DNA of 64,000 nucleotides from Limnothrix sp. BL-A-16 (GTDB lineage: Bacteria; Cyanobacteriota; Cyanobacteriia; CACIAM-69d). The notes beneath the pieces are model-generated. The model did not search any database. It was not told where the DNA came from and saw nothing but the letters and a program-made list of their open reading frames with translations. The stretch is taken from assembly GCA_041937175.2 (NCBI GenBank), contig CP166615.1:3136001-3200000 (forward strand), read 5' to 3'. The translations under genes and the position numbers were made by a program. Positions 1-64,000 of the stretch are shown piece by piece (position 1 is the stretch's first letter; every line of letters begins with the position of its first letter).

Positions 1-599
1 CTCAATTCCTGAAGAACGGCCCCCGTCGTTGGATTTCCAGCGCTGGCTTGGGAACCATGGGCTTCGGGATTCCGGCAGCCATGGGTGCGAAGGTGGCGCT
101 TCCGGATCACCAGGTGATTTGTGTGGCTGGCGATGCCAGTGTGCAAATGAATATCCAAGAGCTGGGAACCCTGGCCCAGTTTGGAATCAATGCCAAGACC
201 GTGATTGTGAACAACGGCTGGCAAGGGATGGTGCGCCAATGGCAGGAAGCCTTCTATGGTGAGCGCTACTCCTCGTCCAACATGGAAGTGGGGATGCCTG
301 ACTTTGGCAAGTTGGCCGAAGCCTTTGGCATCAAAGGCATTTTGGTGACGGAGCGCAGCCAGCTTGCGCCGGCCGTGGCGGAAATGCTGGCCTATGATGG
401 CCCGGTGCTGTTGGATGTGCGGGTGCGGCGCGATGAAAACTGTTATCCGATGGTGGCTCCGGGCAAGAGCAATGCCCAAATGTTGGGTCTGCCGGAAGTG
501 AAGCGGGAAACCCCCGTTAGCCACCAAACCTGCGCCAACTGCCAGACGGATAATCACCCGAGCCACCAGTTCTGTTCCCATTGCGGGGCCAAGCTGTAG
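1..599 (+). CDS. ilvB: Acetolactate synthase large (catalytic) subunit, 3' part; has a C-terminal zinc-ribbon tail
   Basis: [13 protein letters not shown], ThDP-binding GDAS...[12 protein letters not shown] and ENCYPMV motifs; the frame is open to the window start; ends CANC...CSHCGAKL. Confidence 0.95.
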
Positions 600-639
600 G
601 GCTTGAGAGTTGGCTAGTAGCGTGACAGGCTTAAGGCAT

Positions 640-734
640 TGGGTCAAAGTTGCGGAGCCAGTCGTGGTAACAAGGGGCTTGAGCCCCTTGCTGCTTAACG
701 ATTGGTGACGGTAACAGTCATGTAATTTGACCCA
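640..734. repeat. Small inverted-repeat-bounded element containing a CAAGGGGCTT(G/A)AGCCCCTTG palindrome
   Basis: TGGGTCAAA (640-648) and TTTGACCCA (726-734) bracket the 20-bp palindrome at 671-690. Confidence 0.5.
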
Positions 735-779
735 GCGAATTAAGGTAGCCGTGCTACTAGGAGCTGTTGAAAAAGCCTG

Positions 780-848
780 TTGGATCTACTGGAGTTGGAT
801 CTACTAGCTGGATCTACTGGAGTTGGATCTAATAGTTGGATCTAGTAG
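780..848 (+). repeat. Short tandem repeat (TGGATCTA-cored, ~13-15-bp units, x5)
   Basis: ttggatctactggag ttggatctactagc tggatctactggag ttggatctaatag ttggatctagtag. Confidence 0.8.
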
Positions 849-1128
849 ACCGCTTTCGATGGGCCTATCCGATCAAAAACAATCAACAGGTTCCAACGGC
901 CCGGCTCGCAATCACTGCCCAAGTCTGAAATTACAGCGGCGATCGACCCATTCTCCATACCCAGATCTACGCGATCGGGCTGGAGATGAGTTGGTGGCCG
1001 CTCTTTGTTGTGGGTTTGGTTTCCCGGTTTCCCGATTGCCCGCACTGACCCTGGCTGACGATCGCGTTACGGATCGCACTCTTCAATCCACTCAATGCTT
1101 GATGATTTGATCAATACCCCTCCTGGAT

Positions 1129-1758
1129 ATGGTTGCCATGCCCTCTGATTTGCCCTGCAATTCCCAAACCCCATCCCCGATCGCCCCTGGAACCCCGATC
1201 GAGACTGAAACACCCAAGCGGCAATCACGGATAGAAAACAACAATCTAAGTAATGATTTATACATCTCCTGGGAAGAGTATCATCGGGCGATCGAACGGT
1301 TAGCCTGTTCAGTACATCAATCGGGCTGGGCATTTGACCAAATCGTCTGCTTAGCCCGTGGGGGTCTGCGAGTGGGTGATATTTTCTCGCGCCTGTTTCA
1401 CAAGCCTTTAGCCATTCTGTTTGCCAGTTCCTATGCCGGAGAGTTGGGGCGGGAGCGGGGGCAGCTCAAATTTGCCCAAAGCCTGGCCATGACGGGCGAT
1501 CGCCTGGGGCCGAGGGTGTTGGTGGTGGATGATTTGGCCGACTCGGGAGCAACCCTGAAGGCTTCGATCCAGTGGCTGCGCGATCGCTACGATCTCAGTG
1601 ACCTGCGCACGGCCGTGATTTGGTACAAGGGCTGTTCTGCGATCGCCCCGGATTATTACGATTGCTATTTACCCCATAATCCCTGGATTCATCAGCCGTT
1701 TGAGCGCTATGACGTGATGGAACTGGCTGAGCTTGCTTCCTCGATCGAGGCAGATTAA
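1129..1758 (+). CDS. Type I phosphoribosyltransferase (xanthine/hypoxanthine PRT-like)
   Basis: LARGGL and PRPP loop VLVVDDLADSGATL; ends WIHQPFE; start uncertain. Confidence 0.88.
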   Translation: MVAMPSDLPCNSQTPSPIAPGTPIETETPKRQSRIENNNLSNDLYISWEEYHRAIERLACSVHQSGWAFDQIVCLARGGLRVGDIFSRLFHKPLAILFASSYAGELGRERGQLKFAQSLAMTGDRLGPRVLVVDDLADSGATLKASIQWLRDRYDLSDLRTAVIWYKGCSAIAPDYYDCYLPHNPWIHQPFERYDVMELAELASSIEAD

Positions 1759-2123
1759 TCAAAGTTAACGACCATTCATGGGGCGATCGCATGACCGGGG
1801 CGCACCATTGGGGCATGTTACGCTTGGGGCGGAGCCTAGAATCTCAAAAATTCTCCGTAATTACTCGGATGACAAATCCAGTGCCATAATATTCTGAACA
1901 TGGTCAGATTCAACGATGGCAACCCCCTAGGGGGCGAAACCCCGCTGAACCCTCCGTTAACTCTGTAATAACGTGGATGGTCAGTTCCGTTGCTCCGTTG
2001 CAATCCAGTTCCTTTCCTTCTCTGGTGGTTCCCGAATTCGGCTTTTGCGGAGGGACGCATCTGGATTCTGCCCTGCCCTGATTGCGCTCCCGCTTGTATC
2101 CCTTGTCGTAGTAGAGGTTGGCT

Positions 2124-2798
2124 ATGGAGAATCAACCGTCTCCCAGCACAGATCGATCGGTCTCGGGACAGCCAGCAGCCTGGCCCCGGTCGATCGGCCT
2201 TAAGCCCCTGGGTCAATACCTTGTGGAGGCGGGTTTGCTCGCGCCCGCTCAAGTCACGGTTGCTCTGAATGATCAGAGTGTGACGGGGTTGCGGTTTGGG
2301 GAAATTTTGTCGAAACGGGGTTGGGTTCGCGAACAAACCATCGAATATTTCATGGACAAAGTGATCGAACCGGAACGTCGATCGCTCCGTCAGTCCATGG
2401 CTGCGGCAACCCAGCGCACCAGTGCCGCCCGGGCCGCCGCGCCCGCCAGTCCCCACCGCAAAGGGTTTGTCCGATCGGCCTCGACCTCGGTGGAACCTAA
2501 CAAGCGGCCCCCGGCTCCCCCATCCGCCCGAATGCCGATTGCTGTGTCGGATCCGGCGGGCAGTTTCCGCACCGACGATGCTAGTTTGCGCCACCGCAAG
2601 CATTACGGCCCCACCAGCGCAACAACCACGGCGGGCTTAACTCCACCACCACCGCCGCCGCCTTCCTTTCCACCACCGCCGCCCCCACCCGATCGCCCCC
2701 GCGATGGTGAGGAGTCCCCGGAAATTACCACCTGTAATGGTGTGTCTGCGTCCGACGATTTTCGAGACGCGGCTGAGAACTTGGTCTGGATTGGCTAG
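2124..2798 (+). CDS. Hypothetical protein with an MshEN-like N-terminal motif and Pro-rich tail
   Basis: PLGQYLVEAGLLAPAQVTVALNDQ-SVTGL-RFGEILSKRGWV resembles the tandem MshEN motif; poly-Pro C-terminus. Confidence 0.7.
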   Translation: MENQPSPSTDRSVSGQPAAWPRSIGLKPLGQYLVEAGLLAPAQVTVALNDQSVTGLRFGEILSKRGWVREQTIEYFMDKVIEPERRSLRQSMAAATQRTSAARAAAPASPHRKGFVRSASTSVEPNKRPPAPPSARMPIAVSDPAGSFRTDDASLRHRKHYGPTSATTTAGLTPPPPPPPSFPPPPPPPDRPRDGEESPEITTCNGVSASDDFRDAAENLVWIG

Positions 2799-3007
2799 CA
2801 AGTCGCTCAAGGCGAGTTAGAGCGCGACTAGGAATCATGGGGGCGCTTGGGTAGTGCCGTAAGTGGTAGTGCCGTAATTTAGGCATGATCAGCTTGTGAA
2901 AGCCTTGCAGCGTCAACGATCGCTCGCCGTAAGTCACCACCTCACAGGCACTACCAAACGTCAGAAAATCCGCCCCAGCAGGGCCGGGCTTTTTCCCTTT
3001 TTTGGGG

Positions 3008-3358
3008 TCAGCTTCCCAGCTTGAAAGCCTCTAAGAACAGGCCGTAAACCATTCCTAATTTCAGTAAATTCAAAACCGACAGCCACAGGGGCGATCGCCC
3101 GTTGAAATCTGTAACCCGAGCATTCCAGCGGCGATAGACCACAATGCTCACCACCTCGCAAAACACCGCCAAAATGCCCGCCATGGACAAGTCCCAGGCG
3201 GCCTCTTGGCCCGCTGTGGTGATCAATGCGGAAGCCCCAAAGAACCCCACCAACACCGCCAAACACTGTACAGAAGTGCGCCGCCAAGGATTTTGGAGCC
3301 ATCCTCCTAATCCCCGGGCGATCGCGCCTAGGAGGTTGTTGAGCCTGGTATCTTGCAC
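3008..3358 (-). CDS. ycf20: Ycf20/DUF565 family membrane protein
   Basis: MQDTRLN...NPWRR...LNLLKLGMVYGLFLEAFKLGS is the Ycf20 signature. Confidence 0.9.
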   Translation of the reverse strand: MQDTRLNNLLGAIARGLGGWLQNPWRRTSVQCLAVLVGFFGASALITTAGQEAAWDLSMAGILAVFCEVVSIVVYRRWNARVTDFNGRSPLWLSVLNLLKLGMVYGLFLEAFKLGS

Positions 3359-4175
3359 GATTTCAACGCCAGCTTCAATTAGATAGTGTTAACGCCGGTT
3401 CAATTCAATATCGCATTCCAATATCGCATCTCAATATCGCCCCAACAGCGCCTTAACATCGAATTGCCACCAACTCGCCACTCAATCAAGACTCAATCAA
3501 GACTCAATCAGGACTCGCTAGCATTCAGGTTCCCAGATTGGAGGCTGCCCATAGCCGGCAATCACAAGCTCGCCCAACCCTACCCCAGACGAATCTGGGG
3601 CCGATCCTGGACTGCTGCCAAACCTATCCTGAGCAGTTCCGAAAGGGATTGAGATCTAGGAATGGGATTTGGGAATGATGATTGAGAACTGCTTGGGGAT
3701 ATCGTATTTTCGGCTGAACTCTCAGTCAAAGCTAGTTAAATCCTGCTGAAAAGTTCCGGCGAATTTTTGCTCAGGCTTCTCCGGATGATCCACCGCGATC
3801 GCACCAAAACGCCGCTAAAATGACGGCAGTTTTGCGCACCCATCCCCGATGATTGCGCTAAAGCAGTTGCACCTAGAGGTTTTCCCGCTCATACGGCCGG
3901 GCCGCTGTGCTCTGCTTCCCATGGTCAGAACGGTCAGATTGGTGTCTGGGCAGCCACCCCACACCGCACTTCCAGCGGTTCTCAGAGCCTCATCAAGTGG
4001 AGATTGCCCTGCCAGAGCCACCCGAGTGCCCCTGCCCGATCGCCAGTTCAGTGCGCTACTCTCTCATCAACTCTCCGCCCTTGACCCCCTTTTGAGGAAC
4101 TCCGTGTCCACTCGCCATTCCAACCGCGCCTCCTCACCCTTGACCGATCGACATTCCCAACCCCACGCTACCGAT

Positions 4176-5531
4176 ATGTCTCGCTCCCAAGCGCCGCAAC
4201 CTAAGCCTCGGGCCAATCGCTTCCGCTGGTTCTGGTTGTTGTTTAGCCTCTTGGGCGTGGCCACCATCTCCGCAACCACGGGGGCGTTGCTGGCCGTTTC
4301 CCTCAGTTCCCCCAGCCTCAGTCAACGGGAATTGAGCAAAGAGGAAAAGGCGGTTTTTGGGAACAATCAACCCATTTCCAGCCTGGGTCTGCAACTGCCG
4401 CAACTGACCCGGCCGGTCAATATTTTGGTGCTGGGGATTAAGGTCATTACCTCCGACGTGGATGATAGCCTCAGCCGCAAGTATGGCTACCATGCGCTGG
4501 TGAACTCCTTTGAGGGCTTGTCGGACACGATGTTTTTGGTGCGGTTTGACCCCAGCCAGAAAAAACTATCGGTGCTGTCGATTCCTCGGGATACGCGGGC
4601 TTGGGTGGATGGCCTGGGGATGACCAAAATTAATGCTGCTAACAGTCGTGGGGGGCCGGCCCTGAGCGCCAAGGCGGTGAGTGAACTGCTGGGGGGTGTG
4701 CCGATCGATCGCTACATGCGGATTAATGTCCAAGGGGTGGAAAAGCTGCTGGATGCCTTGGGGGGCTTAACGGTCTATGTTCCCCGCGACATGAAGTATC
4801 AAGACGACAGCCAACACCTTTACATCAATTTGAAACAGGGACGGCAACACCTGAACGGGGAGCAGGCGCTGGCGTTTTTGCGGTTCCGCCACGATGAGTA
4901 TGGAGACATTGGCCGGGTACAGCGCCAGCAGATGGCCATGCGCAGCCTGAAGGAACAGGCCCTGAACCCCACCACGCTGCTGAAGTTACCGGACATTTTG
5001 TCGGTGATTCGGGAGAATTTGGACACTAACCTGAGCATGGAGGAGATTGTGGCGCTGGCGGGCTTTGCCACCCAGGTCGATCGCCAAAATGTGCAAATGC
5101 TGGTGACTCCGGGGGATTACGGCGATATTGCCCGTTACGGAACGAGCTATTGGTTGCCTTACCCGAATCAGATTCGGGACATGATGGCTAAGCATTTTGA
5201 ACATGGGGTCGGTTCCGGCGACAGTCGATCGATGTCGCAGGTGCGCGTGGCGGTGCAAGATGCCAGCGGCAATCCGGAGGCGGCCAGGGCGGTGGCGCGG
5301 CAATTGGAAGCCATGGGCTATCGCCAAACGTTTGTGGCTCGATCCTGGAAGGAAACGATCAGCACGACGCGGGTGATTGCCCAAAACGGGGATGCGGATA
5401 CGGCGGAACAGGTGAAGGCGGCGATCGGGCGGGGGGATGTGCGGGTGGATAGCTCGGGCATTTTGGGATCCGACGTGACGATTCAAATCGGCAGCGACTG
5501 GCAAGGCACGGGTTCCAACGCAAATCCTTAA
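4176..5531 (+). CDS. LCP (LytR/CpsA/Psr) family protein with LytR_C domain
   Basis: N-terminal TM helix; SDTMFL, LSIPRDT, KINAA, LRFRHDEYGDIGRVQRQQ; start chosen at ATG 4176 within the 3849 ORF. Confidence 0.92.
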   Translation: MSRSQAPQPKPRANRFRWFWLLFSLLGVATISATTGALLAVSLSSPSLSQRELSKEEKAVFGNNQPISSLGLQLPQLTRPVNILVLGIKVITSDVDDSLSRKYGYHALVNSFEGLSDTMFLVRFDPSQKKLSVLSIPRDTRAWVDGLGMTKINAANSRGGPALSAKAVSELLGGVPIDRYMRINVQGVEKLLDALGGLTVYVPRDMKYQDDSQHLYINLKQGRQHLNGEQALAFLRFRHDEYGDIGRVQRQQMAMRSLKEQALNPTTLLKLPDILSVIRENLDTNLSMEEIVALAGFATQVDRQNVQMLVTPGDYGDIARYGTSYWLPYPNQIRDMMAKHFEHGVGSGDSRSMSQVRVAVQDASGNPEAARAVARQLEAMGYRQTFVARSWKETISTTRVIAQNGDADTAEQVKAAIGRGDVRVDSSGILGSDVTIQIGSDWQGTGSNANP

Positions 5532-5595
5532 GCGCCCATTCGCGGGGCCTGGCAATTGCGGCCGCGGCAATGGCCCTTAAAATGGCCTTTTTTCC

Positions 5596-7356
5596 ATGGG
5601 TTCTGTCATGGCTGATGTGCGATCGCCCCTAGACCACTCACCAAACCAGGAAGCTCAAGCCGATCGGGGGGATTTTCCAAAATCCTCCCGGTTGCGATGG
5701 GACTGGGAATCCAATTGGTGGTGGATCCTGGGGGCGATCGTGCTGGTGGGGGCGATCGTGCGGTTTTGGAATTTAGGCCACCTGAACACCTTGGTGTTTG
5801 ATGAGGTTTATTTTGCCCAGTTTGCCCGCGATTACTTGGTGGGAAAACCCGTTGAAGATGGCCATCCCCCCCTCAGCAAGTATCTGATTGCGATCGGGAT
5901 TGCCATCAGTGAGCATTTTCAGTGGGGCCGCGACAACACCAACCAGGCCACCGGTTCCCTGCTAGCCACGGTCAGCTATCGCTGGCTGAATGCGCTGGTG
6001 GGATCTTTGATGCCGTTGGTGGTGGCTTGGTTGGCTTGGTTGATGTCCGGGCGGCGGCTGTTGGCCCTGGTGGCGGCGGGGGCGATCGCCCTGGATGGGC
6101 TGTTTTTGGTGGAATCCCGCTATGGGCTAAATAATGTTTATCTGGTGACCTTTGGCCTGTTGGGTCACTGCGGTTGGCTAATGGCGGCGCGGGCCATGGC
6201 CGGGCGATCGCGCTATCACTGGCAGGTGTGGGCCTGGTTAGGGCTGGCGGGCTTGGGGTTTGGTTGCACGGCCAGCGTGAAGTGGAATGGCTTGGCCTTT
6301 TTGGTGGGGGCTTGGGGCAGTTGGGCCCTGTGGCGAGTTTGGCATTGGCTCGATCGCCCCGGTTTCACGACCCGGCAATCAATCAAGCCAATTACTGAGT
6401 CGATCGAGAACGCCGATCGACCCGAGAGCATGGCCAACAGCCCCAGTTCCCTACCGGGGCGATCGGTCGCAAATCCCTTAACACTCCTCCAGCGCTTCAG
6501 CCCGATCCAAATGGGATTGATGTTGGGACTGCTGCCGTTGGTGATTTATTGGCTGCTATGGATTCCCCATGCTCAACTGAATCCCGGCAAAAGTATTTGG
6601 GAGTTTAATCAGGATCTATTGCGCTACCACCATCGGGTTGGGGGTGATGATGCCCATCCCTACTGTTCTCGGTGGTTCACTTGGCCCCTACTGTTGCGCC
6701 CGATCGCCTATTTCTATGCCCGCACCAGCGGCCCCACCGCCCCGATCGATTACCAAAACCCGATCCCCAAGGATCTCCCGGCCGGCACGCCAACGATTTA
6801 TGACGTACATGCCCTGGGAAATCCACTGCTTTGGTGGCTGACGGCGGGGGCGTTGGTTGTGGCCCTATGGTGGTTGGGGCGGCACTGGTGGCGATCGATC
6901 GCACAACCGGCCGCTTTGGCAACCCCCCTAGTCAGCACCGATTATTTGGAAAGTCCCGTGGTGCGGTTGGGATCCCACCGCTGGCAATTGCGGCTGATGT
7001 GGGAGCGATCGGGCGCGATCGGGGCCGCCGTGCGATCGCCCGAAGTCTTGATGTTGACCTATTGCCTGGTGAACTATGGGGCGAATTGGTTGCCCTGGGC
7101 CAAGGTCTCCCGCTGCACGTTTCTCTACCACTACATGGGCGCGTTTGTGTTTTCGAGCTTGGTCTTGGCTTGGCTGCTCGATCGGCTCTGGCAATCCCGC
7201 CCCGATCGCCCCCTTTCGATCGCCGCCATGGTTTTGATTGGGCTGTCTTTTCTGTTTTGGCTTCCCGTTTATTTGGGCTGGCCCCTCACCCCCTTTGACT
7301 GGCAACTGCGGATTTGGGGAATTGAGGGTGTGCGCTGGTTGCCTTACTGGATTTAA
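5596..7356 (+). CDS. Dolichyl/polyprenyl-phosphate-mannose-protein mannosyltransferase (PMT, GT39)
   Basis: LVFDEVYF, HPPLSK, SVKWNG, HPYCSRWFTWP, FLYHY motifs; multiple TM helices. Confidence 0.9.
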   Translation: MGSVMADVRSPLDHSPNQEAQADRGDFPKSSRLRWDWESNWWWILGAIVLVGAIVRFWNLGHLNTLVFDEVYFAQFARDYLVGKPVEDGHPPLSKYLIAIGIAISEHFQWGRDNTNQATGSLLATVSYRWLNALVGSLMPLVVAWLAWLMSGRRLLALVAAGAIALDGLFLVESRYGLNNVYLVTFGLLGHCGWLMAARAMAGRSRYHWQVWAWLGLAGLGFGCTASVKWNGLAFLVGAWGSWALWRVWHWLDRPGFTTRQSIKPITESIENADRPESMANSPSSLPGRSVANPLTLLQRFSPIQMGLMLGLLPLVIYWLLWIPHAQLNPGKSIWEFNQDLLRYHHRVGGDDAHPYCSRWFTWPLLLRPIAYFYARTSGPTAPIDYQNPIPKDLPAGTPTIYDVHALGNPLLWWLTAGALVVALWWLGRHWWRSIAQPAALATPLVSTDYLESPVVRLGSHRWQLRLMWERSGAIGAAVRSPEVLMLTYCLVNYGANWLPWAKVSRCTFLYHYMGAFVFSSLVLAWLLDRLWQSRPDRPLSIAAMVLIGLSFLFWLPVYLGWPLTPFDWQLRIWGIEGVRWLPYWI

Positions 7357-7696
7357 CGATCCTCGGGTGGGCCGTAGCGGGGCGATCGGGCCGATCATGA
7401 TCAACCGCCGCGCCGCAGGAAGTCACAAGCTACGCCTAGGTGTATCACCCCACAAGTTCCCCCGAGAATGCCAGAATCAAACCACCGTCCTCAACGAGTC
7501 TGATGCCTGCGCGAAGGCTGCAACCCAGACTCGTTCAAGTCTCGGCACGTTTTTCATCGGAGCACTTTCGTCGGCTGCTGCAATTTGCTGCGCAGGTTTC
7601 TTTCAGCCGCAACAAATTGCAACATGGAAACCCAAGCGAGGCCTGGTTTTCCATTCCTGATCCTGACCATGCCCCACCTGCACCGTTAGACACCCT

Positions 7697-10210
7697 ATGA
7701 AACTCGTGCAACCCATCCAGTCGATCCCGAAGCGGTTCCGACAACTACGCTTGCGCTGGTTGGTCGTGCCGCTCGTCCTGCAAGTGGCCGGGGCCGTTGG
7801 ACTCACGGGATGGCTCTCACTGCGAAATGGCCAGCGGGCCGTGAATGACCTTGCGGCCAGACTCAGTGGCGAAATTGCGGCCAAGGTGGAACAGCATGTG
7901 CAGGGTTATTTGGGCACATCCGAGCTGTTTTTGCGCATTGATGCCGCATCCGTGGCGGCGGGCAACCTCAACCTAGACGACTTCACCGCCCTTCAGCGCT
8001 ACTTTTGGCATCAGGTACACATCACACCAGCGGTCTCCACCCTCTACTACGGCAACGCGGAGGGCAATTTTTTGCAGGTTGAGCGCGGCAACCCTTCCAC
8101 AGTTTCCGTGCGCACAACGGCCACGGCCCCCAACTGGAGAATTTACACCCTGAACAAGCAGGGCCAGCGCGATCGCTTCGTTAGCTCTCGTCCCTACGAT
8201 CCCCGCAAACGGCCTTGGTATCGAGCCGCAGTGGCTCGGGGTGGCTTGGCCTGGTCACCCATTTACGTGTTCACGGAGCCACCGGTTTTGGGCATTACTC
8301 CGGCCTTGCCCATTTACACCAGCAATTCCAGTACGGTGACCGCCAGTGGCACGCCGCTGACCACGGAAACCCTCAAGGGCGTGCTGGCGATCGACCTTCC
8401 CTTGGAACAGCTTTCCACCTTTTTACGGGGTTTGAAGGTAGGGCGAACCGGGGAGATGTTTATTGTGGAGCGGTTGACCGGGGCCCTGGTGGCCACGTCA
8501 TCTGAGGAACCCCTGTTTTTACGGGATGCCCAAAACCAACCCCAGCGGCTGAAGCCGGAGGAGAGCCGCGATCCTCGAATTCGGGCAGCGGGCGAGTTTT
8601 TGCGAGAGCGCTTTGGCACCTATCGCCAGGTCAGCAAGCGATATCAGGGCATTGTGCGACCGAAGGGGAGCGATCGTGTCTTTATCGATGTGTTGCCCCT
8701 GGAAAATGACTATGGACTCGACTGGGTGACCGTGACGGTTGTTCCCGAGCGGGATTTCACATCCCAAATCCAAGAAAATACCCGCATCACCGCTCTGCTC
8801 TGTTTGGGCGCTTTGGGGCTAGCCGTCTTAATGGCGATCGCCACCACCCGCTGGATTGTGGATCCCGTTAGTCGCATCAGCCGGGCCGCCGAGGCGATCG
8901 CTGAGGGCAATTTGAATCAGACCGCCGCCGCCAGCCCAATCCTGGAGGTCGATCGCCTGGCCGAGTCCTTTAACCGCATGGCTTTTCAGTTGCGGCAGGC
9001 CTTCGCCGCCTGGGAGGAGGCCAACCAAAATCTAGAGCTGAAGGTGCAACAGCGAACAGCCGCCCTCACCCTTTCGGAAGCCAAGCTGCAAGAAAAGGAA
9101 CGATATTTGCGGCTCATTCTCGACAGCATTCCCCAACATGTGTTTTGGAAAGATACCGATCTGGTCTTTCAGGGGTGCAACAAAAACTGGGCAGAGGCGG
9201 CGGGACTGGAAAACCCGGAAGCGGTGATTGGGCTAACGGATTTTGACCTGGTGCGAGATCCAGAGGCAGCGGAGGCCTTTCGGGAGCAAGATCGCCGGGT
9301 GATTGAGAGCGATCGACCCGTTTGGCACGCGATCGCCCCCAAGCAAAAACCGGGAGCCACGGGCGAAACCATTTGGCTCGATATCAGCAAAATTCCGATT
9401 CACGACAATCAACGCCGCGTGATTGGGTTGTTGGGGGTGGTGGAAGATATCACCTTACGCAAACAGGCCGAAGAAGCCCTGCGCCGGGAACAGGAAAAAT
9501 CGGAGCGATTGCTGTTGAATATCCTGCCCCGCACCGTGGCCGATCGGCTGAAGCAAAATGTGCAGCCCGATGGATCCACGGAATCGGAACCGATCGCCCA
9601 ACATTTTGAAGAAGTCAGCATTCTGTTTGCGGATATCGTGGGCTTCACGCCCCTTTCGTCCCAACTGCCCCCGATCGACCTAGTGACCTGGCTAAACCGG
9701 ATCTTTTCCCAGTTTGACCACCTGGCAGAACGCCATCGCCTGGAAAAAATCAAAACCCTCGGAGATGCCTACATGGTGGCGGCCGGGCTGCCCCTACCCA
9801 TGGAAGATCCCACCGCCGCCATGGCCAACATGGCCCTAGATATGCAGCGGGTGATTCAAAGCTTTCAGGAAGAGTTTCAGCAAACCTTGGGGCGATCGCT
9901 GGAAATTCGCGTGGGCATGAACACCGGGCCCGTAATTGCAGGTGTGATTGGCATTCGCAAGTTTATCTATGACCTTTGGGGCGATACGGTCAACATTGCC
10001 AGCCGCATGGAGTCCCAGGGCTTGGCTAGCCGAATTCAGGTGACCGAAACGGTGTATCAGGCCCTCCGCGATCGCTATGAGTTTGAATCCCGAGGCGAGA
10101 TTGACGTGAAGGGCCGCGGCCCCATGCGCACCTATTGGCTCACGGGTCGCAAAACTACCGCTGCTTTGGATGTGGTGGCCGCTGTGATCGACTCTGGCCC
10201 AGAGTTGTAG
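7697..10210 (+). CDS. Membrane-bound class III adenylate cyclase (dCache-HAMP-PAS-cyclase)
   Basis: YDPRKRPWY Cache motif, HAMP, PAS (VFWKD...GCN), ILFADIVGFT, EKIKTLGDAY, YDLWGDTVNIASRMES. Confidence 0.93.
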   Translation: MKLVQPIQSIPKRFRQLRLRWLVVPLVLQVAGAVGLTGWLSLRNGQRAVNDLAARLSGEIAAKVEQHVQGYLGTSELFLRIDAASVAAGNLNLDDFTALQRYFWHQVHITPAVSTLYYGNAEGNFLQVERGNPSTVSVRTTATAPNWRIYTLNKQGQRDRFVSSRPYDPRKRPWYRAAVARGGLAWSPIYVFTEPPVLGITPALPIYTSNSSTVTASGTPLTTETLKGVLAIDLPLEQLSTFLRGLKVGRTGEMFIVERLTGALVATSSEEPLFLRDAQNQPQRLKPEESRDPRIRAAGEFLRERFGTYRQVSKRYQGIVRPKGSDRVFIDVLPLENDYGLDWVTVTVVPERDFTSQIQENTRITALLCLGALGLAVLMAIATTRWIVDPVSRISRAAEAIAEGNLNQTAAASPILEVDRLAESFNRMAFQLRQAFAAWEEANQNLELKVQQRTAALTLSEAKLQEKERYLRLILDSIPQHVFWKDTDLVFQGCNKNWAEAAGLENPEAVIGLTDFDLVRDPEAAEAFREQDRRVIESDRPVWHAIAPKQKPGATGETIWLDISKIPIHDNQRRVIGLLGVVEDITLRKQAEEALRREQEKSERLLLNILPRTVADRLKQNVQPDGSTESEPIAQHFEEVSILFADIVGFTPLSSQLPPIDLVTWLNRIFSQFDHLAERHRLEKIKTLGDAYMVAAGLPLPMEDPTAAMANMALDMQRVIQSFQEEFQQTLGRSLEIRVGMNTGPVIAGVIGIRKFIYDLWGDTVNIASRMESQGLASRIQVTETVYQALRDRYEFESRGEIDVKGRGPMRTYWLTGRKTTAALDVVAAVIDSGPEL

Positions 10211-10401
10211 CGCTTGCTCGCTTCAGAAAATCCTCATTATTGGTTGATTAACCCCTGGCGATCGCTCCTCTGGGCCCGACCGAGGCCCAATTGGCGATCC
10301 TGACTTTCCCCCAACGGCTGCGAAGTAATCATTTGGCGGATTCGATCGCCCGATCGAGTCCTTCCGTTGGCACTCACAGTCTTCCGTTGGAGAAGTTGGT
10401 T

Positions 10402-10920
10402 ATGGCTTGCAAATGGACTTGCGCAGTGATGGGTTCGATCGCCCTTTTGGCCACCACCGCCACCTTGGCCCCCTTGCCCGCCCGGGCAGAAATGCCGGAA
10501 GTGGTGTGGATGGTGGGGCCCGCTGAGAATGTGGAAATTGTGACCGGCGAGATTCAAGATTTGGTGGGCGATCGGGTGCGATTGTTACTGACCGATGGTT
10601 CCACGCGCTTGGTGGGCATCACCCAGCTCGATCGCACCCGTCTGGGCTTGGATCCGGGAGATCAAATCACCTTGGCCTTGGTCGATGGTCGTTTCTTTGC
10701 CCAGGCCGTGGCCCTGGGAAACGATGCCCTCGTGATTCGCAATGGCTACATTCAACTGGCCAATGCTGACAGCGCCTACGTCAGCACCAGTCAAGCCAGC
10801 GTGACCACAACCACCACCGTGCAACAACGCACCGTGCAACGCAGCGGCCAACAAACCACCGTTCAACAGACTACCGTCACCCCCGATCGCCCCGCACAAC
10901 CGATTCGCGGCATGTGGTAA
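10402..10920 (+). CDS. Secreted hypothetical protein with Thr/Gln-rich tail ending PIRGMW
   Basis: Signal-peptide-like N-terminus (…APLPARA), small beta-rich domain, low-complexity tail. Confidence 0.7.
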   Translation: MACKWTCAVMGSIALLATTATLAPLPARAEMPEVVWMVGPAENVEIVTGEIQDLVGDRVRLLLTDGSTRLVGITQLDRTRLGLDPGDQITLALVDGRFFAQAVALGNDALVIRNGYIQLANADSAYVSTSQASVTTTTTVQQRTVQRSGQQTTVQQTTVTPDRPAQPIRGMW

Positions 10921-11439
10921 CTGTTGACTGACCTGATTAACCCACTGACTGAGCTATTTTTTCGCTCCTTGCTGTCCCAGGTTGCCTAGATCGAGAGCAC
11001 AGCACAACCCCAAACCCCCACCCCTGCAAACACATAAAAAACCAGCAACGCCCACTGATCAGCAGCCTGATCGCGGACGTTGCTGGATTTTTTTGAATTG
11101 GAAGCACCCAGGGCCGCACAAGGCCATCGCGCAAGAAGCGATCGCGCTTAGGCCCGTCGTCAGTCGGCTATTGAGCTTTTTGCTAATGAGAGATTGATGT
11201 GTCAACTGTGATGCACTCGATCGTCCATTGGCGCTGCGACATGAGAGTCGATCGCCAATTGAAAATCAACAGTCATCACCCACCAATCAATAACAAATCA
11301 CCAATTAATCCACGTTTCCGTGCATCCATCCCCAAGACGATTTGCACCTCAACTGGGCCCGAATTGCAGAGCAGCCACGACCTCAAACGTCTGATTTCAG
11401 GCTCCACACAACGCGGATTTCAGTTTTGTTGCCATGGAC

Positions 11440-11769
11440 TTAGCGAGCCGCAGCGGCCACCATTCCCAAAGCAGGCACATCCCCTTCTTGATCGCCCCAG
11501 AGCCGAAGACTCGGGAACAGGAAGTGGTTTTCTTCAACGTATTGCGCTCCGAACAACCCTTTTTCGGCCCAAAAGTAGCGATCCGTGGTGTGTTCGTTAC
11601 GCTTTACCAACACCAAAGCGGGGGGATGAATTCCCTCTGCCTTAATGAATTTGCGAGCGGCCGTGACCGGCTTATCTTCGCCACATTCGATGCTATACTG
11701 TGGCACATTCTCAAGAATCCGTCGCCCTTCTTGCCGCCGACGGCTCTTGCGCTTGCGTCTCCTTGCCAA
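11440..11769 (-). CDS. DUF3155 family cyanobacterial protein
   Basis: (M)ARRRKRKSRRRQEGRRILE...RYFWAEKGLFGAQYVEENHFLFPSL; TTG start at 11769 preceded by AGGAGG. Confidence 0.85.
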   Translation of the reverse strand: MARRRKRKSRRRQEGRRILENVPQYSIECGEDKPVTAARKFIKAEGIHPPALVLVKRNEHTTDRYFWAEKGLFGAQYVEENHFLFPSLRLWGDQEGDVPALGMVAAAAR

Positions 11770-12224
11770 CCTCCTTACCTCCCGTGCCAAGATAAGTGTA
11801 GTGACGGTTACAAAAGCCGTGCAAAGTATATCGCCTTTGCGCCAAAATTTCAACTTGTTTTAATTGATCGACATGGATTCAATTACAATTGTTTATTCTG
11901 TCGATTTCTTAGCAGTTTCATTTTGAGCGCCGGCCCATCCAGAAACCTAGAGGCTGCCTGGATTTTGCACAATTGTCGCCCCAGGTTCTTGCGATCCCTC
12001 GCGGCTTTTTAATGATTTTTAATCAGTTTAAATGGAGCAATTTGAATAGAAGCGGTTTGAGATAGCTCCAGCTTAAGGAGTTCTCAAGCCTTGGGGAGAG
12101 CAACGCCGTAATTCTTCACAAAGCCGGCGATCGCCCCATGCGGGAAACCGGGCGCGGCCGCTCCCCAATCCCTGGCAACCGCGAATGTTCCCCGATGGAG
12201 GCCCCCAGGGGGGAGTGGCGAGCA

Positions 12225-13778
12225 ATGGCGAGTTCAACCTTTTTGGCCCTGTGCCAAGCGCAGTTGGCCTTGATGGCGGAAACGCTGCACCTGGGACGGG
12301 GTGTGGTTTATCTGGCGCAGGATTGGTCGGGAACGGCGGAACCGGCTTGGATGCCGGTGTTGGAATATCCGGCTCGGGCCAATACGCAGCTTTTGGGGGA
12401 AGCGGGAACGGGCCGATCGCGCGGTCGGGGCCGATCGCGGTTGCTATCGGGGTCGGGCCCTTGGGCCATGGCTCCTGCGGAGATTACTGCTGCGATCGCG
12501 CCCGGGGCCGAGGTTACGCACCAAGGGGGCGATCGGCCGGACGTGGTGGACTTCTCGATCGCGCCGGAAGCATTCCCCCCGGCGGCCAATCAGATCACGG
12601 ATGCTGACCATTCGGCCTCTGCCCGTTCCACCGCGCCCCCAATAACCGATTTTGACCATTCGGCCGTTGACCCCGCACTGAATCCCCTATTCAATCCCCA
12701 ACCCCATCCGGGCCGATTGGTGCTGCCCTTGGCCCGAGGGGGGATGATGTTGGGGTTGTTGGTGCTCGATCGCCCTAAACCTTGGACTCCCAAGGATCGC
12801 CAACAGGCGGGCCGAGTGGCGGTGACCTTGGCGGCGGCCTGCGAACTCGATCACCGCAATCAATTGTTGGAGGCGGCCTATCGCCAACAACAGACCACGC
12901 AACAGCGCCAGGCGGAATTACTACACAATTGGCTGCACCAGTTTCGGAATCCCCTGACGGCCATTCGGACATTTGGCAAGTTGGTGCTGAAGCGGTTGGG
13001 CGGCGAGGATCGATCGCGCCCACATCTGGAGAGCTTGCTGCGGGAGGGCGATCGACTCCAAGGCATGTTGACGGACTTTAGCCAAGTAATTGACACACCG
13101 GATTGGACGGGCCCAGCGGCCCCCAGCACCGAACAGCCCCCGCCGTCGGAGTTGCCCGCCGCCACCGAAAACAGGGCGGCCCTGCTGTTGCCGGGGGTGA
13201 CGCTTGCCCCTTGGCCCGTCGATGCCTTGGTGATGGATGCGATCGCGGCGGCCGAGGCGGTGGCGATCGAGCGCGGGCGATCGTTTCAAATTTCGTTACC
13301 CGCCGATTTGCCGCCGGTTTTGGCCGATGCCACGGCTTGGCGAGAGGTGTTTAGCAATTTGCTGGATAACGCCATTAAATACGCCTGCGATCGGGGGCGG
13401 GTGCAGGTGCTGGCCCGGGTCGCCACTTGGCAGGATGCGCCCGCGGCCGGCTGGGGGCTGGCGCTGGTGGTCAGCAATCAGGGCCACAATATCCCGCCAG
13501 CGGACTTGGAACGGCTGTTTCAGCGTGGCTTTCGGGGCATTCAGGCCGCCAGTCCGATTCCGGGCACGGGGTTGGGCCTGGCGATCGCCCGTCAGTTGAT
13601 GATGCAAATGGGCGGCCGCTTGGAACTGTTTAGCCCCCCGATCGCCCTGTCTGCGCGGTTGCGGTTGCGGGAAACCCCCGATCGACTCCTTCCCCCGATC
13701 GCCCAGGGAACGATGGTTGTGGCTTGGTTGCCCCTGGCAGAAACGAATCCAGCGCCTCCTAAATCACCCCCTGAATGA
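12225..13778 (+). CDS. hik2: GAF-HisKA-HATPase sensor kinase, Hik2/chloroplast sensor kinase type
   Basis: N-terminus ASSTFLALCQAQ, H-box LHQFRNPLTAIRTFGKL, NLLDNAIKY, GTGLGLAI; divergent from DUF3155. Confidence 0.8.
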   Translation: MASSTFLALCQAQLALMAETLHLGRGVVYLAQDWSGTAEPAWMPVLEYPARANTQLLGEAGTGRSRGRGRSRLLSGSGPWAMAPAEITAAIAPGAEVTHQGGDRPDVVDFSIAPEAFPPAANQITDADHSASARSTAPPITDFDHSAVDPALNPLFNPQPHPGRLVLPLARGGMMLGLLVLDRPKPWTPKDRQQAGRVAVTLAAACELDHRNQLLEAAYRQQQTTQQRQAELLHNWLHQFRNPLTAIRTFGKLVLKRLGGEDRSRPHLESLLREGDRLQGMLTDFSQVIDTPDWTGPAAPSTEQPPPSELPAATENRAALLLPGVTLAPWPVDALVMDAIAAAEAVAIERGRSFQISLPADLPPVLADATAWREVFSNLLDNAIKYACDRGRVQVLARVATWQDAPAAGWGLALVVSNQGHNIPPADLERLFQRGFRGIQAASPIPGTGLGLAIARQLMMQMGGRLELFSPPIALSARLRLRETPDRLLPPIAQGTMVVAWLPLAETNPAPPKSPPE

Positions 13779-13818
13779 ACGGCTGAATGAATAGCTAAGT
13801 CAGCGGCTGAATCCACCG

Positions 13819-14796
13819 CTAAACCGACTGGTTAACCGGCCGAATGCCCACCGCACTGAATTGGGTGACCCAAAATTCCAAATCCGGATCCGGCAGGGCC
13901 GATCGCGCGGCGGCCTGGATTTCCTGAGCTTGGCTGGCGGATTCGGCCAAGGCAAAAACCGAGGGGCCAGAACCGGACATCATCGCTCCCAGCGGGGCCA
14001 GGCGATCGAGCAAATCCCGCAACTGCGCAATTTGGGGATGGGCCGGCAACACCACCCGTTCCAGGTCATTGCGCAACAGGGGCCGCAGCCCCGAAAGACC
14101 CGCCCGATCGCCCGCAGCCAAGGCCTGGAGCGATCGCACGAGGGGCCCGGACTTGGCCGCCGTATGCCGGGCCGCTTGGGCCTCCGGGGTGCGAGCATAG
14201 TCCGCCCCAAATTGAGCGCGATAGGTTTGATAGGCCCAGGGTGTGGAAACGCCCAAACTGCGATATTTTGCCAGCACTAACCACACCTGATCCACCCCCG
14301 CGAGGGGATCCAGCACCTCGCCGCGTCCCGTGGCCAAAGCTGTCCCCCCGCCCACACAGAAGGGCACATCGGATCCCAACTCAGCCGCCAACTCCTGCAA
14401 TTCTCCCTGGGTGAGGCCCAGGCCCCAGGCCAAGTCCAGCCCCACCAACACCGCCGCCCCATTGCCCGATCCTCCGGCTAAGCCAGCGGCCACGGGAATT
14501 CGCTTTTCAATTTCGATCGCCACGCCCCCAAATTTGGCGAAGGCTTCGGGGAACCGCTCGCTCATCAGGGCGGCGGCCCGATAGGCTAAATTGCTGGCAT
14601 CGTTCGGCACACCCTCGGCGGCGCACTCCACTTGGATCACGCCCTGCATTCCCGATCGCACATGGACGAGATCCGCCAAGTCAATGCTCTGGAACACGGT
14701 GGCCAACTCATGGAAACCATCGGGACGATCGCCCACAATTTCCAAATAGAGATTAATTTTGGCGGGCGATCGCAGCGAATAGGATTTCATCGGCAC
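13819..14796 (-). CDS. ispE: 4-(cytidine 5'-diphospho)-2-C-methyl-D-erythritol kinase
   Basis: PAKINLYL, KRIPVAAGLAGGSGNGA, LGSDVPF, MMSGSGPSVF. Confidence 0.96.
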   Translation of the reverse strand: MPMKSYSLRSPAKINLYLEIVGDRPDGFHELATVFQSIDLADLVHVRSGMQGVIQVECAAEGVPNDASNLAYRAAALMSERFPEAFAKFGGVAIEIEKRIPVAAGLAGGSGNGAAVLVGLDLAWGLGLTQGELQELAAELGSDVPFCVGGGTALATGRGEVLDPLAGVDQVWLVLAKYRSLGVSTPWAYQTYRAQFGADYARTPEAQAARHTAAKSGPLVRSLQALAAGDRAGLSGLRPLLRNDLERVVLPAHPQIAQLRDLLDRLAPLGAMMSGSGPSVFALAESASQAQEIQAAARSALPDPDLEFWVTQFSAVGIRPVNQSV

Positions 14797-14871
14797 GCAA
14801 GCATCAGGACAAAAGCGTCCCCATTGTCTCAGAAGGGGCCCACGAGACCATCGATGGTTGATTAACCTTGC

Positions 14872-16749
14872 CTATCTTGGGGGCGATTGGCGCGATCGGG
14901 GCGATCGGCGCGGCTTGCTCAACTGCTCCACACTCAGCAGCGTCACCCCAAGGGTCACCAACCCAATGCCCAGCCACTGCCCCCCGGCCAGGGATTCTTG
15001 GATCAAAATCCAGGCCGCCAGCGCCGTTAGGGCATTACCCGAGGCACTGAGAATTGCTGTCCAAGCGGCCCCCACCCGTTGCACCGCCAAGTTATTCAGC
15101 AGGTAGCCCCCCAAGGTCAACAGCCCCAAAATGACTCCACCCAACAGCAGGCCGCCCCAAGTTCCCGGCAACACCTGCACCGTCACCGCCTCCGGCCGCG
15201 CAATGAGTCCAAAGCAAGCCAGCACAAACACCCACAGGAAGGAAACCAGGGTGAATGGCACGGGATGCAAGGTTTTGGTTCCCCATTGCACCGTGAGCAG
15301 ATAGCCCGCAAAGGCTGCACCGGCCGCTAATCCACTGGAAAGACCCACCCAGTTATCGCCTGCGGCCGGGCCGCCCTCAGGCAAGGCCAAGCCGCCCCCC
15401 AACAGAATCAGGGCCGTGAGAAACAAGCGCAGGGCTGTGGGTCGATCGCCCAATAGCCACCAAGACAAGGGCAGGGTAAAGACGGGGTAGAGAAAAAAGA
15501 GGGTGACCGCCAAGCCCGTCGGCAAATTCCCGATCGCCACATAGAGCAGCACTTGGGATACAAACATGAAAAAGCCGTTCAGCAAAATCATTTGCCAAGA
15601 CCGACGATCGCGGCTTTGGCAGAGGTGGCGAATTTCCTGCCAAGTGGCGGGATACAGCCAAGTGGCCAACACCGGAAACACCAGCACGATCGCCAGGGTG
15701 CGCAACAGCAAAATCAGCAGGGAATTGCCCAGCCCCGGCGCAATGATGCCGGGTAGGGTCACCACCCCTAATAGGGTTTCCGGAGCATTGCCCGTAAACA
15801 ACAGCTTCAGGGCGACATTGAACAGGGCCAACAACAGGGCCGCCACCAGGGCCAACAGCCAGCCCGGTTGCCGCAGGGTCTGAGGATGGGGGACGGAGGG
15901 TTTCACGGCCGCAAGGGGGTGAGGGAACAAAACGGGAGCCGGAGCGGGCAAGGGGGTGATCGGGGAGGCGGCCCGATCGGGCGCGGTTGATCCAGGCTCA
16001 GGAACCGCAGAATTGGGAACCGCAGGATCAGTCCCAAGGGAATCGGGGGCGATCGGGGTTTCCCAACGAGCCATCAACTGCTTCAACAACAATTCCCCCT
16101 GCTGTTGCCGACGGGCCAACCGGCTGAGTCGTTGGGCCAGCGCCTGTTCATAGGCCGCTAAGTCTTGATGGAGATGGGTGAAAACTTGGGCCAGGGTTTG
16201 ATCCAGCGCCATCAATTGTCGCTCGATCGCGGTGCTGCTGAGACGACCATGAATCACCACGGGCGCGCCGATCGTGGCGGCATCCCCCGATCGCAGTTCT
16301 TGGGCCAAGGCCTGAAACCGTTGGTCGATCGCCCTTTTCAGGTGGGATCCCATATGTTGAGCCAGTTGTTTTGCCCACTGTTGGGCCCAAGCTTGGCTGG
16401 TGGGATCCAGCAGGGATTGGCCCGGGGCAGGCTGTGCTCGCAGTTGTTGGCGATAGCGAGCGAGGCGATCAAGATCCAACAGTAATTGGGTTTTCTCAGC
16501 GCTCAGGCGATCAAGATCTTGGGCAAGCTGGTCAAGTTGCGATCGCTGAAGAATCTGCAATTGCTCCATCACCGCCGACCAATCCCGTGCTGCTTCTGGG
16601 TCGATCGGGGCCAGGCTTGATCGATCATCACCAGCATCCCCCGCCGCCGATCGGGTGGGATCCAGATTGGGATTGAAACCCATAGGGTCGATCGCGGGTT
16701 CTTCAATGGGCAAGGGTGGTTGCTCCGATGGCCTGTTGATTAACCCCAT
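14872..16749 (-). CDS. EamA/DMT family transporter with N-terminal coiled-coil region
   Basis: Gln/Leu-rich coiled-coil N-half, then ~10 TM helices with an EamA pattern (AIGNLPTGLAVTLFFLYP). Confidence 0.85.
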   Translation of the reverse strand: MGLINRPSEQPPLPIEEPAIDPMGFNPNLDPTRSAAGDAGDDRSSLAPIDPEAARDWSAVMEQLQILQRSQLDQLAQDLDRLSAEKTQLLLDLDRLARYRQQLRAQPAPGQSLLDPTSQAWAQQWAKQLAQHMGSHLKRAIDQRFQALAQELRSGDAATIGAPVVIHGRLSSTAIERQLMALDQTLAQVFTHLHQDLAAYEQALAQRLSRLARRQQQGELLLKQLMARWETPIAPDSLGTDPAVPNSAVPEPGSTAPDRAASPITPLPAPAPVLFPHPLAAVKPSVPHPQTLRQPGWLLALVAALLLALFNVALKLLFTGNAPETLLGVVTLPGIIAPGLGNSLLILLLRTLAIVLVFPVLATWLYPATWQEIRHLCQSRDRRSWQMILLNGFFMFVSQVLLYVAIGNLPTGLAVTLFFLYPVFTLPLSWWLLGDRPTALRLFLTALILLGGGLALPEGGPAAGDNWVGLSSGLAAGAAFAGYLLTVQWGTKTLHPVPFTLVSFLWVFVLACFGLIARPEAVTVQVLPGTWGGLLLGGVILGLLTLGGYLLNNLAVQRVGAAWTAILSASGNALTALAAWILIQESLAGGQWLGIGLVTLGVTLLSVEQLSKPRRSPRSRQSPPR

Positions 16750-16895
16750 GGAAATGGCTCAGGTCAGTGGCTCAGGTCAGTGGCTTTGCGGTTGAACAGC
16801 TCCGCATTTTGCGCCTCTAGCATTGCTCAATCATGATGGCTCAATCCTGGGCCAATTGGGCATGGCCGCCTTGGGCCCGGCCCAGCGGGACAGCC

Positions 16896-17975
16896 TCAAG
16901 ATGGCCCAGCGGTGACCGATGCGCTGAAGTGCTGGAAGCTGGCCGATCGCCCGATCGGCTCGATCACCCCTGGATCCACTACCCAGGCGATCGGCTGCTG
17001 CGTTAACGCCTCTGGAGCCACCATCTCTCCCACAATGGCCGCCGAACCGCCCAAGGACTGCACCAAAGCAGCAGCCAAATCCGGCGGTAAACACAGCACC
17101 AATTCAAAATCTTCGCCCCCGTAAAGCGTCCAATGGCGGGCCCGCGCCAGCCCCACCGCCGCCGCTAATCCCGCCGGAATGGGCAGCCGATCGCCCCACA
17201 GTTTCGCCCGCAGGCCGCTGGCTTGGGCCAATTGCACCACCGCATCGGCCAGCCCGTCGCTGGAGTCCATGGCGGCCAGGGGGCGATCGGCCAGCCTGGG
17301 GCGCAGTTGATCCAGTAGTTGATCTAACTGAGCAATTGCGTCCAACCGGGGAATTGGGTATTGGTGGGCCTGAATCCAGGCCGATCGCGCCGCGGCCGAA
17401 GGTTCCACAGCCTCCGGGGGCCAATCAGCCCACAGCAGGGCCAACCCCGCGCGGGAAGCCCCATGCTCACCCGTCACCACGATCGCATCTCCCGGTTGGG
17501 CCGCGTGGCGCTGGAGGGAGCGATCGGGCAAAACCGACCCGATCGCCGTGATGGCCACCGTGGCCACGGTCGATCGCGTCACATCACCCCCCACAATCGC
17601 CCCGCCAAACTGCGCTAAACAATCGGCCATCCCCCCATAGAGGGACTCCACCCAGTCGATCGAACAATTCCCCGGCAGAGACAGCCCCACGGTAATTGCC
17701 CGAGGCGTTGCCCCCATAGCAGCCAAATCGGACAAATTAGCCGCCACCGCTCGCCACCCGATCGACCTGGGAGGCGTGGTGCGATCGCTAAAATGCACCC
17801 CGTCCACCAGCACATCAGTCGTGACCACCAGCGATCGACCCTCGGGCCAATCCAACAGGGCCGCGTCATCACCCACCACCGAGCGATCGCAAAAGGCAAA
17901 CAACCGCGCCAGTAACCCCGCTTCTCCCACATCCGCCAACCGCAACGATTCCACCGCGTCCACAACCTCCCGCAC
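16896..17975 (-). CDS. thiL: Thiamine-monophosphate kinase
   Basis: GDDAA, TTDVLVDGVHF, NLSDLAAMGA, MDSSDGL, GGEDFEL. Confidence 0.96.
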   Translation of the reverse strand: MREVVDAVESLRLADVGEAGLLARLFAFCDRSVVGDDAALLDWPEGRSLVVTTDVLVDGVHFSDRTTPPRSIGWRAVAANLSDLAAMGATPRAITVGLSLPGNCSIDWVESLYGGMADCLAQFGGAIVGGDVTRSTVATVAITAIGSVLPDRSLQRHAAQPGDAIVVTGEHGASRAGLALLWADWPPEAVEPSAAARSAWIQAHQYPIPRLDAIAQLDQLLDQLRPRLADRPLAAMDSSDGLADAVVQLAQASGLRAKLWGDRLPIPAGLAAAVGLARARHWTLYGGEDFELVLCLPPDLAAALVQSLGGSAAIVGEMVAPEALTQQPIAWVVDPGVIEPIGRSASFQHFSASVTAGPS

Positions 17976-18169
17976 TCACTCCAAGCGCACCCAACCAAAA
18001 CATAACGACTCTGCAACCCAGGCAACCCAGCCCATCGGAACGGTTCCCAACGCCCAAAGCAAAGTCCCCCTTGGCATCCAGGCCAAGCGGGGACTCAATC
18101 CTCGGGGAGGCGTTCGCTGCAAGACAGGTTCCGAGCAAACGGCATCACTCAGAACCTGCTGTCACTCAT

Positions 18170-18275
18170 AGGACTTACGCAAAACCTCAGGGGAGTCAGC
18201 ATTCTTCCAGTTCCCCTCGCCCTTTTTGGGAGAGGGGCTAGGGGTGAGGGTCTTAGCAAATCCTGCGTAAGTCCT
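18170..18275. mobile_element. MITE-like element with 12-bp terminal inverted repeats and an internal hairpin
   Basis: AGGACTTACGCA (18170-18181) and TGCGTAAGTCCT (18264-18275); internal CCCCTCGCCC-tttt-GGGAGAGGGG hairpin; no coding capacity. Confidence 0.75.
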
Positions 18276-18277
18276 GA

Positions 18278-19459
18278 CTAACTGGGCTGCACCAGATTTT
18301 CCAGCCCATCCACCACCGTTGCCTTCACCACCTTGTCACCGGGGCGAATCTTATCCAGCACCGCCTTGGCATCGCTAATCGAATAACCAAATACCGCATA
18401 GCGACCATCCAGCAGGTTGGCCCCGGCGGGGGTCAGTTCCGGTTCAAACAGGAAGAAAAACACCTGAGACGAACCACCGTCGGGATCCGGCTCCGGTCGG
18501 GCCATGGCCAGGGCCCCATAGGACGAGAAGGGCAGCACGGGCAAATCGCCATAGCGGCCCGCATCTTCAAGCGTGATGCCGTAGGTGGGTTCTTTGTCGC
18601 CGCTGGCCAGAATTTCTAGGGGAATGGCGCGATATTCATTGGTTTTGGGATCGATGAAGCCTTCGGCGGGGCCGGCCGGATCGCCAAATTGCAACACGTA
18701 GGAATCTTCGGCGCGGGTGAAGGGCAACCCGTCATAGAACCCCCGCTGCACCAAGTCCACAAAGTTGCCGGCCGTGACAGGGGCGCTGTAGCCATCCACC
18801 ACCACGGTGACGCTGCCTTTGCTGGTTTCAAGGTCGATCGTGGCGCGGCCCTTCAGTTGGGGCAAGTTGGCATATTGGGCGGGCACTTCAAAGGGGAAAC
18901 CCTGCACCATATCCGCTTCGATCGCCCCCACTGCGTCCAGAATCTCCCGGCGCAGTTCCCAAACCGTGGATTTATCTTTGGTTTCCACGGCGGCTTGGGC
19001 CTTGGCGATCGTCTCGCTAATTTGACCGAGCTTTTGGGCGGCGGCTTCCTGGCGATCGGGACGAACGGCCGCCAAAATTTGGTCGCGCTTGTAGGTCACC
19101 GTGCGATCGGCCGTTTTCAAGCTGCTGGCCATGGGACTCCAACGCTTAGCCCGCAGGGAACCGGCGATCGATTCCACCTCCGATTGCACCTTGCGAATGG
19201 GCGCATTGTCGATCGGCAAGGAGTAGCGCAGCAGGGCCTTACCGTCGGTGATCGCATTCCCGGCCGGCAACGCTGCCCAAGCGGGAGCCACCCCGATCAT
19301 CCACAGCACCATCACCAGGCTCAGGGCGATCGCCCAACCGCCCATCCCCCCTTGCTCCCGTCGTTGCAGTTGTCGATCGACCACCGCTGTCCAGGTTTCG
19401 ATCGTCTTCGCCCACCCGGAGCGGGTTTGCCCTGCCTTAAGTCGCCTTGGAATAGCCAT
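18278..19459 (-). CDS. Cyclophilin-type peptidyl-prolyl isomerase (TLP40/CYP38-like)
   Basis: ALPAGNAITDGKALLRYSLP, LPQLKGRAT, DGYSAPVTAGNFVDLV, GSSQVFF, LDGRYAVFGY; start uncertain. Confidence 0.92.
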   Translation of the reverse strand: MAIPRRLKAGQTRSGWAKTIETWTAVVDRQLQRREQGGMGGWAIALSLVMVLWMIGVAPAWAALPAGNAITDGKALLRYSLPIDNAPIRKVQSEVESIAGSLRAKRWSPMASSLKTADRTVTYKRDQILAAVRPDRQEAAAQKLGQISETIAKAQAAVETKDKSTVWELRREILDAVGAIEADMVQGFPFEVPAQYANLPQLKGRATIDLETSKGSVTVVVDGYSAPVTAGNFVDLVQRGFYDGLPFTRAEDSYVLQFGDPAGPAEGFIDPKTNEYRAIPLEILASGDKEPTYGITLEDAGRYGDLPVLPFSSYGALAMARPEPDPDGGSSQVFFFLFEPELTPAGANLLDGRYAVFGYSISDAKAVLDKIRPGDKVVKATVVDGLENLVQPS

Positions 19460-19811
19460 GATCGAAGATAAATCGAGGTCAATCGAAGTGAATGAAAAAT
19501 ATTGCTGGCTGAACCATGCTGGCTGAACCATGCTGGCTGAACCGGCAATTTCGGTAGCCAACCCGCAAGCCAGCCCCCAGGACTCGCAAGGAAACCAGCC
19601 CTAAAAACTAGCCCGCCAGCCCGAAAACCATCGCAACAGCATTAAGCTTGATCGCCAGTTTTCACTAGCCCATCGAGAGGCTGCCAATCTTCCAATCTTG
19701 CCATAGCCCGGTCGATTCCAGATTCCTGGCCCCAATACCCAACGGCCCCAAAAAGCGGTAGAGTGTATCCCGTCCTATGCCCGCCTGCGGTGCTTTGTAA
19801 ACCAGCTTCCG

Positions 19812-20372
19812 ATGATTTCCAGTAACGATTTCCGCCCCGGTGTCACGATCGAGCTAGACAATGGTGTCTGGCGAGTTGTCGAGTTTTTGCACGTCAAACC
19901 CGGCAAAGGCGCAGCGTTTGTTCGCACGAAGCTGAAAAACGCGCAGACCGGCAGCGTGGTTGAGCGCACCTTCCGCGCAGGGGAAACGGTTCCACAAGCG
20001 ACCCTGGAAAAAAGCGACATGCAGCACACCTACATGGACGGTGAGCAGTATGTGTTCATGGACATGAAGACCTACGAGGAAATGAACATTTCCGCCGCCC
20101 AAATTGGCGATCGGGTCAAATACCTGAAAGAAGGGATGGAAGCTCAGGTGGTGACCTGGAACGGCAAGGTGATTGAAGTGGACTTGCCCAACACCGTGGT
20201 TCTGGAAGTGGTGGAAACGGATCCCGGCGTGAAGGGCGACACCGCCACCGGGGGTCAAAAGCCCGCCAAACTGGAAACCGGCGCAACGGTCATGGTTCCC
20301 CTGTTCATTTCCGTGGGCGAAAAATTGCGGATTGACACCCGCGAAGACAAGTACCTTGGCCGCGAAAATTAA
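19812..20372 (+). CDS. efp: Translation elongation factor P
   Basis: [27 protein letters not shown]. Confidence 0.98.
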
Positions 20373-20697
20373 TTTCCTTCCAAAGCTCCTGGCGATTGGG
20401 CCCTGGAGCACCACGACCGATCGCCAGGGGCTATAGGCAATTAGTGTTACAACCGATACTGAATCAGCCCCTACCCCTGGTCTGGGCAACCCTTGGGAAT
20501 CCGCAAGCGATCGTCCTCAGACCAGGCAGCTCTCTAAACTAAATCCTGACTAAATCCTGCATTTTGCATTGCCTTGGTTTGCATTGCTTTAGATTGCCTC
20601 TTTTTCAACTCGGAGCCTGGGCCCAAGGCCCCATAGACGGCTCTTTTTTGAATCCCTTTAACGCTTTAACATTCTGCGATTAGGAGCGAGACGACCC

Positions 20698-21195
20698 GTG
20701 CCGCTGGACTTTGACGAATTGCGGGAACTGCTGCTGGTTCTGAACCAGACGGACATTGCCGAAGTGACGCTCAAGCAAGGTGACTATGAGCTGACGGTGC
20801 GCAAGGCAGTGGCGGTCGCAGCGGCAGGCACGGCGATCGCCCCGGTGGCCATGGCAGCGGCCCCGATCGCCCCGGCGGCGGCCCCGGTGACCATGGCAGC
20901 GCCCCAGGAGCCAGCAGCGCCGCCCGCCTCGCCGCCGCCCCTCAACGATCCCAAACTGCTGGAGATCAAATCTCCGATGGTGGGCACGTTCTACCGGGCC
21001 CCGGCCCCTGGCGAGCCGCCCTTTGTGCAGCCGGGCGATCGGATCACCTCGGGGCAAACGGTTTGCATCATCGAAGCCATGAAGCTGATGAACGAGCTAG
21101 AGGCTGAAGTCAGCGGCGAAGTGGTGGAAGTTTTGGTGGAAAATGCCCAGCCCGTCGAATTCGATCAAGTTCTGATGCGGGTGCGGCCCGCCTAG
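20698..21195 (+). CDS. accB: Acetyl-CoA carboxylase biotin carboxyl carrier protein
   Basis: [11 protein letters not shown], biotinylation motif EAMKLMNE; follows efp. Confidence 0.98.
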
Positions 21196-21217
21196 ATCAC
21201 CTGCCCCCATCAAGCGC

Positions 21218-21559
21218 ATGGATAGTGAACCCAGCAACCCTAATTTTCCCGCCGATGACTCCTCCAGCGGCAACCTGCGATCGAGCCTCACGGAATCGAT
21301 CGACCTAGCCGAATGGGATTGGCTGAAGCCCCACATCGGCCGCGATGCCGTGATCGTAGTTACGCCAGATTTGGACTTGGCCGAAGTGGGCGAAGCCCTG
21401 GCCAGCGACAACACCGCCGTCGTGCAGCGCTGGATTGATGAACAGGCGATCGCAAAACCCACCCAAGCTGAACTCGCGGAATGGGATCGATCGGGCAATG
21501 CTCGCTTTCAGGCCATGATTGTTGCGCCCTTTGTGCTGGTCAAGCTGATCACTGACTAG
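21218..21559 (+). CDS. DUF2288 family protein
   Basis: AEWDWLKPH..RDAVIVV..LDLAEVG.ALASDN..VQRWI...F.A.IVAPFVLV. Confidence 0.85.
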   Translation: MDSEPSNPNFPADDSSSGNLRSSLTESIDLAEWDWLKPHIGRDAVIVVTPDLDLAEVGEALASDNTAVVQRWIDEQAIAKPTQAELAEWDRSGNARFQAMIVAPFVLVKLITD

Positions 21560-21666
21560 GTTCGCTTCCCAAGATCAGGATTACGCTAACCTAAGAGTGA
21601 TTGATGCTTGAACACAAAGCATCATAACTGTATCTATGGGACACAAAATCTAAGGGATAAAAGCCC

Positions 21667-22875
21667 ATGATTCCTGGCTGGACAGTTGCCCGCGCGATCC
21701 CCACTGAAATCCTAGTTGGCTTAGTGGCTGGACAGTACAAACTCTATGGTGGCGTAATTCGTTGGGCTGCTGGAACAGGACAAGGAGGTCAAATTGTTCG
21801 GCATCTAATCCCCATCAGTTCTGATCTCTTTGGCGCTATCCCAGGACTCAGTTTTGTACCGGGAATCATCGCGAATGTCCAACTGCATGACCTACAAAAA
21901 TTAACAGCAGCAAATACTCAGCAACTCCTCCAACTCTCAGGGCAAATTAGCGTCCTGTCTCAATCGACTCAGCAGATTTTGCAAATGGCAACCGGAGCAG
22001 CAGTCTTTTCCGGATTGGGCCTGGCCGTGAGTTCGATTGGTTTTTTGGCCATGAACCACAAGCTCAGCAAAATTGATAGTCGGCTCAAGGAAATTCAGCA
22101 AGAAGTGCAGGCGATCAAATCGTTTCTTGAAAGTAGTGAACGAGCCAAACTTTTCGCCGCTTTAAATGCCTTACTGAAAATTGATGAGCGTACCGATTCA
22201 GCCCATCGCCACACCATTTTGCATCAATCGCGGAACGTCTTGGCGGAGATTCACATGCGCTATCGGGAACTCTTAGCGGAGTCCCAGGCACTGAAAGTTA
22301 CGATCGCCCATGAAGAATATTTTTCTCTCACTGCCTTAGCGCAAATCCGCTGCACCGCAGAGCTAGGAATGCTAGACATTGCTCGCAAGGAAGCACAGGA
22401 AGTCAATGAACTCTGGCAAGCACAAGCCCGCCGCATCGCTAAGGACATTCTGATTGGTGAATACCCCGAGCGATTCCTAGCTACGGATTTTGCAGATACG
22501 GTTCCTGTGACGGAATTAGCCCAATGGATGGACTTTATTCAGCCCGAACAACGGGGATTGGGTTGGGTAGATGAGCTGCGATTGAAGATGAATGAAACCT
22601 GGTACGCCCGAGGCTGGCTCCCGAATCTGGGCAACTTGGGATCGGGACTCAGCCGAAATGTAGGGCTAGGGCTTGACCAGGAAAAGAAAGTGGTGATCCC
22701 AACTCTGCGAAAGCTACTGGCTCGGAGTGCAGTCTTTGAAGGTTATGTCGCCCAATACAAGTTGTTGGAAGACCAACAGCTAACTCCCTCGGCCCTGGAA
22801 GCCAAATTGTTAAGCTTGCCAGAGTCATCAGCAATCAAGGGTTATATCGTTTTGGAGCCAGAGCCAGTGACTTAG
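21667..22875 (+). CDS. Hypothetical protein (central hydrophobic helix plus coiled coil), accessory-like
   Basis: 402-aa ORF, lower GC than neighbours; GGVIRW...GQIVRHL N-terminus; AAVFSGLGLAVSSIGFLAM followed by heptad repeats. Confidence 0.8.
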   Translation: MIPGWTVARAIPTEILVGLVAGQYKLYGGVIRWAAGTGQGGQIVRHLIPISSDLFGAIPGLSFVPGIIANVQLHDLQKLTAANTQQLLQLSGQISVLSQSTQQILQMATGAAVFSGLGLAVSSIGFLAMNHKLSKIDSRLKEIQQEVQAIKSFLESSERAKLFAALNALLKIDERTDSAHRHTILHQSRNVLAEIHMRYRELLAESQALKVTIAHEEYFSLTALAQIRCTAELGMLDIARKEAQEVNELWQAQARRIAKDILIGEYPERFLATDFADTVPVTELAQWMDFIQPEQRGLGWVDELRLKMNETWYARGWLPNLGNLGSGLSRNVGLGLDQEKKVVIPTLRKLLARSAVFEGYVAQYKLLEDQQLTPSALEAKLLSLPESSAIKGYIVLEPEPVT

Positions 22876-23126
22876 GAAGCCTTGACTGAAGGCCTTTTGT
22901 CCGAGACAGCCAATCGCTCAGTTGTGGTGAATTGACTTGAATTCTCCATGCCCCACACCTCTCTCGAAACCCTACAAAACCCAGCGGAAAACCGGGGTAT
23001 ACTAGGATCGCCCCGAAGCTATCTCGATCGACTCCCAGATCAACGATTCAGATCCATGATTCAGATCCATGATCAAAGGGCGATCGCAGGCTTGGGGATT
23101 CAGCCTCGCTCCTAGGTTCTCCACCC

Positions 23127-23564
23127 GTGGAACTGTCATCCAAAAGCGAATATGCCCTCCTGGCCCTGTTGCAACTTGCCGATCGCTACCAAGACGACGA
23201 GCCGTTGCAAATCCGCCAAATTGCTGCCGATCAGGACATTCCCGATCGCTACCTTGAGCAACTCTTAGCCACCCTGCGCCGAGGCGGCTTGGTCAAAAGC
23301 CAACGCGGAGCCAAAGGCGGCTATCTGCTGGCGCGATCGCCCTGGACGATCTCGCTGTTGGATGTGCTGCGGTGTTTAGAAGGAGCCGATGCCAACATTA
23401 CCAACGACGGTGGCCGCGATCGCCCCCTCGAAAGCGCCATCATTTACGAGATTTGGGTTGAAGTGGATCAAGCCGCCAACGACGTGCTGCAACGCTACAC
23501 CCTCCAGGATCTCAAGGATCGTCGAGATGCCCGCAAGCAACTCGACTTGATGTATTACATCTAG
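23127..23564 (+). CDS. Rrf2 family transcriptional regulator (CymR-like)
   Basis: SSKSEYAL, IPDRYLEQLL..LRRGGLVKSQRGAKGGYLL; upstream of cysK. Confidence 0.93.
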   Translation: MELSSKSEYALLALLQLADRYQDDEPLQIRQIAADQDIPDRYLEQLLATLRRGGLVKSQRGAKGGYLLARSPWTISLLDVLRCLEGADANITNDGGRDRPLESAIIYEIWVEVDQAANDVLQRYTLQDLKDRRDARKQLDLMYYI

Positions 23565-23774
23565 GCTCTGGGGATCATGGCTGCCCAGGAGCAACCAAGA
23601 GAACTCAAAAGATCCTGGGGAGGCTCAGGGTGCTTTTGGTTGCTTGGTTTTTGCTGAATTGCTGGCTTCATTGCTGGATGATTCAACCGCTTAATTCACT
23701 GCTTCGTTGTTCGATCCGACCCATGCCATAGGGGCGATCGACCCCCTCAGACCTGACGAGAGAGTTCCAGCCAG

Positions 23775-24740
23775 ATGCCCATGAACGTCGCCAACAACAT
23801 CACCGAACTGATTGGCCGCACTCCCCTAGTTCGGCTCAACCGCCTGCCCCAAGCGGAAGGCTGCCTGGCCGAAGTGCTGGTCAAGCTGGAAAGCATGAAC
23901 CCTTCCGCTTCGGTGAAAGACCGGATCGGCATCAATATGATCGAAGCCGCCGAACAGGCCGGCACGATCATTCCGGGTAAGACCGTTTTGGTGGAACCCA
24001 CCTCCGGGAACACGGGGATTGCCCTGGCCATGGCCGCCGCCGCCAAGGGCTATCAACTGATCCTGACCATGCCAGAAACCATGAGCGCCGAGCGGCGGGC
24101 CATGCTGCGGGCCTATGGGGCGCAATTGGAGCTGACTCCAGGGATTGAGGGCATGGGCGGTTGCATTCGGCGGGCCCAGGACATTGCCAACACAGTTCCC
24201 AATGCCTATATGTTGCAGCAGTTCCGCAACCCGGCAAACCCGGAGATTCACCGTCGCACTACCGCTGAGGAAATTTGGGCCGACACGGACGGCAAGATTG
24301 ATTTCTTGATTTCCGGTGTGGGCACGGGCGGCACGATTACGGGCGTGGCGGAAGTGATGAAGCAGCGGAAGCCGGAATTTCAGGCGATCGCGGTGGAACC
24401 GGCTAACAGTCCGGTGTTGTCCGGCGGATCACCGGGGCCGCACCGGATCCAGGGGATCGGCGCGGGGTTTGTGCCCGAGGTGTTGAAGGTGGATTTAATC
24501 GACGAAGTGATCACCGTAACCGATGACGAGGCGATCGCCTATGGTCGTCGGTTGGCCCGGGAAGAGGGCTTGCTGTCGGGGATTTCCTCGGGCGCGGCGA
24601 TTTATGCGGCGATTCAGGTGGGCCGCCGCCCGGAAAATGCGGGCAAATTGATTGTGGCGATTCAACCCAGCTTTGGGGAGCGCTACCTGAGCACGCCGTT
24701 GTTCCAAGACGCGGAGCCGGTAACGAATATTCCGTTGTAG
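23775..24740 (+). CDS. cysK: Cysteine synthase A
   Basis: PLP motif [32 protein letters not shown]. Confidence 0.97.
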
Positions 24741-24779
24741 TGGCGGGAGCGATCGCCGGAACAGCAGGGATCAATCCGG

Positions 24780-24807
24780 GTAGGGGCGTACAGCGGTACG
24801 CCCCTAC
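24780..24807. repeat. REP-like GTAG palindrome
   Basis: GTAGGGGCGTAC-agcg-GTACGCCCCTAC between convergent cysK and ald; same family as 53116-53219 and 53747-53850. Confidence 0.8.
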
Positions 24808-24893
24808 AGGGTTGACGGGTTTTGATCGACCCGAATTGGGATGATTTTGATCACACCACAGCAATGGATGGTTCTATCAACCCTTACCCATTC

Positions 24894-25976
24894 CTACAAA
24901 TCAGGGAAAACCGCTTGGACGGCTGGATGTTCGATCCGGCCGTCTTTGATGTTTAGGCCCTTGGCCAAGGTCGGGTCGCGATCGAGTGCGGCCAGTCCGT
25001 GATCCGCCAGGGCCAACACGTAGGGCAAGGTGCTGTTTTCCAGGGCTTGGGTGGAAGTGCGGGGCACAGCACCCGGCATGTTCGGCACGCCGTAATGCAC
25101 TACGCCGCACTCGCTGTAGGTGGGATGGCTGTGGGAGGTGGGGCGCAGGGTTTCGATGCAACCGCCCTGATCGACCGCCACATCAACGATCACGGCTCCG
25201 GTGGGCATCTGTTCCACCAGCGATCGCCCGACCAAGATTGGGGCCCGCCGCCCGGTCACCAACACCGCCCCGATCAGCAAGTCCGTGTCCGGCACAACGG
25301 CTTCGATCGCGGCGCTGCTGCTGTAGAGCAATTCCACCCGCGAGCCAAACAGGGTTTCCAGATCATTCAGGCGATCGACATTCACATCCAAGATTCGCAC
25401 CTTGGCCCCCAAGCCCACGGCCATCTTGGCGGCCTCAGTCCCGACCACGCCGCCACCCAGGATCGTGACGCGGCCCGGCGCAACCCCCGGCACGCCGCCC
25501 AGCAAGACTCCGCGCCCGCCCTGTTGTTTTTCCAGGTAGCGGGCCCCAAACTGCACGGACAACCGACCGGCGATCGCGCTCATGGGGGCCAACAGGGGCA
25601 AGCGGCGATCGGGCGTTTCCACCGTTTCATAGGCGATCGCGCTGATCCCCGATCGCAGCAAGGCTTCCGTTAAGCCCCGCTCCGCCGCCAAGTGCAAATA
25701 GGTGAACAGCAGGGGCGTGGTTTTCAAGAAGCCATATTCACCGGGCAGCGGCTCTTTGACCTTCACCACCAACTCGCAGTCCCAAGCCAAATCCGCCTCG
25801 GGCACAATCTGCGCCCCAGCTGATCGATAGTCCTCGTCGCCAAAGCCCGCACCCGCACCGGCCTGGGTTTCCACCCGCACCGTATGCCCCCGATCGACCA
25901 AGGCCCGCACCCCTTGGGGAGTCAAACCCACCCGAAATTCCAGATCCTTAATTTCCTTGGGAACACCGATTTCCAC
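24894..25976 (-). CDS. ald: Alanine dehydrogenase
   Basis: IGVPKEIK..EFRVGLTP, FTYLHLAA, GGGVVG, DVAVDQGGC, VPNMPGAV. Confidence 0.97.
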   Translation of the reverse strand: MEIGVPKEIKDLEFRVGLTPQGVRALVDRGHTVRVETQAGAGAGFGDEDYRSAGAQIVPEADLAWDCELVVKVKEPLPGEYGFLKTTPLLFTYLHLAAERGLTEALLRSGISAIAYETVETPDRRLPLLAPMSAIAGRLSVQFGARYLEKQQGGRGVLLGGVPGVAPGRVTILGGGVVGTEAAKMAVGLGAKVRILDVNVDRLNDLETLFGSRVELLYSSSAAIEAVVPDTDLLIGAVLVTGRRAPILVGRSLVEQMPTGAVIVDVAVDQGGCIETLRPTSHSHPTYSECGVVHYGVPNMPGAVPRTSTQALENSTLPYVLALADHGLAALDRDPTLAKGLNIKDGRIEHPAVQAVFPDL

Positions 25977-26281
25977 GGGGACTACCTCCTGTTGAAGCGG
26001 TCGTAAGTGGCTAAATGCGCCCGATCGCCCCGTTGCGATTTTGTTGCAGAAACCTTAAGGATTTTGCCCCAAAATCAAAAATCACGGGCGATCGTGCATC
26101 TGTATGGGATCCCCTCTAAGCTAACGGGTCGATCGAAGATCACGGTGTGCCCCTCGTCACAGATGCAGTTTCCAGAGGCCATGACCCGATTACCCAGCCC
26201 CGGCCCGGCCAGCATCCGGGCGATCGCGCCAACCCCTATGCTGTTCAAGCATCCAATTTTTGATTAACAAACCAGCCAACC

Positions 26282-27115
26282 ATGACCATTCAGTGGCAAA
26301 CCGTTAAACCCTACGAAGACATCCTCTACGTCAAAGCCGACGGCATCGCCAAAATCACGATCAACCGCCCCCACAAGCGCAACGCCTTCCGCCCCAAAAC
26401 GGTGTTTGAACTCTACGAAGCCTTTTGTGATGCGCGCGAAGATGCGGCCGTGGGCGTGATTTTGCTGACCGGCGCGGGCCCCCACACCGATGGGAAATAC
26501 GCCTTCTGTGCCGGTGGGGATCAGAGTATTCGCGGGGAAGCGGGCTATGTGGATGAGGCCGGCGTGCCCCGGCTGAATGTGTTGGACTTGCAGCGGCTGA
26601 TGCGATCGATCCCCAAGGTGACGATCGCCCTGGTGGCGGGCTACGCGATCGGCGGTGGCCATGTGCTACACCTGCTCTGTGACCTGACGATCGCCGCTGA
26701 TAACGCGATTTTTGGGCAAACGGGCCCGAAAGTGGGCAGCTTTGACGGTGGCTTTGGGGCTAGCTATTTGGCGCGCATTGTGGGCCAGAAAAAAGCCCGC
26801 GAAATTTGGTTTTTGTGTCGGCAATACGACGCGCAACAGGCCCTGGAGATGGGCCTTGTGAACACCGTGGTACCCGTGGCGGAACTGGAAGCGGAAGGCC
26901 TGCGCTGGGCCCAAGAAGTGCTCGAAAAAAGCCCGATCGCGATTCGTTGCCTAAAAGCTGCCCTGAATGCCGATTGCGACGGGCAAGCGGGCCTGCAAGA
27001 ACTGGCCGGCAACGCCACCATGCTCTATTACATGACCGAAGAGGGTAGCGAAGGAAAACAAGCATTTCTGGAGAAGCGATCGCCCAATTTCCGCCGCTAT
27101 CCCTGGCGACCCTAG
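26282..27115 (+). CDS. menB: 1,4-dihydroxy-2-naphthoyl-CoA synthase
   Basis: [38 protein letters not shown]. Confidence 0.97.
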
Positions 27116-27306
27116 GGTCTATCGTCATTTCCTAAGATCAGGCGAAAACCATTGACTTTTCATATCCCAATCGTCATTTCCTAGGATCAGGCGGAAACGA
27201 TTGACTTTTTATGTCCCAATCGTCGTAACAAGGGGCTTAAGCCCCTTGTCTTCCACGATCTGCTAACGGTGGGATCAGGGTTTTAGGTAATTTAACAACA
27301 GGACTA
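27113..27306. repeat. Composite repeat: 49-bp tandem duplication, 20-bp palindrome and degenerate MITE-like ends
   Basis: 27121-27169 and 27170-27218 are near-identical; CAAGGGGCTTAAGCCCCTTG at 27229-27248; the downstream flank resembles 35180-35234. Confidence 0.7.
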
Positions 27307-27384
27307 AACCCCAATGGACAGACCTTTTCAGGTTTTTGAGGCTCAAAATTACCCTTATCAAATCAGCACAGGATCCCAGCCTAA

Positions 27385-27423
27385 AAAATAAACCAGGAGA
27401 TTCAAGTCCTCCTGGTTTATTTT
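27385..27423. terminator. Probable bidirectional intrinsic terminator
   Basis: Perfect 15-bp stem AAAATAAACCAGGAG / CTCCTGGTTTATTTT with a 9-nt loop between convergent genes. Confidence 0.75.
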
Positions 27424-27688
27424 CCACTTTTGAATGACCGATGATAGGGTGTTGACCCAGTGACCTCAATCAGCCGCCAATGGTGGGTCAAAATTGATTT
27501 CAGCCGTTGTTTCAGTCCCCAGCTCAACCCGTATAGCGATCTTTAAGTATTCATGCTGACAAAGGAGCAACGCGCTAGGGAATGGCTGTCAGAAACTTAT
27601 GGTGTTGGCTCGCCAATGAATTGAGGTCATGATCCATCCTGAAACCATTATTCATCAGGCCTTGATTGCCAACGACATGACTGATCCC

Positions 27689-28030
27689 CTAGGCAATGGA
27701 AGCAGAAGCATTCGATCGCAAAACCGGCGTGGTGGTTGCCAGAGCCGCTTCATTTTTAAACTCCACCGTCGCCACGATTGCCACGCCCGTTTCTGCGGGG
27801 CTGTGAACCAACCGCTCTAACGATTCCCAAGATGGAGCGAATGCTGGCATTGCGAGCGGACAAGCCTTCCAGCCCGCACGAACCACTGCATCAAACTGAC
27901 CGCAATATCCACCACGTCGGCCTTCTGGGGTGTAGTAGCGACAATGGCGGCAAGCAGAAACTTGGAAGGGCGTAGCACTCATATTTTGCACTGCCAACGC
28001 AGAGCGCCGCTGAGAATTTGCTAACTTCAT
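27689..28030 (-). CDS. Small Cys-rich hypothetical protein
   Basis: SACRHCRYYTPEGRRGGYC...WKACPLA.PAF four-Cys motif; ATG start. Confidence 0.75.
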   Translation of the reverse strand: MKLANSQRRSALAVQNMSATPFQVSACRHCRYYTPEGRRGGYCGQFDAVVRAGWKACPLAMPAFAPSWESLERLVHSPAETGVAIVATVEFKNEAALATTTPVLRSNASASIA

Positions 28031-28810
28031 TATGGAATTGAGACGAATAGCTATAAAAGTCCTTAAGACCTAGATCTGCTCTGAGATTCAGCGATCCCAA
28101 ACACTTTTAGAAATTTAGATTATCTTCAGCTTCCGCTTTGGCTTTTTCAGAAATCCTCGTCAGTAGCCCATTGATTTTCCTAAAAAATCAGCTAGGGGAT
28201 CAAAGGAAAACGGTCTAAAATCAGGCATTAATCATTTTGGCGAGTTTTTGTCAATTGCTTTAAAAAGTCTTTAAAAAGCATCATTAATTTCTCCAATGAT
28301 GCTAGGGATCTAGGTTTTTCGTAATGGTAAGTCATGGCAGCCTGGGAGTAAACGGTTACCTGGAATACCATTTTCCAAGAGATGTCATCATACAAAACGC
28401 AATATTCAGCAACATCTCTTGAAACTAGCGAGGGTAACACATTCAAGATCAATTTTTTTTGGACATACTGTTAGATCGAGCAGTGTTTGGATTCGCTATG
28501 AGTTTGCAATTGGGATCAATTGAGCCAAGGCTCTTTTCGGTCACTTTCGCAGGACATTTTCCAGGGAACTTGCCCAGAATTTTGGCGAGTTAATTCTGCA
28601 AGGAATTCCTGCACCAAGTTTCTGATATTTTCCGGAAGCCATCGCCCACACCCACCGCCGCCCACACTCATATGATTGTGGGGTTGTGGTTTCTATAGTT
28701 CTGAAGTTCTGATTTGTGTTTCCGGTTTCCGTTAATCCCTTTTTCAGGCTAGGTTCCAAATCCAAATGCAGGGCAGCTTCCAAATTCAGGCTTCCAAATT
28801 CAGACTGATA

Positions 28811-29401
28811 TCAAGATCCAGAGCCGGATGAACGGGCTTGAGACCAGCGCTCAACCATGCACAAACTACAAACTCCCCAGCGCTCTAATTCCGCTGGTGG
28901 GGTCGATCGCCCGCAATGGGGACAGCAATCATAGCGTTTCAGTTGACTTTGCACGGAAGCGGCCCATTGGGTGAACGCTTCGGTGGCGGTGGCGGGTCGG
29001 GGTCGATCGGGGGGGTGTTGGGATCTTTGGGGCGATCGAGCAGCGGGCCCCAGGGCGATCGACTGAGACCGATTTTCAAACCAGCGGGCCGTCGAAAATC
29101 GCGCGTCGGTCAGGGGCGGGTTGAAGGGGGGCGTAATCGATTGGTTGATTTTGGTGATCAGGCGCGATCGCTCAAACATCAGGGTTTGGGCCCAAGCGGA
29201 ATTGGACACCGCCACCCACAACACCCCCTGATGCACGGAAATGGGGCGGGTGTGACCGGCCAAGGCCTCGCCCACAATGACTCGCCATTGCGCACAAAGT
29301 TGCAGGAAGGATCGGTTTGACTGCCAAGCTGGGTGTTGGTCAAGCCGTTTCAGCAGTCCATCGATCGGGTCAAAGGCCATGGGCAACGCACTGGGGAGCA
29401 A
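28811..29401 (-). CDS. DUF721/DciA family protein with C-terminal Zn ribbon
   Basis: W..IVG..LA.HTRP...GVLWVAVSNSAWAQTL; CPHC...ELERWGVCSLC; start may be ATG 29380. Confidence 0.88.
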   Translation of the reverse strand: MLPSALPMAFDPIDGLLKRLDQHPAWQSNRSFLQLCAQWRVIVGEALAGHTRPISVHQGVLWVAVSNSAWAQTLMFERSRLITKINQSITPPFNPPLTDARFSTARWFENRSQSIALGPAARSPQRSQHPPDRPRPATATEAFTQWAASVQSQLKRYDCCPHCGRSTPPAELERWGVCSLCMVERWSQARSSGSGS

Positions 29402-29720
29402 AGGGGTTAATCAGCAGGGATTTGGGAAATCACCGGGATCGATCGAGCCAGTCAGCCCTCCGGATTTAGCCCATGGCCCTGCTCAACAATTCCGCAAACC
29501 CACTGACAATTCGCAGCGCAGGGTCAGTTCGATCGGGTTAAATTCGATCAGTTCGATCAGATTGAACCAACTCGGATTGAGTTCGCCCAGGCTGCATCAG
29601 CTCAGATCACATCGGCTCAGATTCAAAACCTGTGGAAAAGCCTCATGGGCTAAGCAAACAGCGTTTAATCTGGACAAACGCTTCGCAAAATCTAAAATAG
29701 GCGAGAAGCAAGCCCGCTGA

Positions 29721-29871
29721 GAGGATGTTTGAAAAATATCTTGCAGCCCTAGTCAAGCCCCAATCATTGTCGGGGCAAGGGGCTTAAGCCCCTTGTCTGT
29801 GTCGATCGCTATTGATCGCTATCGATCGCTGGGGAAAGCGGTGTATCCATTTTGGCTTGTCAGACATCCTC
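29721..29871. mobile_element. 151-bp MITE, IS5/IS1031-like ends, TGA target-site duplication
   Basis: Left GAGGATGTTTGAAAA and right TTGTCAGACATCCTC (13/15 inverted match), flanked by TGA on both sides; internal palindrome at 29776-29795. Confidence 0.75.
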
Positions 29872-29970
29872 TGAGGCATTCGTTCAATCTTTTCTGGTCA
29901 CATCTTTCCTGGTCACGCTGAACCATTTGGGTGATTATTTAACCCTGCACCGAGGAGCCTCGAAACCGCT

Positions 29971-31278
29971 ATGAAATTCCGCCCAGCGCGCCAACAACCC
30001 GCGCGATCGGAGACCGAGCCAGCCCTACACCGCCGCCTGTCCTTGGCGTTGGAATGCATGGAGTTGGACTTAGACGCGGAACTCGCGCGCTATCGCCGCC
30101 TGCGGGGCCCTCGCCAAGGCATTGTTCGCCGCTTCTTCCTGAAGCCACCGGAACGGGCCGGAGAACCGCCGCTGTTGGCTTCTGCGGAGGCGCTGGAGGC
30201 TTCTGGGGCCCTGAGCTTGCCCCCGGTTCCTGATACTAGTGATTTGCAAGCGGCTTTGGTTCAGCAAGCCCGCCGCCCGGCTTCGCCTCGATTGCTGACG
30301 GCGGCAGATGAGTTGGGCGAGGATGCATCCTTGGCGGCGAAGTCCGTGGTGCAGGCGGCGATGCTGCTGGAGGGGGCCCAACCGGTGGCCCATGGCAATG
30401 GCTGGGATCGACGGCGGGTGCGCCGGAGACAGGAACCCACCTGGACGGGAATTGGGGTCGGAACGATTTTGGTGATGCTGTCGGGCACAATTTGGACTTA
30501 CTACAGCAACTATCCCGACAGTGACAGTTGGCTGAAGGTGGGCGGATTTTTGGAACGCACGGGCCGGGCGATCGGGCTGAATCAACCGGCCACTCGATCG
30601 CCAGAGCCGGTTTTGGCGGAATTACCCCCGGCGGAACCTACCCCTTTGCCTACGGCTCCTACTGGGGTAACGGTGGATTTGACGCGGGATGAGTTTGCTG
30701 ATTTGAGCCTGGAGAGCCTTTCGGTTTTGGGCGATCGCCCGCCAATGCCCACAGGAACGATCGGGGCGGCCGCCCCTGCCGGAGCCAACTTGGCCCCGCA
30801 ACCGGCCCTCAGCCCCTTGCCGTTTCCCCAAGCCCAGCGGGCCCCAGCCAATTCCCCAGCAGCCCCAGCAGTGGCTAATCCAAGTGCCGATGGGCGCTGG
30901 TACGTATTAGGGCCTTACAGCGGGCCCGCCAGCCTGATTGCCGCGCGTAAACAGGTGGCCGATGCCTATGTGCGGGAATTGCCGATCGGGCGGCGAATTC
31001 AGTTTGGAGCCCTGGACAATGCACAACAGGCCAACCAGCTCATTCAGCAACTGAAGGCGGCTGGAATTCCCGCCACGGTCTATCGCCCCGCCGCCCCCAG
31101 TCCGGCCGCTAGCCCAGGGGCCAAACCTAGCCCGAATGCGAATAGTGCCAATCGCAACCAACCCAATAATCGCAACGCCACTAACCGTAACCAGCCCAAT
31201 AATCGCAATCAATCCGCGGCCGGCAACCGTTCCCAACCCAGCTCCAGCCCGAAACCCAGTCCCCGAACCAATCCGTAA
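29971..31278 (+). CDS. Membrane-anchored hypothetical protein, possible SPOR-like C-terminal domain
   Basis: LDLDAELARYRR N-terminus, one TM, Pro-rich linker, DAYVR...IQFGAL...ANQLIQQLKAAGI. Confidence 0.75.
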   Translation: MKFRPARQQPARSETEPALHRRLSLALECMELDLDAELARYRRLRGPRQGIVRRFFLKPPERAGEPPLLASAEALEASGALSLPPVPDTSDLQAALVQQARRPASPRLLTAADELGEDASLAAKSVVQAAMLLEGAQPVAHGNGWDRRRVRRRQEPTWTGIGVGTILVMLSGTIWTYYSNYPDSDSWLKVGGFLERTGRAIGLNQPATRSPEPVLAELPPAEPTPLPTAPTGVTVDLTRDEFADLSLESLSVLGDRPPMPTGTIGAAAPAGANLAPQPALSPLPFPQAQRAPANSPAAPAVANPSADGRWYVLGPYSGPASLIAARKQVADAYVRELPIGRRIQFGALDNAQQANQLIQQLKAAGIPATVYRPAAPSPAASPGAKPSPNANSANRNQPNNRNATNRNQPNNRNQSAAGNRSQPSSSPKPSPRTNP

Positions 31279-31481
31279 ATCAGCCGGCCATCCGCCGGTC
31301 AAGTCAGCAGCCAGCAAGGAAGTCAGCATCAGTCAGCAAGTGATGATTGATTGATCGGTAATTGATCAATTGCTGACGAATGCTGACGAATGCTGACGAA
31401 CCGTATCGGCATCACCCCCCAAAGGCCCCACCGAACGATCGAAGCGATAGGATCGGGGCAAGAGCCAGAAGGAGATCGAGC

Positions 31482-32144
31482 GTGGGACTATTGCAGCGAC
31501 TTGGGAAGCTGGTGCGCGCCAATGTGAACGCGGCGATCACCCAGGCGGAAGATCCTGAACAGGCCTTGGATCAGGCCCTGATGGACATGCAGGATGATTT
31601 GGTGCAGTTGCGCCAAGCGGTGGCCCAGGCGATCGCCACCCAAAAGCGCACGGAGCGACAACGGGAGGCCGCCGCCCAAGCCGCTGAGGATTGGTATCGG
31701 CGGGCCCAACAGTTACTGAATGTTGGCGATGAACCGGGGGCGCGATCGGCCCTCAGCCAAAGTCACGGTCAGCAAGACGCAGCCGCCCACCTTCAGGAAC
31801 AGTGGGAAACCCAACGGGAGACGATCGCCCAACTGCGCAGCACCCTGCGGGATTTGGAAGCCAAACTGCTGGAAACTCGCACCAAGCGCGATTTGTACGT
31901 GGCCCGCGCCCGATCGGCCATGGCCACCCAGCGAATGCACGACACTCTGAATTACCTGAGCCGGCCCAACAATCCGCTGGAGCGTTTGGAGTCTTGGACC
32001 ATGGAACTCGAAGCTCGTGCCCAGTTGTCCCAAACCGCCGGTCGCGATCCACTGGAGCAATCTTTTCAAGCCCTAGAATCTAACCAGCGCCTAGAGCGGG
32101 ACTTAGAACAACTGAAAGCCCGTCGTCCCCCAGAGCTTCGGTAA
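31482..32144 (+). CDS. pspA: PspA/IM30 family protein (PspA-like paralogue)
   Basis: (M)GLLQRLGKLVRANVN...AEDPE...LRQAVAQAIA; GTG start after AAGGAG; lacks the Vipp1 C-terminal extension. Confidence 0.85.
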   Translation: MGLLQRLGKLVRANVNAAITQAEDPEQALDQALMDMQDDLVQLRQAVAQAIATQKRTERQREAAAQAAEDWYRRAQQLLNVGDEPGARSALSQSHGQQDAAAHLQEQWETQRETIAQLRSTLRDLEAKLLETRTKRDLYVARARSAMATQRMHDTLNYLSRPNNPLERLESWTMELEARAQLSQTAGRDPLEQSFQALESNQRLERDLEQLKARRPPELR

Positions 32145-32483
32145 TTCAGCAGCAACACAAGTCCGCCCTAGGGCAACTCCCGGCAGCAATTCCCAGCGGC
32201 GATTCCCAAACCTCCTAGCCGCCAAAATCCCCGGTCTTGGGCAATTGCACAGGGCCCGGGCCCATCGGCCCCCCAATAGCCGATCGCGGCGGGAGAGCTA
32301 ACCGAACTTGCCATGGGCCGCTGATTTTCGGTATCTAGGCTAATAGGACGATCGCAACTGCCGGTCTTGATCACGCGGCCGTTGACCGATGGAGTTGGTA
32401 GTTTGGATAAAGCAGTTGGCCTTGGGGCCAAGCTTCCCAATCCCGATCGCTTCCCCGATTTAACCAGCAGGAGAGCCACCGTC

Positions 32484-33263
32484 ATGGGCCTTTTCGATCG
32501 CGTCAGCCGCCTGATTCGGGCCAATGTCAACGACATTGTGAACAAAGCCGAGGATCCCGAGAAAATCCTTGAGCAATCGATCATCGACATGCAAGAAGAC
32601 CTGGTGCAAATGCGCCAGGCCGTTGCCCGGGCGATCTCCGCTCAACAAAAAATTCAGCAGCAACATAACCAGGCCCAAAGTGAGGCCAACCTGTGGCGAC
32701 AGCGCGCCCAACTGGCTCTCCAAAAAGGCGATGAAAGCTTGGCTCGCGAAGCCCTCAACCGCAAAAAGGTGCAAGAGGAAGCCGCCACCACCCTCAAGGC
32801 CCAACTGGATCAGCAAGTGGGAATGGTGGATCAGCTCAAGCGTAATCTGATCGCTCTGGAAGGGAAAATCTCGGAAGCCAAAACCAAGAAAGACATGCTC
32901 AAGGCCCGGGCCCAAGCTGCCAAGGCCAACGAGCAACTGCAAGGGGCCCTCAGCTCCATGAACACCGGCAGCGCCATGGCCGCCTTTGAGCGGATGGAAG
33001 AAAAAGTGCTGGAAATGGAAGCCCGTTCCACGGCAGCTTTGGAATTGAGTGGCGCTTCGTTGGAGCAACAATTCGCATCCCTGGAAGCCGGGAGCGATGT
33101 GGATGATGAACTGGCGGCCATGAAGGCACAAATGTTGGGCGGTTCCCCAACGCCAGCGGGGGCCCTGCCGGCCAGCAATGCCGCACCGGCCACGGAGGCA
33201 AAAGACGCAGCGATCGATGCCGAGTTAGAAGCCCTGCGCCGTCAGCTCAACGACACCAAGTAG
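32484..33263 (+). CDS. vipp1: Vesicle-inducing protein in plastids 1 (IM30)
   Basis: MGLFDRVSRLIRAN, AFERMEEKV, DVDDELAAMKAQ, C-terminal helix IDAELEALRRQL. Confidence 0.93.
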   Translation: MGLFDRVSRLIRANVNDIVNKAEDPEKILEQSIIDMQEDLVQMRQAVARAISAQQKIQQQHNQAQSEANLWRQRAQLALQKGDESLAREALNRKKVQEEAATTLKAQLDQQVGMVDQLKRNLIALEGKISEAKTKKDMLKARAQAAKANEQLQGALSSMNTGSAMAAFERMEEKVLEMEARSTAALELSGASLEQQFASLEAGSDVDDELAAMKAQMLGGSPTPAGALPASNAAPATEAKDAAIDAELEALRRQLNDTK

Positions 33264-33477
33264 GCAGGACACCAAAACTGCCAAACCAAAACCGCGATCG
33301 AGTCCGGGCGGGGGCGTGCGGCCGTGCGCCCCTATGCATTGCCCATACAGTGGTGGATCAACGCATTTTGCGACCTAACCCGCAGGCGGCCGCCCCCTCG
33401 AAATATGGCCCTTACCGCCAAGACACCTGTGGATTTAAGATGCAAAAGGCGAATTTTCAGAAGCAAGGACAACGATC

Positions 33478-33825
33478 GTGAGTCAAGTGCGAGTCATTTC
33501 GGATGCCGAATTTGAAAGCGACGTGCTGGGAGCCTCGGGAACGCCCGTTTTAGCGTATTTTTGGGCATCTTGGTGTGGGCCTTGCCGGTTGATGAGTCCG
33601 AGTGTGGAATGGGCGGCGACCACCTGGGGCGATCGGCTTCAGATCGTGAAGTTGGAAGTGGACCCCAACCCCGTCAGCGTCAAACATTGCCAGGTGGAAG
33701 GGGTGCCCGCCCTCCGGCTGTTTCAGGATGGCCAATTGCTGGACACCAGCGAAGGGGCCCTGACCAAGGAAAAGTTGGCGGACTTCCTCACGCCGCATGT
33801 GGGCGCAGTGCCCAGCGCGGTTTAA
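33478..33825 (+). CDS. Thioredoxin
   Basis: FWASWCGPCR active site, VEGVP. Confidence 0.93.
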   Translation: MSQVRVISDAEFESDVLGASGTPVLAYFWASWCGPCRLMSPSVEWAATTWGDRLQIVKLEVDPNPVSVKHCQVEGVPALRLFQDGQLLDTSEGALTKEKLADFLTPHVGAVPSAV

Positions 33826-33859
33826 GGGACATCGCAGCAGCATCCTGAGGCTTCAATCC

Positions 33860-35077
33860 ATGCAATTTGCCGATCGACTGAAACCGCTGCAATTCAACGT
33901 GTTTGCGGCCATGGATCGGGCGAAGGCAGCAGCGGCTGAAACCCACGAGATTGTGGATTTATCGCTGGGATCGGTGGACTTGCCCACTTCGCCCCACGTG
34001 CTGGCGGCGATCGGGGAAGCGCTTCAGGATCCCAGCACCCACGGCTACCAACTCTTTCGCAATACGGCGGCCTTTCGACAGGCGGTGGCCGATCGCTACG
34101 AGCGGCAATTTGGCCTGGCGATCGACCCGGAAACGGAAGTGCTAGCCCTGATTGGCTCCCAGGAAGGAACCGCTCACTTACCCCTGGCGGTTTTAAACCC
34201 GGGGGATGTGGCCCTGCTGGGCGATCCGGGCTATCCCTCCCACTACGGTGGCGTGCATTTGGCGGGCGGTGAGGTTTATCCCATGCCGCTGTTGGCGCAA
34301 CATGGCTATTTGCCGCAGTTTGACCAAATTCCGGCGGCCGTGGTCGATCGGGCGCGGCTAATGGTGCTGAACTATCCCCACAACCCGACCACAGCGGTGG
34401 CTAACCTGGACTTTTTCCGGCGGGCGGTGGCGTTTTGTCAGCAGCACGGCATCGTGTTGATTCATGATTTTGCCTACGACGGGATGGCCTTTGGCGATCG
34501 CCCGCCGTCGGTGTTGCAAGCGGATCCAGACAAGACGGTTTCGATCGAGTTTTTCACCCTGTCTAAGGCCTTTAATATGGGCGGCTTTCGGGCGGGCTAT
34601 GCGATCGGGAACCGCGACTTGATTGCAGCCCTGCGCAGTGTCAAGGCCGCCGTGGACTTTAACCAATACCAAGGCATTTTCAGGGGGGCGATCGCAGCGC
34701 TTCAGGGGCCCCAAGCCGATGTGCAGGAACGGTTAGAAATTTTTCGCGATCGCCGGGATGCGTTTGTGGCCGCCATGAATCGGATTGGTTGGCCCCTGGA
34801 AACGCCCCAAGCAACCATGTTCGCCTGGGCTAAGTTGCCGCCGCCTTGGGAAAACCAGTCGATCGAATTCTGTAAGCAACTGGTGGCCGCCACGGGCATC
34901 GCCGTGGCCCCGGGGGTGGGCTTTGGCCCTTCCGGTGAAGGCTATGTGCGTTTTGCCCTGGTGCAAACCCCGGAACAGTTGGCGCATTCGGTCGATCGCA
35001 TTGCCACCTTTTTACAAACCGGCTTGCCAGCCGACCACAAAGGTCAGGGCCTGTTGTCACTTCCTGGAATCCAGTAA
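33860..35077 (+). CDS. PLP-dependent class I/II aminotransferase (LL-diaminopimelate aminotransferase-like)
   Basis: LIGSQEGTAH, LNYPHNPT, HDFAY, TLSKAFNMGGFR, GEGYVRFAL. Confidence 0.9.
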   Translation: MQFADRLKPLQFNVFAAMDRAKAAAAETHEIVDLSLGSVDLPTSPHVLAAIGEALQDPSTHGYQLFRNTAAFRQAVADRYERQFGLAIDPETEVLALIGSQEGTAHLPLAVLNPGDVALLGDPGYPSHYGGVHLAGGEVYPMPLLAQHGYLPQFDQIPAAVVDRARLMVLNYPHNPTTAVANLDFFRRAVAFCQQHGIVLIHDFAYDGMAFGDRPPSVLQADPDKTVSIEFFTLSKAFNMGGFRAGYAIGNRDLIAALRSVKAAVDFNQYQGIFRGAIAALQGPQADVQERLEIFRDRRDAFVAAMNRIGWPLETPQATMFAWAKLPPPWENQSIEFCKQLVAATGIAVAPGVGFGPSGEGYVRFALVQTPEQLAHSVDRIATFLQTGLPADHKGQGLLSLPGIQ

Positions 35078-35100
35078 AAACGGCTGATCTTCCATACCCT

Positions 35101-35234
35101 AACCACCCTAGACAAGGAGCTTAAGCCCCTTGCCCCTACGATCCAACCACCCTAGACAAGGGGCTTAAGCCCCTTGCCCTTACGATCCGCCAACGGTGGA
35201 ATAAGGGTTTCAGGCGATATGACGACAAGCCCTA
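35101..35234. repeat. 44-bp tandem duplication, each unit carrying the CAAGG(G/A)GCTTAAGCCCCTTG palindrome, plus a MITE-like end
   Basis: Units 35101-35144 and 35145-35188; ends ATGACGACAAGCCCTA, an inverted match to TAGGGTCTATCGTCAT at 27113. Confidence 0.75.
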
Positions 35235-35318
35235 ATCACTGCAAAGGTTAGTCACCACAAAGGTTAATCAACGGCTGAATGATTGCTGAAAGGCAGATTA
35301 ACCTTTTGCCCTCAGTCC

Positions 35319-36491
35319 CTACCAAGGATTGCTGAAAGTGCGCACCGGTCGCCCGCCGATGTTGGATTGGGATGGCTGCGTCACCGGTTCCGGAGCCACG
35401 GCCGGTTGGCTGGGCGGCGGGGCGATCGCGGGGCTGTTGGGAACCGTGTTGTAACCGGCGTTTAAGGGTACACCGGAACCCGTGGAGCCATAGCCTGGCA
35501 TCGGAGCCGTTGGGATTTTGGGCAAAGTGCTGCCCGCCGTTGCCGGGCCGGAGCCATAGCTGGGATAGCCCGTGGGACTGCCAAAGCCGCCATAGTTCAC
35601 ATTGCCGGCCCCAGCATTGGGAACCGCCACATTCGGCAGTGTGGGATTGGTTGTGCCGCTGCCGATGGTGGGAGTTGTGCCGCTGGAACCCGTGACGGGA
35701 ACCGTGGGCGTTGTGGTGTTGGTGCTGCTGCTGGGGGTTGTGCCGCTGGAATCGCTGCTGCCATCACCATTGTTCAGGTAGAGGCGATCGAGCGCCGCTT
35801 GCAGGGGACTCACGGGCTGGCCGGTGGTTGTTCCATTGCCATTGAGCATGGTCGAGCTGCCTCCCACACCGTAGCTGCTGCCATTGGCATTGGCGGCCCG
35901 AGGGTCATTGCTCAAAAATTGATTCACCGCCCTTGGGGCCAAACCACTGCCCTCGCCACCGCGCGATCGACTGCCCACGGGGCCCGCCGAACCACCACTG
36001 AGCAACTGCAAAATATCCGCTAGCTCAGAGTTGGCGTTGTTCGCCGTTTTTTCTTCATCCTGGCGATCGCGTTTATTGCGATTGTTCCGGCGCTGGTTTT
36101 GGGGCAGGGTTAGCTCCGTTGCCAACACATTAGACGAGTCAATATCAGCCGCCACCGAATCATCATCGGGCTGAGACTCCAGAATCGAGAGCCAATCTAC
36201 CTTGTCCGGCTCAGGTTCGGCATTAGTCCAGCGATCGGGATTTTTCCAAAACACCCAAGCCCCCAAGGTTGCCATCGAAATCGCCATGGCCGGCAACCAG
36301 ATGAAGGGTTCGCCCAACCAGCGCAGATTTCTGAGCACCAGCGTTAGGCTGAAGGTTTCGCGCAATTGCGACACCCAACCCTCATGGGTTCCTGGCTCAT
36401 GGGTTCCTGAGTGCGCCTTGTGGCCGTGATGACCCGCCGGGTGATGACTCGATGGGTGATGGCCCGATGAGTGATGGTGATGCTCGGACAT
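35319..36491 (-). CDS. Hypothetical membrane-anchored low-complexity protein with His-rich N-terminus
   Basis: MSEHHHHSSGHHPSSHHPAGHHGHKAH, one TM, Gly/Ser/Thr/Pro-rich tail ending TFSNPW. Confidence 0.75.
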   Translation of the reverse strand: MSEHHHHSSGHHPSSHHPAGHHGHKAHSGTHEPGTHEGWVSQLRETFSLTLVLRNLRWLGEPFIWLPAMAISMATLGAWVFWKNPDRWTNAEPEPDKVDWLSILESQPDDDSVAADIDSSNVLATELTLPQNQRRNNRNKRDRQDEEKTANNANSELADILQLLSGGSAGPVGSRSRGGEGSGLAPRAVNQFLSNDPRAANANGSSYGVGGSSTMLNGNGTTTGQPVSPLQAALDRLYLNNGDGSSDSSGTTPSSSTNTTTPTVPVTGSSGTTPTIGSGTTNPTLPNVAVPNAGAGNVNYGGFGSPTGYPSYGSGPATAGSTLPKIPTAPMPGYGSTGSGVPLNAGYNTVPNSPAIAPPPSQPAVAPEPVTQPSQSNIGGRPVRTFSNPW

Positions 36492-36837
36492 AGTTAGGGT
36501 CACCAGAGCAGGATCAGAGAGTGGTTGGAGAGCGGGTCGGGGCTGGGGAGGCTGAACGAGAGCCGCTGGACGGAGACAGGGTAGAAGCGAGCGAAACCCC
36601 TAGACGAGAACGAGCCTTGGAGCGATGGCTCATTTTTAGGTAACAATTGCTGCTTCCATTCTATCGGGTCTGGCAACCCTGAAGCCAGGGCCTACCCCCA
36701 ACGCCTGGGGCCCGCCCCCTGAAATTCGCCAGTACCCAAACGGAGAACCGACACCAGCGATCGCCCCAAACGGCCCAACCTTGGTTTAGGGTGGCTTCTG
36801 GCTAATCAGTTGCCGGGATTCCCGAAAGGTTTGTTGG

Positions 36838-38577
36838 ATGAAAAACGCATGGGCTTGGATAGGGGCGCGATCGGGCGATCGACGCTGGAGCATGGTGCTC
36901 AGTGGAGCCATGGCGTTGTTTTATGGCTGGCAATCGGTGAAGTGGGCCACCCGCAATCCCTATATCGTGCAAGACGATGTGCGCCAGCATGTGTTTTGGG
37001 CTTTTCGCTACCTGGATCCTGGCCTCTTTCCCGGTGACTGGATTGCTGACTATTACCAATCCGTTGCGCCCCTGGGCTATCAGTGGCTCTATCACGGAGC
37101 CGCCCTCCTGGGCTGGGATCCCCTAACGGTCAGTAAATATTGGCCGGTGATTTTGGGTTTGGTGACCACGGCCCTGACCTGGCGAGTGATGATTCGGCTG
37201 TTGCCCGTGCCTTGGGTTGCCCTGTTGGGTTGCATTTTGGTGAATCAAAGCCTGTGGATGGAGGATGATTTGGCCTCGTCCACGCCGCGAGCCTTTGCCA
37301 CGCCCCTGGTGTTGGCGGTGATGGATGCGCTGCTGAGTCGATCGCTCTGGGGTTGTTTAGGGGCGATCGCCCTCAGTGGTCTGTTTTATCCCATGGTGGC
37401 GGTGGTGGCGGCGGCGGCCTTAGCGGTGAATTTGGGCCGGCGCTGGTGGGCCACCCGTCGGGGGCGATCGCATCCCGAGGCCCTGACTCCCCTGGACTGG
37501 CGCTTGGCGATCGGGGGCATTGCCATGGCGGTTGCGGTGCTGTTGCCGGAATTGCTTACCAGCAGCGAGTTCGGCCCCGTGATCAGCCGATCCCAAGCCG
37601 CCGCCCTGCCGGAATTTAACTTTGTGGGTAATGAATACGGGCGATCGTTCTTTTTTCACCCCAATCCGCTGATTTTTTGGCTGTTTGCCCCCCGTAGCGG
37701 CTTCCTGTGGGTGGGATTTGTGCCCCCGATCGCCCTGGCGGCCTTGGCCTTGCCCCGCTGGTTGAGCCGGCCCGCCCGCGCCCGTCAATTTCCCTTAGCC
37801 AGTAGCCTTTCGCCTCACTTCGCCATGCTGGGCGACTGGGTTTGGGGTGGTTTGGGACTGTTTCTCGCTGCCCATGCCCTGCTGTTTCGGTTGTATTTAC
37901 CCAATCGCTACGGCTATGTGCCCTTGCGGGTGGTGTTACCGGTGGCAGGGGCGATCGCCCTGGGCCTGTGGCTCGATCGGCAAATGCAAGCCACCCAACC
38001 CCAAAAACCGCGTTGGTTCTGGCCCCTGGTGAGCCTTGTTCTCAGCCTGTCGATCGTTGTGCCCATGGTTCCTAACTTAGCCGTGTCCAGCCAATTGCAA
38101 ATGGAAGGACGCATGGCCGAAGTCTATGAATTTCTGCAAAAACAACCGAAGGATATCCTAGTGGTTTCCCTGTCCAAGGAAGCGGATTTCATTCCTATCT
38201 TTGCCCGGCGATCGATTCTCGCCAGCCGCGAATTTGCCCTGCCTTACCATTGGGGCTATTACCGAGTTTTACGTCAACGCATTGAAGATACCATCCGCGC
38301 TCAATACACCAGCAACCTATCAGAGGTGAAAGCTTTCTTGCGGAAATATCAAGTGAATTTCTGGTTATTAGAACCCTGGTCACTCTCAAAGTCTGACTTG
38401 GCGGATAACACTTGGTTACAACAATTTCAGCCGCTCATTCAAGACGTGAGTAACCGACTCGATCGCGGTGAACCCCCAGCTTTGGAACGGGCGATCGCTC
38501 CCTGTTCAGTTCTCGAGAATAAGCGCCTCCAACTGCTCGATGCCCGCTGCATTTTGCAGCTACCATCAGAACCCTAG
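36838..38577 (+). CDS. Polytopic membrane protein, possible GT-C-fold glycosyltransferase
   Basis: VQDDVRQHVFW...DP.LFP.D.IADYYQSVAPLGY acidic loop after TM1, ~10 TMs, periplasmic C-terminal domain. Confidence 0.7.
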   Translation: MKNAWAWIGARSGDRRWSMVLSGAMALFYGWQSVKWATRNPYIVQDDVRQHVFWAFRYLDPGLFPGDWIADYYQSVAPLGYQWLYHGAALLGWDPLTVSKYWPVILGLVTTALTWRVMIRLLPVPWVALLGCILVNQSLWMEDDLASSTPRAFATPLVLAVMDALLSRSLWGCLGAIALSGLFYPMVAVVAAAALAVNLGRRWWATRRGRSHPEALTPLDWRLAIGGIAMAVAVLLPELLTSSEFGPVISRSQAAALPEFNFVGNEYGRSFFFHPNPLIFWLFAPRSGFLWVGFVPPIALAALALPRWLSRPARARQFPLASSLSPHFAMLGDWVWGGLGLFLAAHALLFRLYLPNRYGYVPLRVVLPVAGAIALGLWLDRQMQATQPQKPRWFWPLVSLVLSLSIVVPMVPNLAVSSQLQMEGRMAEVYEFLQKQPKDILVVSLSKEADFIPIFARRSILASREFALPYHWGYYRVLRQRIEDTIRAQYTSNLSEVKAFLRKYQVNFWLLEPWSLSKSDLADNTWLQQFQPLIQDVSNRLDRGEPPALERAIAPCSVLENKRLQLLDARCILQLPSEP

Positions 38578-38584
38578 GGCATAT

Positions 38585-38674
38585 TCATTTCCTTAAATCA
38601 GCGGTATGACAAAGGCTACTAGCTCGATAGATAGCATCAAAAATATCGAAGAAATGGGCATCATCACGATTCAT
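38585..38674 (-). pseudogene. Truncated HepT/DUF86 (HEPN) toxin remnant
   Basis: ATG overlaps the end of the MNT gene; translates MNRDDAHFFDIFDAIYRA... (DUF86-like start) and stops after 29 aa. Confidence 0.6.
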
Positions 38675-38981
38675 AAATAATTACTGCGGTACTTAAAATT
38701 TCCTGGCGACGAATCCAGTTGCTACCTTCTTGAATCGCCTCTTTGATGACCAGATCAACAGGGCGATCGAGCAGATCTTCAAGTTGATGCTTGATTCTAA
38801 CGAGGGTCAATAATCCTTGAGGAGCATCGGGTGCGAAGGAAATCAACAGATCAATATCGCTATTTTCTCGAAAGTCTTCTCGCAAAACAGAACCAAAGAG
38901 GGCTAGTTCAGCAATTTTCCATTGCCGACAGACTTCGATCAGCTTCTCCTCAGGAATTGCAAGGCGATTTGTTGGAAACAT
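38664..38981 (-). CDS. Minimal nucleotidyltransferase (MntA-type antitoxin)
   Basis: LALFGSVLREDFRENSDIDLL, L..LLDRPVDLV. Confidence 0.93.
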   Translation of the reverse strand: MFPTNRLAIPEEKLIEVCRQWKIAELALFGSVLREDFRENSDIDLLISFAPDAPQGLLTLVRIKHQLEDLLDRPVDLVIKEAIQEGSNWIRRQEILSTAVIIYES

Positions 38982-38982
38982 C

Positions 38983-39549
38983 CTAACTAAAAATATCGGC
39001 GACTTTCAAGGTGAAATCAGCAAATAGGGGCGAGGTTAATTCGTCTTCGGCGAAGAGGGTGAAAACGAGTTCTAAACGGGCTTGCGATCGCCGATAGATC
39101 TCAACGGTTTGTTGTTGCCAATCCACGATCCAATATTCCCGCACCCCGACTCGGGAGTAGAGCTTGAGTTTCACTTGGCGATCGCGCGCAATGTCTTGGG
39201 GTGCTTGGGAAATCACCTCAACAACTAACTCAGGAGCCGCCGTGAAATGCCCCGCTTCATCAACGCAGCTTGCGGCTTTTTCATCGCTGATCCAAATCAA
39301 ATCGGGGATGACGTTTGCTTCTCCCGCAAAAATTAACCCCGGTGTTTGTAGGGCTTCTCCAGTGCGATTGTCTGAGTCTTGGGTGGGGAGCGATCGGCAG
39401 AGGCACGTTAATACTCGCTGGTGTTTCCAGTGGGGGGCGCGGGTCACGTATAGGTCTCCGTCGATGATTTCGTAGCGATCGCCGGTGTCGGGGAAGAGTG
39501 CTAAATCGGCGGTTGTCCACGGATTTTTCGGGTCAGCATTGGCAACCAT
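38983..39549 (-). CDS. Uma2 family (DUF820) endonuclease-fold protein
   Basis: RYEIIDGDL, PHWKHQ, VIPDL, APELVVEVIS, KLKLYSRVGVREYWIVD. Confidence 0.93.
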   Translation of the reverse strand: MVANADPKNPWTTADLALFPDTGDRYEIIDGDLYVTRAPHWKHQRVLTCLCRSLPTQDSDNRTGEALQTPGLIFAGEANVIPDLIWISDEKAASCVDEAGHFTAAPELVVEVISQAPQDIARDRQVKLKLYSRVGVREYWIVDWQQQTVEIYRRSQARLELVFTLFAEDELTSPLFADFTLKVADIFS

Positions 39550-39640
39550 GGGGGTTCACGCTGGGTAGGTAGCAGCGGTGCTGGGGCGTTATGTTGATTG
39601 TACTGACTGGGGCAGGGCGATCGTAGCGGGCATCGGTTTT

Positions 39641-39976
39641 CTAAGCTGCGCCGTAGTTGGTGTATTGGCGTTTGTAGGGTGGTTGGAGACCGAGAATAAT
39701 GTCTTCTCGGGGGACACCCATCGCGATTAATTCTTCGGCGGGATTTTGGTCGGTTAGGTTTTGTTGGAGCCAGATTTTGCCGTCTTTGATGTCGAAATGA
39801 ATGATGCAGTGATAGACGCGGTTGAACTCTTGCCAACCGACGTTCATCCATTGGTAATGGTCGCGATCGCTATCAAAGATCAATTGCACTTCGACGTTTT
39901 CTGCTACGGGATCATCTTGGGCATATTGGCTCAGTAGGGTTTGAATATATTGTCGGTATTGGGCTATTTTTTCCAT
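39641..39976 (-). CDS. xisI: XisI family protein
   Basis: QLIFDSDRDHYQW..VGW, HFDIKDGKIWLQQN.T...AEELIAMGVPREDIILG. Confidence 0.94.
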   Translation of the reverse strand: MEKIAQYRQYIQTLLSQYAQDDPVAENVEVQLIFDSDRDHYQWMNVGWQEFNRVYHCIIHFDIKDGKIWLQQNLTDQNPAEELIAMGVPREDIILGLQPPYKRQYTNYGAA

Positions 39977-40380
39977 TGGATGATCCTCTCCTGAGCTGGA
40001 TCGTAAACAACAATTGAGACTTGATACCGCTCTACGGCTGCCTGAGTGAATTCGTATTGAAAAAATGTTTGGTAAGAATCAACTGGAACGGCTAGATAGA
40101 GGGTTCGTTCTGGTTCGATCGATTCTAGGGCAAGGCGATAGCTGAGGAATTGGCCGAGAGCAGCATAGAAGTCTGTGACGGCGGAAGGGTTCAGAAAGCT
40201 TTTGATTTCGACGGCGATTTTTTCACCGGATCGTTCTGCGGCGAGTAGTCGTTCTGCGGCGAGATCAACGCGAAAGTTAACATTGCCAAATTTGAATCTG
40301 AGGGGATCATCAGTAATCACCCATTGTTCTTTTTCTAGGGCGTGTTTAACGGCTTCGTGGAACAGATCTTTGGCAGCCAT
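39964..40380 (-). CDS. xisH: XisH family protein
   Basis: MAAKDLFHEAVK.AL, DLAAERLLAAER, IAVEIKSF, ALGQFLSY, RTLYLAVP; overlaps xisI. Confidence 0.95.
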   Translation of the reverse strand: MAAKDLFHEAVKHALEKEQWVITDDPLRFKFGNVNFRVDLAAERLLAAERSGEKIAVEIKSFLNPSAVTDFYAALGQFLSYRLALESIEPERTLYLAVPVDSYQTFFQYEFTQAAVERYQVSIVVYDPAQERIIQWKK

Positions 40381-40540
40381 AGACGTTGGGCAGAGTTACC
40401 GAATTTTAGCATTCCGATCCGGCTGCGTCTGGGTTTGAGGCAGGGCGATCGCTTGCTCCGGTTGGCGGTTAGCTAAAATGGTGGGGAGCTAGTTTAGCGC
40501 TGTCGAGGTTGGGGATACATTCACGGGTTGGAGGTTGTCG

Positions 40541-40783
40541 ATGCAAATCACGATTACTTTGCCGCCGGATTTGGAGGGATATTTGCTGCGTCAGGCGGCT
40601 CAGACTGACCTTCCTTTGCCGTTGATTGTGCTACAGATTCTTCGGCAACTGATCCAGATGCCACCGGGTGTTACGACTCAGTGGCCGGAGGCTGTTTTGA
40701 ATTATGAGCCAGATCCCGATTTCCCTGAGTTTGAGTCCTATCGTAATGAGTTGATTGATCCCCAAGAAATAGAGTTATTTTGA
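40541..40783 (+). CDS. Putative antitoxin of the downstream PIN toxin
   Basis: Small ORF MQITITLPPDLE... with acidic C-terminus, stop overlapping the vapC start. Confidence 0.75.
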   Translation: MQITITLPPDLEGYLLRQAAQTDLPLPLIVLQILRQLIQMPPGVTTQWPEAVLNYEPDPDFPEFESYRNELIDPQEIELF

Positions 40784-41190
40784 TGCGCTATCTTTTGGAT
40801 ACTTGCGTCATCAGTGACTTTGTTAAGGGTGATGCACCAACAATAATTCGGTTTCGGAATACGCCCCCGACGGATATTGCAATTTCGGCAATTACGGTGA
40901 TGGAGTTACGTTATGGTTTGGCGATTAATCCACAACGCGCAGGGAAGGTTGAACCAATAATTTCTGACATTCTGGCATCTGTAACCATATTGCCATTTGG
41001 ACTGGCTGAAGCGGAAAGATCGGCTGAGGTTCGGGCTATTTTGAAATCACAGGGTCAACCGATCGGGGCTTATGATGTGTTGATTGCGGCGACGGCGCTT
41101 GCACATCAATTAATTATGGTGACTGCTAATCAGCGAGAGTTCGAGCGAGTTCCTGGGCTATCGATTGAAAATTGGCGACAGGCAGATTAG
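40783..41190 (+). CDS. vapC: VapC/PIN-domain toxin
   Basis: YLLDTCVIS, ISAITVMEL.YG, GQPIGAYDVLIAATAL, VTANQREFERVPGL. Confidence 0.95.
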   Translation: MRYLLDTCVISDFVKGDAPTIIRFRNTPPTDIAISAITVMELRYGLAINPQRAGKVEPIISDILASVTILPFGLAEAERSAEVRAILKSQGQPIGAYDVLIAATALAHQLIMVTANQREFERVPGLSIENWRQAD

Positions 41191-41316
41191 GGATTACTGA
41201 AGTGTTTCTAGAACTCAACAAAATTTTATCACTTTAGTATTTTTATTTGGTGGTTTGTTGTGCCAGGTTTAGGGCAGTGTTTTGGTGACTATCCACCGAG
41301 GGATTGAGGCGGCCTC

Positions 41317-44300
41317 ATGGACGAGCAACGACTTCAGGCTTATTTGCAATTGATTCAGCAGTTGTTGGCTTGTCCGGCGGGGGAAGAGGAAAGCGTTTTG
41401 CAAGCCCAGGTGGAGTTGGTGGATGCGGGGCTGGTGGAGGTGATGGGACAGGTAGCTGACCTAATGGTGGAAAAAGGAGACAACAACGCCGGCCGATTGC
41501 GACAGTTTTCTGAGCAGGTGGCGCAGGCGTTGGGGCTGGAGTCAGCGACGGCGAGTGGTGCGGAGGATATGGATCAGTTTGTGGGGGAGGTGATGGAGCA
41601 GATTCTCCAAACCCAAGGCAATCCAGCGCAGGTTTATGGGTTTTGGCAGGTCGATTTAAATCGATTTAACGAAGCATTTTTGGCAACGCTGCCTATCACT
41701 TTTCGCCGCTTGATCGGGCAAAATGACCCCAAACTAATTGCGGCTATCTTTGCTAGGTTTGGAAACTTGATTCAACAATTTCCAATCGGTTCGCATTGGT
41801 TGAATCTGGAATGTGCAATTACGGTCTACGAACAGGCGCTGATGATCTACACCTGCGAAGCGCTTCTCGAAGATTGGGCCATGACCCAAAACAACCTGGC
41901 AACTGCTTACAGCAATCGAATCCGAGGGGAGAAGGCGGACAACCTAGAACTAGCGATCACCGCCTACAAACGGGCGCTGGAAGTCCTCACCCGCGATGCT
42001 TGTCCTGAAAATTGGGCAGGGACTCAAAACAATCTGGCCAATGCTTACAGCAATCGAATTCGAGGGGAGCGGGCGGACAACCTAGAACTAGCAATCACCG
42101 CCTACAAACGGGCGCTGGAAGTCTACACCCGCGATACTTTTCCTGAAAATTGGGCCATGACTCAAAACAACCTGGGAGAAGCTTACCGCTCTCGAATCCG
42201 AGGGGAGAAGGCGGACAACCTAGAACTAGCGATCACCGCCTACAAACGGGCACTGGAAGTCAGAACTCGCGATGCTTTTCCCAAAGATTGGGCAGGGACT
42301 CAAAACAATCTAGCCAATGGTTACGGTGCTCGAATCCGAGGGGAACGGGCGGACAACTTAGAACTAGCGATCACCGCTTACAAACGAGCGCTGGAAGTCT
42401 ACACCCGCGATACTTTTCCTGAAAATTGGGCCATGACCCAAAACAACTTAGCAACTGCCTACAGCAATCGAATCTGCGGGGAACGGGCGGATAACCTAGA
42501 ACTAGCGATCACCGCTTACAAACGAGCGCTGGAAGTCCGTACCCGCGAGGCGTTTCCTGAAGCTTGGGCAGCGACCCAAAACAACCTGGCAAATGCTTAC
42601 AGCGATCGCATCAGAGGAGAACGGGCGCACAACCTAGAACAAGCGATCACCGCTTACGAACGGGCGCTGGAAGTCTACACCCGCAATGCTTTTCCCGAAA
42701 ATTGGGCCATGACCCAAAACAACCTGGGAGAAGCTTATCGCGATCGCATCCGAGGGGAGCGGGCAGACAACCTGGAGCGAGCAATCATCGCTTGCGAACG
42801 GGCGCTGGAAGTCTATGCCCGCGATACTTTTCCACAAAATTGGGCCATGACCCAAAACAACTTAGCAACTGCCTACAGCAATCGAATCTGCGGGGAGCGG
42901 GCGGACAACCTAGAACTAGCGATCACTGCCTACAAACGGGCGCTGGAAATCTACACCCGCAATGCTTTTCCACAAGATTGGGCAGGGACTCAAAATAACC
43001 TGGCAAATGCTTACGTCGCTCGTATCCAAGGGGAACGGGCAGATAACCTGGAGCAGTCGATCGCCGCCTACAAACGGGCGCTGGAAGTCTACACCCATGA
43101 TGCTTTTCCTGAACAATGGGCAATGACCCAAAACAACCTGGCAAATACTTACAGCCAGAGAATTCGAGGGGAACGGGCGGACAACCCGGAACGGGCGATC
43201 ACTGCTTACGAACAGGCGCTGGAAGTCCGCACCCGCGAGGCGTTTCCCGAAGATTGGGCAGCGACCCAAAACAACCTAGCAATTGCTTACCGCGATCGCA
43301 TCCGAGGGGAACGGGCGGATAACCTCGAACAAGCGATCGCTGCCTACGAACGGGCGCTGGAAGTCTTCACCCGCGAGGCCTTTCCGAATGACTGTCGCCG
43401 TACTTCTCGATCGCTCGGCGATCTTCAAAGCGAGTTGCAAAACTGGGATGCTGCGACCCAAGCCTATGGGCAAGCCCTCGCCGCTGCGGAAGATCTCTAC
43501 CAAGCCTGCACCCTGCTCGACAGCCAAGCCGGTGAGCTAAAAGCAACCGCCAACCTGCCCCGCCGCGCCGCCTATGCCTACGCCAAAGCCAGTCAACTCG
43601 CCACAGCCCTCGAAACGATCGAACGGGGCCGCGCCCGGGGCCTCAGCGAACGACTCCAACGCGATCGCGCTGACCTCGCACAACTCCAACAACAGCGCCC
43701 TGACCTGTTCGATCGCTACCGCGACATCACCAACCAACTGCAAAACCTGGAAAGCCAACAACGCGACCAGCAAGTCCGCGATCGCCAAGCCATCACCCCC
43801 GAACAACACCGCAACGAAGCCCAAAGACTCCGCCAGGAATTGACCGAGGCGATCGCCCAAATTCGCCAAGTCCCCGGCTATGAAACCTTCCTGCAAGCAC
43901 CCAGCCTCACCGAAATTCAACAAAACCTCAGCACCGAAGCACCCACCGTCTACCTGATCCCCACCCCCAACGGCAGCCTCGCCCTAATCGCCACGCCCCA
44001 GGCGATCGCCCCCCTGTGGCTCGATGATTTCCCCGAAGCCACCCTCACCGACTTGGTGCAAACCTGGCTCCAGGCTGACAGAGAGTCCAAAGTGGCTAAC
44101 TATGAGTACAGTAAAGACCCGGAATCACTAGCCAAGATGCAGACCCGAAATGAAAAGCGGGAGCAGTGGCACAACGCGATCGACCAGGGAACCCGCCAAC
44201 TGTGGGACAACCTAATGGCTCCCCTAATCGATCGGCTCAAACAACACAACCACACCCAAGCGATCCTGATTCCCACCGGCTTGCTCGGATTGTTGCCCCT

Positions 44301-45099
44301 CCATGCCGCCTGGACAGAAGACCCCAGCCGCCCCACCGGCCGCCGCTACGCCCTCGATGAGCTGACCTTCACCTACGCCCCCAACGCCCAATCCCTCGTG
44401 GCCGCCCGGGCGGTGGCGGATGCCTTGCGGAGCAATATCGCCCAACAATTCCCCGACAGCCACCTCGATTCGATCCTGGCGATCGACAATCCCCGCCAAG
44501 ACCTGCCCAGCTCCGAACGGGAAGTCACGGCCGCCGTCAAAACCTTCCCCCACCCCACCGTCCTGCGCCACGAAAAAGCCACCACCGCAACCGTTGCCGA
44601 CAACCTGGGTCAACAGGCGATCGTCCATTTCTCCTGCCACGGAACCGCCAACTTCAACGAACCCCTCAACAGCGGCCTGCTAATGAGCGATGACCTGTTG
44701 ACCCTGCGCGAGCTATTTAACCTCAAGCTCACCGAAGGCAACAAACGCGGCATCCGGCTCGCCGTCCTCTCCGCCTGCGAAACGGGACTCCCCGGCCTGG
44801 ACTTAGCCGACGAGGCGATCGGCTTGCCCGTCGGACTGTTGCAAGCAGGCGTGGCCGGGGCGATCGCCTCGCTCTGGGCCGTGAGCGACCTCAGCACCAT
44901 GATTCTGCTCACCAAGTTCTACGACCTCTGGCGCAACGATCGCCTCACCCCACCCGCAGCCCTCCGCCAAGCCCAACAATGGCTCCGCAACGCGACCCTT
45001 TCCGAAATTCGCCAGCTCACCGGCATCAGTTTCCGAGGCGCTGAACACCCATTTGCCCACCCCTACTACTGGGCAGGCTTCAGCTACACCGGCATATAA
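41317..45099 (+). CDS. TPR-CHAT (caspase-like C14 clan) protease
   Basis: N-terminal MDEQRLQAYLQLIQQLLACP domain; eleven 46-aa TPR-like repeats; CHAT with catalytic HFSCHG and LSACETG; ends HPYYWAGFSYTG. Confidence 0.95.
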   Translation: MDEQRLQAYLQLIQQLLACPAGEEESVLQAQVELVDAGLVEVMGQVADLMVEKGDNNAGRLRQFSEQVAQALGLESATASGAEDMDQFVGEVMEQILQTQGNPAQVYGFWQVDLNRFNEAFLATLPITFRRLIGQNDPKLIAAIFARFGNLIQQFPIGSHWLNLECAITVYEQALMIYTCEALLEDWAMTQNNLATAYSNRIRGEKADNLELAITAYKRALEVLTRDACPENWAGTQNNLANAYSNRIRGERADNLELAITAYKRALEVYTRDTFPENWAMTQNNLGEAYRSRIRGEKADNLELAITAYKRALEVRTRDAFPKDWAGTQNNLANGYGARIRGERADNLELAITAYKRALEVYTRDTFPENWAMTQNNLATAYSNRICGERADNLELAITAYKRALEVRTREAFPEAWAATQNNLANAYSDRIRGERAHNLEQAITAYERALEVYTRNAFPENWAMTQNNLGEAYRDRIRGERADNLERAIIACERALEVYARDTFPQNWAMTQNNLATAYSNRICGERADNLELAITAYKRALEIYTRNAFPQDWAGTQNNLANAYVARIQGERADNLEQSIAAYKRALEVYTHDAFPEQWAMTQNNLANTYSQRIRGERADNPERAITAYEQALEVRTREAFPEDWAATQNNLAIAYRDRIRGERADNLEQAIAAYERALEVFTREAFPNDCRRTSRSLGDLQSELQNWDAATQAYGQALAAAEDLYQACTLLDSQAGELKATANLPRRAAYAYAKASQLATALETIERGRARGLSERLQRDRADLAQLQQQRPDLFDRYRDITNQLQNLESQQRDQQVRDRQAITPEQHRNEAQRLRQELTEAIAQIRQVPGYETFLQAPSLTEIQQNLSTEAPTVYLIPTPNGSLALIATPQAIAPLWLDDFPEATLTDLVQTWLQADRESKVANYEYSKDPESLAKMQTRNEKREQWHNAIDQGTRQLWDNLMAPLIDRLKQHNHTQAILIPTGLLGLLPLHAAWTEDPSRPTGRRYALDELTFTYAPNAQSLVAARAVADALRSNIAQQFPDSHLDSILAIDNPRQDLPSSEREVTAAVKTFPHPTVLRHEKATTATVADNLGQQAIVHFSCHGTANFNEPLNSGLLMSDDLLTLRELFNLKLTEGNKRGIRLAVLSACETGLPGLDLADEAIGLPVGLLQAGVAGAIASLWAVSDLSTMILLTKFYDLWRNDRLTPPAALRQAQQWLRNATLSEIRQLTGISFRGAEHPFAHPYYWAGFSYTGI
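41875..43392 (+). repeat. 11 x 138-bp intragenic tandem repeat (TPR array)
   Basis: TGGGC...AC(C/T)CAAAA(C/T)AA motif recurs every 138 bp from 41875 to 43255. Confidence 0.92.
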
Positions 45100-45126
45100 T
45101 CAAATCAACCAACTTGCCATCTCAGA

Positions 45127-45396
45127 ATGCCAGTTCTGTCAATGTTTTATGGGCTAATTGTTTCCATGTACTTCATGGATAACAAAGAGCACAAACGCCC
45201 ACACATCCATATTTCCTATCAAGGCAAAGAAGCGGTTTTCAGTATTCCAGAGGGCGAAGTTCTATCGGGCAGCTTACCTCGAAAACAAACTCGACTAGCA
45301 CAAGCATGGATTGAAATTCATGCAGATGAACTGGTCGCAAACTGGGAGCTGGCGATCGCTGGTCAACCACTTTACAAAATTGAACCACTGAAATAA
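45127..45396 (+). CDS. DUF4160 family protein (putative HicA-like toxin)
   Basis: MPVLSMFYGLIVSMYF, EHKRPHIH, GSLP, AWIEIHADELVANW, KIEPLK. Confidence 0.92.
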   Translation: MPVLSMFYGLIVSMYFMDNKEHKRPHIHISYQGKEAVFSIPEGEVLSGSLPRKQTRLAQAWIEIHADELVANWELAIAGQPLYKIEPLK

Positions 45397-45662
45397 TGAT
45401 GAATCCTAGGGTTGTCCATGTACTTGCGCGTGATCACTACAAACTTGAAATCCAGTTCACCAATCAAGAAGTGCGAATTTATGACTGCTCAACACTTTTA
45501 GATTTTGGCGTATTTCAAGAACTCAGAGACGAAACTTACTTCCGGAAAGTCAAGGTATTTAACGGCACAGTTACTTGGCCAAATGAGCAAGATATTTGCC
45601 CAGATACGCTCTATCTAGACTCTATCCCTTTACCGATTGCAGCCCAACCGTTGTCAGCATGA
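45396..45662 (+). CDS. DUF2442 family protein (putative antitoxin partner of DUF4160)
   Basis: YKLEIQFTN.E.RIYD, GVFQELRD..YF, TVTWPNEQDICPDTLY; coupled to DUF4160. Confidence 0.92.
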   Translation: MMNPRVVHVLARDHYKLEIQFTNQEVRIYDCSTLLDFGVFQELRDETYFRKVKVFNGTVTWPNEQDICPDTLYLDSIPLPIAAQPLSA

Positions 45663-46093
45663 ACACCACCTACGATCGCGATTTCTATGCTTGGACACAG
45701 GAGCAAATTGTGCTGCTGCAAAACCGAGATTTCGGGGCGATCGACCTCCCCAACTTAATCGAAGAACTCGCCGCCATGGGTCGCCAAGAACGTGAACAAC
45801 TTGTTAACCGTTTAGGTGTATTGATTGGTCATCTATTGAAATGGCGCTATCAGCCTGATATGCGAACCAACTCCTGGATCGGTACAATTCGCGAACAGCG
45901 GCGACGGATTCAGCGCTTACTCAAAAATAATCCAAGCTTGCAGCCATTTCTAGATGAAGCCTTCCGCGAAGCATATCTTGATGGGCGAGATCTGGCTATT
46001 CAAGATACTAACCTAGAGGATTCAGTCTTTCCAAAGGCTTCACCATTTACGCTGGAATTTGTCCTTTCGGACAATTTAGAGGAATCAATCTAA
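45659..46093 (+). CDS. DUF29 family protein
   Basis: YDRDFYAWTQEQ, IDLPNLIEEL..MG, HLLKW.YQP, SW..TI.EQR, NPSLQP; ATGA overlap with DUF2442. Confidence 0.93.
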   Translation: MNTTYDRDFYAWTQEQIVLLQNRDFGAIDLPNLIEELAAMGRQEREQLVNRLGVLIGHLLKWRYQPDMRTNSWIGTIREQRRRIQRLLKNNPSLQPFLDEAFREAYLDGRDLAIQDTNLEDSVFPKASPFTLEFVLSDNLEESI

Positions 46094-46137
46094 TTATCGA
46101 AATCACCTTTAAAGGCTCCCTCTTTCCAAACTACTCC

Positions 46138-46593
46138 ATGCTCTACACCGACGAAGATCTACTTGAAGCTGCTCGCACCATTCGCAGCGAATTGCCAGAT
46201 TTGTTGGATTCCGAAACCGCACAAAGCCTAGACGATCGCCTTGCTGAACTACTAAATCAAGTCCCCTTAGATTTGCGCGATCTACATTACGAAACCATCA
46301 GCGAGATCGCCACTCAAGTCGAAGAGTCTTTAAAAACACACGAGTCCACAAAGACTTGGCTAAAATCTTTTCTGATTGATTCATCCAATCACCAATGCCA
46401 AAGTTTTGAACCTCTTCCCGGTAATGCCAGTTACGTGGCAACCGATAAATATATTTGTCCCCACGGCGACTATCGCTGGTCTCGGCGCAGCATTGGCCAA
46501 CCGATTCCCCGCTGTCCAACCCATGATGTGCTCCTAATCCCGATCGCCGAATTTCAGCAGTTACGGTCTAGCTCATCGCAGGAGAACCCATGA
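46138..46593 (+). CDS. Hypothetical protein: helical N-domain plus C-terminal Cys/His Zn-ribbon-like motif
   Basis: LLEAARTIR...LDDRLAELL; FEPLPG; CPHGDYRW...PIPRCPTH. Confidence 0.8.
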   Translation: MLYTDEDLLEAARTIRSELPDLLDSETAQSLDDRLAELLNQVPLDLRDLHYETISEIATQVEESLKTHESTKTWLKSFLIDSSNHQCQSFEPLPGNASYVATDKYICPHGDYRWSRRSIGQPIPRCPTHDVLLIPIAEFQQLRSSSSQENP

Positions 46594-47519
46594 CTGCCAA
46601 GGTGCTCGAAGGTGCAGGCGGCAAGGTTGCAGAACAGTGGATTTCGAGTCTGCTGACTTCTGCCATTGTCTTTTGGGCTGGGGGCTTGGTGGCGGTTATT
46701 CAGCGATTTGGCTGGCAACCCTTCACGGACTGGTTCACCAAACAGCCGGAGCCATTACAGTTGGCTTTGTTGGTCGCTGTATTGGGTGGAGCGATCGCCT
46801 CAGCCGCCGTTGTTGAGCGATTTCAACTAATGGCTTTACGCGGTCTAGAGGGCTATTGGCATCCTATCTTTAATGGCTTGAAAGCTCGATTAATTCGTCA
46901 GCAGATCAAGAATAAAGGAAAGCTTGAAGCACAGTTTCAAGACTTAGATAACCGCCCAAGACGCACCAGTCGCGATCGCCAATTACGCATCAAGCTCGAT
47001 CGCCAACTCAGTGATTTTCCCACCCAAGATATTGATATTATGCCCACGCCATTGGGAAATATCTTGCGGGCAGCGGAGTTACGATCGCTCGATAAATATG
47101 GGCTGGATGCGGTGATTTGTTGGCCGCGATTGTGGTTGTTATTACCCGAGTCTGCCAAAGCAGATTTACAGGCAGCGCGGGCCGAGCTGAACGCGATGGC
47201 TCGGCTGTGGATCTGGAGTTGGCTATTTTTGGTTTGGGTATTCTGGGCTTGGTGGGCAGCCCCGATCGCCATTATTTCGGCGTGCTTTGCCTATCACTGG
47301 GCGATCGCGGCGGCCAAAACCTATGGCGACTTGATCGAAGCCAGTTTTGATCTTTATCGTGGCTTGCTCTACGAGGCTTTGCGATTACCCTTTCCGAAGC
47401 AAGCAGACCAAGAACCAGCCGCCGGACGGATGTTAACTCAATATCTTTGGCGCGGTACTTTGCCAGAGTCCTACAAATTCATTGCAACTTCAGAAGTTTC
47501 TCCAGTCACTGATCAGTAG
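46590..47519 (+). CDS. Hypothetical multi-TM membrane protein
   Basis: Two N-terminal TMs, LEGYW, soluble PTPLGNILRAAE..YGLDAVICWPRLWLLLP domain, two C-terminal TMs; ATGA-coupled to the upstream gene. Confidence 0.85.
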   Translation: MTAKVLEGAGGKVAEQWISSLLTSAIVFWAGGLVAVIQRFGWQPFTDWFTKQPEPLQLALLVAVLGGAIASAAVVERFQLMALRGLEGYWHPIFNGLKARLIRQQIKNKGKLEAQFQDLDNRPRRTSRDRQLRIKLDRQLSDFPTQDIDIMPTPLGNILRAAELRSLDKYGLDAVICWPRLWLLLPESAKADLQAARAELNAMARLWIWSWLFLVWVFWAWWAAPIAIISACFAYHWAIAAAKTYGDLIEASFDLYRGLLYEALRLPFPKQADQEPAAGRMLTQYLWRGTLPESYKFIATSEVSPVTDQ

Positions 47520-47707
47520 AAATCCATGCATGAACATTAATCCCATGGCTTTCCCACCTCAGGCGATCGAGCATGGTTGTCTCCCTGAATCTCGATCGCA
47601 ACAAACATAGGCGACAGACTGAGGCGCGATCGCAGACCCGTAATGATTGACGGCGAGGGGGATAATGACCATTCAATCCCCCGATTCCCCTGGGTGACGG
47701 GGCAAGG

Positions 47708-48388
47708 CTAGGAAGCTTTGGGAAACTCGTATCGCTTCAATTCCGTGGTGGTTTGCAGCGCATTGCTGGCATCCCAAATTTGCCACTTCACCGGCCCGAC
47801 CCGATCGGCGTACCACATCACCTTGCGGAAGGCCGTTCCTGCTTTTTCGCCCGTAATTTCCACCCGAATCGTATTAAATTTGCCCGCCGGAACCGTGACT
47901 TCTTCCGTTGCCGCTGCCTTGTAGGATTCGGAGGCATTCGTGGTGGCTGCGCCCACCTGTTGACCAGTCCAAGACCATTGATCGCCCACTTTAGGTGGAT
48001 TTTTTAAAATGGGCTTAATCGGCTCATTCACCGTTTCGTTGGTGATGCCGTTGCGAGCCAACACAAACTTGATTTCCTTGACCCAACCTTCTCCCTTGAG
48101 ATAGAGCAAATTAGACGGCCCAAACCCCAAGTCTTGCTCCGTGGTATAGCGCATTTGCGAGCCGTCGCGATCGGCCCCAATCACCTTGATTAGCAAGTTG
48201 CCCGTTGTGCCCTGTGCCGCATTGGTCGTGGCATATTCCCAACGACCATTCAAGGGAAAGGGGTAATAGTCGGGTGGGGGCGGCGCGGCCCACAGGCCCG
48301 TTGCCGTTAACAGTGCGATCGCCAGGCCCACCATAAACCCAACGGCCCAGCGGACTCCCACAACCTCCCTCAGCCGCTGCCAATTCAT
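47708..48388 (-). CDS. Secreted beta-rich hypothetical protein
   Basis: Signal/TM then DYYPF...WEY, EVTVPAGKF, WYADRVGPVK; start chosen at ATG 48388. Confidence 0.75.
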   Translation of the reverse strand: MNWQRLREVVGVRWAVGFMVGLAIALLTATGLWAAPPPPDYYPFPLNGRWEYATTNAAQGTTGNLLIKVIGADRDGSQMRYTTEQDLGFGPSNLLYLKGEGWVKEIKFVLARNGITNETVNEPIKPILKNPPKVGDQWSWTGQQVGAATTNASESYKAAATEEVTVPAGKFNTIRVEITGEKAGTAFRKVMWYADRVGPVKWQIWDASNALQTTTELKRYEFPKAS

Positions 48389-48829
48389 GGAACTAGCTTG
48401 GTGCTGGTTTTGATGTGGCCGATGTTGCGCAATCTTAAGCCAAAAAAACATCTTTTCAGATCCAGAACAACTGCTCCCATCAAGATAGGCATTACTTGCC
48501 TGATTGCACAGGAAATATGTTGATCTGTTAAGTGCCAATCCAATCAATAAAAATGAGAAGACTTTTTTTGTAATCTCTGATGATTTTAGTTTTGAAATTT
48601 TAAGTTTTTGATTTTAAAGGTTTAAGTATCGATGAGGCTTTGATTTCTGAATTTTGGGTTGGATGTTGTTGAGTCTCAAGAATTTTCAGAATTGGATCAA
48701 CTGGACTGAATTGGAGTGCGTTGGGCAGGTCAGCGGCCTTAAGATTGACGCAATAACCCGCCCAGAAAACCAACATGAAACGGGTGAGTTGATCGCCCGG
48801 ATCAACTCACCCGATCGGGCGCTGGGAGC

Positions 48830-50326
48830 CTAGCTCAGATGCGATCGCACCACGGCCGCCAGGCGATCGGCCCAGTGGCGCACCAAATCTGCTTCGGCCG
48901 CTTCCACCATCACCCGAATCACCGGCTCCGTTCCCGAAGCCCGCACCAAAATCCGGCCCGCATCGCCCATTTGGGTTTCCGCCTGGGCGATCGCCTCGGC
49001 CACCGGGGCGCAATCTTGCCAGCCCAACCGGCGCGCGCGATCCTCAACCCGCACGTTTTCCAGCAGTTGCGGGTATTTCTGGAAGCTGTCATCCACCCAG
49101 GCCGCGAGCGATCGCCCGGACTGCTTCACCAGGGCCGCCAGGTGCAGCGCCACCAACGTGCCATCGCCACTAACCGCGTAGTGGCGGCAAAGGATGTGAC
49201 CCGACTGCTCACCGCCGAGCATGTAGCCCCGATCAAGCATCGCCTTTTGCACGTATTGATCGCCCACGGCCGTGCGAATCAGGTTGCCACCTTGTTTTTG
49301 CCAAGCCCGCTCAAAGCCCAGGTTCGCCATCACCGTCGAAACGATCGTCGCTTCCGGCAGCTTGTCGCTCGATCGCAGGGTTTGCCCCCAGAAATAAAGG
49401 ATGTAGTCACCATCGACCACGCGCCCCTTGCCATCCACCGCCAACACCCGATCGGCATCCCCATCAAAGGCAAACCCGAGATCCGCTTGATGTTCAACAA
49501 CAGCCGCCTTCAGGGACTCTAAGTGAGTGGAACCGCAGTTCACATTAATTCGATCGCCGTCCGGTTCCCCGTGCAACACGATCACCGCTGCGCCCAACTC
49601 CTCAAACACCGCTGGGGCCACCTTGGCGCTCGCGCCCCAAGCCGTATCCAACACCACCTTCAAACCCGCCAACGGGCGATCGCCCCAGCCCTCTTGCTCC
49701 AGGGTTTGCTCCAAGGACACCGCATAGCCGCGCACCAACTCGGGCCGGAAATAGCCCCGGCCGCAACCGGTCACGGGTTCCAAGCCGGGTAGAACATGGT
49801 GGCGCAAGGCCGATTCAATTTGTTGTTGGGCTTCTTTGGCCAGCTTGTGCCCATCGGGGCCGAAGAACTTCAAGCCGTTGTCGCCGGGCGGGTTGTGGCT
49901 GGCGGAAATCATCGCGCCCCCGATCGCCCCGGTCGCTTCGACTAAATAGGCCACACAGGGAGTCGGGCACAAGCCCACATTCCACACCTCCAGCCCGGCC
50001 GCCGTCAGCCCCGCCGTCAGGGCCGCCGCCAACATTTCGCTGGAGTTGCGGGAATCTTGGCCCACGACGATCGCCCCGTTGCCCGATCGGGCCGCAAACA
50101 CGCGCCCGGCCCAGTAGCCCACATGCAGCGCCAAGCTGGCGGTCAACACCTCGCCCACGCGCCCGCGAATCCCGTCGGTTCCAAACAGGGGCACGCTTTC
50201 GGGAATTTCCAGGGGCGACAACCCATGCAGATTCAGGTTCAAGCTTGGTTGCTCCAAATCCTGGGGTTTTTGGTTCAACCCAAGTTCGCCCGATTCGCGA
50301 CCCAACCGAACAGGAGACGTAACCAT
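48830..50326 (-). CDS. glmM: Phosphoglucosamine mutase
   Basis: [37 protein letters not shown]; start chosen at ATG 50326. Confidence 0.96.
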
Positions 50327-50519
50327 AATTGCGCTCACTCCACACCAAGGGTTTGTGTTGCTTTCCACACCAAATCGATCTTGCATCCGCACGATCGACA
50401 TAGTTCGCAACTCGCCTGAAGGATAGCACGGGCCGATCGAGGGGGTCGATCGCCCCGGATACCATGGCGGGGTCTGGGGGAGTGAGTAAACTTAAAGCAG
50501 ATGTGAGGAGCGATCGCCC

Positions 50520-51017
50520 ATGTTTGACCAAAACGAGTTAGCCAATCTTGAGAAAAATATCAAGCGCCTTAAGCAGCAGTTAGCGGGCAAACGCGACACC
50601 CTGGTCACGATCGCTTCAGACGAAAAAGTACGGATTCGGCAGCAAATTGAAGATCTACGCTCCGAGATCAACGGCTTGGAGCGGGAATATTGGGAACTGC
50701 TGCATCAGCGATCGATCAGCTTTGAGCCGTCGGAGGATGAAGCTGAACCGATCGTGGCGGAATGGGTTGAGAAAGCCAATCAGTTAGAGACGAATCCGCC
50801 CGCCAACGTGCCTGCTGAGATTTTGCAGCAGGTGCAGGCGGTGGCCAAACGGTTGGATCAGCCGGGTCAATCGGCTGCGATCAAGGTGAAGGGGATGATT
50901 TCGGCGTTGCCACCATTTTTCTCGGTGGGCATTGAGACCGAATTGGATGTGGCGGGATTTGTAAAAGGCAATTTCCCCACTTTTTGGAACTGGGCGGCGG
51001 CACTCGCAAAAAAGTAG
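50520..51017 (+). CDS. 165-aa helical/coiled-coil protein; likely N-terminal module of a frameshifted NLR-like fusion
   Basis: ATG after GAGGAG; ends GCA AAA AAG TAG. Confidence 0.85.
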   Translation: MFDQNELANLEKNIKRLKQQLAGKRDTLVTIASDEKVRIRQQIEDLRSEINGLEREYWELLHQRSISFEPSEDEAEPIVAEWVEKANQLETNPPANVPAEILQQVQAVAKRLDQPGQSAAIKVKGMISALPPFFSVGIETELDVAGFVKGNFPTFWNWAAALAKK

Positions 51018-53119
51018 ATGGCCCGGTTCCAACGCCGGGCCAAGAACCGCCGACAAATTTGCAGGATCGGGGGGTCGATCGCGATCGCTTCTTTGGACGC
51101 GATGACGTATTGCAGGATTTGCACGATCGGTTGGGGCGATCGGATCGGGTGGCGGTGACGAGTGTGGCGGGCATGGGCGGCGTGGGCAAAAGTGAGCTGG
51201 CGGTGCAGTATGCGCGGTGGCGGCTGCGGGAGGGGGACTATCGCGGCGGGGTGGTGTGGCTGGCGGGGGAACGGGCGGGGATTGAGCTATTGGGGTTTGC
51301 GAAGGCGCAGTTTTTCCCGGATGTGGATTTGGCGCAGTTAGGCGATTTACGCGAACAGTTGACGTTTATTTGGTCGCGTTGGCCGGTGCCTGAGGTTCCG
51401 CCGGAGTCGGTGCTGTTGGTGTTTGATGATGTGACGGATTACCGATCGCAGGTGGCGGATCTGTTGCCGAGTGACAAGCGGTTTCGGGCGATCGTCACGA
51501 CGCGGGAGCAGATCCAGGGGATCGATCGGTTGGATTTGGCGGTGCTGGCTCCGGCGGCTGCGTTGGACTTGTTGCGATCAATCGTTGGGGAAGCGCGGAT
51601 CGCGGCGGAACCGGAGACGGCGAGCGAGATCTGTGAATGGCTGGGCTTTTTGCCGTTGGGTTTGGAGTTGGTGGGCTATTATCTCCAGCGCAAGCCGAAT
51701 CTGTCGCTGGCAAAGCTGCTGGAACGGTTGAATGAGAAGCGTTTGGCGGCGAGGGCGTTAATCGATGTGCCGGTGACGCTGACGGCACAGCGGGGGGTCG
51801 CGGCGGCGTTTGAGTTGAGTTGGGAGGCGATCGGCGCGCAGGAGTGGGGCGAGTCGGCGCAGGCGTTGGCGATGCGGCTGAGTCTGTTTGCGGCGGCTCC
51901 GATTCCGTGGGGCTTGATGCAGGACTGTTGGGCGGCGGCGGATGAGGAGGAGTTGGAGGATTGGCGCGATGGGTTAGTGGCGTTGCATCTGATTGAGGAT
52001 GTCACCGGGGAGCGCTATCGGTTGCATCCGCTGATTCGGGAGTTTTTTGCAGCGAAGTTGGCGGCGCGGGCGGAGGCGACAGCCTGGCGGACGGCGTTTG
52101 CGGTGACGTTGACGAAGATTGCGAGAACAATTCCGCAGACTGTGACGCTGGAACAGCAAGCCCAGGTGCGCGAGGCAATGCCCCATCTGGAAGCCGCGAC
52201 GGATTATTGCGACCTACTGAGCGATGATGATTGCGGCTGGCCGTTCACTGGTTTAGCCCGGTTTTACGAAGCCCAAGGCCTGTTCGAGGATGCCGAGCGT
52301 TGCTCTCAGCATTGCCTCGATATGCGCGAAACCCGCTTCGGAGCCGACCACCCTGATACCGCCACCAGCCTCAACAATTTGGCGGCATTGTATGAATCGC
52401 AAGGGAAATACGATCGCGCCGAACCGCTCTACCAACGCGCCTTAGACATCAGAGAACAGCAACTGGGAGCCGACCCCCCCGCTACCGCCACCAGCCTCAA
52501 CAATTTGGCGGGATTGTACCGATCACAAGGGAAATACGATCACGCCGAACCGCTCTTGCAACGCGCCTTAGCGATCAGGGAACGGCAACTGGGAGCCGAC
52601 CACCCCCATACCGCCAGCAGCCTCAACAATTTGGCGCTTTTGTATAAATCGCAAGGGAAATACGATCGCGCCGAACCGCTCTACCAACGCGCCTTAGCGA
52701 TCTATGAACGGCAACTGGGAGCCGACCACCCCAATACCGCCAGCAGCCTCAACAATTTGGCGCTTTTGTATAAATCGCAAGGGAAATACGATCGCGCCGA
52801 ACCGCTCTACCAAAGCGCCTTAGACATCAGAGAACGGCAACTGGGAGCCGACCACCCCGATACCGCCGCCAGCCTCAACAATTTGGCGGTGCTGTATTTC
52901 TATCAAAATCGCTGGGGCGAGGCGGAGCGGTTGCTGGTGCGGGCGCTGCTGATTTGGGCGCAGGTGTTGGGCGAAGCGCATCCCGACACGCAAAGCTCGA
53001 TTCAAAGCTTGTTCAGCCTAATCGGTGCAGCCCTGAACCAGGGACGCGCCGCCGAACTCTCCGACCACCCCGTCACCCAATCCATCCTGCAACAACTCAC
53101 CACCCCACCCAACCCGTAG
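50984..53119 (+). CDS. STAND NTPase (NB-ARC-like) with TPR repeats, in the -1 frame relative to 50520-51017
   Basis: FFGRDD, Walker A GMGGVGKSE, Walker B LLVFDDV, IVTTR, LGFLPLGL, LHPLIREF, then 42-aa kinesin-light-chain-type TPRs; only a TTG at 50984 as an independent start. Confidence 0.9.
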   Translation: MELGGGTRKKVDGPVPTPGQEPPTNLQDRGVDRDRFFGRDDVLQDLHDRLGRSDRVAVTSVAGMGGVGKSELAVQYARWRLREGDYRGGVVWLAGERAGIELLGFAKAQFFPDVDLAQLGDLREQLTFIWSRWPVPEVPPESVLLVFDDVTDYRSQVADLLPSDKRFRAIVTTREQIQGIDRLDLAVLAPAAALDLLRSIVGEARIAAEPETASEICEWLGFLPLGLELVGYYLQRKPNLSLAKLLERLNEKRLAARALIDVPVTLTAQRGVAAAFELSWEAIGAQEWGESAQALAMRLSLFAAAPIPWGLMQDCWAAADEEELEDWRDGLVALHLIEDVTGERYRLHPLIREFFAAKLAARAEATAWRTAFAVTLTKIARTIPQTVTLEQQAQVREAMPHLEAATDYCDLLSDDDCGWPFTGLARFYEAQGLFEDAERCSQHCLDMRETRFGADHPDTATSLNNLAALYESQGKYDRAEPLYQRALDIREQQLGADPPATATSLNNLAGLYRSQGKYDHAEPLLQRALAIRERQLGADHPHTASSLNNLALLYKSQGKYDRAEPLYQRALAIYERQLGADHPNTASSLNNLALLYKSQGKYDRAEPLYQSALDIRERQLGADHPDTAASLNNLAVLYFYQNRWGEAERLLVRALLIWAQVLGEAHPDTQSSIQSLFSLIGAALNQGRAAELSDHPVTQSILQQLTTPPNP
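51008..51042 (+). promoter_or_regulatory. Putative programmed -1 ribosomal frameshift signal
   Basis: In-frame A AAA AAG (51008-51014), then 4 nt, then stem TGGCCCGG (51019-51026) / CCGGGCCA (51035-51042) with an 8-nt loop. Confidence 0.8.
52349..52978 (+). repeat. 126-bp intragenic TPR repeats (4 near-identical plus 1 diverged)
   Basis: GGAGCCGAC...AGCCTCAACAATTTGGCG recurs every 126 bp. Confidence 0.9.
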
Positions 53120-53219
53120 GGGCGCATCGCCATGCGCCCTCCGATACGCGAGATCTCCGCAAACCAATTCGTGGCAACCGATCGACCCGGTTGGAGGGCG
53201 TACAGCGGTACGCCCCTAC
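53116..53219. repeat. REPIN-like module, copy 1 (104 bp, two inverted REP-like hairpins)
   Basis: GTAGGGGCGCATcgccATGCGCCCTCC ... GGAGGGCGTACagcgGTACGCCCCTAC. Confidence 0.8.
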
Positions 53220-53355
53220 CCGATCGCCCTTCCCGCCAAAAACCGGATCGCAATCCCGAGGGGCGATCGACGGTGCGTGGGAGACAAACCCGCCAAACCA
53301 TTACCCCGTAAGCGTTCTCCCACACACCCTACCCGTCGGCCATTGATGCGGGAAC

Positions 53356-53688
53356 ATGGACAAAATGAACTACCCCCAACTGGTGCAACAGGCCCTCGAC
53401 TATCACCACCAACACAGCCAAACCAGCAGCGACCTAGAAACCCACGCCATCTATGACCAACAACGCGATCGCTACCAACTGTTGCGATTTGGCTGGCAGG
53501 GGAGCGATCGCACCTTTGCCTGTGTGGCCTACGTGACGATCGAAAACGGCAAAATCTGGATTCACCGCGACTTCACCGAACCCGGCATCGCCCATCAACT
53601 GCTCGAACAAGGCATCCCCAAAACCGATATCGTCCTGGCTTTTCACGCCCCCAACCTGCGCCCCTACACCGAATTCGCGATCGGTTAA
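53356..53688 (+). CDS. xisI: Orphan XisI family protein
   Basis: IYDQQRDRYQLLRFGW, IENGKIWIHRDFTEPGIAHQLLEQGIPKTDIVLAFH.P..RPYTEFA. Confidence 0.9.
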   Translation: MDKMNYPQLVQQALDYHHQHSQTSSDLETHAIYDQQRDRYQLLRFGWQGSDRTFACVAYVTIENGKIWIHRDFTEPGIAHQLLEQGIPKTDIVLAFHAPNLRPYTEFAIG

Positions 53689-53746
53689 CCCCCTCGCTGG
53701 GGGAACCCGATCGCCCCCTGATCGTCGCCAAAACCGACCAATTCCC

Positions 53747-53850
53747 GTCGGGACACATCGCCATGCGCCCTCCGATCCGCGAGATCTCCACAAACCAATT
53801 CGTTTCCATGGATTGACCCGGTTGGCGGGCGTACGGCGGTACGCCCCTAC
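53747..53850. repeat. REPIN-like module, copy 2 (104 bp, direct repeat of copy 1)
   Basis: Aligns end to end with 53116-53219 (…catcgccatgcgccctccgat..gcgagatctcc.caaaccaattcgt…ggtacgcccctac). Confidence 0.8.
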
Positions 53851-53864
53851 CCGGCGCGGGGTGA

Positions 53865-55454
53865 TTACAACGGGCGATAGACGCGGTAATTCACGTTGGG
53901 GAAGATATTGTCGATCGCCTCCACCTTTTGCAGCCAGCCCGAATCCACCTTGCCCGCGCGAATATCGTCGTAGAGCTTCGTGAACCGCATCATGTGCGAT
54001 CGCGTCCGGCGCACCGCGTAGGGAACCATCGTTCCCGTCCGCATAATGAACGCCCAGTCCGACGACTGCGCCAACAGTAATTCCCGCGCCGCTTGATTCA
54101 GGGCCCGCCACTCCAGCTCATCGGCCGGCTCCAGTTTGGATAGCTCGATCATCCGTTCCGCACCCTTGTGCAGGTGCGGATAAATCCAAGCGTTGGTGTC
54201 ATTCAGCCAATATTCATGGAAGCCCTTATAGCCCCAGCTCGATTGGGACGGGCGACAAACTTGCTGGGTCGGCTGTTTCTGCAAATAATCCGACAGGTGG
54301 GTCATCTGGAAAGTGTTTTGGTCAAACCAAGACTTCCGGAACAGGAAATCCAGGAACCAGGGGCCTTCGTACCACCAGTGCCCAAACAGCTCCGCATCGT
54401 AGGGCGACACCACGATCGGGGGGCGCTGCATCAACCCATTCAGATAGGAAACCTGTTGGCTGCGGTTGAACATGAAGTTGGTGGCATGTTCCGCCGCCTT
54501 TTCCCGCGCCCAGTAGGGATCGTAGAGCGCCTTATCGGACAGGCCCGCCGTCCGGCTGGTGATTTTGTGGTATTTGATGCCCACATTTTTTCGTTGGCCG
54601 TTGGGCATGATGTAGGGCTTGATGTAGTCGTAGTCCGCTTCCCAGCCGATGTCTTTGTAAAACTCTCGGTATTCGGCCGCGCCGGGATAGCCCACTTCGG
54701 AAGACCATACCTGTTGCGAAGATTCGTGGTCGCGGCCAAAGGCGGCCACCCCGGCTTCCGTGAAAATGGGCGAATAGGTACCGAAGCGGGGGCGCGGCCG
54801 GGCGTACAAAATCCCGTGGCCATCGGTGAGGAAGTAGCGCAGGCCGGCATCGGCCACCATCCGTTCCAGGCCTTCGTAGTAGGCGCATTCGGGCAGCCAA
54901 ATGCCTTTGGGGGCGCGGCCGAAGTTTTCTTCGTAGTGGTCAACGGCCACTTTCAGTTGGGCCCACACGGCTTGGGGATACATCTTCATCAGGGGCAAAT
55001 AGCCGTGGGTGGCCCCGCAGGTGATGATGTCGATGTTGCCGGAGTCTTGGAATTTCTTGAAGGCGGTGACGAGATCGCGATCGTACCGTTCCCAAAGTTC
55101 CCGCACTTCCTGGAATTCTTTGATGTAGTGCTCGGCCAGGTAGCGCAGGTGGCCGTTGAATTCGTTGTGGACGTATTCTTTTTCGACGAGTTCTTGCAAC
55201 TGAGCGAGGTGCTGATCGTAGCGGTCTTGCAAGAGGGGGTCGCGGAGCATGGACACCAGGGGCGGGGTCATGCTCATGGTGATTTTGAAGTCTACGCCAT
55301 CGCGCTCGAGTCCTTCAAAGGCGCGTAACAGGGGGACGTAGGTTTCGGTGATGGCTTCGTAGAGCCACTCTTCCTCTAGAACGTAGTCGCTTTCGGGGTG
55401 CCGGACGAAGGGCAGGTGAGCGTGCAGGACGAGGGCGACATAGCCAAGGGTCAT
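53865..55454 (-). CDS. Glycoside hydrolase family 57 (DUF1957) branching-enzyme-like protein
   Basis: LVLHAHLPFV, EEWLYEAITETY, GATHGYLP, GIWLPECAY, PYDAELFGHWWYEG, QSSDWAF. Confidence 0.95.
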   Translation of the reverse strand: MTLGYVALVLHAHLPFVRHPESDYVLEEEWLYEAITETYVPLLRAFEGLERDGVDFKITMSMTPPLVSMLRDPLLQDRYDQHLAQLQELVEKEYVHNEFNGHLRYLAEHYIKEFQEVRELWERYDRDLVTAFKKFQDSGNIDIITCGATHGYLPLMKMYPQAVWAQLKVAVDHYEENFGRAPKGIWLPECAYYEGLERMVADAGLRYFLTDGHGILYARPRPRFGTYSPIFTEAGVAAFGRDHESSQQVWSSEVGYPGAAEYREFYKDIGWEADYDYIKPYIMPNGQRKNVGIKYHKITSRTAGLSDKALYDPYWAREKAAEHATNFMFNRSQQVSYLNGLMQRPPIVVSPYDAELFGHWWYEGPWFLDFLFRKSWFDQNTFQMTHLSDYLQKQPTQQVCRPSQSSWGYKGFHEYWLNDTNAWIYPHLHKGAERMIELSKLEPADELEWRALNQAARELLLAQSSDWAFIMRTGTMVPYAVRRTRSHMMRFTKLYDDIRAGKVDSGWLQKVEAIDNIFPNVNYRVYRPL

Positions 55455-55941
55455 AGCAATTGTCCTAGAGCGCAATTAATAAGGCTGAGGCGATCGCTCG
55501 TGGGATCGCCCTGGCCGGATCGGCGTAAAGCTTGGCTTAAGCTTTAGCAGATTTTAAGGCGAAGTGCGACCGGGGGTAGGTCGTGAATTTGACCAGATGT
55601 TGGGCAATCGGGATCTATGGGGATCTGGGGGGATCTGTCGGGATCGGTTGGGATCGGTTGAAGTCTCGGGAGATCCCAGGCAGAAGGGCAGCAAACAACC
55701 CCCTGGCCACTGTAGACGGGGAGACGGCGTGAACTAACGGTGTGCGCCGGGCGTTGTTAATCAATGGGCTGGCGATCACAGGCGATCGGGTGTTGGCTTT
55801 CGATCGCTGGGGAGGGGTTCGGCTGCCCGTTCGCAGGGTGGCTGGGCGGTTGCTCCCAATCAGCGTTGGCCGCGCCAGAATGGAGATGATTCCAGTGGTG
55901 CTCCATGGGCCACTCTGCGCCGAGCACAAGGAGCAAAACCC

Positions 55942-56340
55942 ATGCGTTTAAGCCTGATGGGCGATTCCCTCAGAATTGACTTGGAGGGTTGGGAAAAGCT
56001 GTGGGCTTTTCATTGGCCCCTCTATTTGGAAGTCCCGATCGCGCAAATTCAAGCCGTGCAGTTGGGAGCACCGCCCAGCGACTGGCGAGAACTGCGTGCG
56101 CCGGGTACGTTTCTGCCGGGTGTGATCAAAGCAGGAACCTATTACACAAGGCGTGGCCGGGAGTTTTGGTATGCCACTCATGATGGCGGAGAGTTTCTGA
56201 CGTTGAGGCTGACGGGCCATCAATACGCTCAGGTGGTGTTGACGCTGCTGGATGCGGCTGACTGGCAACAGCGCATCGATCGAGTCATCCCGCCGCCGAC
56301 TCCCGTGGGCTTGGAGCAACTTCAGTTTGGCTCGCTCTAG
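55942..56340 (+). CDS. Hypothetical protein (small beta-rich, PH-like)
   Basis: AAGGAG RBS; LRAPGTFLPGVIKAGTYY...EFW motif. Confidence 0.75.
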   Translation: MRLSLMGDSLRIDLEGWEKLWAFHWPLYLEVPIAQIQAVQLGAPPSDWRELRAPGTFLPGVIKAGTYYTRRGREFWYATHDGGEFLTLRLTGHQYAQVVLTLLDAADWQQRIDRVIPPPTPVGLEQLQFGSL

Positions 56341-56406
56341 CTTTGGCCCGCCCTAGCTTGGATCGCGATCGCCCATGGACGACTGGCGCTGGGCCCAGGT
56401 TGGCGA

Positions 56407-57843
56407 TCAGAATTCGGCGGTGAGGGGCAACCACACTTCAAAACTGGTGCCGGGTAAATCGAAGGGGCGATCGGGATAGGTTTCTGGCCAACGGGGCGAT
56501 CGCAATCGGAGGTGGCCCCCATGGCGCGCAATGATTTCGTGGGTGATGGCCAGACCCAGGCCCGTTCCTTTCCCGATCGGCTTGGTGGTGAAAAAGGTCT
56601 CAAAGATTTTGGTCTGAATGGCTTCGGGAATGCCGGGGCCGTTGTCGGCAATTTCCACCATCACCCAGCCCGTCACATCCATGGTGCGGGGTTCCACCGC
56701 CGCGATCGAGGCCGGCTCGATCGCCGCCAAATCCGCCGGCAACTCGTTCATGCATTGGGTGCGAATCATGATTGTCGGCTGCCAGCGTTGTCGCTCCAGT
56801 GGCGGAATTTGGTTTTGCACCTCCAGCAGCGCATCCACCGCATTGGCCAGCAGGTTCATAAACACTTGGCTCAGGTGTCCCGACTGGCAAGCCACCAGGG
56901 GCAATTCTCCATAGGTGCGAATCACTTCCACCCCTTCTCGCAGGCGGTTGTTAAGCACGATCAGAGTGCTCTCAATGCAATCGTGCAGGTCGGCAGCCTT
57001 GAAGTTTTCTGACCCCACATGGGAAAAGCTTTGGAGACCGGCAACGGTTTTTTTCAGTTTGTCTGCCCCGATCGCCATGCTGTCGATCAGTTTGGGCAAG
57101 TCCTCCCGCAGGAAGTCGAACTCCATGGTCGATCGCAACCGTTGCAAGGTCTCGGGAACTTCCGGCAGCAGGGCTTCATAGGCCGTCACCAGCTCAATCA
57201 AATCTCGGGCGTATTGGGTCAGATAAACCACATTGCCCGAAATGAAATTCACCGGATTTTTAATTTCATGGGAAATGCCCGCCACCATCCGCCCCAGGCT
57301 GGCCATCTTCTCCGCTTGAATCACCTGAGCGCGGGTTTGTTCTTGAATCCGCTGCATGGCTAGCTCGTGAATTTGGGATTGAGCCACCAGCAACTGGTGA
57401 ATATCCAGCAGACAATAGCAGCCTTCCTGGGATTCCACCGCCAACGGTTCATAGAGCAAATCGGGCGATCGCTCCAGGGCCGCCCGCCCCGCCTGCACCA
57501 CAAGCGTGCTGCCCGACAACACCAACAGCGGCACATGGGCGTATTGATACATTACGCGCAGGGGCCGATGTAGAAATAACTCCGGGCCATATTGCCGGCT
57601 CAGGTGCTTAAAAAAACGCCGCCGCGACAGCAGCCCCGCAAAGGCTCCTCGATCGAGCAATACGGCCCCTGGCAGCAGGGGATCCGCCTCCAAGGCTTGG
57701 GCCAGCTCAATCCCCGGCTGTGACAAATCCATGGCAAAGCAGGATAGGCACAAGTCATTGAGCGTGGACTCCAAATTCAGCGAGGCAGCAAGATTGGGCA
57801 GCACAGCCGGAGCAGCCATGGTTGAAGTGGAAGTGGCAAGCAT
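56407..57843 (-). CDS. Soluble sensor histidine kinase (CBS-like N-terminus)
   Basis: EKMASLGRMVAGISHEIKNPVNFI, QVFMNLLANA, DNGPGI, FFTTKPIGKGTGLGL. Confidence 0.93.
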   Translation of the reverse strand: MLATSTSTMAAPAVLPNLAASLNLESTLNDLCLSCFAMDLSQPGIELAQALEADPLLPGAVLLDRGAFAGLLSRRRFFKHLSRQYGPELFLHRPLRVMYQYAHVPLLVLSGSTLVVQAGRAALERSPDLLYEPLAVESQEGCYCLLDIHQLLVAQSQIHELAMQRIQEQTRAQVIQAEKMASLGRMVAGISHEIKNPVNFISGNVVYLTQYARDLIELVTAYEALLPEVPETLQRLRSTMEFDFLREDLPKLIDSMAIGADKLKKTVAGLQSFSHVGSENFKAADLHDCIESTLIVLNNRLREGVEVIRTYGELPLVACQSGHLSQVFMNLLANAVDALLEVQNQIPPLERQRWQPTIMIRTQCMNELPADLAAIEPASIAAVEPRTMDVTGWVMVEIADNGPGIPEAIQTKIFETFFTTKPIGKGTGLGLAITHEIIARHGGHLRLRSPRWPETYPDRPFDLPGTSFEVWLPLTAEF

Positions 57844-58669
57844 AGGAAATGAGGGTGCAGAGGGACGGGCGAGCAGCCAACAGGCTCAGAGCATTGCACA
57901 GGGGGCTTTGGGCCAATCTCGGGGCCGAGATTTCATGGGGAAAAATGAATCAGGCTGGCACGCTCGATCGAAATCGCCTTAGATAGCCCATACAACCCCA
58001 AGAAAATCCAGTGTTGATCAACTAATTGCCTTGGCCAAGGGCCTCGGTCAATTGATTCAGTTTAATGAATCGATCGCTTGGAATCGGGGTCTTAAGATTA
58101 CTTGGTTGCAGGTAAGCGTTCCCGACTTCTATCCTTTTCAAGGCTAACATCTTACAGCAGGAAAGACAGAATAGATCTACCATAAAATCTTGTCAAAGCA
58201 TCTGATTTCAATCAGCCCAGCGTTGTCAGGGCAAGGCTTTGCCGTGACAGCAAGTTCATTATTGAATCATCGGCTCAAGAGATCTTCATGATCTTTTTTG
58301 GGGATATTTTTAGGAAATGGGCTAAGGGAATTTTTATTGAAACTTGATCTGTTGATAATATGCGTTTAACCAATACTTAAACAAATGACAGTAACAATCT
58401 TTTCTGCGCTAGGTTTTGCTACCTGGAGCTGTGGCGGCCTTGTTCGATCTTGATTGTTCGATTCTGATTGCCCTATTTTGATTGCCCGATCTTGAGGTTC
58501 AGCACTATTTTGGGTGCTGTTTCTGGTGCTGTTTTTGGTGCTGGGCCATGGGTTCGATCGCGCTCTGTTCGATCGCGTTCTTGAGCCAATTCCCGATCGA
58601 GGTTTGGATATCGCCATTCGATCGGGAATCGATCAGACCCGATCGCGGCCATGAGGGTCAATCAGCAAC

Positions 58670-61558
58670 CTAGCAAAGGGGATGGCGAGCCGATTGGGAA
58701 CGGGGCAAGGAACGAATGGCCGGTGGCAATCCGGCATTGAGAAACAGACCGGCTTCCTCGGCGGGCACGGCTCTGGAGAATAAATAGCCCTGGCCAAAGC
58801 CGCAGCCCAAGTCTCGCAGGTGATCAATTTGGGGCTGGGTTTCAATGCCCTCGGCAATGACGCTGAGGCCCAAATCGTTGGCTAAACCGATGACGGCACG
58901 GACGATCGCCGCGTCGCGCTGATTTTCGAGCATGGCTTGAATGAACGATCGCTCGATTTTGATCGAGTCGATCGGGAATTCCCGCAAATAGTTGAGGGAG
59001 CAGTAGCCCGTGCCAAAGTCATCGAGGCAAATTTTAATCCGCCGTTCCCGCAGTCGATCGAGACAGGCACGGCTGGCGTTGGGATCCAGCGCCAAGGAGG
59101 TTTCGGTGATCTCTAGGCGCAGTTCATAGCCTTCCAGGTCGTAGGCATCCATCAGCACTTCAATCAGGTCGGCCAATTCGGGAACCAGTTGCCGGGCCGA
59201 AAGGTTGACATTCACCCAAATGGGGAACACTTCGGGCATTTGGGTTTTCCAGATGGCAATTTGCTTGCAAGCGGACTGCAACACCCAATTCCCGATCGGG
59301 ACGATCGCCCCGCGATCTTCCGCTAACCCAATGAAAGAAGCGGGCATCATTAACCCGTGGCGCGGGTGTTGCCAACGAATCAGGCTTTCAAACCCCACAA
59401 TCGATCGGGAGTCGAGGGAAACAATCGGTTGGTAATGCAAACAAAATTCCCGCCGCTCGATCGCCCAGCGCAAATCCGTTTCCAGTTGCAAGAGCTGTTC
59501 CGTGTCCGATTGCAGGGCCGCATCAAAAATCACAAAACTGCCATTTCGCTGTTGTTTGGCCCGATGCAAGGCCGCATCCGCATCGCGCAAAATCCGATAG
59601 GGTTGGTCGGGGCGCGAATCTCCGTGGGAATCGGGGCGGCAAACAATGCCCATGCTCGCTTGCAAAAACACATCACGCCCATCCACCACAAAGGGATCGC
59701 GAAACACATCCTGAAGGCGGTGGGCGGCGGCCTTGGCGGCGGCCAACTGCCCCTCGTCGGAGGTGGCGGCGGACTCCACCAACACCACAAACTCATCACC
59801 CCCCGTGCGAGCCAGCACGTAATCGGGGGAAATGGCCTTTTCCAAACGGCCCGCCAGCATCATCAGCAGCCGATCGCCCACCCAATAGCCCAGACTGTTG
59901 TTAATCCGTTTGAAGCCGTCAATATCCAAGAACAACAACACAAAGCGAAACTGCGGATCGCGCCGCCCCCGAGACACCGCTTCCACCAACCGCTCCAAAA
60001 ACCAAGACCGATTCCACAGGCCCGTCAGCACATCATGGGAGGAGTTGTATTGCAATTGGGCTTCTACCCATTTGCGGGAGGTGATGTCTAGCAGGCATCC
60101 TTCGTAATAGAGCAATCGTCCGTTGCGATCGCGCACGGCTTGGGCCCGTTGATCCACCCAAATGCGTTGGCCGTCTTGGCAATAGACCTGACATTCAAAG
60201 TTGCAAGCATCCTGACTTTGTTCCAACAGCTCTAGGAAGCGCACTTCATCGGCCGGGCGCACGTAGAGGCGGCGATCGGTGGCATTCAGGGCCCGCAGGG
60301 CCGCCTCAGGAGACTCATAGCCCAAAATGGCCGCAAAGGCAGGATTGGCATGGAGATAGCGACCATCGGGAGACACCTGAAAAATCCCCTCGATCGCCCG
60401 TTCAAATAGGTTGCGGTAGCGGGCTTCGGCCTGTTTGTGCTGCAAAATGGGCCCCAGTTGGGCGGTGACGATCGCCAACCGGTTCAGCAAGGTTAAGTCC
60501 CGCTCTCGGGGGCTGGTGGCAAACAAAGTCAGCACCGCCAACACATGATCGCCGGTCAGAATGGGCAACACCACGCTCGATCGCAAGCCCACCCCCAGGG
60601 CCATTTGGCTGCGGCTGCAATGGTCGATCGACTCCAGCTCATAGTTGCTGATCCATTCCGGGCGTTTGGTTTGCCAAACTCGTCCCGGTGGCTGGCAACC
60701 CAGTTTCAGGGTCAAATCCAAGCTAGCCTGCCGAAACAAGTTCACCCCCTCGATCGCACAGAACCAAGCGGGGCTGCAAACCAACGACGCACCATCTAGG
60801 CTGGGCACCCAAGCTTCGCCCGCAACCCAGCCGGTTTCTTGGCCCAACACTTGCAACGCTTCTTCCAAAGCGGAGTCAAAATCAGCCGCTGCACTGGTCA
60901 CGGCCACAACCCGGTTCCACAAATCGGCATAGGCCGGGGATTGGGCTTCGGCTAAGGATGAAGCTGCCGCCTCTGCAACGGTGGAAGGGCAAGATTCCGC
61001 ACTGGCTGCACCACCCATGGGCCCCATGGAACGGTTGCCCCCCTGCACCACCCCATCCCCCAACGCCTCAGGATTGGCATGGGCCAGAAAACGGGGCAAT
61101 CGGAGCGATCGGGGAAATTGGGGCGATCGAACCCGAGGCCAGCGCCACCGGCCCAACGAACCAGGAACCGCCCCCAAGGAATCCGCCGCCATCAGGCTTG
61201 GATCCAACACCTTCAGCAGGCGATGGCGCAAGAGGCGATCGCTCAGCCACAGCACCAGGGACAAACCCGTTAAGCCCAGGGGGCCCCACAATTCCGTGTA
61301 GGGGCTGCGAGGCGGCAATTCTGCGGGCCAAGGGGTTGTGGGCGTTGGGCCTGTTCCCAAATCTCGGGGCGATCGCGCCATGGCCGATCGCCCCACCCCC
61401 TCAACACAACCCAAGCAGACCACCAAGGCCACAGCCAGCCCTAACGGGAGAACCGATCGTTGCGGACGACTTTTACCCCCCGGCCGCCGGATTCGGCAGC
61501 TCGATCGGTGATTTTGTTGACTGCGCACTACACCCCAACCATTTCGTCCTTGAGTCAT
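58670..61558 (-). CDS. GAF-PAS-GGDEF-EAL c-di-GMP enzyme
   Basis: GAF (PGRVW), PAS, HDVLTGLWNR, ARTGGDEF, ESLIRWQHP, LDDFGTGY, AEGIET; start uncertain. Confidence 0.93.
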   Translation of the reverse strand: MTQGRNGWGVVRSQQNHRSSCRIRRPGGKSRPQRSVLPLGLAVALVVCLGCVEGVGRSAMARSPRDLGTGPTPTTPWPAELPPRSPYTELWGPLGLTGLSLVLWLSDRLLRHRLLKVLDPSLMAADSLGAVPGSLGRWRWPRVRSPQFPRSLRLPRFLAHANPEALGDGVVQGGNRSMGPMGGAASAESCPSTVAEAAASSLAEAQSPAYADLWNRVVAVTSAAADFDSALEEALQVLGQETGWVAGEAWVPSLDGASLVCSPAWFCAIEGVNLFRQASLDLTLKLGCQPPGRVWQTKRPEWISNYELESIDHCSRSQMALGVGLRSSVVLPILTGDHVLAVLTLFATSPRERDLTLLNRLAIVTAQLGPILQHKQAEARYRNLFERAIEGIFQVSPDGRYLHANPAFAAILGYESPEAALRALNATDRRLYVRPADEVRFLELLEQSQDACNFECQVYCQDGQRIWVDQRAQAVRDRNGRLLYYEGCLLDITSRKWVEAQLQYNSSHDVLTGLWNRSWFLERLVEAVSRGRRDPQFRFVLLFLDIDGFKRINNSLGYWVGDRLLMMLAGRLEKAISPDYVLARTGGDEFVVLVESAATSDEGQLAAAKAAAHRLQDVFRDPFVVDGRDVFLQASMGIVCRPDSHGDSRPDQPYRILRDADAALHRAKQQRNGSFVIFDAALQSDTEQLLQLETDLRWAIERREFCLHYQPIVSLDSRSIVGFESLIRWQHPRHGLMMPASFIGLAEDRGAIVPIGNWVLQSACKQIAIWKTQMPEVFPIWVNVNLSARQLVPELADLIEVLMDAYDLEGYELRLEITETSLALDPNASRACLDRLRERRIKICLDDFGTGYCSLNYLREFPIDSIKIERSFIQAMLENQRDAAIVRAVIGLANDLGLSVIAEGIETQPQIDHLRDLGCGFGQGYLFSRAVPAEEAGLFLNAGLPPAIRSLPRSQSARHPLC

Positions 61559-61766
61559 GCCTGCCCCTACTTATCAGCGACATCAGCCCTAGTTTTGGTA
61601 ATCCCGGGCCGTCGTTTTTGAGTGCTAGCCAGCCATCGCTCATCGATCGTCTACCCCATGGTCGATCGGGAATAACCCAACCAACGCTTTGCAGAATTGG
61701 CGAAAAATCGATTGGCGTTTGGGATTAGCGTTCAATTTTTCGCGCCCAGCTTTTAGTGTCCTCTAT

Positions 61767-62858
61767 TTAAATTGTGACCTTCAAAGCATGATCTTTGGCC
61801 AGTCGTTGATCGCGCCGCACCAACCGACCGTTAAACCCAACAATTTCCCGAGGTAGCTGATCATCACGCAGGGAGCGGAAAGGATTGAGTTGATAACTGC
61901 TATACCGCAAATTGGGAGATCCAAACCGTGCATCAATGACGGTCAAAGTACGGATTGGAGTGCTAGAGGTGCCCAGCCACGATCGCGCACCGCCTCCCAA
62001 ACATCCCAGGTGTAATAGATCGACCGTACCCATGCGCGCCGGAAAGTAAGCATGGTGATGGCCCGTGATGTAGGCCGTGACTTGGGCCCGTTCCAAGAGC
62101 GATTGCACTTGGGTGGTGTCTCGCAACACATTTCCCGGCTGGTTGCGTTGGGGAGTAACCGCATGGAGTGGCATATGACCCAACAACAATCGCACCTGGG
62201 CTGCTCGGCCGACTTCTGAGGTAAACAACTGCTCAGCCCGTAATAATTGTTCCGTACTAATGACGGGCCCCGAAGCATCCCAGGAGACAATTAGGGCATT
62301 TCCCATCCGAAATGCATAAAAAAAAGGGAACCAGGCATCATCCACCCAGTCCCAATTCATTGTTGATCGCTGCCTTCGCCAATAGGCTGCGGCTTCGTTT
62401 CGATCGAGTGCATATTTAAAAGTTCGATCGGGCAAGGTGATGTTTGAAGCGTCGTGATTGCCCAAGGTGAACGCAAAGGGAATCCCCCCTTGGCGCAGCG
62501 GTTGATAGATGGTGCGATCGAAACCGGCCCACATGGCTTGGAACTGCGATCGGGTGAGGCCCAGCTTTTGGCCCGCCACCATGTCCCCGCCACAAACCAC
62601 CAAATCCGGCTGCCAGCGCTGAATCAGGGCGATCGCCTGATGAACCTCCGCGCGGTAATCCGTTTCGCCATAGCCATTGTTCAGATCGCTGATGGCAATG
62701 ATCCGCAAATCACCCCGATCGGGTGGGGGCGTTTGCTCCAAATTGGGAGGACTTTGGGCCCAGGTGCGATCGGCCCGTTGCAGCCAGGTCGCCGCCCCCG
62801 TGGCCAGCACACCACCGGTCAATAGATTTTGAACAAACTGACGACGGGATTGAGTCAC
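61767..62858 (-). CDS. Tat-exported calcineurin-like metallophosphoesterase
   Basis: SRRQF Tat motif; ISDLN, GGDMV, GNHD, GHHH. Confidence 0.9.
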   Translation of the reverse strand: MTQSRRQFVQNLLTGGVLATGAATWLQRADRTWAQSPPNLEQTPPPDRGDLRIIAISDLNNGYGETDYRAEVHQAIALIQRWQPDLVVCGGDMVAGQKLGLTRSQFQAMWAGFDRTIYQPLRQGGIPFAFTLGNHDASNITLPDRTFKYALDRNEAAAYWRRQRSTMNWDWVDDAWFPFFYAFRMGNALIVSWDASGPVISTEQLLRAEQLFTSEVGRAAQVRLLLGHMPLHAVTPQRNQPGNVLRDTTQVQSLLERAQVTAYITGHHHAYFPARMGTVDLLHLGCLGGGARSWLGTSSTPIRTLTVIDARFGSPNLRYSSYQLNPFRSLRDDQLPREIVGFNGRLVRRDQRLAKDHALKVTI

Positions 62859-62888
62859 AATGACGGCCTCTGGGGGGTAATCAACCGT

Positions 62889-62950
62889 GATTGATTAACT
62901 TGCTTGATTAACTTGACTGATTAACTTGACTGATTAACTTGCTTGATTAA
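62889..62950. repeat. Short tandem repeat (TGATTAACTTG-cored, ~13-bp units)
   Basis: tgattaacttgct tgattaacttgac tgattaacttgac tgattaacttgct tgattaa. Confidence 0.8.
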
Positions 62951-63552
62951 TTTTCGGTGGAGCCAGTCACCTCCGGCCGCAAGACTCCGCGAATGCCCAC
63001 CAGAATTTGATCCACCACTTGGGCGGGGGACTGCTCCGGCTCGATCGCCACTTGCAAGTCCGCTTGGGCATATTGGGCCGATCGACGATCGCGCAATTCC
63101 GCCAAGGCCGCCACCGGGTCGGACGACTGCAACAGGGGCCGCTGGGCAATTTCGGCCGGATCCGCCTGCAAGCGGCCCACGATCGTTTCCAGGGCTGGAT
63201 CTAACCAAATCACCAATCCATGGCGCAAATAACCCCAATTTTCCGGTTGGGTGACAATGCCGCCCCCGGTTGCCACCACCAATCGCTTATAGGCGGACAG
63301 TTGCGCCAAAACCTGAGTTTCCAGTTGGCGAAAGGCCGCCTCGCCTTCGGTAGCAAAAATTTGGGCGATCGACTGGCCCGCAGCCTGCTCAATCAACTGA
63401 TCTGTGTCAAAAAAGCGATAATCCAGGGCGGCAGCTAACTGGCGGCCGGTGCTGCTTTTTCCTGACCCCATTAGCCCGACTAAATACAGACTGGTGCCAC
63501 GAATCAAGGTGGCGAGATGTTGGGGATTGGGTGGATCGGAAAAGTCAGTCAT
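62947..63552 (-). CDS. aroK: Shikimate kinase
   Basis: [36 protein letters not shown]. Confidence 0.96.
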
Positions 63553-63664
63553 GGGACAAGGCAAAAAATGGTGCGGTCTATCGTGCGGTTGCTATAGAAC
63601 ACGATAAGGCAGGACAGAACAAGCCAGAACTAGACAAAATTAGACAAAACTACGAACCAGATCA

Positions 63665-64000
63665 ATGAATCACTCAGAAAGTCTGTGGGGGGCGGCTTGG
63701 CGACGATTTTGTCGCGATCGGCTGGCCCTGTTTGGGCTAATTTGCCTGGGGGCGATCGGGTTGGCGGCCCTGGTGGGCCCGTGGCTCTATCCCCTTTCGC
63801 CCACGGACTTGGACTATGGCCGCGCCTACCAAGGCCCCAGCCTGGCCCATTGGTTGGGCACGAACGATCGGGGGCAGGATTTGTTGGCGCGGGTGCTGTC
63901 CGGTGGGCGGGTGTCCCTGACGGTGGGCATTGCCTCGATGCTGGTGGCGGTCACCCTGGGCACGACGATCGGGGCGGTGGCGGGGTTCTATGGCGGCTGG
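63665..64000 (+). CDS. Peptide ABC transporter permease (DppC/OppC-like), 5' part
   Basis: Translated by hand: AWRRFCRDRLALFG...PSLAHWLGTNDRGQDLLARVLSGGRVSLTVG...GAVAGFYGGW; runs off the window. Confidence 0.9.
   Translation, partial: MNHSESLWGAAWRRFCRDRLALFGLICLGAIGLAALVGPWLYPLSPTDLDYGRAYQGPSLAHWLGTNDRGQDLLARVLSGGRVSLTVGIASMLVAVTLGTTIGAVAGFYGGW

Follow-up and report, generated by a model that had tools for sequence, protein, structure and literature searches.

A widespread protease-coupled module of a TPR-CHAT protein, a Cys/His-knuckle protein and a helical membrane protein, seen in Limnothrix sp. BL-A-16

Gene content of the locus

In the window, the whole stretch of 64,000 nucleotides from Limnothrix sp. 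BL-A-16 that was analysed (GCA_041937175.2 CP166615.1:3136001-3200000), a gene for a large TPR-CHAT protein, three small genes and a pair of genes for proteins of 151 and 309 amino acids (here p151 and p309) follow each other on the plus strand. All these features, including the TPR array, were found where a preliminary description of the sequence had placed them, and its claim of an intact CHAT protease with a TPR array is borne out by the motifs and family matches. The TPR-CHAT gene (41317-45099) encodes a candidate sensor-protease of 1260 amino acids, with Pfam matches to CHAT, TPR_12 and TPR_10. Its CHAT domain (PF12770) spans residues 960-1257 (about 44194-45087; E 2.3e-54, 185.2 bits vs. 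a cut-off of 24) and contains the motifs HFSCHG (residues 1104-1109) and SACETG (residues 1152-1157), so that the dyad H1108-G1109 and A1153-C1154 is present. H1108 and C1154, which I take to be the catalytic residues by analogy with caspases, reach at least 95% conservation across an alignment of 40 linked CHAT domains. The TPR array (about 41826-43385), presumably the ligand-binding sensor, comprises 11.3 tandem copies of a 138-nt unit, each coding for 46 amino acids (TRF: 80% matches, score 1828), with a median pairwise identity between units of 76% in amino acids and 82% in nucleotides, the differences being clustered at a few positions. A helical middle region sits between this array and the CHAT domain. 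The N-terminal domain of about 150 amino acids (41317-41766) is conserved in 25 loci, matched no Pfam family, and no hydrophobic stretch was found at the N-terminus of the protease. The idea that this domain resembles p151 and acts as a homotypic adaptor was rejected on an hhalign probability of 0.8%.

The CHAT gene and the p151-p309 pair are kept apart in this locus by 1 kb of inserted cassette. Its first gene (45127-45396) codes for a DUF4160 protein (Pfam E 4.8e-25; PHROG 14333) of the DhiT-like toxin family, scoring 91.3 bits on the NCBIfam model toxin_DhiT, below the cut-off of 100. The second gene, DUF2442 (45396-45662; Pfam E 2e-11, with PHROG matches), has a start that overlaps the DUF4160 stop in TAATG. 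The third, DUF29 (45659-46093; Pfam E 3.8e-49, PHROG 11797), can be read as a longer open reading frame from 45596; the Pfam match begins at residue 26 of that longer frame, and the ATG at 45659, which lies in an ATGA overlap with DUF2442, is likely the true start. The suggestion that these three small genes are later insertions agrees with their absence from related loci: DUF4160 and DUF2442 are present in 0/80 and DUF29 in 1/80, elsewhere in that locus. Because the block is missing there, and because Uma2, MNT-HepT or PIN cassettes sit at those junctions in other loci, the comparison marks it as an insertion outside the protease-p151-p309 system. Small toxin-antitoxin-type cassettes are inserted in many related loci, and such recurrent insertion inside an operon bears on how selfish modules settle in loci of this kind. 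The neighbours of the present locus are VapBC, XisH/XisI, Uma2, MNT, a DUF3108-like gene and an NB-ARC-TPR protein.

The genes for p151 (46138-46593) and p309 (46590-47519) overlap by an ATGA, which can be read directly at their junction, CCCATGACTG, so that the coupling of the two genes on one strand stands as described. A sequence scan detected no terminator-like site on the plus strand within the locus, and promoter and terminator matches did not exceed shuffled expectation. Three metatranscriptome-labelled runs yielded short contigs of close relatives only, which cover parts of CHAT and p309, and contigs are no measure of transcription.

Anatomy of the p151-p309 pair

For p151, a candidate protease substrate or adaptor, the AF2 model (pLDDT 70) shows helices over residues 5-85 and a small beta ribbon over 104-131, joined by a linker (85-101) modelled with low confidence, which matches the helical domain, linker and Cys/His motif first noticed in the sequence. 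The helical part is an acidic four-helix bundle (aa 5-85), with a median pI of 4.4 for the bundle and 4.9 for whole p151 among homologues. Within the linker lies the motif [KR]-[GS]-[YF]-x-x-L-[PA]-G (aa 88-95, nt 46399-46422; LPG at 93-95), in which G95 is found in 58/59 and L93 in 51/59 sequences, and which is retained in the clades linked to CHAT and to caspase-STAND proteins alike. The Cys/His knuckle that follows (aa 104-131, nt 46447-46530), a putative zinc ribbon or zinc knuckle, has an invariant C107 and C126 and a near-invariant H129 in the alignment. Its second knuckle is C-x2-H in 55/59 sequences, and the first is C-x2-C in 18/59 and C-x-H in 8/59 (CPHG in the window), the remainder presenting three obvious ligands. 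No Pfam, NCBIfam, PADLOC or PHROG family matched p151; the best Foldseek match had E 0.65, and a profile search of PDB sequences gave only matches at E >= 0.022. A DNA-binding regulator is not favoured, because the protein is acidic and no HTH family was found across 59 members.

Rare variants show that p151 is modular, with an acidic bundle, a Cys/His knuckle and a conserved motif in the linker as its parts. A TIR domain replaces the helical domain in two of 160 loci (L107 and L110), both from similar metagenome sources, and in L107 CHAT, TIR, linker and knuckle form one open frame. In L161 an HC2-like low-complexity region occupies the N-terminal slot of a p151-type protein, and in L064 a second protein contains the p151-type bundle by itself, next to DUF7363. 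The knuckle in turn is fused to a caspase in G038, where any p309 is absent, so that it need not be the part that binds p309. As the bundle can be swapped for TIR (L107, L110) and the knuckle can sit on a caspase (G038), p151 may do more than just inhibit p309 and may itself bear an output domain or set one free. A search for longer fused forms of p151 found none, which is weak evidence. Two candidate p151-p309 fusions (P0203 and P0231) were set aside because their second knuckle is garbled in high-GC sequence, and they may be read-through gene calls.

The p309 protein, a candidate membrane effector or anchor, has four hydrophobic segments by hydropathy (about 17-40, 54-78, 206-222 and 226-243), in keeping with the multi-TM protein that had been claimed. 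These segments make up two hairpins of hydrophobic helices (about 17-78 and 206-243), to which a conserved N-terminal tail is added, and a basic helical domain of some 130 amino acids separates the hairpins, predicted from hydropathy and charge to be cytoplasmic. The structure model is all-helical (pLDDT 82.6), and an alignment of 22 sequences has 59 invariant columns. The family is large, with 6129, 4001 and 667 representatives at E <= 1e-3, 1e-10 and 1e-30, respectively, and no relative was found in viral contigs. No Pfam, NCBIfam, PADLOC or PHROG family matched p309. The best Foldseek match in the PDB had E 0.78, a profile search of PDB sequences returned 0 matches, and the best Z in a VIA-wide fold search was 6.6 over 63 residues, under the tool's noise level for helical proteins; fold and PDB-sequence profile searches showed no likeness to known pore-formers or holins. 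The ESM Atlas yielded unnamed clusters only. A complex prediction for p151 with p309 scored 0.28, against a mark of 0.32, a value that speaks neither for nor against an association.

Linkage to clan-CD proteases in other genomes

In 78 of 80 species-level genome loci the gene just upstream of p309 encodes a p151 homologue, and this also holds for 54 of the 57 metagenome loci with room for one. The pair in turn is accompanied by a protease. An adjacent clan-CD protease gene on the same strand is present in 69 of the 71 genome loci with informative flanks, and is of the TPR-CHAT type in 50 and of the caspase(C14)-STAND-WD40 type in 19. Of all 80 genome loci, 50 have CHAT as the upstream neighbour on the same strand. 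A caspase (C14) is found immediately downstream of the pair in 15, six of which also have nSTAND1, and C14-nSTAND1 upstream in three, with a truncated nSTAND1-WD40 upstream in one; these caspase and nSTAND1 tallies rest on custom profiles built from 6 Pfam-verified sequences. An adjacent protease is absent in two of the 80, and the flanks are too short in nine. The metagenome loci with informative flanks number 39; of these, 26 have CHAT upstream, 2 have it downstream, 2 have caspase-nSTAND1 downstream and 8 have no adjacent protease. One of the loci without an adjacent protease (L157) has a convergent CHAT gene.

As background, this genome holds 16 CHAT genes in 4.56 Mb, about one per 285 kb, and the downstream flanks contain only 2 CHAT matches in 435 kb. 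The preliminary description had proposed co-occurrence with CHAT genes as a check and a lack of enrichment next to them as the contrary outcome; because adjacency amounts to 69/71 against about one CHAT gene per 285 kb, a lack of enrichment clearly does not hold. Since the linkage is conserved in other genomes, the arrangement of the locus is more than chance, and judged by this conservation the protease, p151 and p309 genes form one conserved unit.

The linked CHAT domains of other genera share 44-85% identity (at least 239 bits) with the one studied here, and CHAT paralogues within its own genome share at most 36% (at most 87 bits), so that the linked domains form a dedicated protease clade. 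In a p309 tree from a quick IQ-TREE search, a CHAT clade of 42 rows (40 with CHAT) stands beside a sister clade of 25 rows, with 19 caspase-STAND and 0 CHAT; five loci without a clean p309 ORF call (L014, L043, L062, L066 and L068) were left out of the tree and kept in the profile-based tallies. In this sister clade the pair is coupled to caspase-STAND-WD40 proteins (NLR/Apaf-1-like) instead of CHAT, a partnership absent from the preliminary description. On plasmids of Rhodococcus and Streptomyces the order is permuted to p151-p309-CHAT, and two Competibacteraceae loci (L010 and L026) carry the module as well. The linkage to clan-CD sensor proteases is thus near-obligate and holds across three gene orders, at least three phyla and both of the congruent clades.

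Filamentous cyanobacteria make up many of the carriers. Among 401 genomes sampled from the phylum, 11 have p309 (9 of 156 genera), 3 of these 11 also having broken copies; the module is further found on large plasmids of Nostoc, Rhodococcus and Streptomyces. Its distribution is sporadic and decay-prone. One locus (L133) is placed between hsdR and hsdM, and another (L121) adjoins PglZ.

Proposed function and alternatives

The module is real, widespread and unnamed. No published description of a p151-p309-protease combination was found in the literature, and PADLOC-DB v2 gave no match for the CHAT protein, p151, p309 or the three small proteins (E <= 0.01), which, together with the lack of Pfam and NCBIfam families for p151 and p309, upholds the earlier remark that this is not a named system. 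The patchy spread of p309, its broken copies, the toxin-antitoxin-type cassettes, the TIR variants and the hsdR/hsdM and PglZ neighbours suggest, as a pattern of gene content, a conflict-type system. Together, the protease, p151 and p309 probably make up a new module of cell suicide or immunity that has a protease as its trigger. The more specific proposal, that the trio is a three-component caspase-type conflict module (abortive infection or programmed death) in which the sensor-protease acts on p151-p309, its operon being interrupted by an unrelated cassette, I consider to have an even chance of being right.

Under this proposal, the repeat array of the cytoplasmic TPR-CHAT protein would bind a trigger, upon which the C-terminal His/Cys protease is turned on. 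The active protease would then act on the p151-p309 pair, the likeliest cut being in the conserved flexible linker of p151, parting the N-terminal domain from the knuckle; p309 would thereby be released or activated, with damage to the membrane barrier and arrest of the cell as the outcome. In the sister version, an NLR/Apaf-1-like caspase-STAND-WD40 protein would serve the pair. The model of p151 suggests a substrate-like anatomy, in that a conserved linear motif lies inside a low-confidence linker. However, a cut after L93 would put Pro or Ala at P1', which is disfavoured by many proteases, so that a docking peptide, or a piece of the knuckle fold, would be an equally good explanation of the motif.

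The small acidic upstream protein, ATGA-coupled to a candidate toxic downstream protein, resembles a type II toxin-antitoxin pair, in which proteolysis of the first would free the second. Such pairs are degraded by housekeeping proteases, whereas the protease here is dedicated and co-encoded, and p151 has no DNA-binding domain. The TPR-CHAT architecture recalls type III-E Craspase, in which the TPR-CHAT protein Csx29 cleaves the neighbour-encoded Csx30 in a linker and releases an output; yet the present protease reaches only 44.3 bits on the Csx29 model NF041237 (NCBIfam cut-off 300), the neighbours of the locus include no Cas or gRAMP/Cas7-11 gene, and p151 and p309 match no Csx30 or Csx31 model of NCBIfam. 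In gasdermin operons, as far as the account of Johnson et al. considered here extends (10.1101/2021.06.07.447441), the effector stands beside a CHAT (23) or C14 (15) protease, often with TPR, WD40, LRR or NACHT, and these are the same kinds of protease as beside p151-p309. That account has the Runella CHAT protease cutting after a P1 Leu in a loop of about 12 amino acids, and cleavage of the flexible loop relieving inhibition with membrane damage as a result. In gasdermin systems the partner is a single protein, soluble and rich in beta structure, that carries its inhibitory peptide in cis, whereas here two proteins are involved, a four-helix membrane protein and a Cys/His-knuckle protein; Pfam and fold searches gave no sequence or fold match of p151 or p309 to gasdermin, and the p309 model is all-helical.

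The proteases beside the sister-clade pair have the architecture (Peptidase_C14, STAND NTPase, WD40) of the cyanobacterial proteins presented as 'bacterial Apaf-1 orthologues' (Nature 2026, PMC13581612), whose text, in the parts covered here, names no substrate or partner for them; the present locus differs from these in using TPR-CHAT, without an NTPase. The EACC1-caspase systems outlined by Kaur et al. (2020, PMC7159879) likewise couple a constant membrane component to a caspase-superfamily protein, in conflict systems of multicellular bacteria. EACC1 as outlined is small, has a single TM segment and is encoded 5' of the caspase gene, in contrast to a knuckle protein and a four-helix membrane protein, and no EACC1 match was found, p151 and p309 having no Pfam family at E <= 0.01. 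The two TIR variants, which join TIR with CHAT in one module, are reminiscent of the immunity by TIR and a caspase-like protease sketched in 10.1101/2024.10.24.620036. There the TIR protein makes a protease-activating signal, whereas the variants put TIR in the N-terminal slot of p151, and the window is without TIR.

A further-reaching reading, possible and put forward tentatively, makes p151-p309 a gasdermin-independent executioner. The knuckle protein would be the dedicated substrate of both caspase-STAND-WD40 and TPR-CHAT proteases, p309 would be silenced by p151 or tether it, and a single linker cut would lead to membrane failure, plus release of TIR in the TIR variants. In bacteria, notably cyanobacteria and actinobacteria, many caspase-like proteases are fused to NLR-type sensors, and to my knowledge very few natural substrates of such proteases are known (gasdermins, Csx30, PatU3). 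If true, this reading would reveal what the abundant caspase homologues of cyanobacteria and actinobacteria cut in nature, substrates that have long been missing, and would provide a bacterial parallel to the step from apoptosome to executioner. Two large unannotated families accompany sensor proteases of two classes almost obligatorily, and the trio offers a concrete system for asking what the targets of such proteases are and by what route a proteolytic signal gets to the membrane. The catalogue of defence systems may also gain a new type of effector from this module.

Alternatively, the signal could flow in the reverse direction, with p309 as a membrane sensor of envelope damage or phage entry, p151 as an adaptor whose linker motif docks on TPR or WD40, and the protease as an effector that breaks down proteins of the cell or the phage. 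Peptides are known ligands of TPR and WD40 arrays, and the flexible linker of p151 contains a conserved linear motif. Fusions of the knuckle to a caspase (G038) and to CHAT-TIR (L107) are what one would expect if it were a module that regulates the protease. In line with this, a membrane sensor that activates a caspase was proposed for the EACC1 systems (PMC7159879, in the part considered), and the caspase-like protease of the TIR-caspase system is portrayed as degrading proteins indiscriminately once activated (10.1101/2024.10.24.620036, likewise in part). However, the closely similar TPR units, varying at few positions, suit variable foreign ligands better than one conserved partner motif, a single docking site would need recognition by two unrelated repeat types, and nearly all non-membrane mass of p309 is predicted to be cytoplasmic, leaving little to sense outside. 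I regard reversed flow as unlikely. The swappable N-terminal slot of p151 (bundle, TIR in L107 and L110, HC2-like in L161), next to a constant linker and knuckle, would also fit an output that is the N-terminal domain itself, p309 being a tether that holds p151 via the knuckle until a linker cut frees the bundle, or TIR, into the cytoplasm as an effector or signal. Craspase (Csx29-Csx30) and protease-released sigma factors follow this logic, and the bundle recurs alone with DUF7363 in L064. Still, this is rather improbable: neither an enzymatic nor a DNA-binding signature nor a Pfam match marks the bundle, which is acidic (median pI 4.4), the TIR variants make up just 2/160 loci from similar metagenome sources, and p309, because of its 59 invariant columns in 22 sequences, seems more than a passive anchor.

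It is very improbable that the trio serves housekeeping or developmental proteolysis, comparable to that of HetF on PatU3, or comprises a regulator and anti-regulator pair, instead of a conflict system. HetF in Anabaena is a CHAT protease with a specific substrate, so far as the account of it covered here goes, and the prevalence of filamentous cyanobacteria among the carriers would suit such a role. However, p151 is acidic with no HTH detected, the spread is patchy (11/401 genomes, 9/156 genera) with pseudogenised copies, the module resides on large plasmids of Nostoc, Rhodococcus and Streptomyces, and TIR variants and NLR-like partners exist.

A conserved pair beside two kinds of sensor protease

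The region 41317-47519 of the window holds six open reading frames, all in the same direction, of which the first encodes a 1260-aa protein with Pfam CHAT and TPR matches and the last two, joined by an ATGA overlap, encode p151 (46138-46593, 151 aa) and p309 (46590-47519, 309 aa). The preliminary description had proposed that the TPR-CHAT protein is a sensor-protease that cleaves the small protein and thereby releases or activates the membrane effector, and the co-occurrence of the pair with CHAT is borne out by gene neighbourhoods. Scanning a single genome per species gave 267 relatives of p309, of which the best 80 loci were kept; in 78 of these the gene immediately before p309 is a homologue by the p151 profile (the two others are L075, with a flank of only 232 nt, and L044, where none was detected). 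In 50 of these 80 loci a same-strand CHAT gene adjoins upstream, usually in the order CHAT, a gap of 30-60 nt, p151, about 8 nt or an overlap, and p309, and the downstream flanks hold only two CHAT matches in 435 kb. A caspase gene lies downstream in 15 loci, a caspase-nSTAND1 gene upstream in three (L015, L021 and L079), and nSTAND1 only, upstream, in one (L072, a contig-truncated nSTAND1-WD40 gene). Two loci have no protease within at least 2 kb of upstream and 1.5 kb of downstream flank, and nine have flanks too short to tell; a clan-CD sensor-protease gene therefore stands beside the pair in 69 of 71 informative loci.

The phylogeny of p309 (quick maximum likelihood, 76 sequences) follows this division. 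One clade of 42 rows, which includes the window, has 40 members with CHAT (SH-aLRT 92), and its sister clade of 25 rows has 19 linked to caspase-STAND genes and none to CHAT (SH-aLRT 94). The pair is tied near-obligately, and in congruence with the p309 phylogeny, to these two types of sensor protease. Downstream of sister-clade pairs without an upstream CHAT, and on their strand, comes a very large gene, in which Pfam recognises Peptidase_C14-nSTAND1 (L012, L016; with pentapeptide repeats in L154), nSTAND1 and WD40 (L032, L055, L059 and the second large gene of L057) or NA-iREase1 and WD40 (L024, L027, L030 and the first large gene of L057). Every cyanobacterial protein of this kind is matched at its N-terminus, at 1e-86 to 1e-115, by a caspase profile made from six domains that Pfam had verified. 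Four genomes carry one locus from each clade. In the two Alkalinema loci L015 (5777-7603) and L021 (2987-4873), the insertion of an SLH-domain protein of about 610-630 aa separates the caspase-nSTAND1 gene from the pair.

The protease of the window is intact: its CHAT domain (residues 960-1257, Pfam E 2.3e-54) has H1108 (in HFSCHG) and C1154 (in SACETG), both at least 95% conserved across 40 aligned CHAT domains from genes adjoining the pair. Such linked domains are 44-85% identical to that of the window (median 56%, at least 239 bits), far closer than the paralogues of its own genome, which reach at most 36% and 87 bits; a dedicated CHAT lineage therefore travels together with the pair. The 4.56 Mb genome has 16 CHAT genes and one p309. 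The TPR region consists of 11.3 tandem copies of a 138-nt unit (80% matches), and its 46-aa units have a median identity of 76%, most of the variation falling on few positions. Sensor arrays that reshuffle in NLR-type proteins typically show this pattern. The protein is probably cytoplasmic, as its N-terminus is without hydrophobic character. Its first 150 residues or so (41317-41766) form a domain shared by 25 linked CHAT proteins, with a consensus opening MDEQRxQAYxxLIEQLLxCPxGEE; it matches no Pfam family, and hhalign shows no kinship to p151.

The pair is not confined to cyanobacteria. Two of the best 80 loci are from Competibacteraceae, and in the ESM Atlas clusters close to both proteins fall in Actinomycetota. 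Metagenomes scanned with high-GC members as seeds gave 291 relatives; in the 80 kept (GC 0.41-0.73), p151 is present in 54 of the 57 loci whose upstream flank is 450 nt or longer, CHAT lies upstream in 26 and downstream in two, caspase-nSTAND1 lies downstream in two, nine informative loci have no protease (among them L157, with a convergent CHAT gene) and 41 have flanks too short. Five large plasmids carry p309. Plasmids of Rhodococcus opacus and Streptomyces goshikiensis have p151 first, then p309 and then CHAT (Streptomyces has one further gene), and the trio is annotated just as 'hypothetical protein' or 'CHAT domain-containing protein'; the Rhodococcus CHAT protein has TPR_10 and TPR-S repeats. 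Among 401 sampled genomes of the phylum, p309 occurs in 11 (9 of 156 genera), p151 in nine and both adjacent in eight; three of the p309-bearing genomes contain, in addition, copies that are interrupted by stops or fragmented, and in G264 p151 lies beside a 147-aa remnant. No relative of p309 was found in the viral contigs searched. In the locus L133 (6392-11331) a p309 homologue, with no detectable p151, lies between a type I restriction R subunit (hsdR)/DUF2193 and an hsdM methylase gene, and in L121 one lies beside a PglZ gene.

Build of p151 and p309

Neither protein matches any Pfam, NCBIfam, PADLOC or PHROG model, no consistent Pfam family emerged when 59 members of the p151 family and 22 of the p309 family were scanned singly, and fold searches and profile searches of PDB sequences returned no similar solved structure. 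In the p151 model (pLDDT 70) a bundle of four helices (5-85) leads through a linker of low confidence (85-101) to a small beta ribbon (104-131). All 59 aligned sequences keep C107 and C126, and nearly all keep H129 and G95; the first knuckle is C-x2-C in 18 and the second C-x2-H in 55. The linker motif, [KR]-[GS]-[YF]-x-x-L-[PA]-G, is kept by 51, 54, 52, 51, 51 and 58 sequences at its successive defined positions, and both motif and ligand residues are retained in the two p309 clades. The family is acidic (median pI 4.9, and 4.4 for the bundle).

Several variants depart from this build. L107 joins CHAT (7-239), TIR_2 (381-487), a YERLAG linker and the knuckle (616-665) in one uninterrupted frame, L110 has TIR_2, then YEPLGG, then the knuckle, and L161 has an HC2-like low-complexity region ahead of the knuckle. 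L064, a complete CHAT-p151-p309 locus, has directly upstream of its CHAT gene a 486-aa protein (1323-2780) that unites DUF7363 and a p151-type bundle (aa 95-175); the protease of the locus may have a second client in it. Genome G038 encodes a 438-aa Peptidase_C14 protein (L163 2740-4056, minus strand) whose C-terminal end is this knuckle; an EAD10-NACHT-NCH2 STAND gene (426-2777, minus strand) comes next, without p309. Across these variants the constant element of p151 is linker plus knuckle, with an exchangeable N-terminal slot, and the last of them shows the knuckle to be a wider caspase-associated module; it keeps company with clan-CD proteases.

The p309 family is large: a word-based search gave 1172 proteins, and an exhaustive profile search 6129, 4001 and 667 representatives of 50% clusters at E <= 1e-3, 1e-10 and 1e-30. 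The closest relatives are from Limnothrix (93% identity in a Limnothrix sp. protein, 71% in L. redekei). The AF2 model is all-helical (pLDDT 82.6), with hydrophobic hairpins at about 17-78 and 206-243 and between them a basic domain of about 130 residues with 22 K+R; by the positive-inside rule, this domain and both termini would be cytoplasmic. The first 20 residues or so are highly conserved, yet modelled with low confidence.

Possible modes of action

The nearest precedent for the module is the bacterial gasdermin operon, which is flanked by the same protease types. Gasdermin neighbours include 23 CHAT and 15 C14 proteases, some with TPR, LRR, WD40 or NACHT, and a CHAT protease cleaves a loop of about 12 residues after a P1 Leu (10.1101/2021.06.07.447441). 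The EACC1-caspase system (Kaur et al. 2020, PMC7159879) is unlike the pair, with a small single-TM protein encoded 5' of the caspase gene. The accessible text of a 2026 STAND survey reports caspase-bearing Apaf-1 orthologues in cyanobacteria and names no substrate (PMC13581612). A full-text literature search found no description of CHAT or caspase-STAND genes coupled with a Cys/His-knuckle protein and a four-helix membrane protein, and the supplementary neighbourhood tables of related papers, including PMC7159879, PMC8195603 (Kaur et al. 2021) and PMC3501461 (Asplund-Samuelsson et al. 2012), could list these genes unnamed.

I consider a protease-gated membrane-effector module to have about an even chance of being the correct reading. 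The repeat array (TPR in the window, WD40 in the sister clade) would sense a trigger and the protease turn active; it would then cut the pair, the flexible and conserved p151 linker being the most plausible site, and the cut could free p309 for membrane damage, or free the N-terminal domain of p151. Alternatively, signals could flow in reverse, with the pair as sensor and the protease as executioner, which I regard as rather unlikely. A somewhat smaller chance goes to the release of the p151 N-domain with p309 serving as a tether. A regulatory role outside conflict seems improbable for genes with this patchy occurrence and broken copies.

Inserted cassettes and surroundings

Between CHAT and p151 the window has three small genes (DUF4160, DUF2442 and DUF29 by Pfam; 45127-46093), which overlap each other (TAATG, ATGA; likely DUF29 start 45659); the DUF4160 protein is DhiT-like at 91.3 bits, under the model cut-off of 100. 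That these are a later insertion, as suggested earlier, is upheld: DUF4160 and DUF2442 occur in none of the 80 related loci and DUF29 in one, elsewhere within that locus, and other cassettes occupy the same junctions. Matches to phage-borne PHROGs are seen for the three genes and for neither p151 nor p309. In 15 loci the CHAT/p151 or p151/p309 junction has a gap exceeding 300 nt, with Uma2 in seven (between p151 and p309 in L002, L005, L011, L018 and L029, on the opposite strand in L049 and L064), MNT-HepT in L009 and L040, PIN in L020 and Phd-PIN in L025; Phd-PIN is also found in L100. Small-cassette insertions recur in this operon. Both junctions repeatedly hold differing cassettes of toxin-antitoxin or selfish type, some separating p151 and p309 genes that otherwise overlap.

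Run X1, labelled metatranscriptomic and probably DNA, gave one low-depth contig from a close relative, in which the end of the CHAT gene is joined to the interior of DUF2442 by 43 other letters, skipping 335 nt that contain DUF4160 (45100-45436); this hints that the cassette differs among close strains. Directly upstream of the locus (38664-41190) lie genes for an MNT-like nucleotidyltransferase, Uma2, XisI, XisH, an 82-aa ORF and a VapC-like PIN protein, a run of small mobile or toxin-antitoxin-type genes that gives the region an island-like character. Downstream, at 50520-53119, a gene for a 165-aa helical protein with a weak EAD9 match overlaps that of an NB-ARC-TPR STAND protein, which places another NLR-like gene no more than 3 kb from the CHAT module.

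Follow-up and report, generated by a model that had tools for sequence, protein, structure and literature searches.

The Locus in Limnothrix sp. BL-A-16

The window, the whole stretch of DNA that was analyzed (64,000 nt of the Limnothrix sp. BL-A-16 genome), carries on its plus strand a short reading frame, ORF1, that runs into a long frame in the -1 register (Table 1). The first-pass annotation, made from the letters of the sequence, had placed ORF1 at 50520-51017 behind a good ribosome binding site, and on rereading the GAGGAG motif is indeed present. GGAG-type motifs also occur 5' of the aligned ATG in homologs of ORF1. The ending first read as GC-A AAA AAG-TAG was confirmed at 51008-51017, the last codons of ORF1 being GCA AAA AAG TAG. 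The NB-ARC-TPR frame had been described as lying in the -1 frame and overlapping the heptamer. The coordinates agree: a 711-aa ORF with a TTG start occupies 50984-53119, is -1 relative to ORF1 (50520 mod 3 = 0; 50984 mod 3 = 2), and lies in a frame that is open from 50936 to 53119. The arithmetic of the two products first proposed, 165 and 866 aa, also holds, as 165 + (53116-51014+1)/3 = 866. Between the opening of the -1 frame and +123 nt the window contains no ATG or GTG in that frame. Its start-type codons there are TTG alone, at -24, +51, +102, +111, and +123 from the heptamer. The first-pass description, which gave the NB-ARC-TPR frame only a TTG as an independent start, is confirmed.

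The product of the long frame, ORF2, matches NB-ARC in Pfam with 44 bits (cut-off 23.5, E 2.1e-11) and TPR_12 with 277 bits (E 4.1e-84), while the AAA_16 match covers residues 35-192 of the TTG-started ORF. By these domain matches ORF2 is a predicted STAND NTPase of the NB-ARC (AP-ATPase) type with a TPR sensor, that is, a bacterial NLR-like protein. A profile search for further copies of ORF1 in the Limnothrix sp. BL-A-16 genome returned this locus alone. Neighbors of the locus include GlmM, XisI, and a GH57 enzyme, and a TPR-CHAT gene lies 5.4 kb upstream.

Table 1. Features of the ORF1/NB-ARC-TPR locus, in window coordinates
Feature	Position	Strand	Remarks
Shine-Dalgarno-like GAGGAG	50505..50510	+	9 nt 5' of ORF1 ATG
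ORF1 (zero-frame short product, 165 aa)	50520..51017	+	ATG 50520, TAG 51015-51017
G-rich stretch GGGCGGCGG, possible internal SD-like stimulator (weak)	50992..51000	+	8-16 nt 5' of heptamer
Slippery heptamer A_AAA_AAG	51008..51014	+	in register with ORF1 frame
-1 frame continuation, 701 codons and stop	51014..53119	+	frame open from 50936
ORF1 stop codon TAG	51015..51017	+	abuts 3' end of heptamer
Stem-loop, presumed frameshift stimulator	51019..51042	+	9 pairs, 6-nt loop, 4 nt 3' of heptamer
STAND NTPase module (AAA_16/NB-ARC)	51086..51748	+	Pfam match; P-loop GMGGVGKS
TPR sensor array (TPR_12/TPR_10 repeats)	52250..52950	+	Pfam matches, residues 423-655

The Slippery Heptamer and Its Surroundings

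In bacteria, programmed -1 frameshifting has been described mainly for dnaX, for insertion sequences and phage tail genes, and in a few other cases, and slippage of the ribosome at an A6G run followed by a hairpin is established for dnaX and IS3-type sites. The heptamer of the window is followed by a hairpin that in the minimum free energy (MFE) fold contains eight Watson-Crick pairs and one U-G pair. The stem of 8 bp with an 8-nt loop reported at first is the same helix with the wobble pair left out, and the 4-nt spacer between heptamer and stem has the same value in the MFE fold. A spacer of 4 nt is at the short end of the range for bacterial frameshift sites. The predicted energy of the hairpin is -18.6 kcal/mol, and 0.5% of control windows within the same ORF are equally stable. 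Upstream of the heptamer, the duplex predicted between GGGCGGCGG and the anti-SD motif has an energy of -6.3 kcal/mol, which is reached by 13% of control windows. Across the family the corresponding SD-like duplex is weakly enriched (mean of 11 representatives -4.0 kcal/mol against -2.6 kcal/mol for controls, p=0.037). No known RNA family was found at the site, the sole row in 50400-51400 being a sub-threshold snoRNA match (E 0.2).

The sequence AAAAAAG occurs 820 times in the genome, both strands counted. Only one occurrence of the 820, the window site, has all of the following: an upstream ORF of 100 codons or more in the zero frame, a zero-frame stop no more than 10 codons away, and 200 or more open codons in the -1 frame; this arrangement of heptamer, stop, and -1 ORF exceeds chance. 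The Limnothrix sp. BL-A-16 genome encodes both tRNA-Lys(UUU) and tRNA-Lys(CUU). Tsuchihashi and Brown are said to have ascribed, in 1992, the high shiftiness of AAG in E. coli to the missing CUU isoacceptor. Because tRNA-Lys(CUU) is encoded here alongside tRNA-Lys(UUU), the efficiency of frameshifting at the window site may be modest.

Conservation of the Slip Site and Its Alternative Readings

The ORF1 family comprises 418 representatives at E<=1e-3. A search for related loci with the single ORF1 protein found 2 loci only, and a search of a plasmid collection gave one match. The slip site was compared in 44 loci, made up of the window and 40 homologs from 36 other genomes (41 loci) together with one locus each from Vacuolonema (L071), a MAG (L072), and a plasmid of Crinalium PCC 9333 (L074). 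The check proposed with the first-pass annotation, whether the heptamer-stop and hairpin are kept in ORF1 homologs ahead of -1-frame STAND or other domains, came out in its favor: an in-frame slippery site at the ORF1 stop and a -1 ORF of 219-1075 codons are found in 27 of the 44 loci. An in-frame slippery run close to the stop of ORF1 is present in 30 of the 41 loci. Of these runs, 27 are A_AAA_AAG, A_AAA_AAC, or A9-10 and end 0-12 nt before the stop (27/41 loci), mostly at 0-3 nt, and the other three are one G_GGA_AAA and two A_AAA_AAG located 27 or 33 nt before it. A -1 ORF of 219-845+ codons accompanies the run in 24 of the 30 loci, and in none of the 11 loci without a run does a -1 ORF reach 200 codons. 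L071, L072, and L074 all fit the pattern, with the run 0-3 nt from the stop. At least 10 genera among the sampled genomes contribute positive loci, in addition to Vacuolonema, the MAG, and the Crinalium plasmid; the loci form 11 clusters at >=60% identity, and many of them derive from one genus (g4), so that the locus counts overstate independence. The arrangement is absent from 17 of the 44 loci, some of which are incomplete or at contig ends. Fusion is not obligatory in the ORF1 family, since L062 has an ATGA start/stop overlap in the +1 frame and the downstream gene is separate in L063 and L064. The -1 ORFs have at least eight architectures, including NB-ARC-TPR, NACHT, nSTAND1/4/5, AAA_35, VMAP-C, and TPR-only, and this diversity of conflict-system cores downstream suggests that the module and the slip site move as a unit.

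When eight diverse sites are aligned, no column outside AAAAAAGTA, the heptamer plus the first two bases (TA) of the stop, is invariant. The codon 5' of AAA AAG may be GCA, CTA, GAA, CAA, GTA, CCA, or AAA, so that the encoded amino acid varies while 23 of 24 loci have A as third base, the one exception being the G_GGA_AAA variant; KK dipeptides elsewhere in the same ORFs are encoded as A_AAA_AAG in 3 of 69 cases. Judged from these alignments, conservation of the slip site is at the level of nucleotides and goes beyond amino-acid constraint. Both observations, together with hairpins placed directly 3' of the slip site, argue against two ordinary adjacent genes, with the A-run representing the codons of a conserved C-terminal Lys-Lys and the NB-ARC-TPR gene starting at TTG 50984, at a later TTG, or by termination-reinitiation. 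TTG codons are available in the -1 frame of the window, and L062, with its overlap, and L063 and L064, with their separate genes, show that the family can work in this way. RefSeq has the Crinalium homolog as two CDS, which also agrees with the two-gene annotation predicted for such loci at the outset. In five loci, however, the -1 frame contains no start-type codon (ATG, GTG, or TTG) as far as +120 nt, and in several others it opens just 0-9 nt 5' of the heptamer. The -1 peptide is moreover conserved from the slip site on, which is N-terminal of the RefSeq-annotated Met (L032 has Ile at that position). Two independent genes are accordingly considered an unlikely account of the window.

The hairpins of relatives are unrelated in sequence and start 0-9 nt 3' of the heptamer, mostly at 3-7 nt. 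With one representative for each of the 11 clusters their mean energy is -12.4 kcal/mol against -6.2 kcal/mol for controls, and 0 of 50,000 permutations were as stable. Such a hairpin is missing from both representatives that carry A9 runs. Runs of A9-A10 are found in L035, L036, L048, L058, and L068, and they raise the question of whether RNA polymerase, and not the ribosome, slips on the A-run and so joins the frames, some transcripts having gained or lost an A. Runs of about nine As, and of eight in Nostoc IS elements, are described as productive in passages of PMC1088944. For relatives with A9/A10 runs and without a hairpin, slippage by RNA polymerase is the likelier mechanism. For the window it is as improbable as two separate genes. 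In the window and in most relatives the run is exactly A6 with G as the next base, which falls short of the 8-9 nt given in those passages of PMC1088944; the heptamer stays in register with the ORF1 frame; and the hairpin, not needed for transcriptional slippage, is positioned as at ribosomal sites.

Homopolymer runs are error-prone and in-frame fusions of the module exist, as would suit a broken gene or an assembly in which an in-frame module-NB-ARC-TPR gene had lost one A. The in-frame fusions have other junction sequences with no A7 run, however, ORF2 is intact over 701 codons, and the zero-frame stop lies 0-1 codon past the heptamer in nearly all loci. The -1 configuration recurs in 27 loci from independent assemblies, several single-contig genomes and a finished plasmid among them, and two related metagenome (Logan) contigs bridge the site with 0 gaps; none of the contigs spans the whole stretch. 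By this recurrence and these indel-free contigs an assembly error or pseudogene, a most improbable reading, is ruled out. Among the minus-strand sites of a consensus scan is 51042-51019 with TCTACTTTTT after it, but an intrinsic terminator of that strand, made of the hairpin and the complementary T-run and unrelated to decoding, is equally far-fetched and is dismissed on gene layout and on the scan count (6 such sites against 3.9 expected), as the site is inside plus-strand coding sequence, no minus-strand gene ends at the hairpin, the nearest one to the right starts at 55475, and relatives keep the heptamer in the ORF1-frame register.

The ORF1 Module

The AlphaFold2 model of ORF1 (pLDDT 91.2, pTM 0.83) has seven helices, arranged as an N-terminal alpha-hairpin (residues 2-67) and a C-terminal helical subdomain. 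Pfam gave no match of the module to an enzymatic family, and as modeled it is a small, non-enzymatic, all-alpha domain. Residues 4-56 match the effector-associated domain (EAD) family EAD9 (PF19962) with 20.3 bits, below the cut-off of 25. This match appears at E<=0.01 in only 4 of 44 family members, and a close homolog, P0003, has a precomputed PF19962 hit. Because the EAD9 match is sub-threshold, the module is probably an undescribed or divergent EAD. Foldseek found no match in the PDB at E<=1e-3 for the whole module or its C-terminal half. Wider structure comparisons returned generic helical hairpins only for residues 1-67 (Z about 10, under the noise level for helical models) and a best Z of 6.7, without fold assignment, for the C-terminal half. 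The ZAR1 resistosome resembles this half with Z 5.0 and rmsd 3.4 over 72 residues, a likeness that is within noise and was rejected. A search of the ESM Atlas with the module gave unnamed cyanobacterial clusters only.

Among the best 150 of the 418 representatives, 120 stop at the end of the module, 55 of these 120 having KK in the last four residues, and 11 carry the module N-terminally and in frame with domains such as nSTAND1, TIR, or TPR. The module is found C-terminal to TRADD-N in L044, L047, and P0076, after TIR/SEFIR in P0078 and P0160, after LRR-Roc-COR in P0154, and after REC-EAD8 in P0198. L063 has a free module gene and, 15 nt after it, a separate NB-ARC-TPR gene whose first 67 residues match the module hairpin (E 5e-9), a gene pair that resembles the EAD-coupling pattern outlined in section 30 of PMC7159879. 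Copies of the module thus occur on a core component, as free proteins, and joined to effector or signaling domains, as in the EAD class. The suggestion first made that the free domain could act as an adaptor is strengthened by the fusions to TIR, TRADD-N, Roc-COR, and STAND and by the shared N-terminal hairpin of the L063 pair. The free domain might instead serve as a decoy inhibitor, the alternative first named. By analogy, the module would function as a homotypic coupling adaptor of the effector-associated-domain kind.

A Model for Expression of the Locus

The locus is most probably one gene in which -1 programmed ribosomal frameshifting would give rise to a free module and a module-sensor fusion. 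The slipping machine would be the ribosome, as may be presumed from what is known of dnaX and IS3-type sites with A6G and a hairpin. Ribosomes initiating at ATG 50520 would synthesize the 165-aa helical module, and most would pass A_AAA_AAG to the adjoining TAG and release it in free form. A fraction, stalled by the hairpin 4 nt downstream, would slip back one base at 51008-51014 and read 701 more codons in the NB-ARC-TPR frame, producing an 866-aa protein composed of module, STAND NTPase, and TPR array. Upon activation the long form may oligomerize, and its clustered modules could then recruit free copies of the short form, which in relatives additionally bears TRADD-N or TIR. Recoding would in this manner set the ratio of sensor to adaptor from one promoter.

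A broader proposal, offered tentatively and doubtful at present, is that the adaptor module and A_AAA_AAG-stop-hairpin constitute a portable recoding cassette, which many different cyanobacterial immune or cell-death sensors have acquired by shuffling. Every gene of this kind would yield the adaptor both fused to the sensor and free (or as a free adaptor-effector), with frameshift efficiency determining the ratio, and free copies would polymerize on the activated sensor as CARD/PYD adaptors do. With AAG (Lys) as the shift codon and both tRNA-Lys isoacceptors present in the host, this ratio might respond to tRNA-Lys status or to translational stress in infection.

NLR-like STAND proteins of bacteria are a central topic in immunity, and to our knowledge none is known to be expressed by recoding. 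A full-text literature search found no report of a bacterial NLR-like STAND gene expressed in this way. Six cyanobacterial genus names had no match in two supplementary files of Antonov 2013; GeneTack clusters may still include the ORF1 family. If the model is correct, hundreds of "hypothetical 165-aa proteins" and N-terminally truncated cyanobacterial STAND annotations would be mis-annotated halves of one gene. Coupling by effector-associated domains would gain a mechanism that sets sensor/adaptor stoichiometry from a single message. The locus would also provide a compact natural test bed, with a module of 165 aa and a signal of roughly 35 nt, for the adaptor-to-sensor ratio in NLR signaling.

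Comparison with Known Systems

The death-fold, CARD, and PYD adaptors of animal NLR inflammasomes and the CC domains of plant CC-NLRs likewise place an N-terminal helical domain on an NB-ARC/NACHT sensor, and as with inflammasomes a free protein with the same domain could be recruited upon oligomerization. Unlike these domains, the module is without a fold match. We know of no eukaryotic NLR that makes its adaptor by frameshifting.

E. coli dnaX has the same heptamer as the window gene, a downstream stem-loop, and two products with a common N-terminus. The upstream SD-like element of E. coli dnaX, a feature of that gene and not a universal one, is weak here. The shift in E. coli dnaX leads to the shorter product, whereas at the window site it would lead to the longer one. 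The two genes also differ in that dnaX encodes a replication factor and the window gene an NLR-like sensor, in a host with tRNA-Lys(CUU). Passages of PMC3711429 list 17 dnaX genes of a second type in which the shift gives the longer product, as proposed here. Members with A9 runs exist in both families, as in Thermus dnaX according to portions of PMC3711429 and PMC1088944.

OrfA-OrfAB of the IS3/IS1 families likewise combines a short upstream ORF ending just past an A-rich heptamer with a -1 fusion that adds the catalytic or output part, and, in passages of PMC5009743 and PMC1088944, its members also have either A6G with a structure or long A-runs. The window locus differs in being without a transposase or terminal repeats. 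In the ORF1 family, moreover, the module and slip site are constant and the downstream part varies among at least eight unrelated architectures.

A likeness in domain organization exists to EADs (Kaur, Burroughs, Iyer, Aravind 2020, PMC7159879), which are also small, non-enzymatic, all-helical domains. As described in parts of PMC7159879, a core NTPase carries one copy, and further copies exist as free proteins or attached to TIR, TRADD-N, and similar effectors, often in an adjacent gene; section 30 proposes homotypic coupling between copies. VMAP-C, nSTAND, and FGE-sulfatase are partners common to the module loci and to the systems of PMC7159879. The words "frameshift," "slippage," and "recoding" are absent from the text of that paper. 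What would set the window gene apart from the EADs of PMC7159879 is that its free copy and its core-fused copy come from the same DNA, by way of recoding.

Organization of the Slip Site

ORF1, the 165-residue module gene, runs into a slippery heptamer beyond which the NB-ARC/TPR reading frame, ORF2, continues in the -1 register (see the table below). The 71-nt context of the site folds at -23.7 kcal/mol (z = -1.98; 7 of 200 shuffles equally stable), and the 50-nt window 3' of the heptamer at -18.6 kcal/mol. Pfam matches in ORF2 comprise NB-ARC (44 bits, cut-off 23.5), AAA_16, and about six TPR_12/TPR_10 units. The first-pass annotation had given the fusion product as 866 residues and had seen only a TTG as an independent start of ORF2. 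A slip at the heptamer would indeed join 165 to 701 residues, and between the opening of the frame and +123 nt TTG is the only start-type codon, with no ATG or GTG. The configuration is unique within the 4.56-Mb genome, where AAAAAAG occurs 820 times on both strands and only the window site (1/820) has all of the following: a preceding zero-frame ORF no shorter than 100 codons, a zero-frame stop no more than 10 codons on, and a -1 frame open for 200 codons or more. Two metagenome contigs from run X1 span the site without gaps, one (50876-51121) with 12 substitutions and the other (50876-51063) with 21; among the indels listed for the contigs of this run, none falls at 50678-51418. Read on the minus strand (51019-51052), the hairpin and the complement of the A-run after it together score as an intrinsic-terminator-like element, which might damp antisense transcription.

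Features of the ORF1-ORF2 locus and its surroundings (window positions)
Feature	Position	Strand	Remarks
TPR-CHAT (caspase-like) protein	41317-45099	+	1260 aa; 5.4 kb upstream of ORF1
GAGGAG 5' of ORF1	50505-50510	+	
ORF1	ATG 50520 to TAG 51015-51017	+	165 aa
NB-ARC/TPR frame (-1 frame)	open 50936 to stop 53117-53119	+	
Heptamer A_AAA_AAG	51008-51014	+	in register with ORF1; terminal codons GCA AAA AAG TAG
Stem-loop	51019-51042	+	9 pairs (8 Watson-Crick, one U-G), 6-nt loop; short spacer, 4 nt past heptamer
XisI-family ORF	53356-53688	+	directly 3' of NB-ARC-TPR stop

Housekeeping genes lie on both sides of the locus, GlmM upstream on the opposite strand and XisI and a GH57 enzyme downstream, and this neighborhood offers no defense-island argument. 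XisI and XisH genes are found alongside the excision elements of heterocystous cyanobacteria. The TPR-CHAT gene is another gene of conflict-system type; DUF29, two ORFs without a family, a DUF3108-like ORF, and GlmM lie between it and ORF1.

Distribution and Conservation of the Arrangement

A search of ORF1 against 401 genomes of the phylum found homologues in 37 genomes from 20 of 156 genera, all of one class, and a profile built from 44 members recovered the identical 37 genomes. The 7.5 kb around 40 matches, together with the window, made up a set of 41 loci. An in-frame slippery run is present near the ORF1 stop in 30 of these: A_AAA_AAG, A_AAA_AAC, or a run of A9-A10 ending 0-12 nt 5' of the stop in 27, G_GGA_AAA in one, and A_AAA_AAG 27 or 33 nt 5' of the stop in two. 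In 24 of the 30 the run is accompanied by a -1 ORF, 219 to over 845 codons long; in the 11 loci that lack a run, no -1 ORF reaches 200 codons. The -1 ORFs open just 7-85 nt 5' of the ORF1 stop. These 24 positives span 10 genus codes, 8 family codes, and 11 ORF1 clusters (at least 60% identity), but raw counts overstate their independence since a single genus (g4) contributes about half of them. Three loci beyond the 41, found by other routes, carry A_AAA_AAG, a stop, and a -1 ORF of 1075 codons (L071, Vacuolonema iberomarrocanum LEGE 07170), 865 codons (L072, a MAG), or 647 codons stop-to-stop (L074, plasmid pCRI9333.05 of Crinalium epipsammum PCC 9333). The first-pass annotation had named a slip site conserved before -1-frame domains in ORF1 homologues as a check on its proposal, and the arrangement is found in 27 of 44 loci.

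Six slippery loci lack a long -1 ORF (L040, L034, L047, L049, L052, and L068). L040 is cut by a contig end, and in L034, L047, L049, and L052 the frame is shut after 4-31 codons. Beyond the site lies unrelated or repeated DNA in L047, which retains the heptamer along with half the hairpin, and in L049 (G310:C32), where the heptamer is A_AAA_AAC, the -1 frame shuts 4 codons later, and GGGCATA units form a short tandem repeat; both resemble decayed or interrupted copies. Five loci (L057, L062, L068, L069, and L070) have a +1 ORF of 100 codons or more. In L068 (G252:C212) an A10 run lies 9-12 nt 5' of the stop and an AAA_35 ORF in the +1 frame; such a run would suit transcriptional slippage in either direction. 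In L070 (G388:C81), too, the module precedes a +1-frame AAA_35 ORF, but no run lies near the stop.

The domains encoded downstream are diverse. They include NB-ARC with TPR (window, L031, L033, L037, L039, L071, and L072), NACHT (L032, L050, and L074), nSTAND4 (L035 and L036), AAA_16/nSTAND5 (L048), nSTAND1 with an FGE-sulfatase domain (L061), AAA_35 (L059), VMAP-C (L065), TPR only (L054, L055, and L060), and weak Ig/PPC-like matches only (L058); five more g4 loci have -1 N-termini close to those of L033 and L037, a likeness of N-terminal sequence alone. ORF1 and the slip site are thus the constant part of the arrangement, and the sensor or core is the variable part.

Conservation of the nucleotide signal can be set against that of a Lys-Lys terminus. 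The codon 5' of AAA AAG ends in A in 23 of 24 loci despite differing amino acids (GCA 10, AAA 4, CTA 3, GAA 2, CAA 2, GTA 1, CCA 1), the 24th being the G_GGA_AAA variant, and within the bodies of those ORFs 3 of 69 Lys-Lys dipeptides are encoded by A_AAA_AAG. When the DNA of eight diverse sites (roughly 25-50% identical in ORF1) is aligned, every column varies except AAAAAAGTA, which comprises the heptamer and the first two stop-codon bases; no flanking column is invariant. The stem-loops are unrelated in sequence and start 0-9 nt past the heptamer, mostly at 3-7 nt. When each cluster is represented once, the 42-nt post-site window folds at a mean of -12.4 kcal/mol versus -6.2 in windows inside the same -1 ORFs, a mean matched by none of 50,000 resamplings. 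The nine representatives with A6/A7 runs alone give the same hairpin result, and the two with A9 runs show no such hairpin (-2.5 vs. -6.5 and -5.2 vs. -4.1). An SD-like element upstream is weakly enriched (p = 0.037).

Entry into the Second Frame

Independent initiation of ORF2 is one alternative to recoding. In five loci the -1 frame contains no ATG, GTG, or TTG between its opening and +120 nt, and in the g4 NB-ARC group the first -1 ATG, at +117, falls within a conserved region just 5' of the P-loop. The NACHT-type -1 translations (L032, L050, and the Crinalium plasmid) are 65-78% identical from the slip site on; the Met at which RefSeq starts the "NACHT domain-containing protein" of Crinalium falls some 60 residues inside this conserved region and is Ile in L032. 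Given these gaps in start codons and the conserved -1 peptide 5' of the annotated Met, ORF2 translation is most likely entered from ORF1. In RefSeq the Crinalium locus (NC_019736.1:3104-5565) carries the module as a 137-aa hypothetical protein and a NACHT ORF that begins at an internal ATG 170 nt past the slip site; both CDS starts are probably wrong.

The Module Family

A profile search of 1.84 billion representatives returned 418 proteins at E<=1e-3 (107 at <=1e-30). Among the best 150 of the 418, the module stands alone (about 156-207 aa) in 89, at the extreme C-terminal end of a longer chain in 31, and at the N-terminus, with 60 or more residues continuing in frame, in 11; nine have short tails and 10 are fragments. 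KK occurs within the last four residues of 55 of the 120 proteins in this set that end with the module. In-frame partners C-terminal to the module include nSTAND1, TPR, TIR, a periplasmic-binding domain, and GUN4, and those N-terminal to it include SNF2 helicase, LRR-Roc-COR, SEFIR/TIR, TIR, TRADD-N, and REC-EAD8. In L044 one continuous ORF encodes TRADD-N plus the module and ends at A_AAA_AAG, followed by a 778-codon -1 ORF whose N-terminus is close to the NB-ARC-TPR ORFs of L033 and L037 (N-terminal likeness alone). In L063 (1003-1020) there is no slip site, and a separate gene 15 nt downstream begins with 67 residues matching the N-terminal hairpin of the module (E 5e-9), the remainder being NB-ARC-TPR; a Microcystis protein likewise fuses the hairpin alone to NB-ARC-TPR. 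An ATGA stop/start overlap replaces the slip site in L062 (1086-1092), with the NB-ARC-TPR gene in the +1 frame.

Pfam EAD9 scores 20.3 bits against ORF1, under its 25-bit threshold, and reaches E<=0.01 in only 4 of 44 members. The AlphaFold2 model, built from a 44-sequence alignment, is confident and all-helical (pLDDT 91.2, pTM 0.83); residues 2-67 form a long hairpin, and there are five more helices. Structural searches with the whole model or its C-terminal half (pLDDT 83) gave no credible match.

Mechanism and Possible Function

The likeliest mechanism, which we hold with considerable confidence, is that ribosomes shift to the -1 frame at A_AAA_AAG, with the hairpin and perhaps also the adjoining stop as stimulators, so that one gene would yield both the free module and a module-NB-ARC-TPR fusion. 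The window's genome encodes tRNA-Lys(UUU) and tRNA-Lys(CUU) (G000 C1:814075-814146 and C1:3314320-3314391) among 46 tRNAs. According to the reported work on E. coli dnaX, the presence of tRNA-Lys(CUU) should make AAG less shifty. For the A9-A10 relatives without a hairpin, transcriptional slippage is the better guess; productive runs are reported to have about nine As, or eight in Nostoc IS elements (PMC1088944).

If recoding is real, the activated long form may oligomerize, and the modules so clustered could recruit free copies, a scheme whose prospects we rate as evenly balanced. The genome holds one copy of the module, so the sole possible homotypic partner of the free product is the fused copy. 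For the short product we favor a recruited adaptor or effector over a decoy because some relatives have short products that carry TRADD-N or TIR; a decoy role is possible for the bare module of the window.

Relation to Known Systems

Full-text literature searches turned up no account of recoding in bacterial genes that are STAND/NLR-like or bear an EAD. The available text of a recoding review (PMC5009743), of PMC4066793, and of the GeneTack paper (PMC3711429), including the searchable part of its supplements, contains no such case; nor does that of a cyanobacterial RNA-structure screen (PMC12873609), in which prfB is the only case reported. The GeneTack paper describes for dnaX the same alternation as in the module family, between ribosomal-type sites and long A-runs (PMC3711429). 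The distribution of the module follows the "EAD-coupling" pattern, as set out in section 30 of Kaur et al. (2020; PMC7159879), in which the core bears one copy, a second copy is either free or attached to an effector, frequently in the neighboring gene, and the copies are proposed to bridge homotypically; "frameshift," "slippage," and "recoding" do not occur in the text of that paper. The mechanism is of a known kind; what appears new is that it is coupled to an adaptor module that is shuffled among sensors of immune type.
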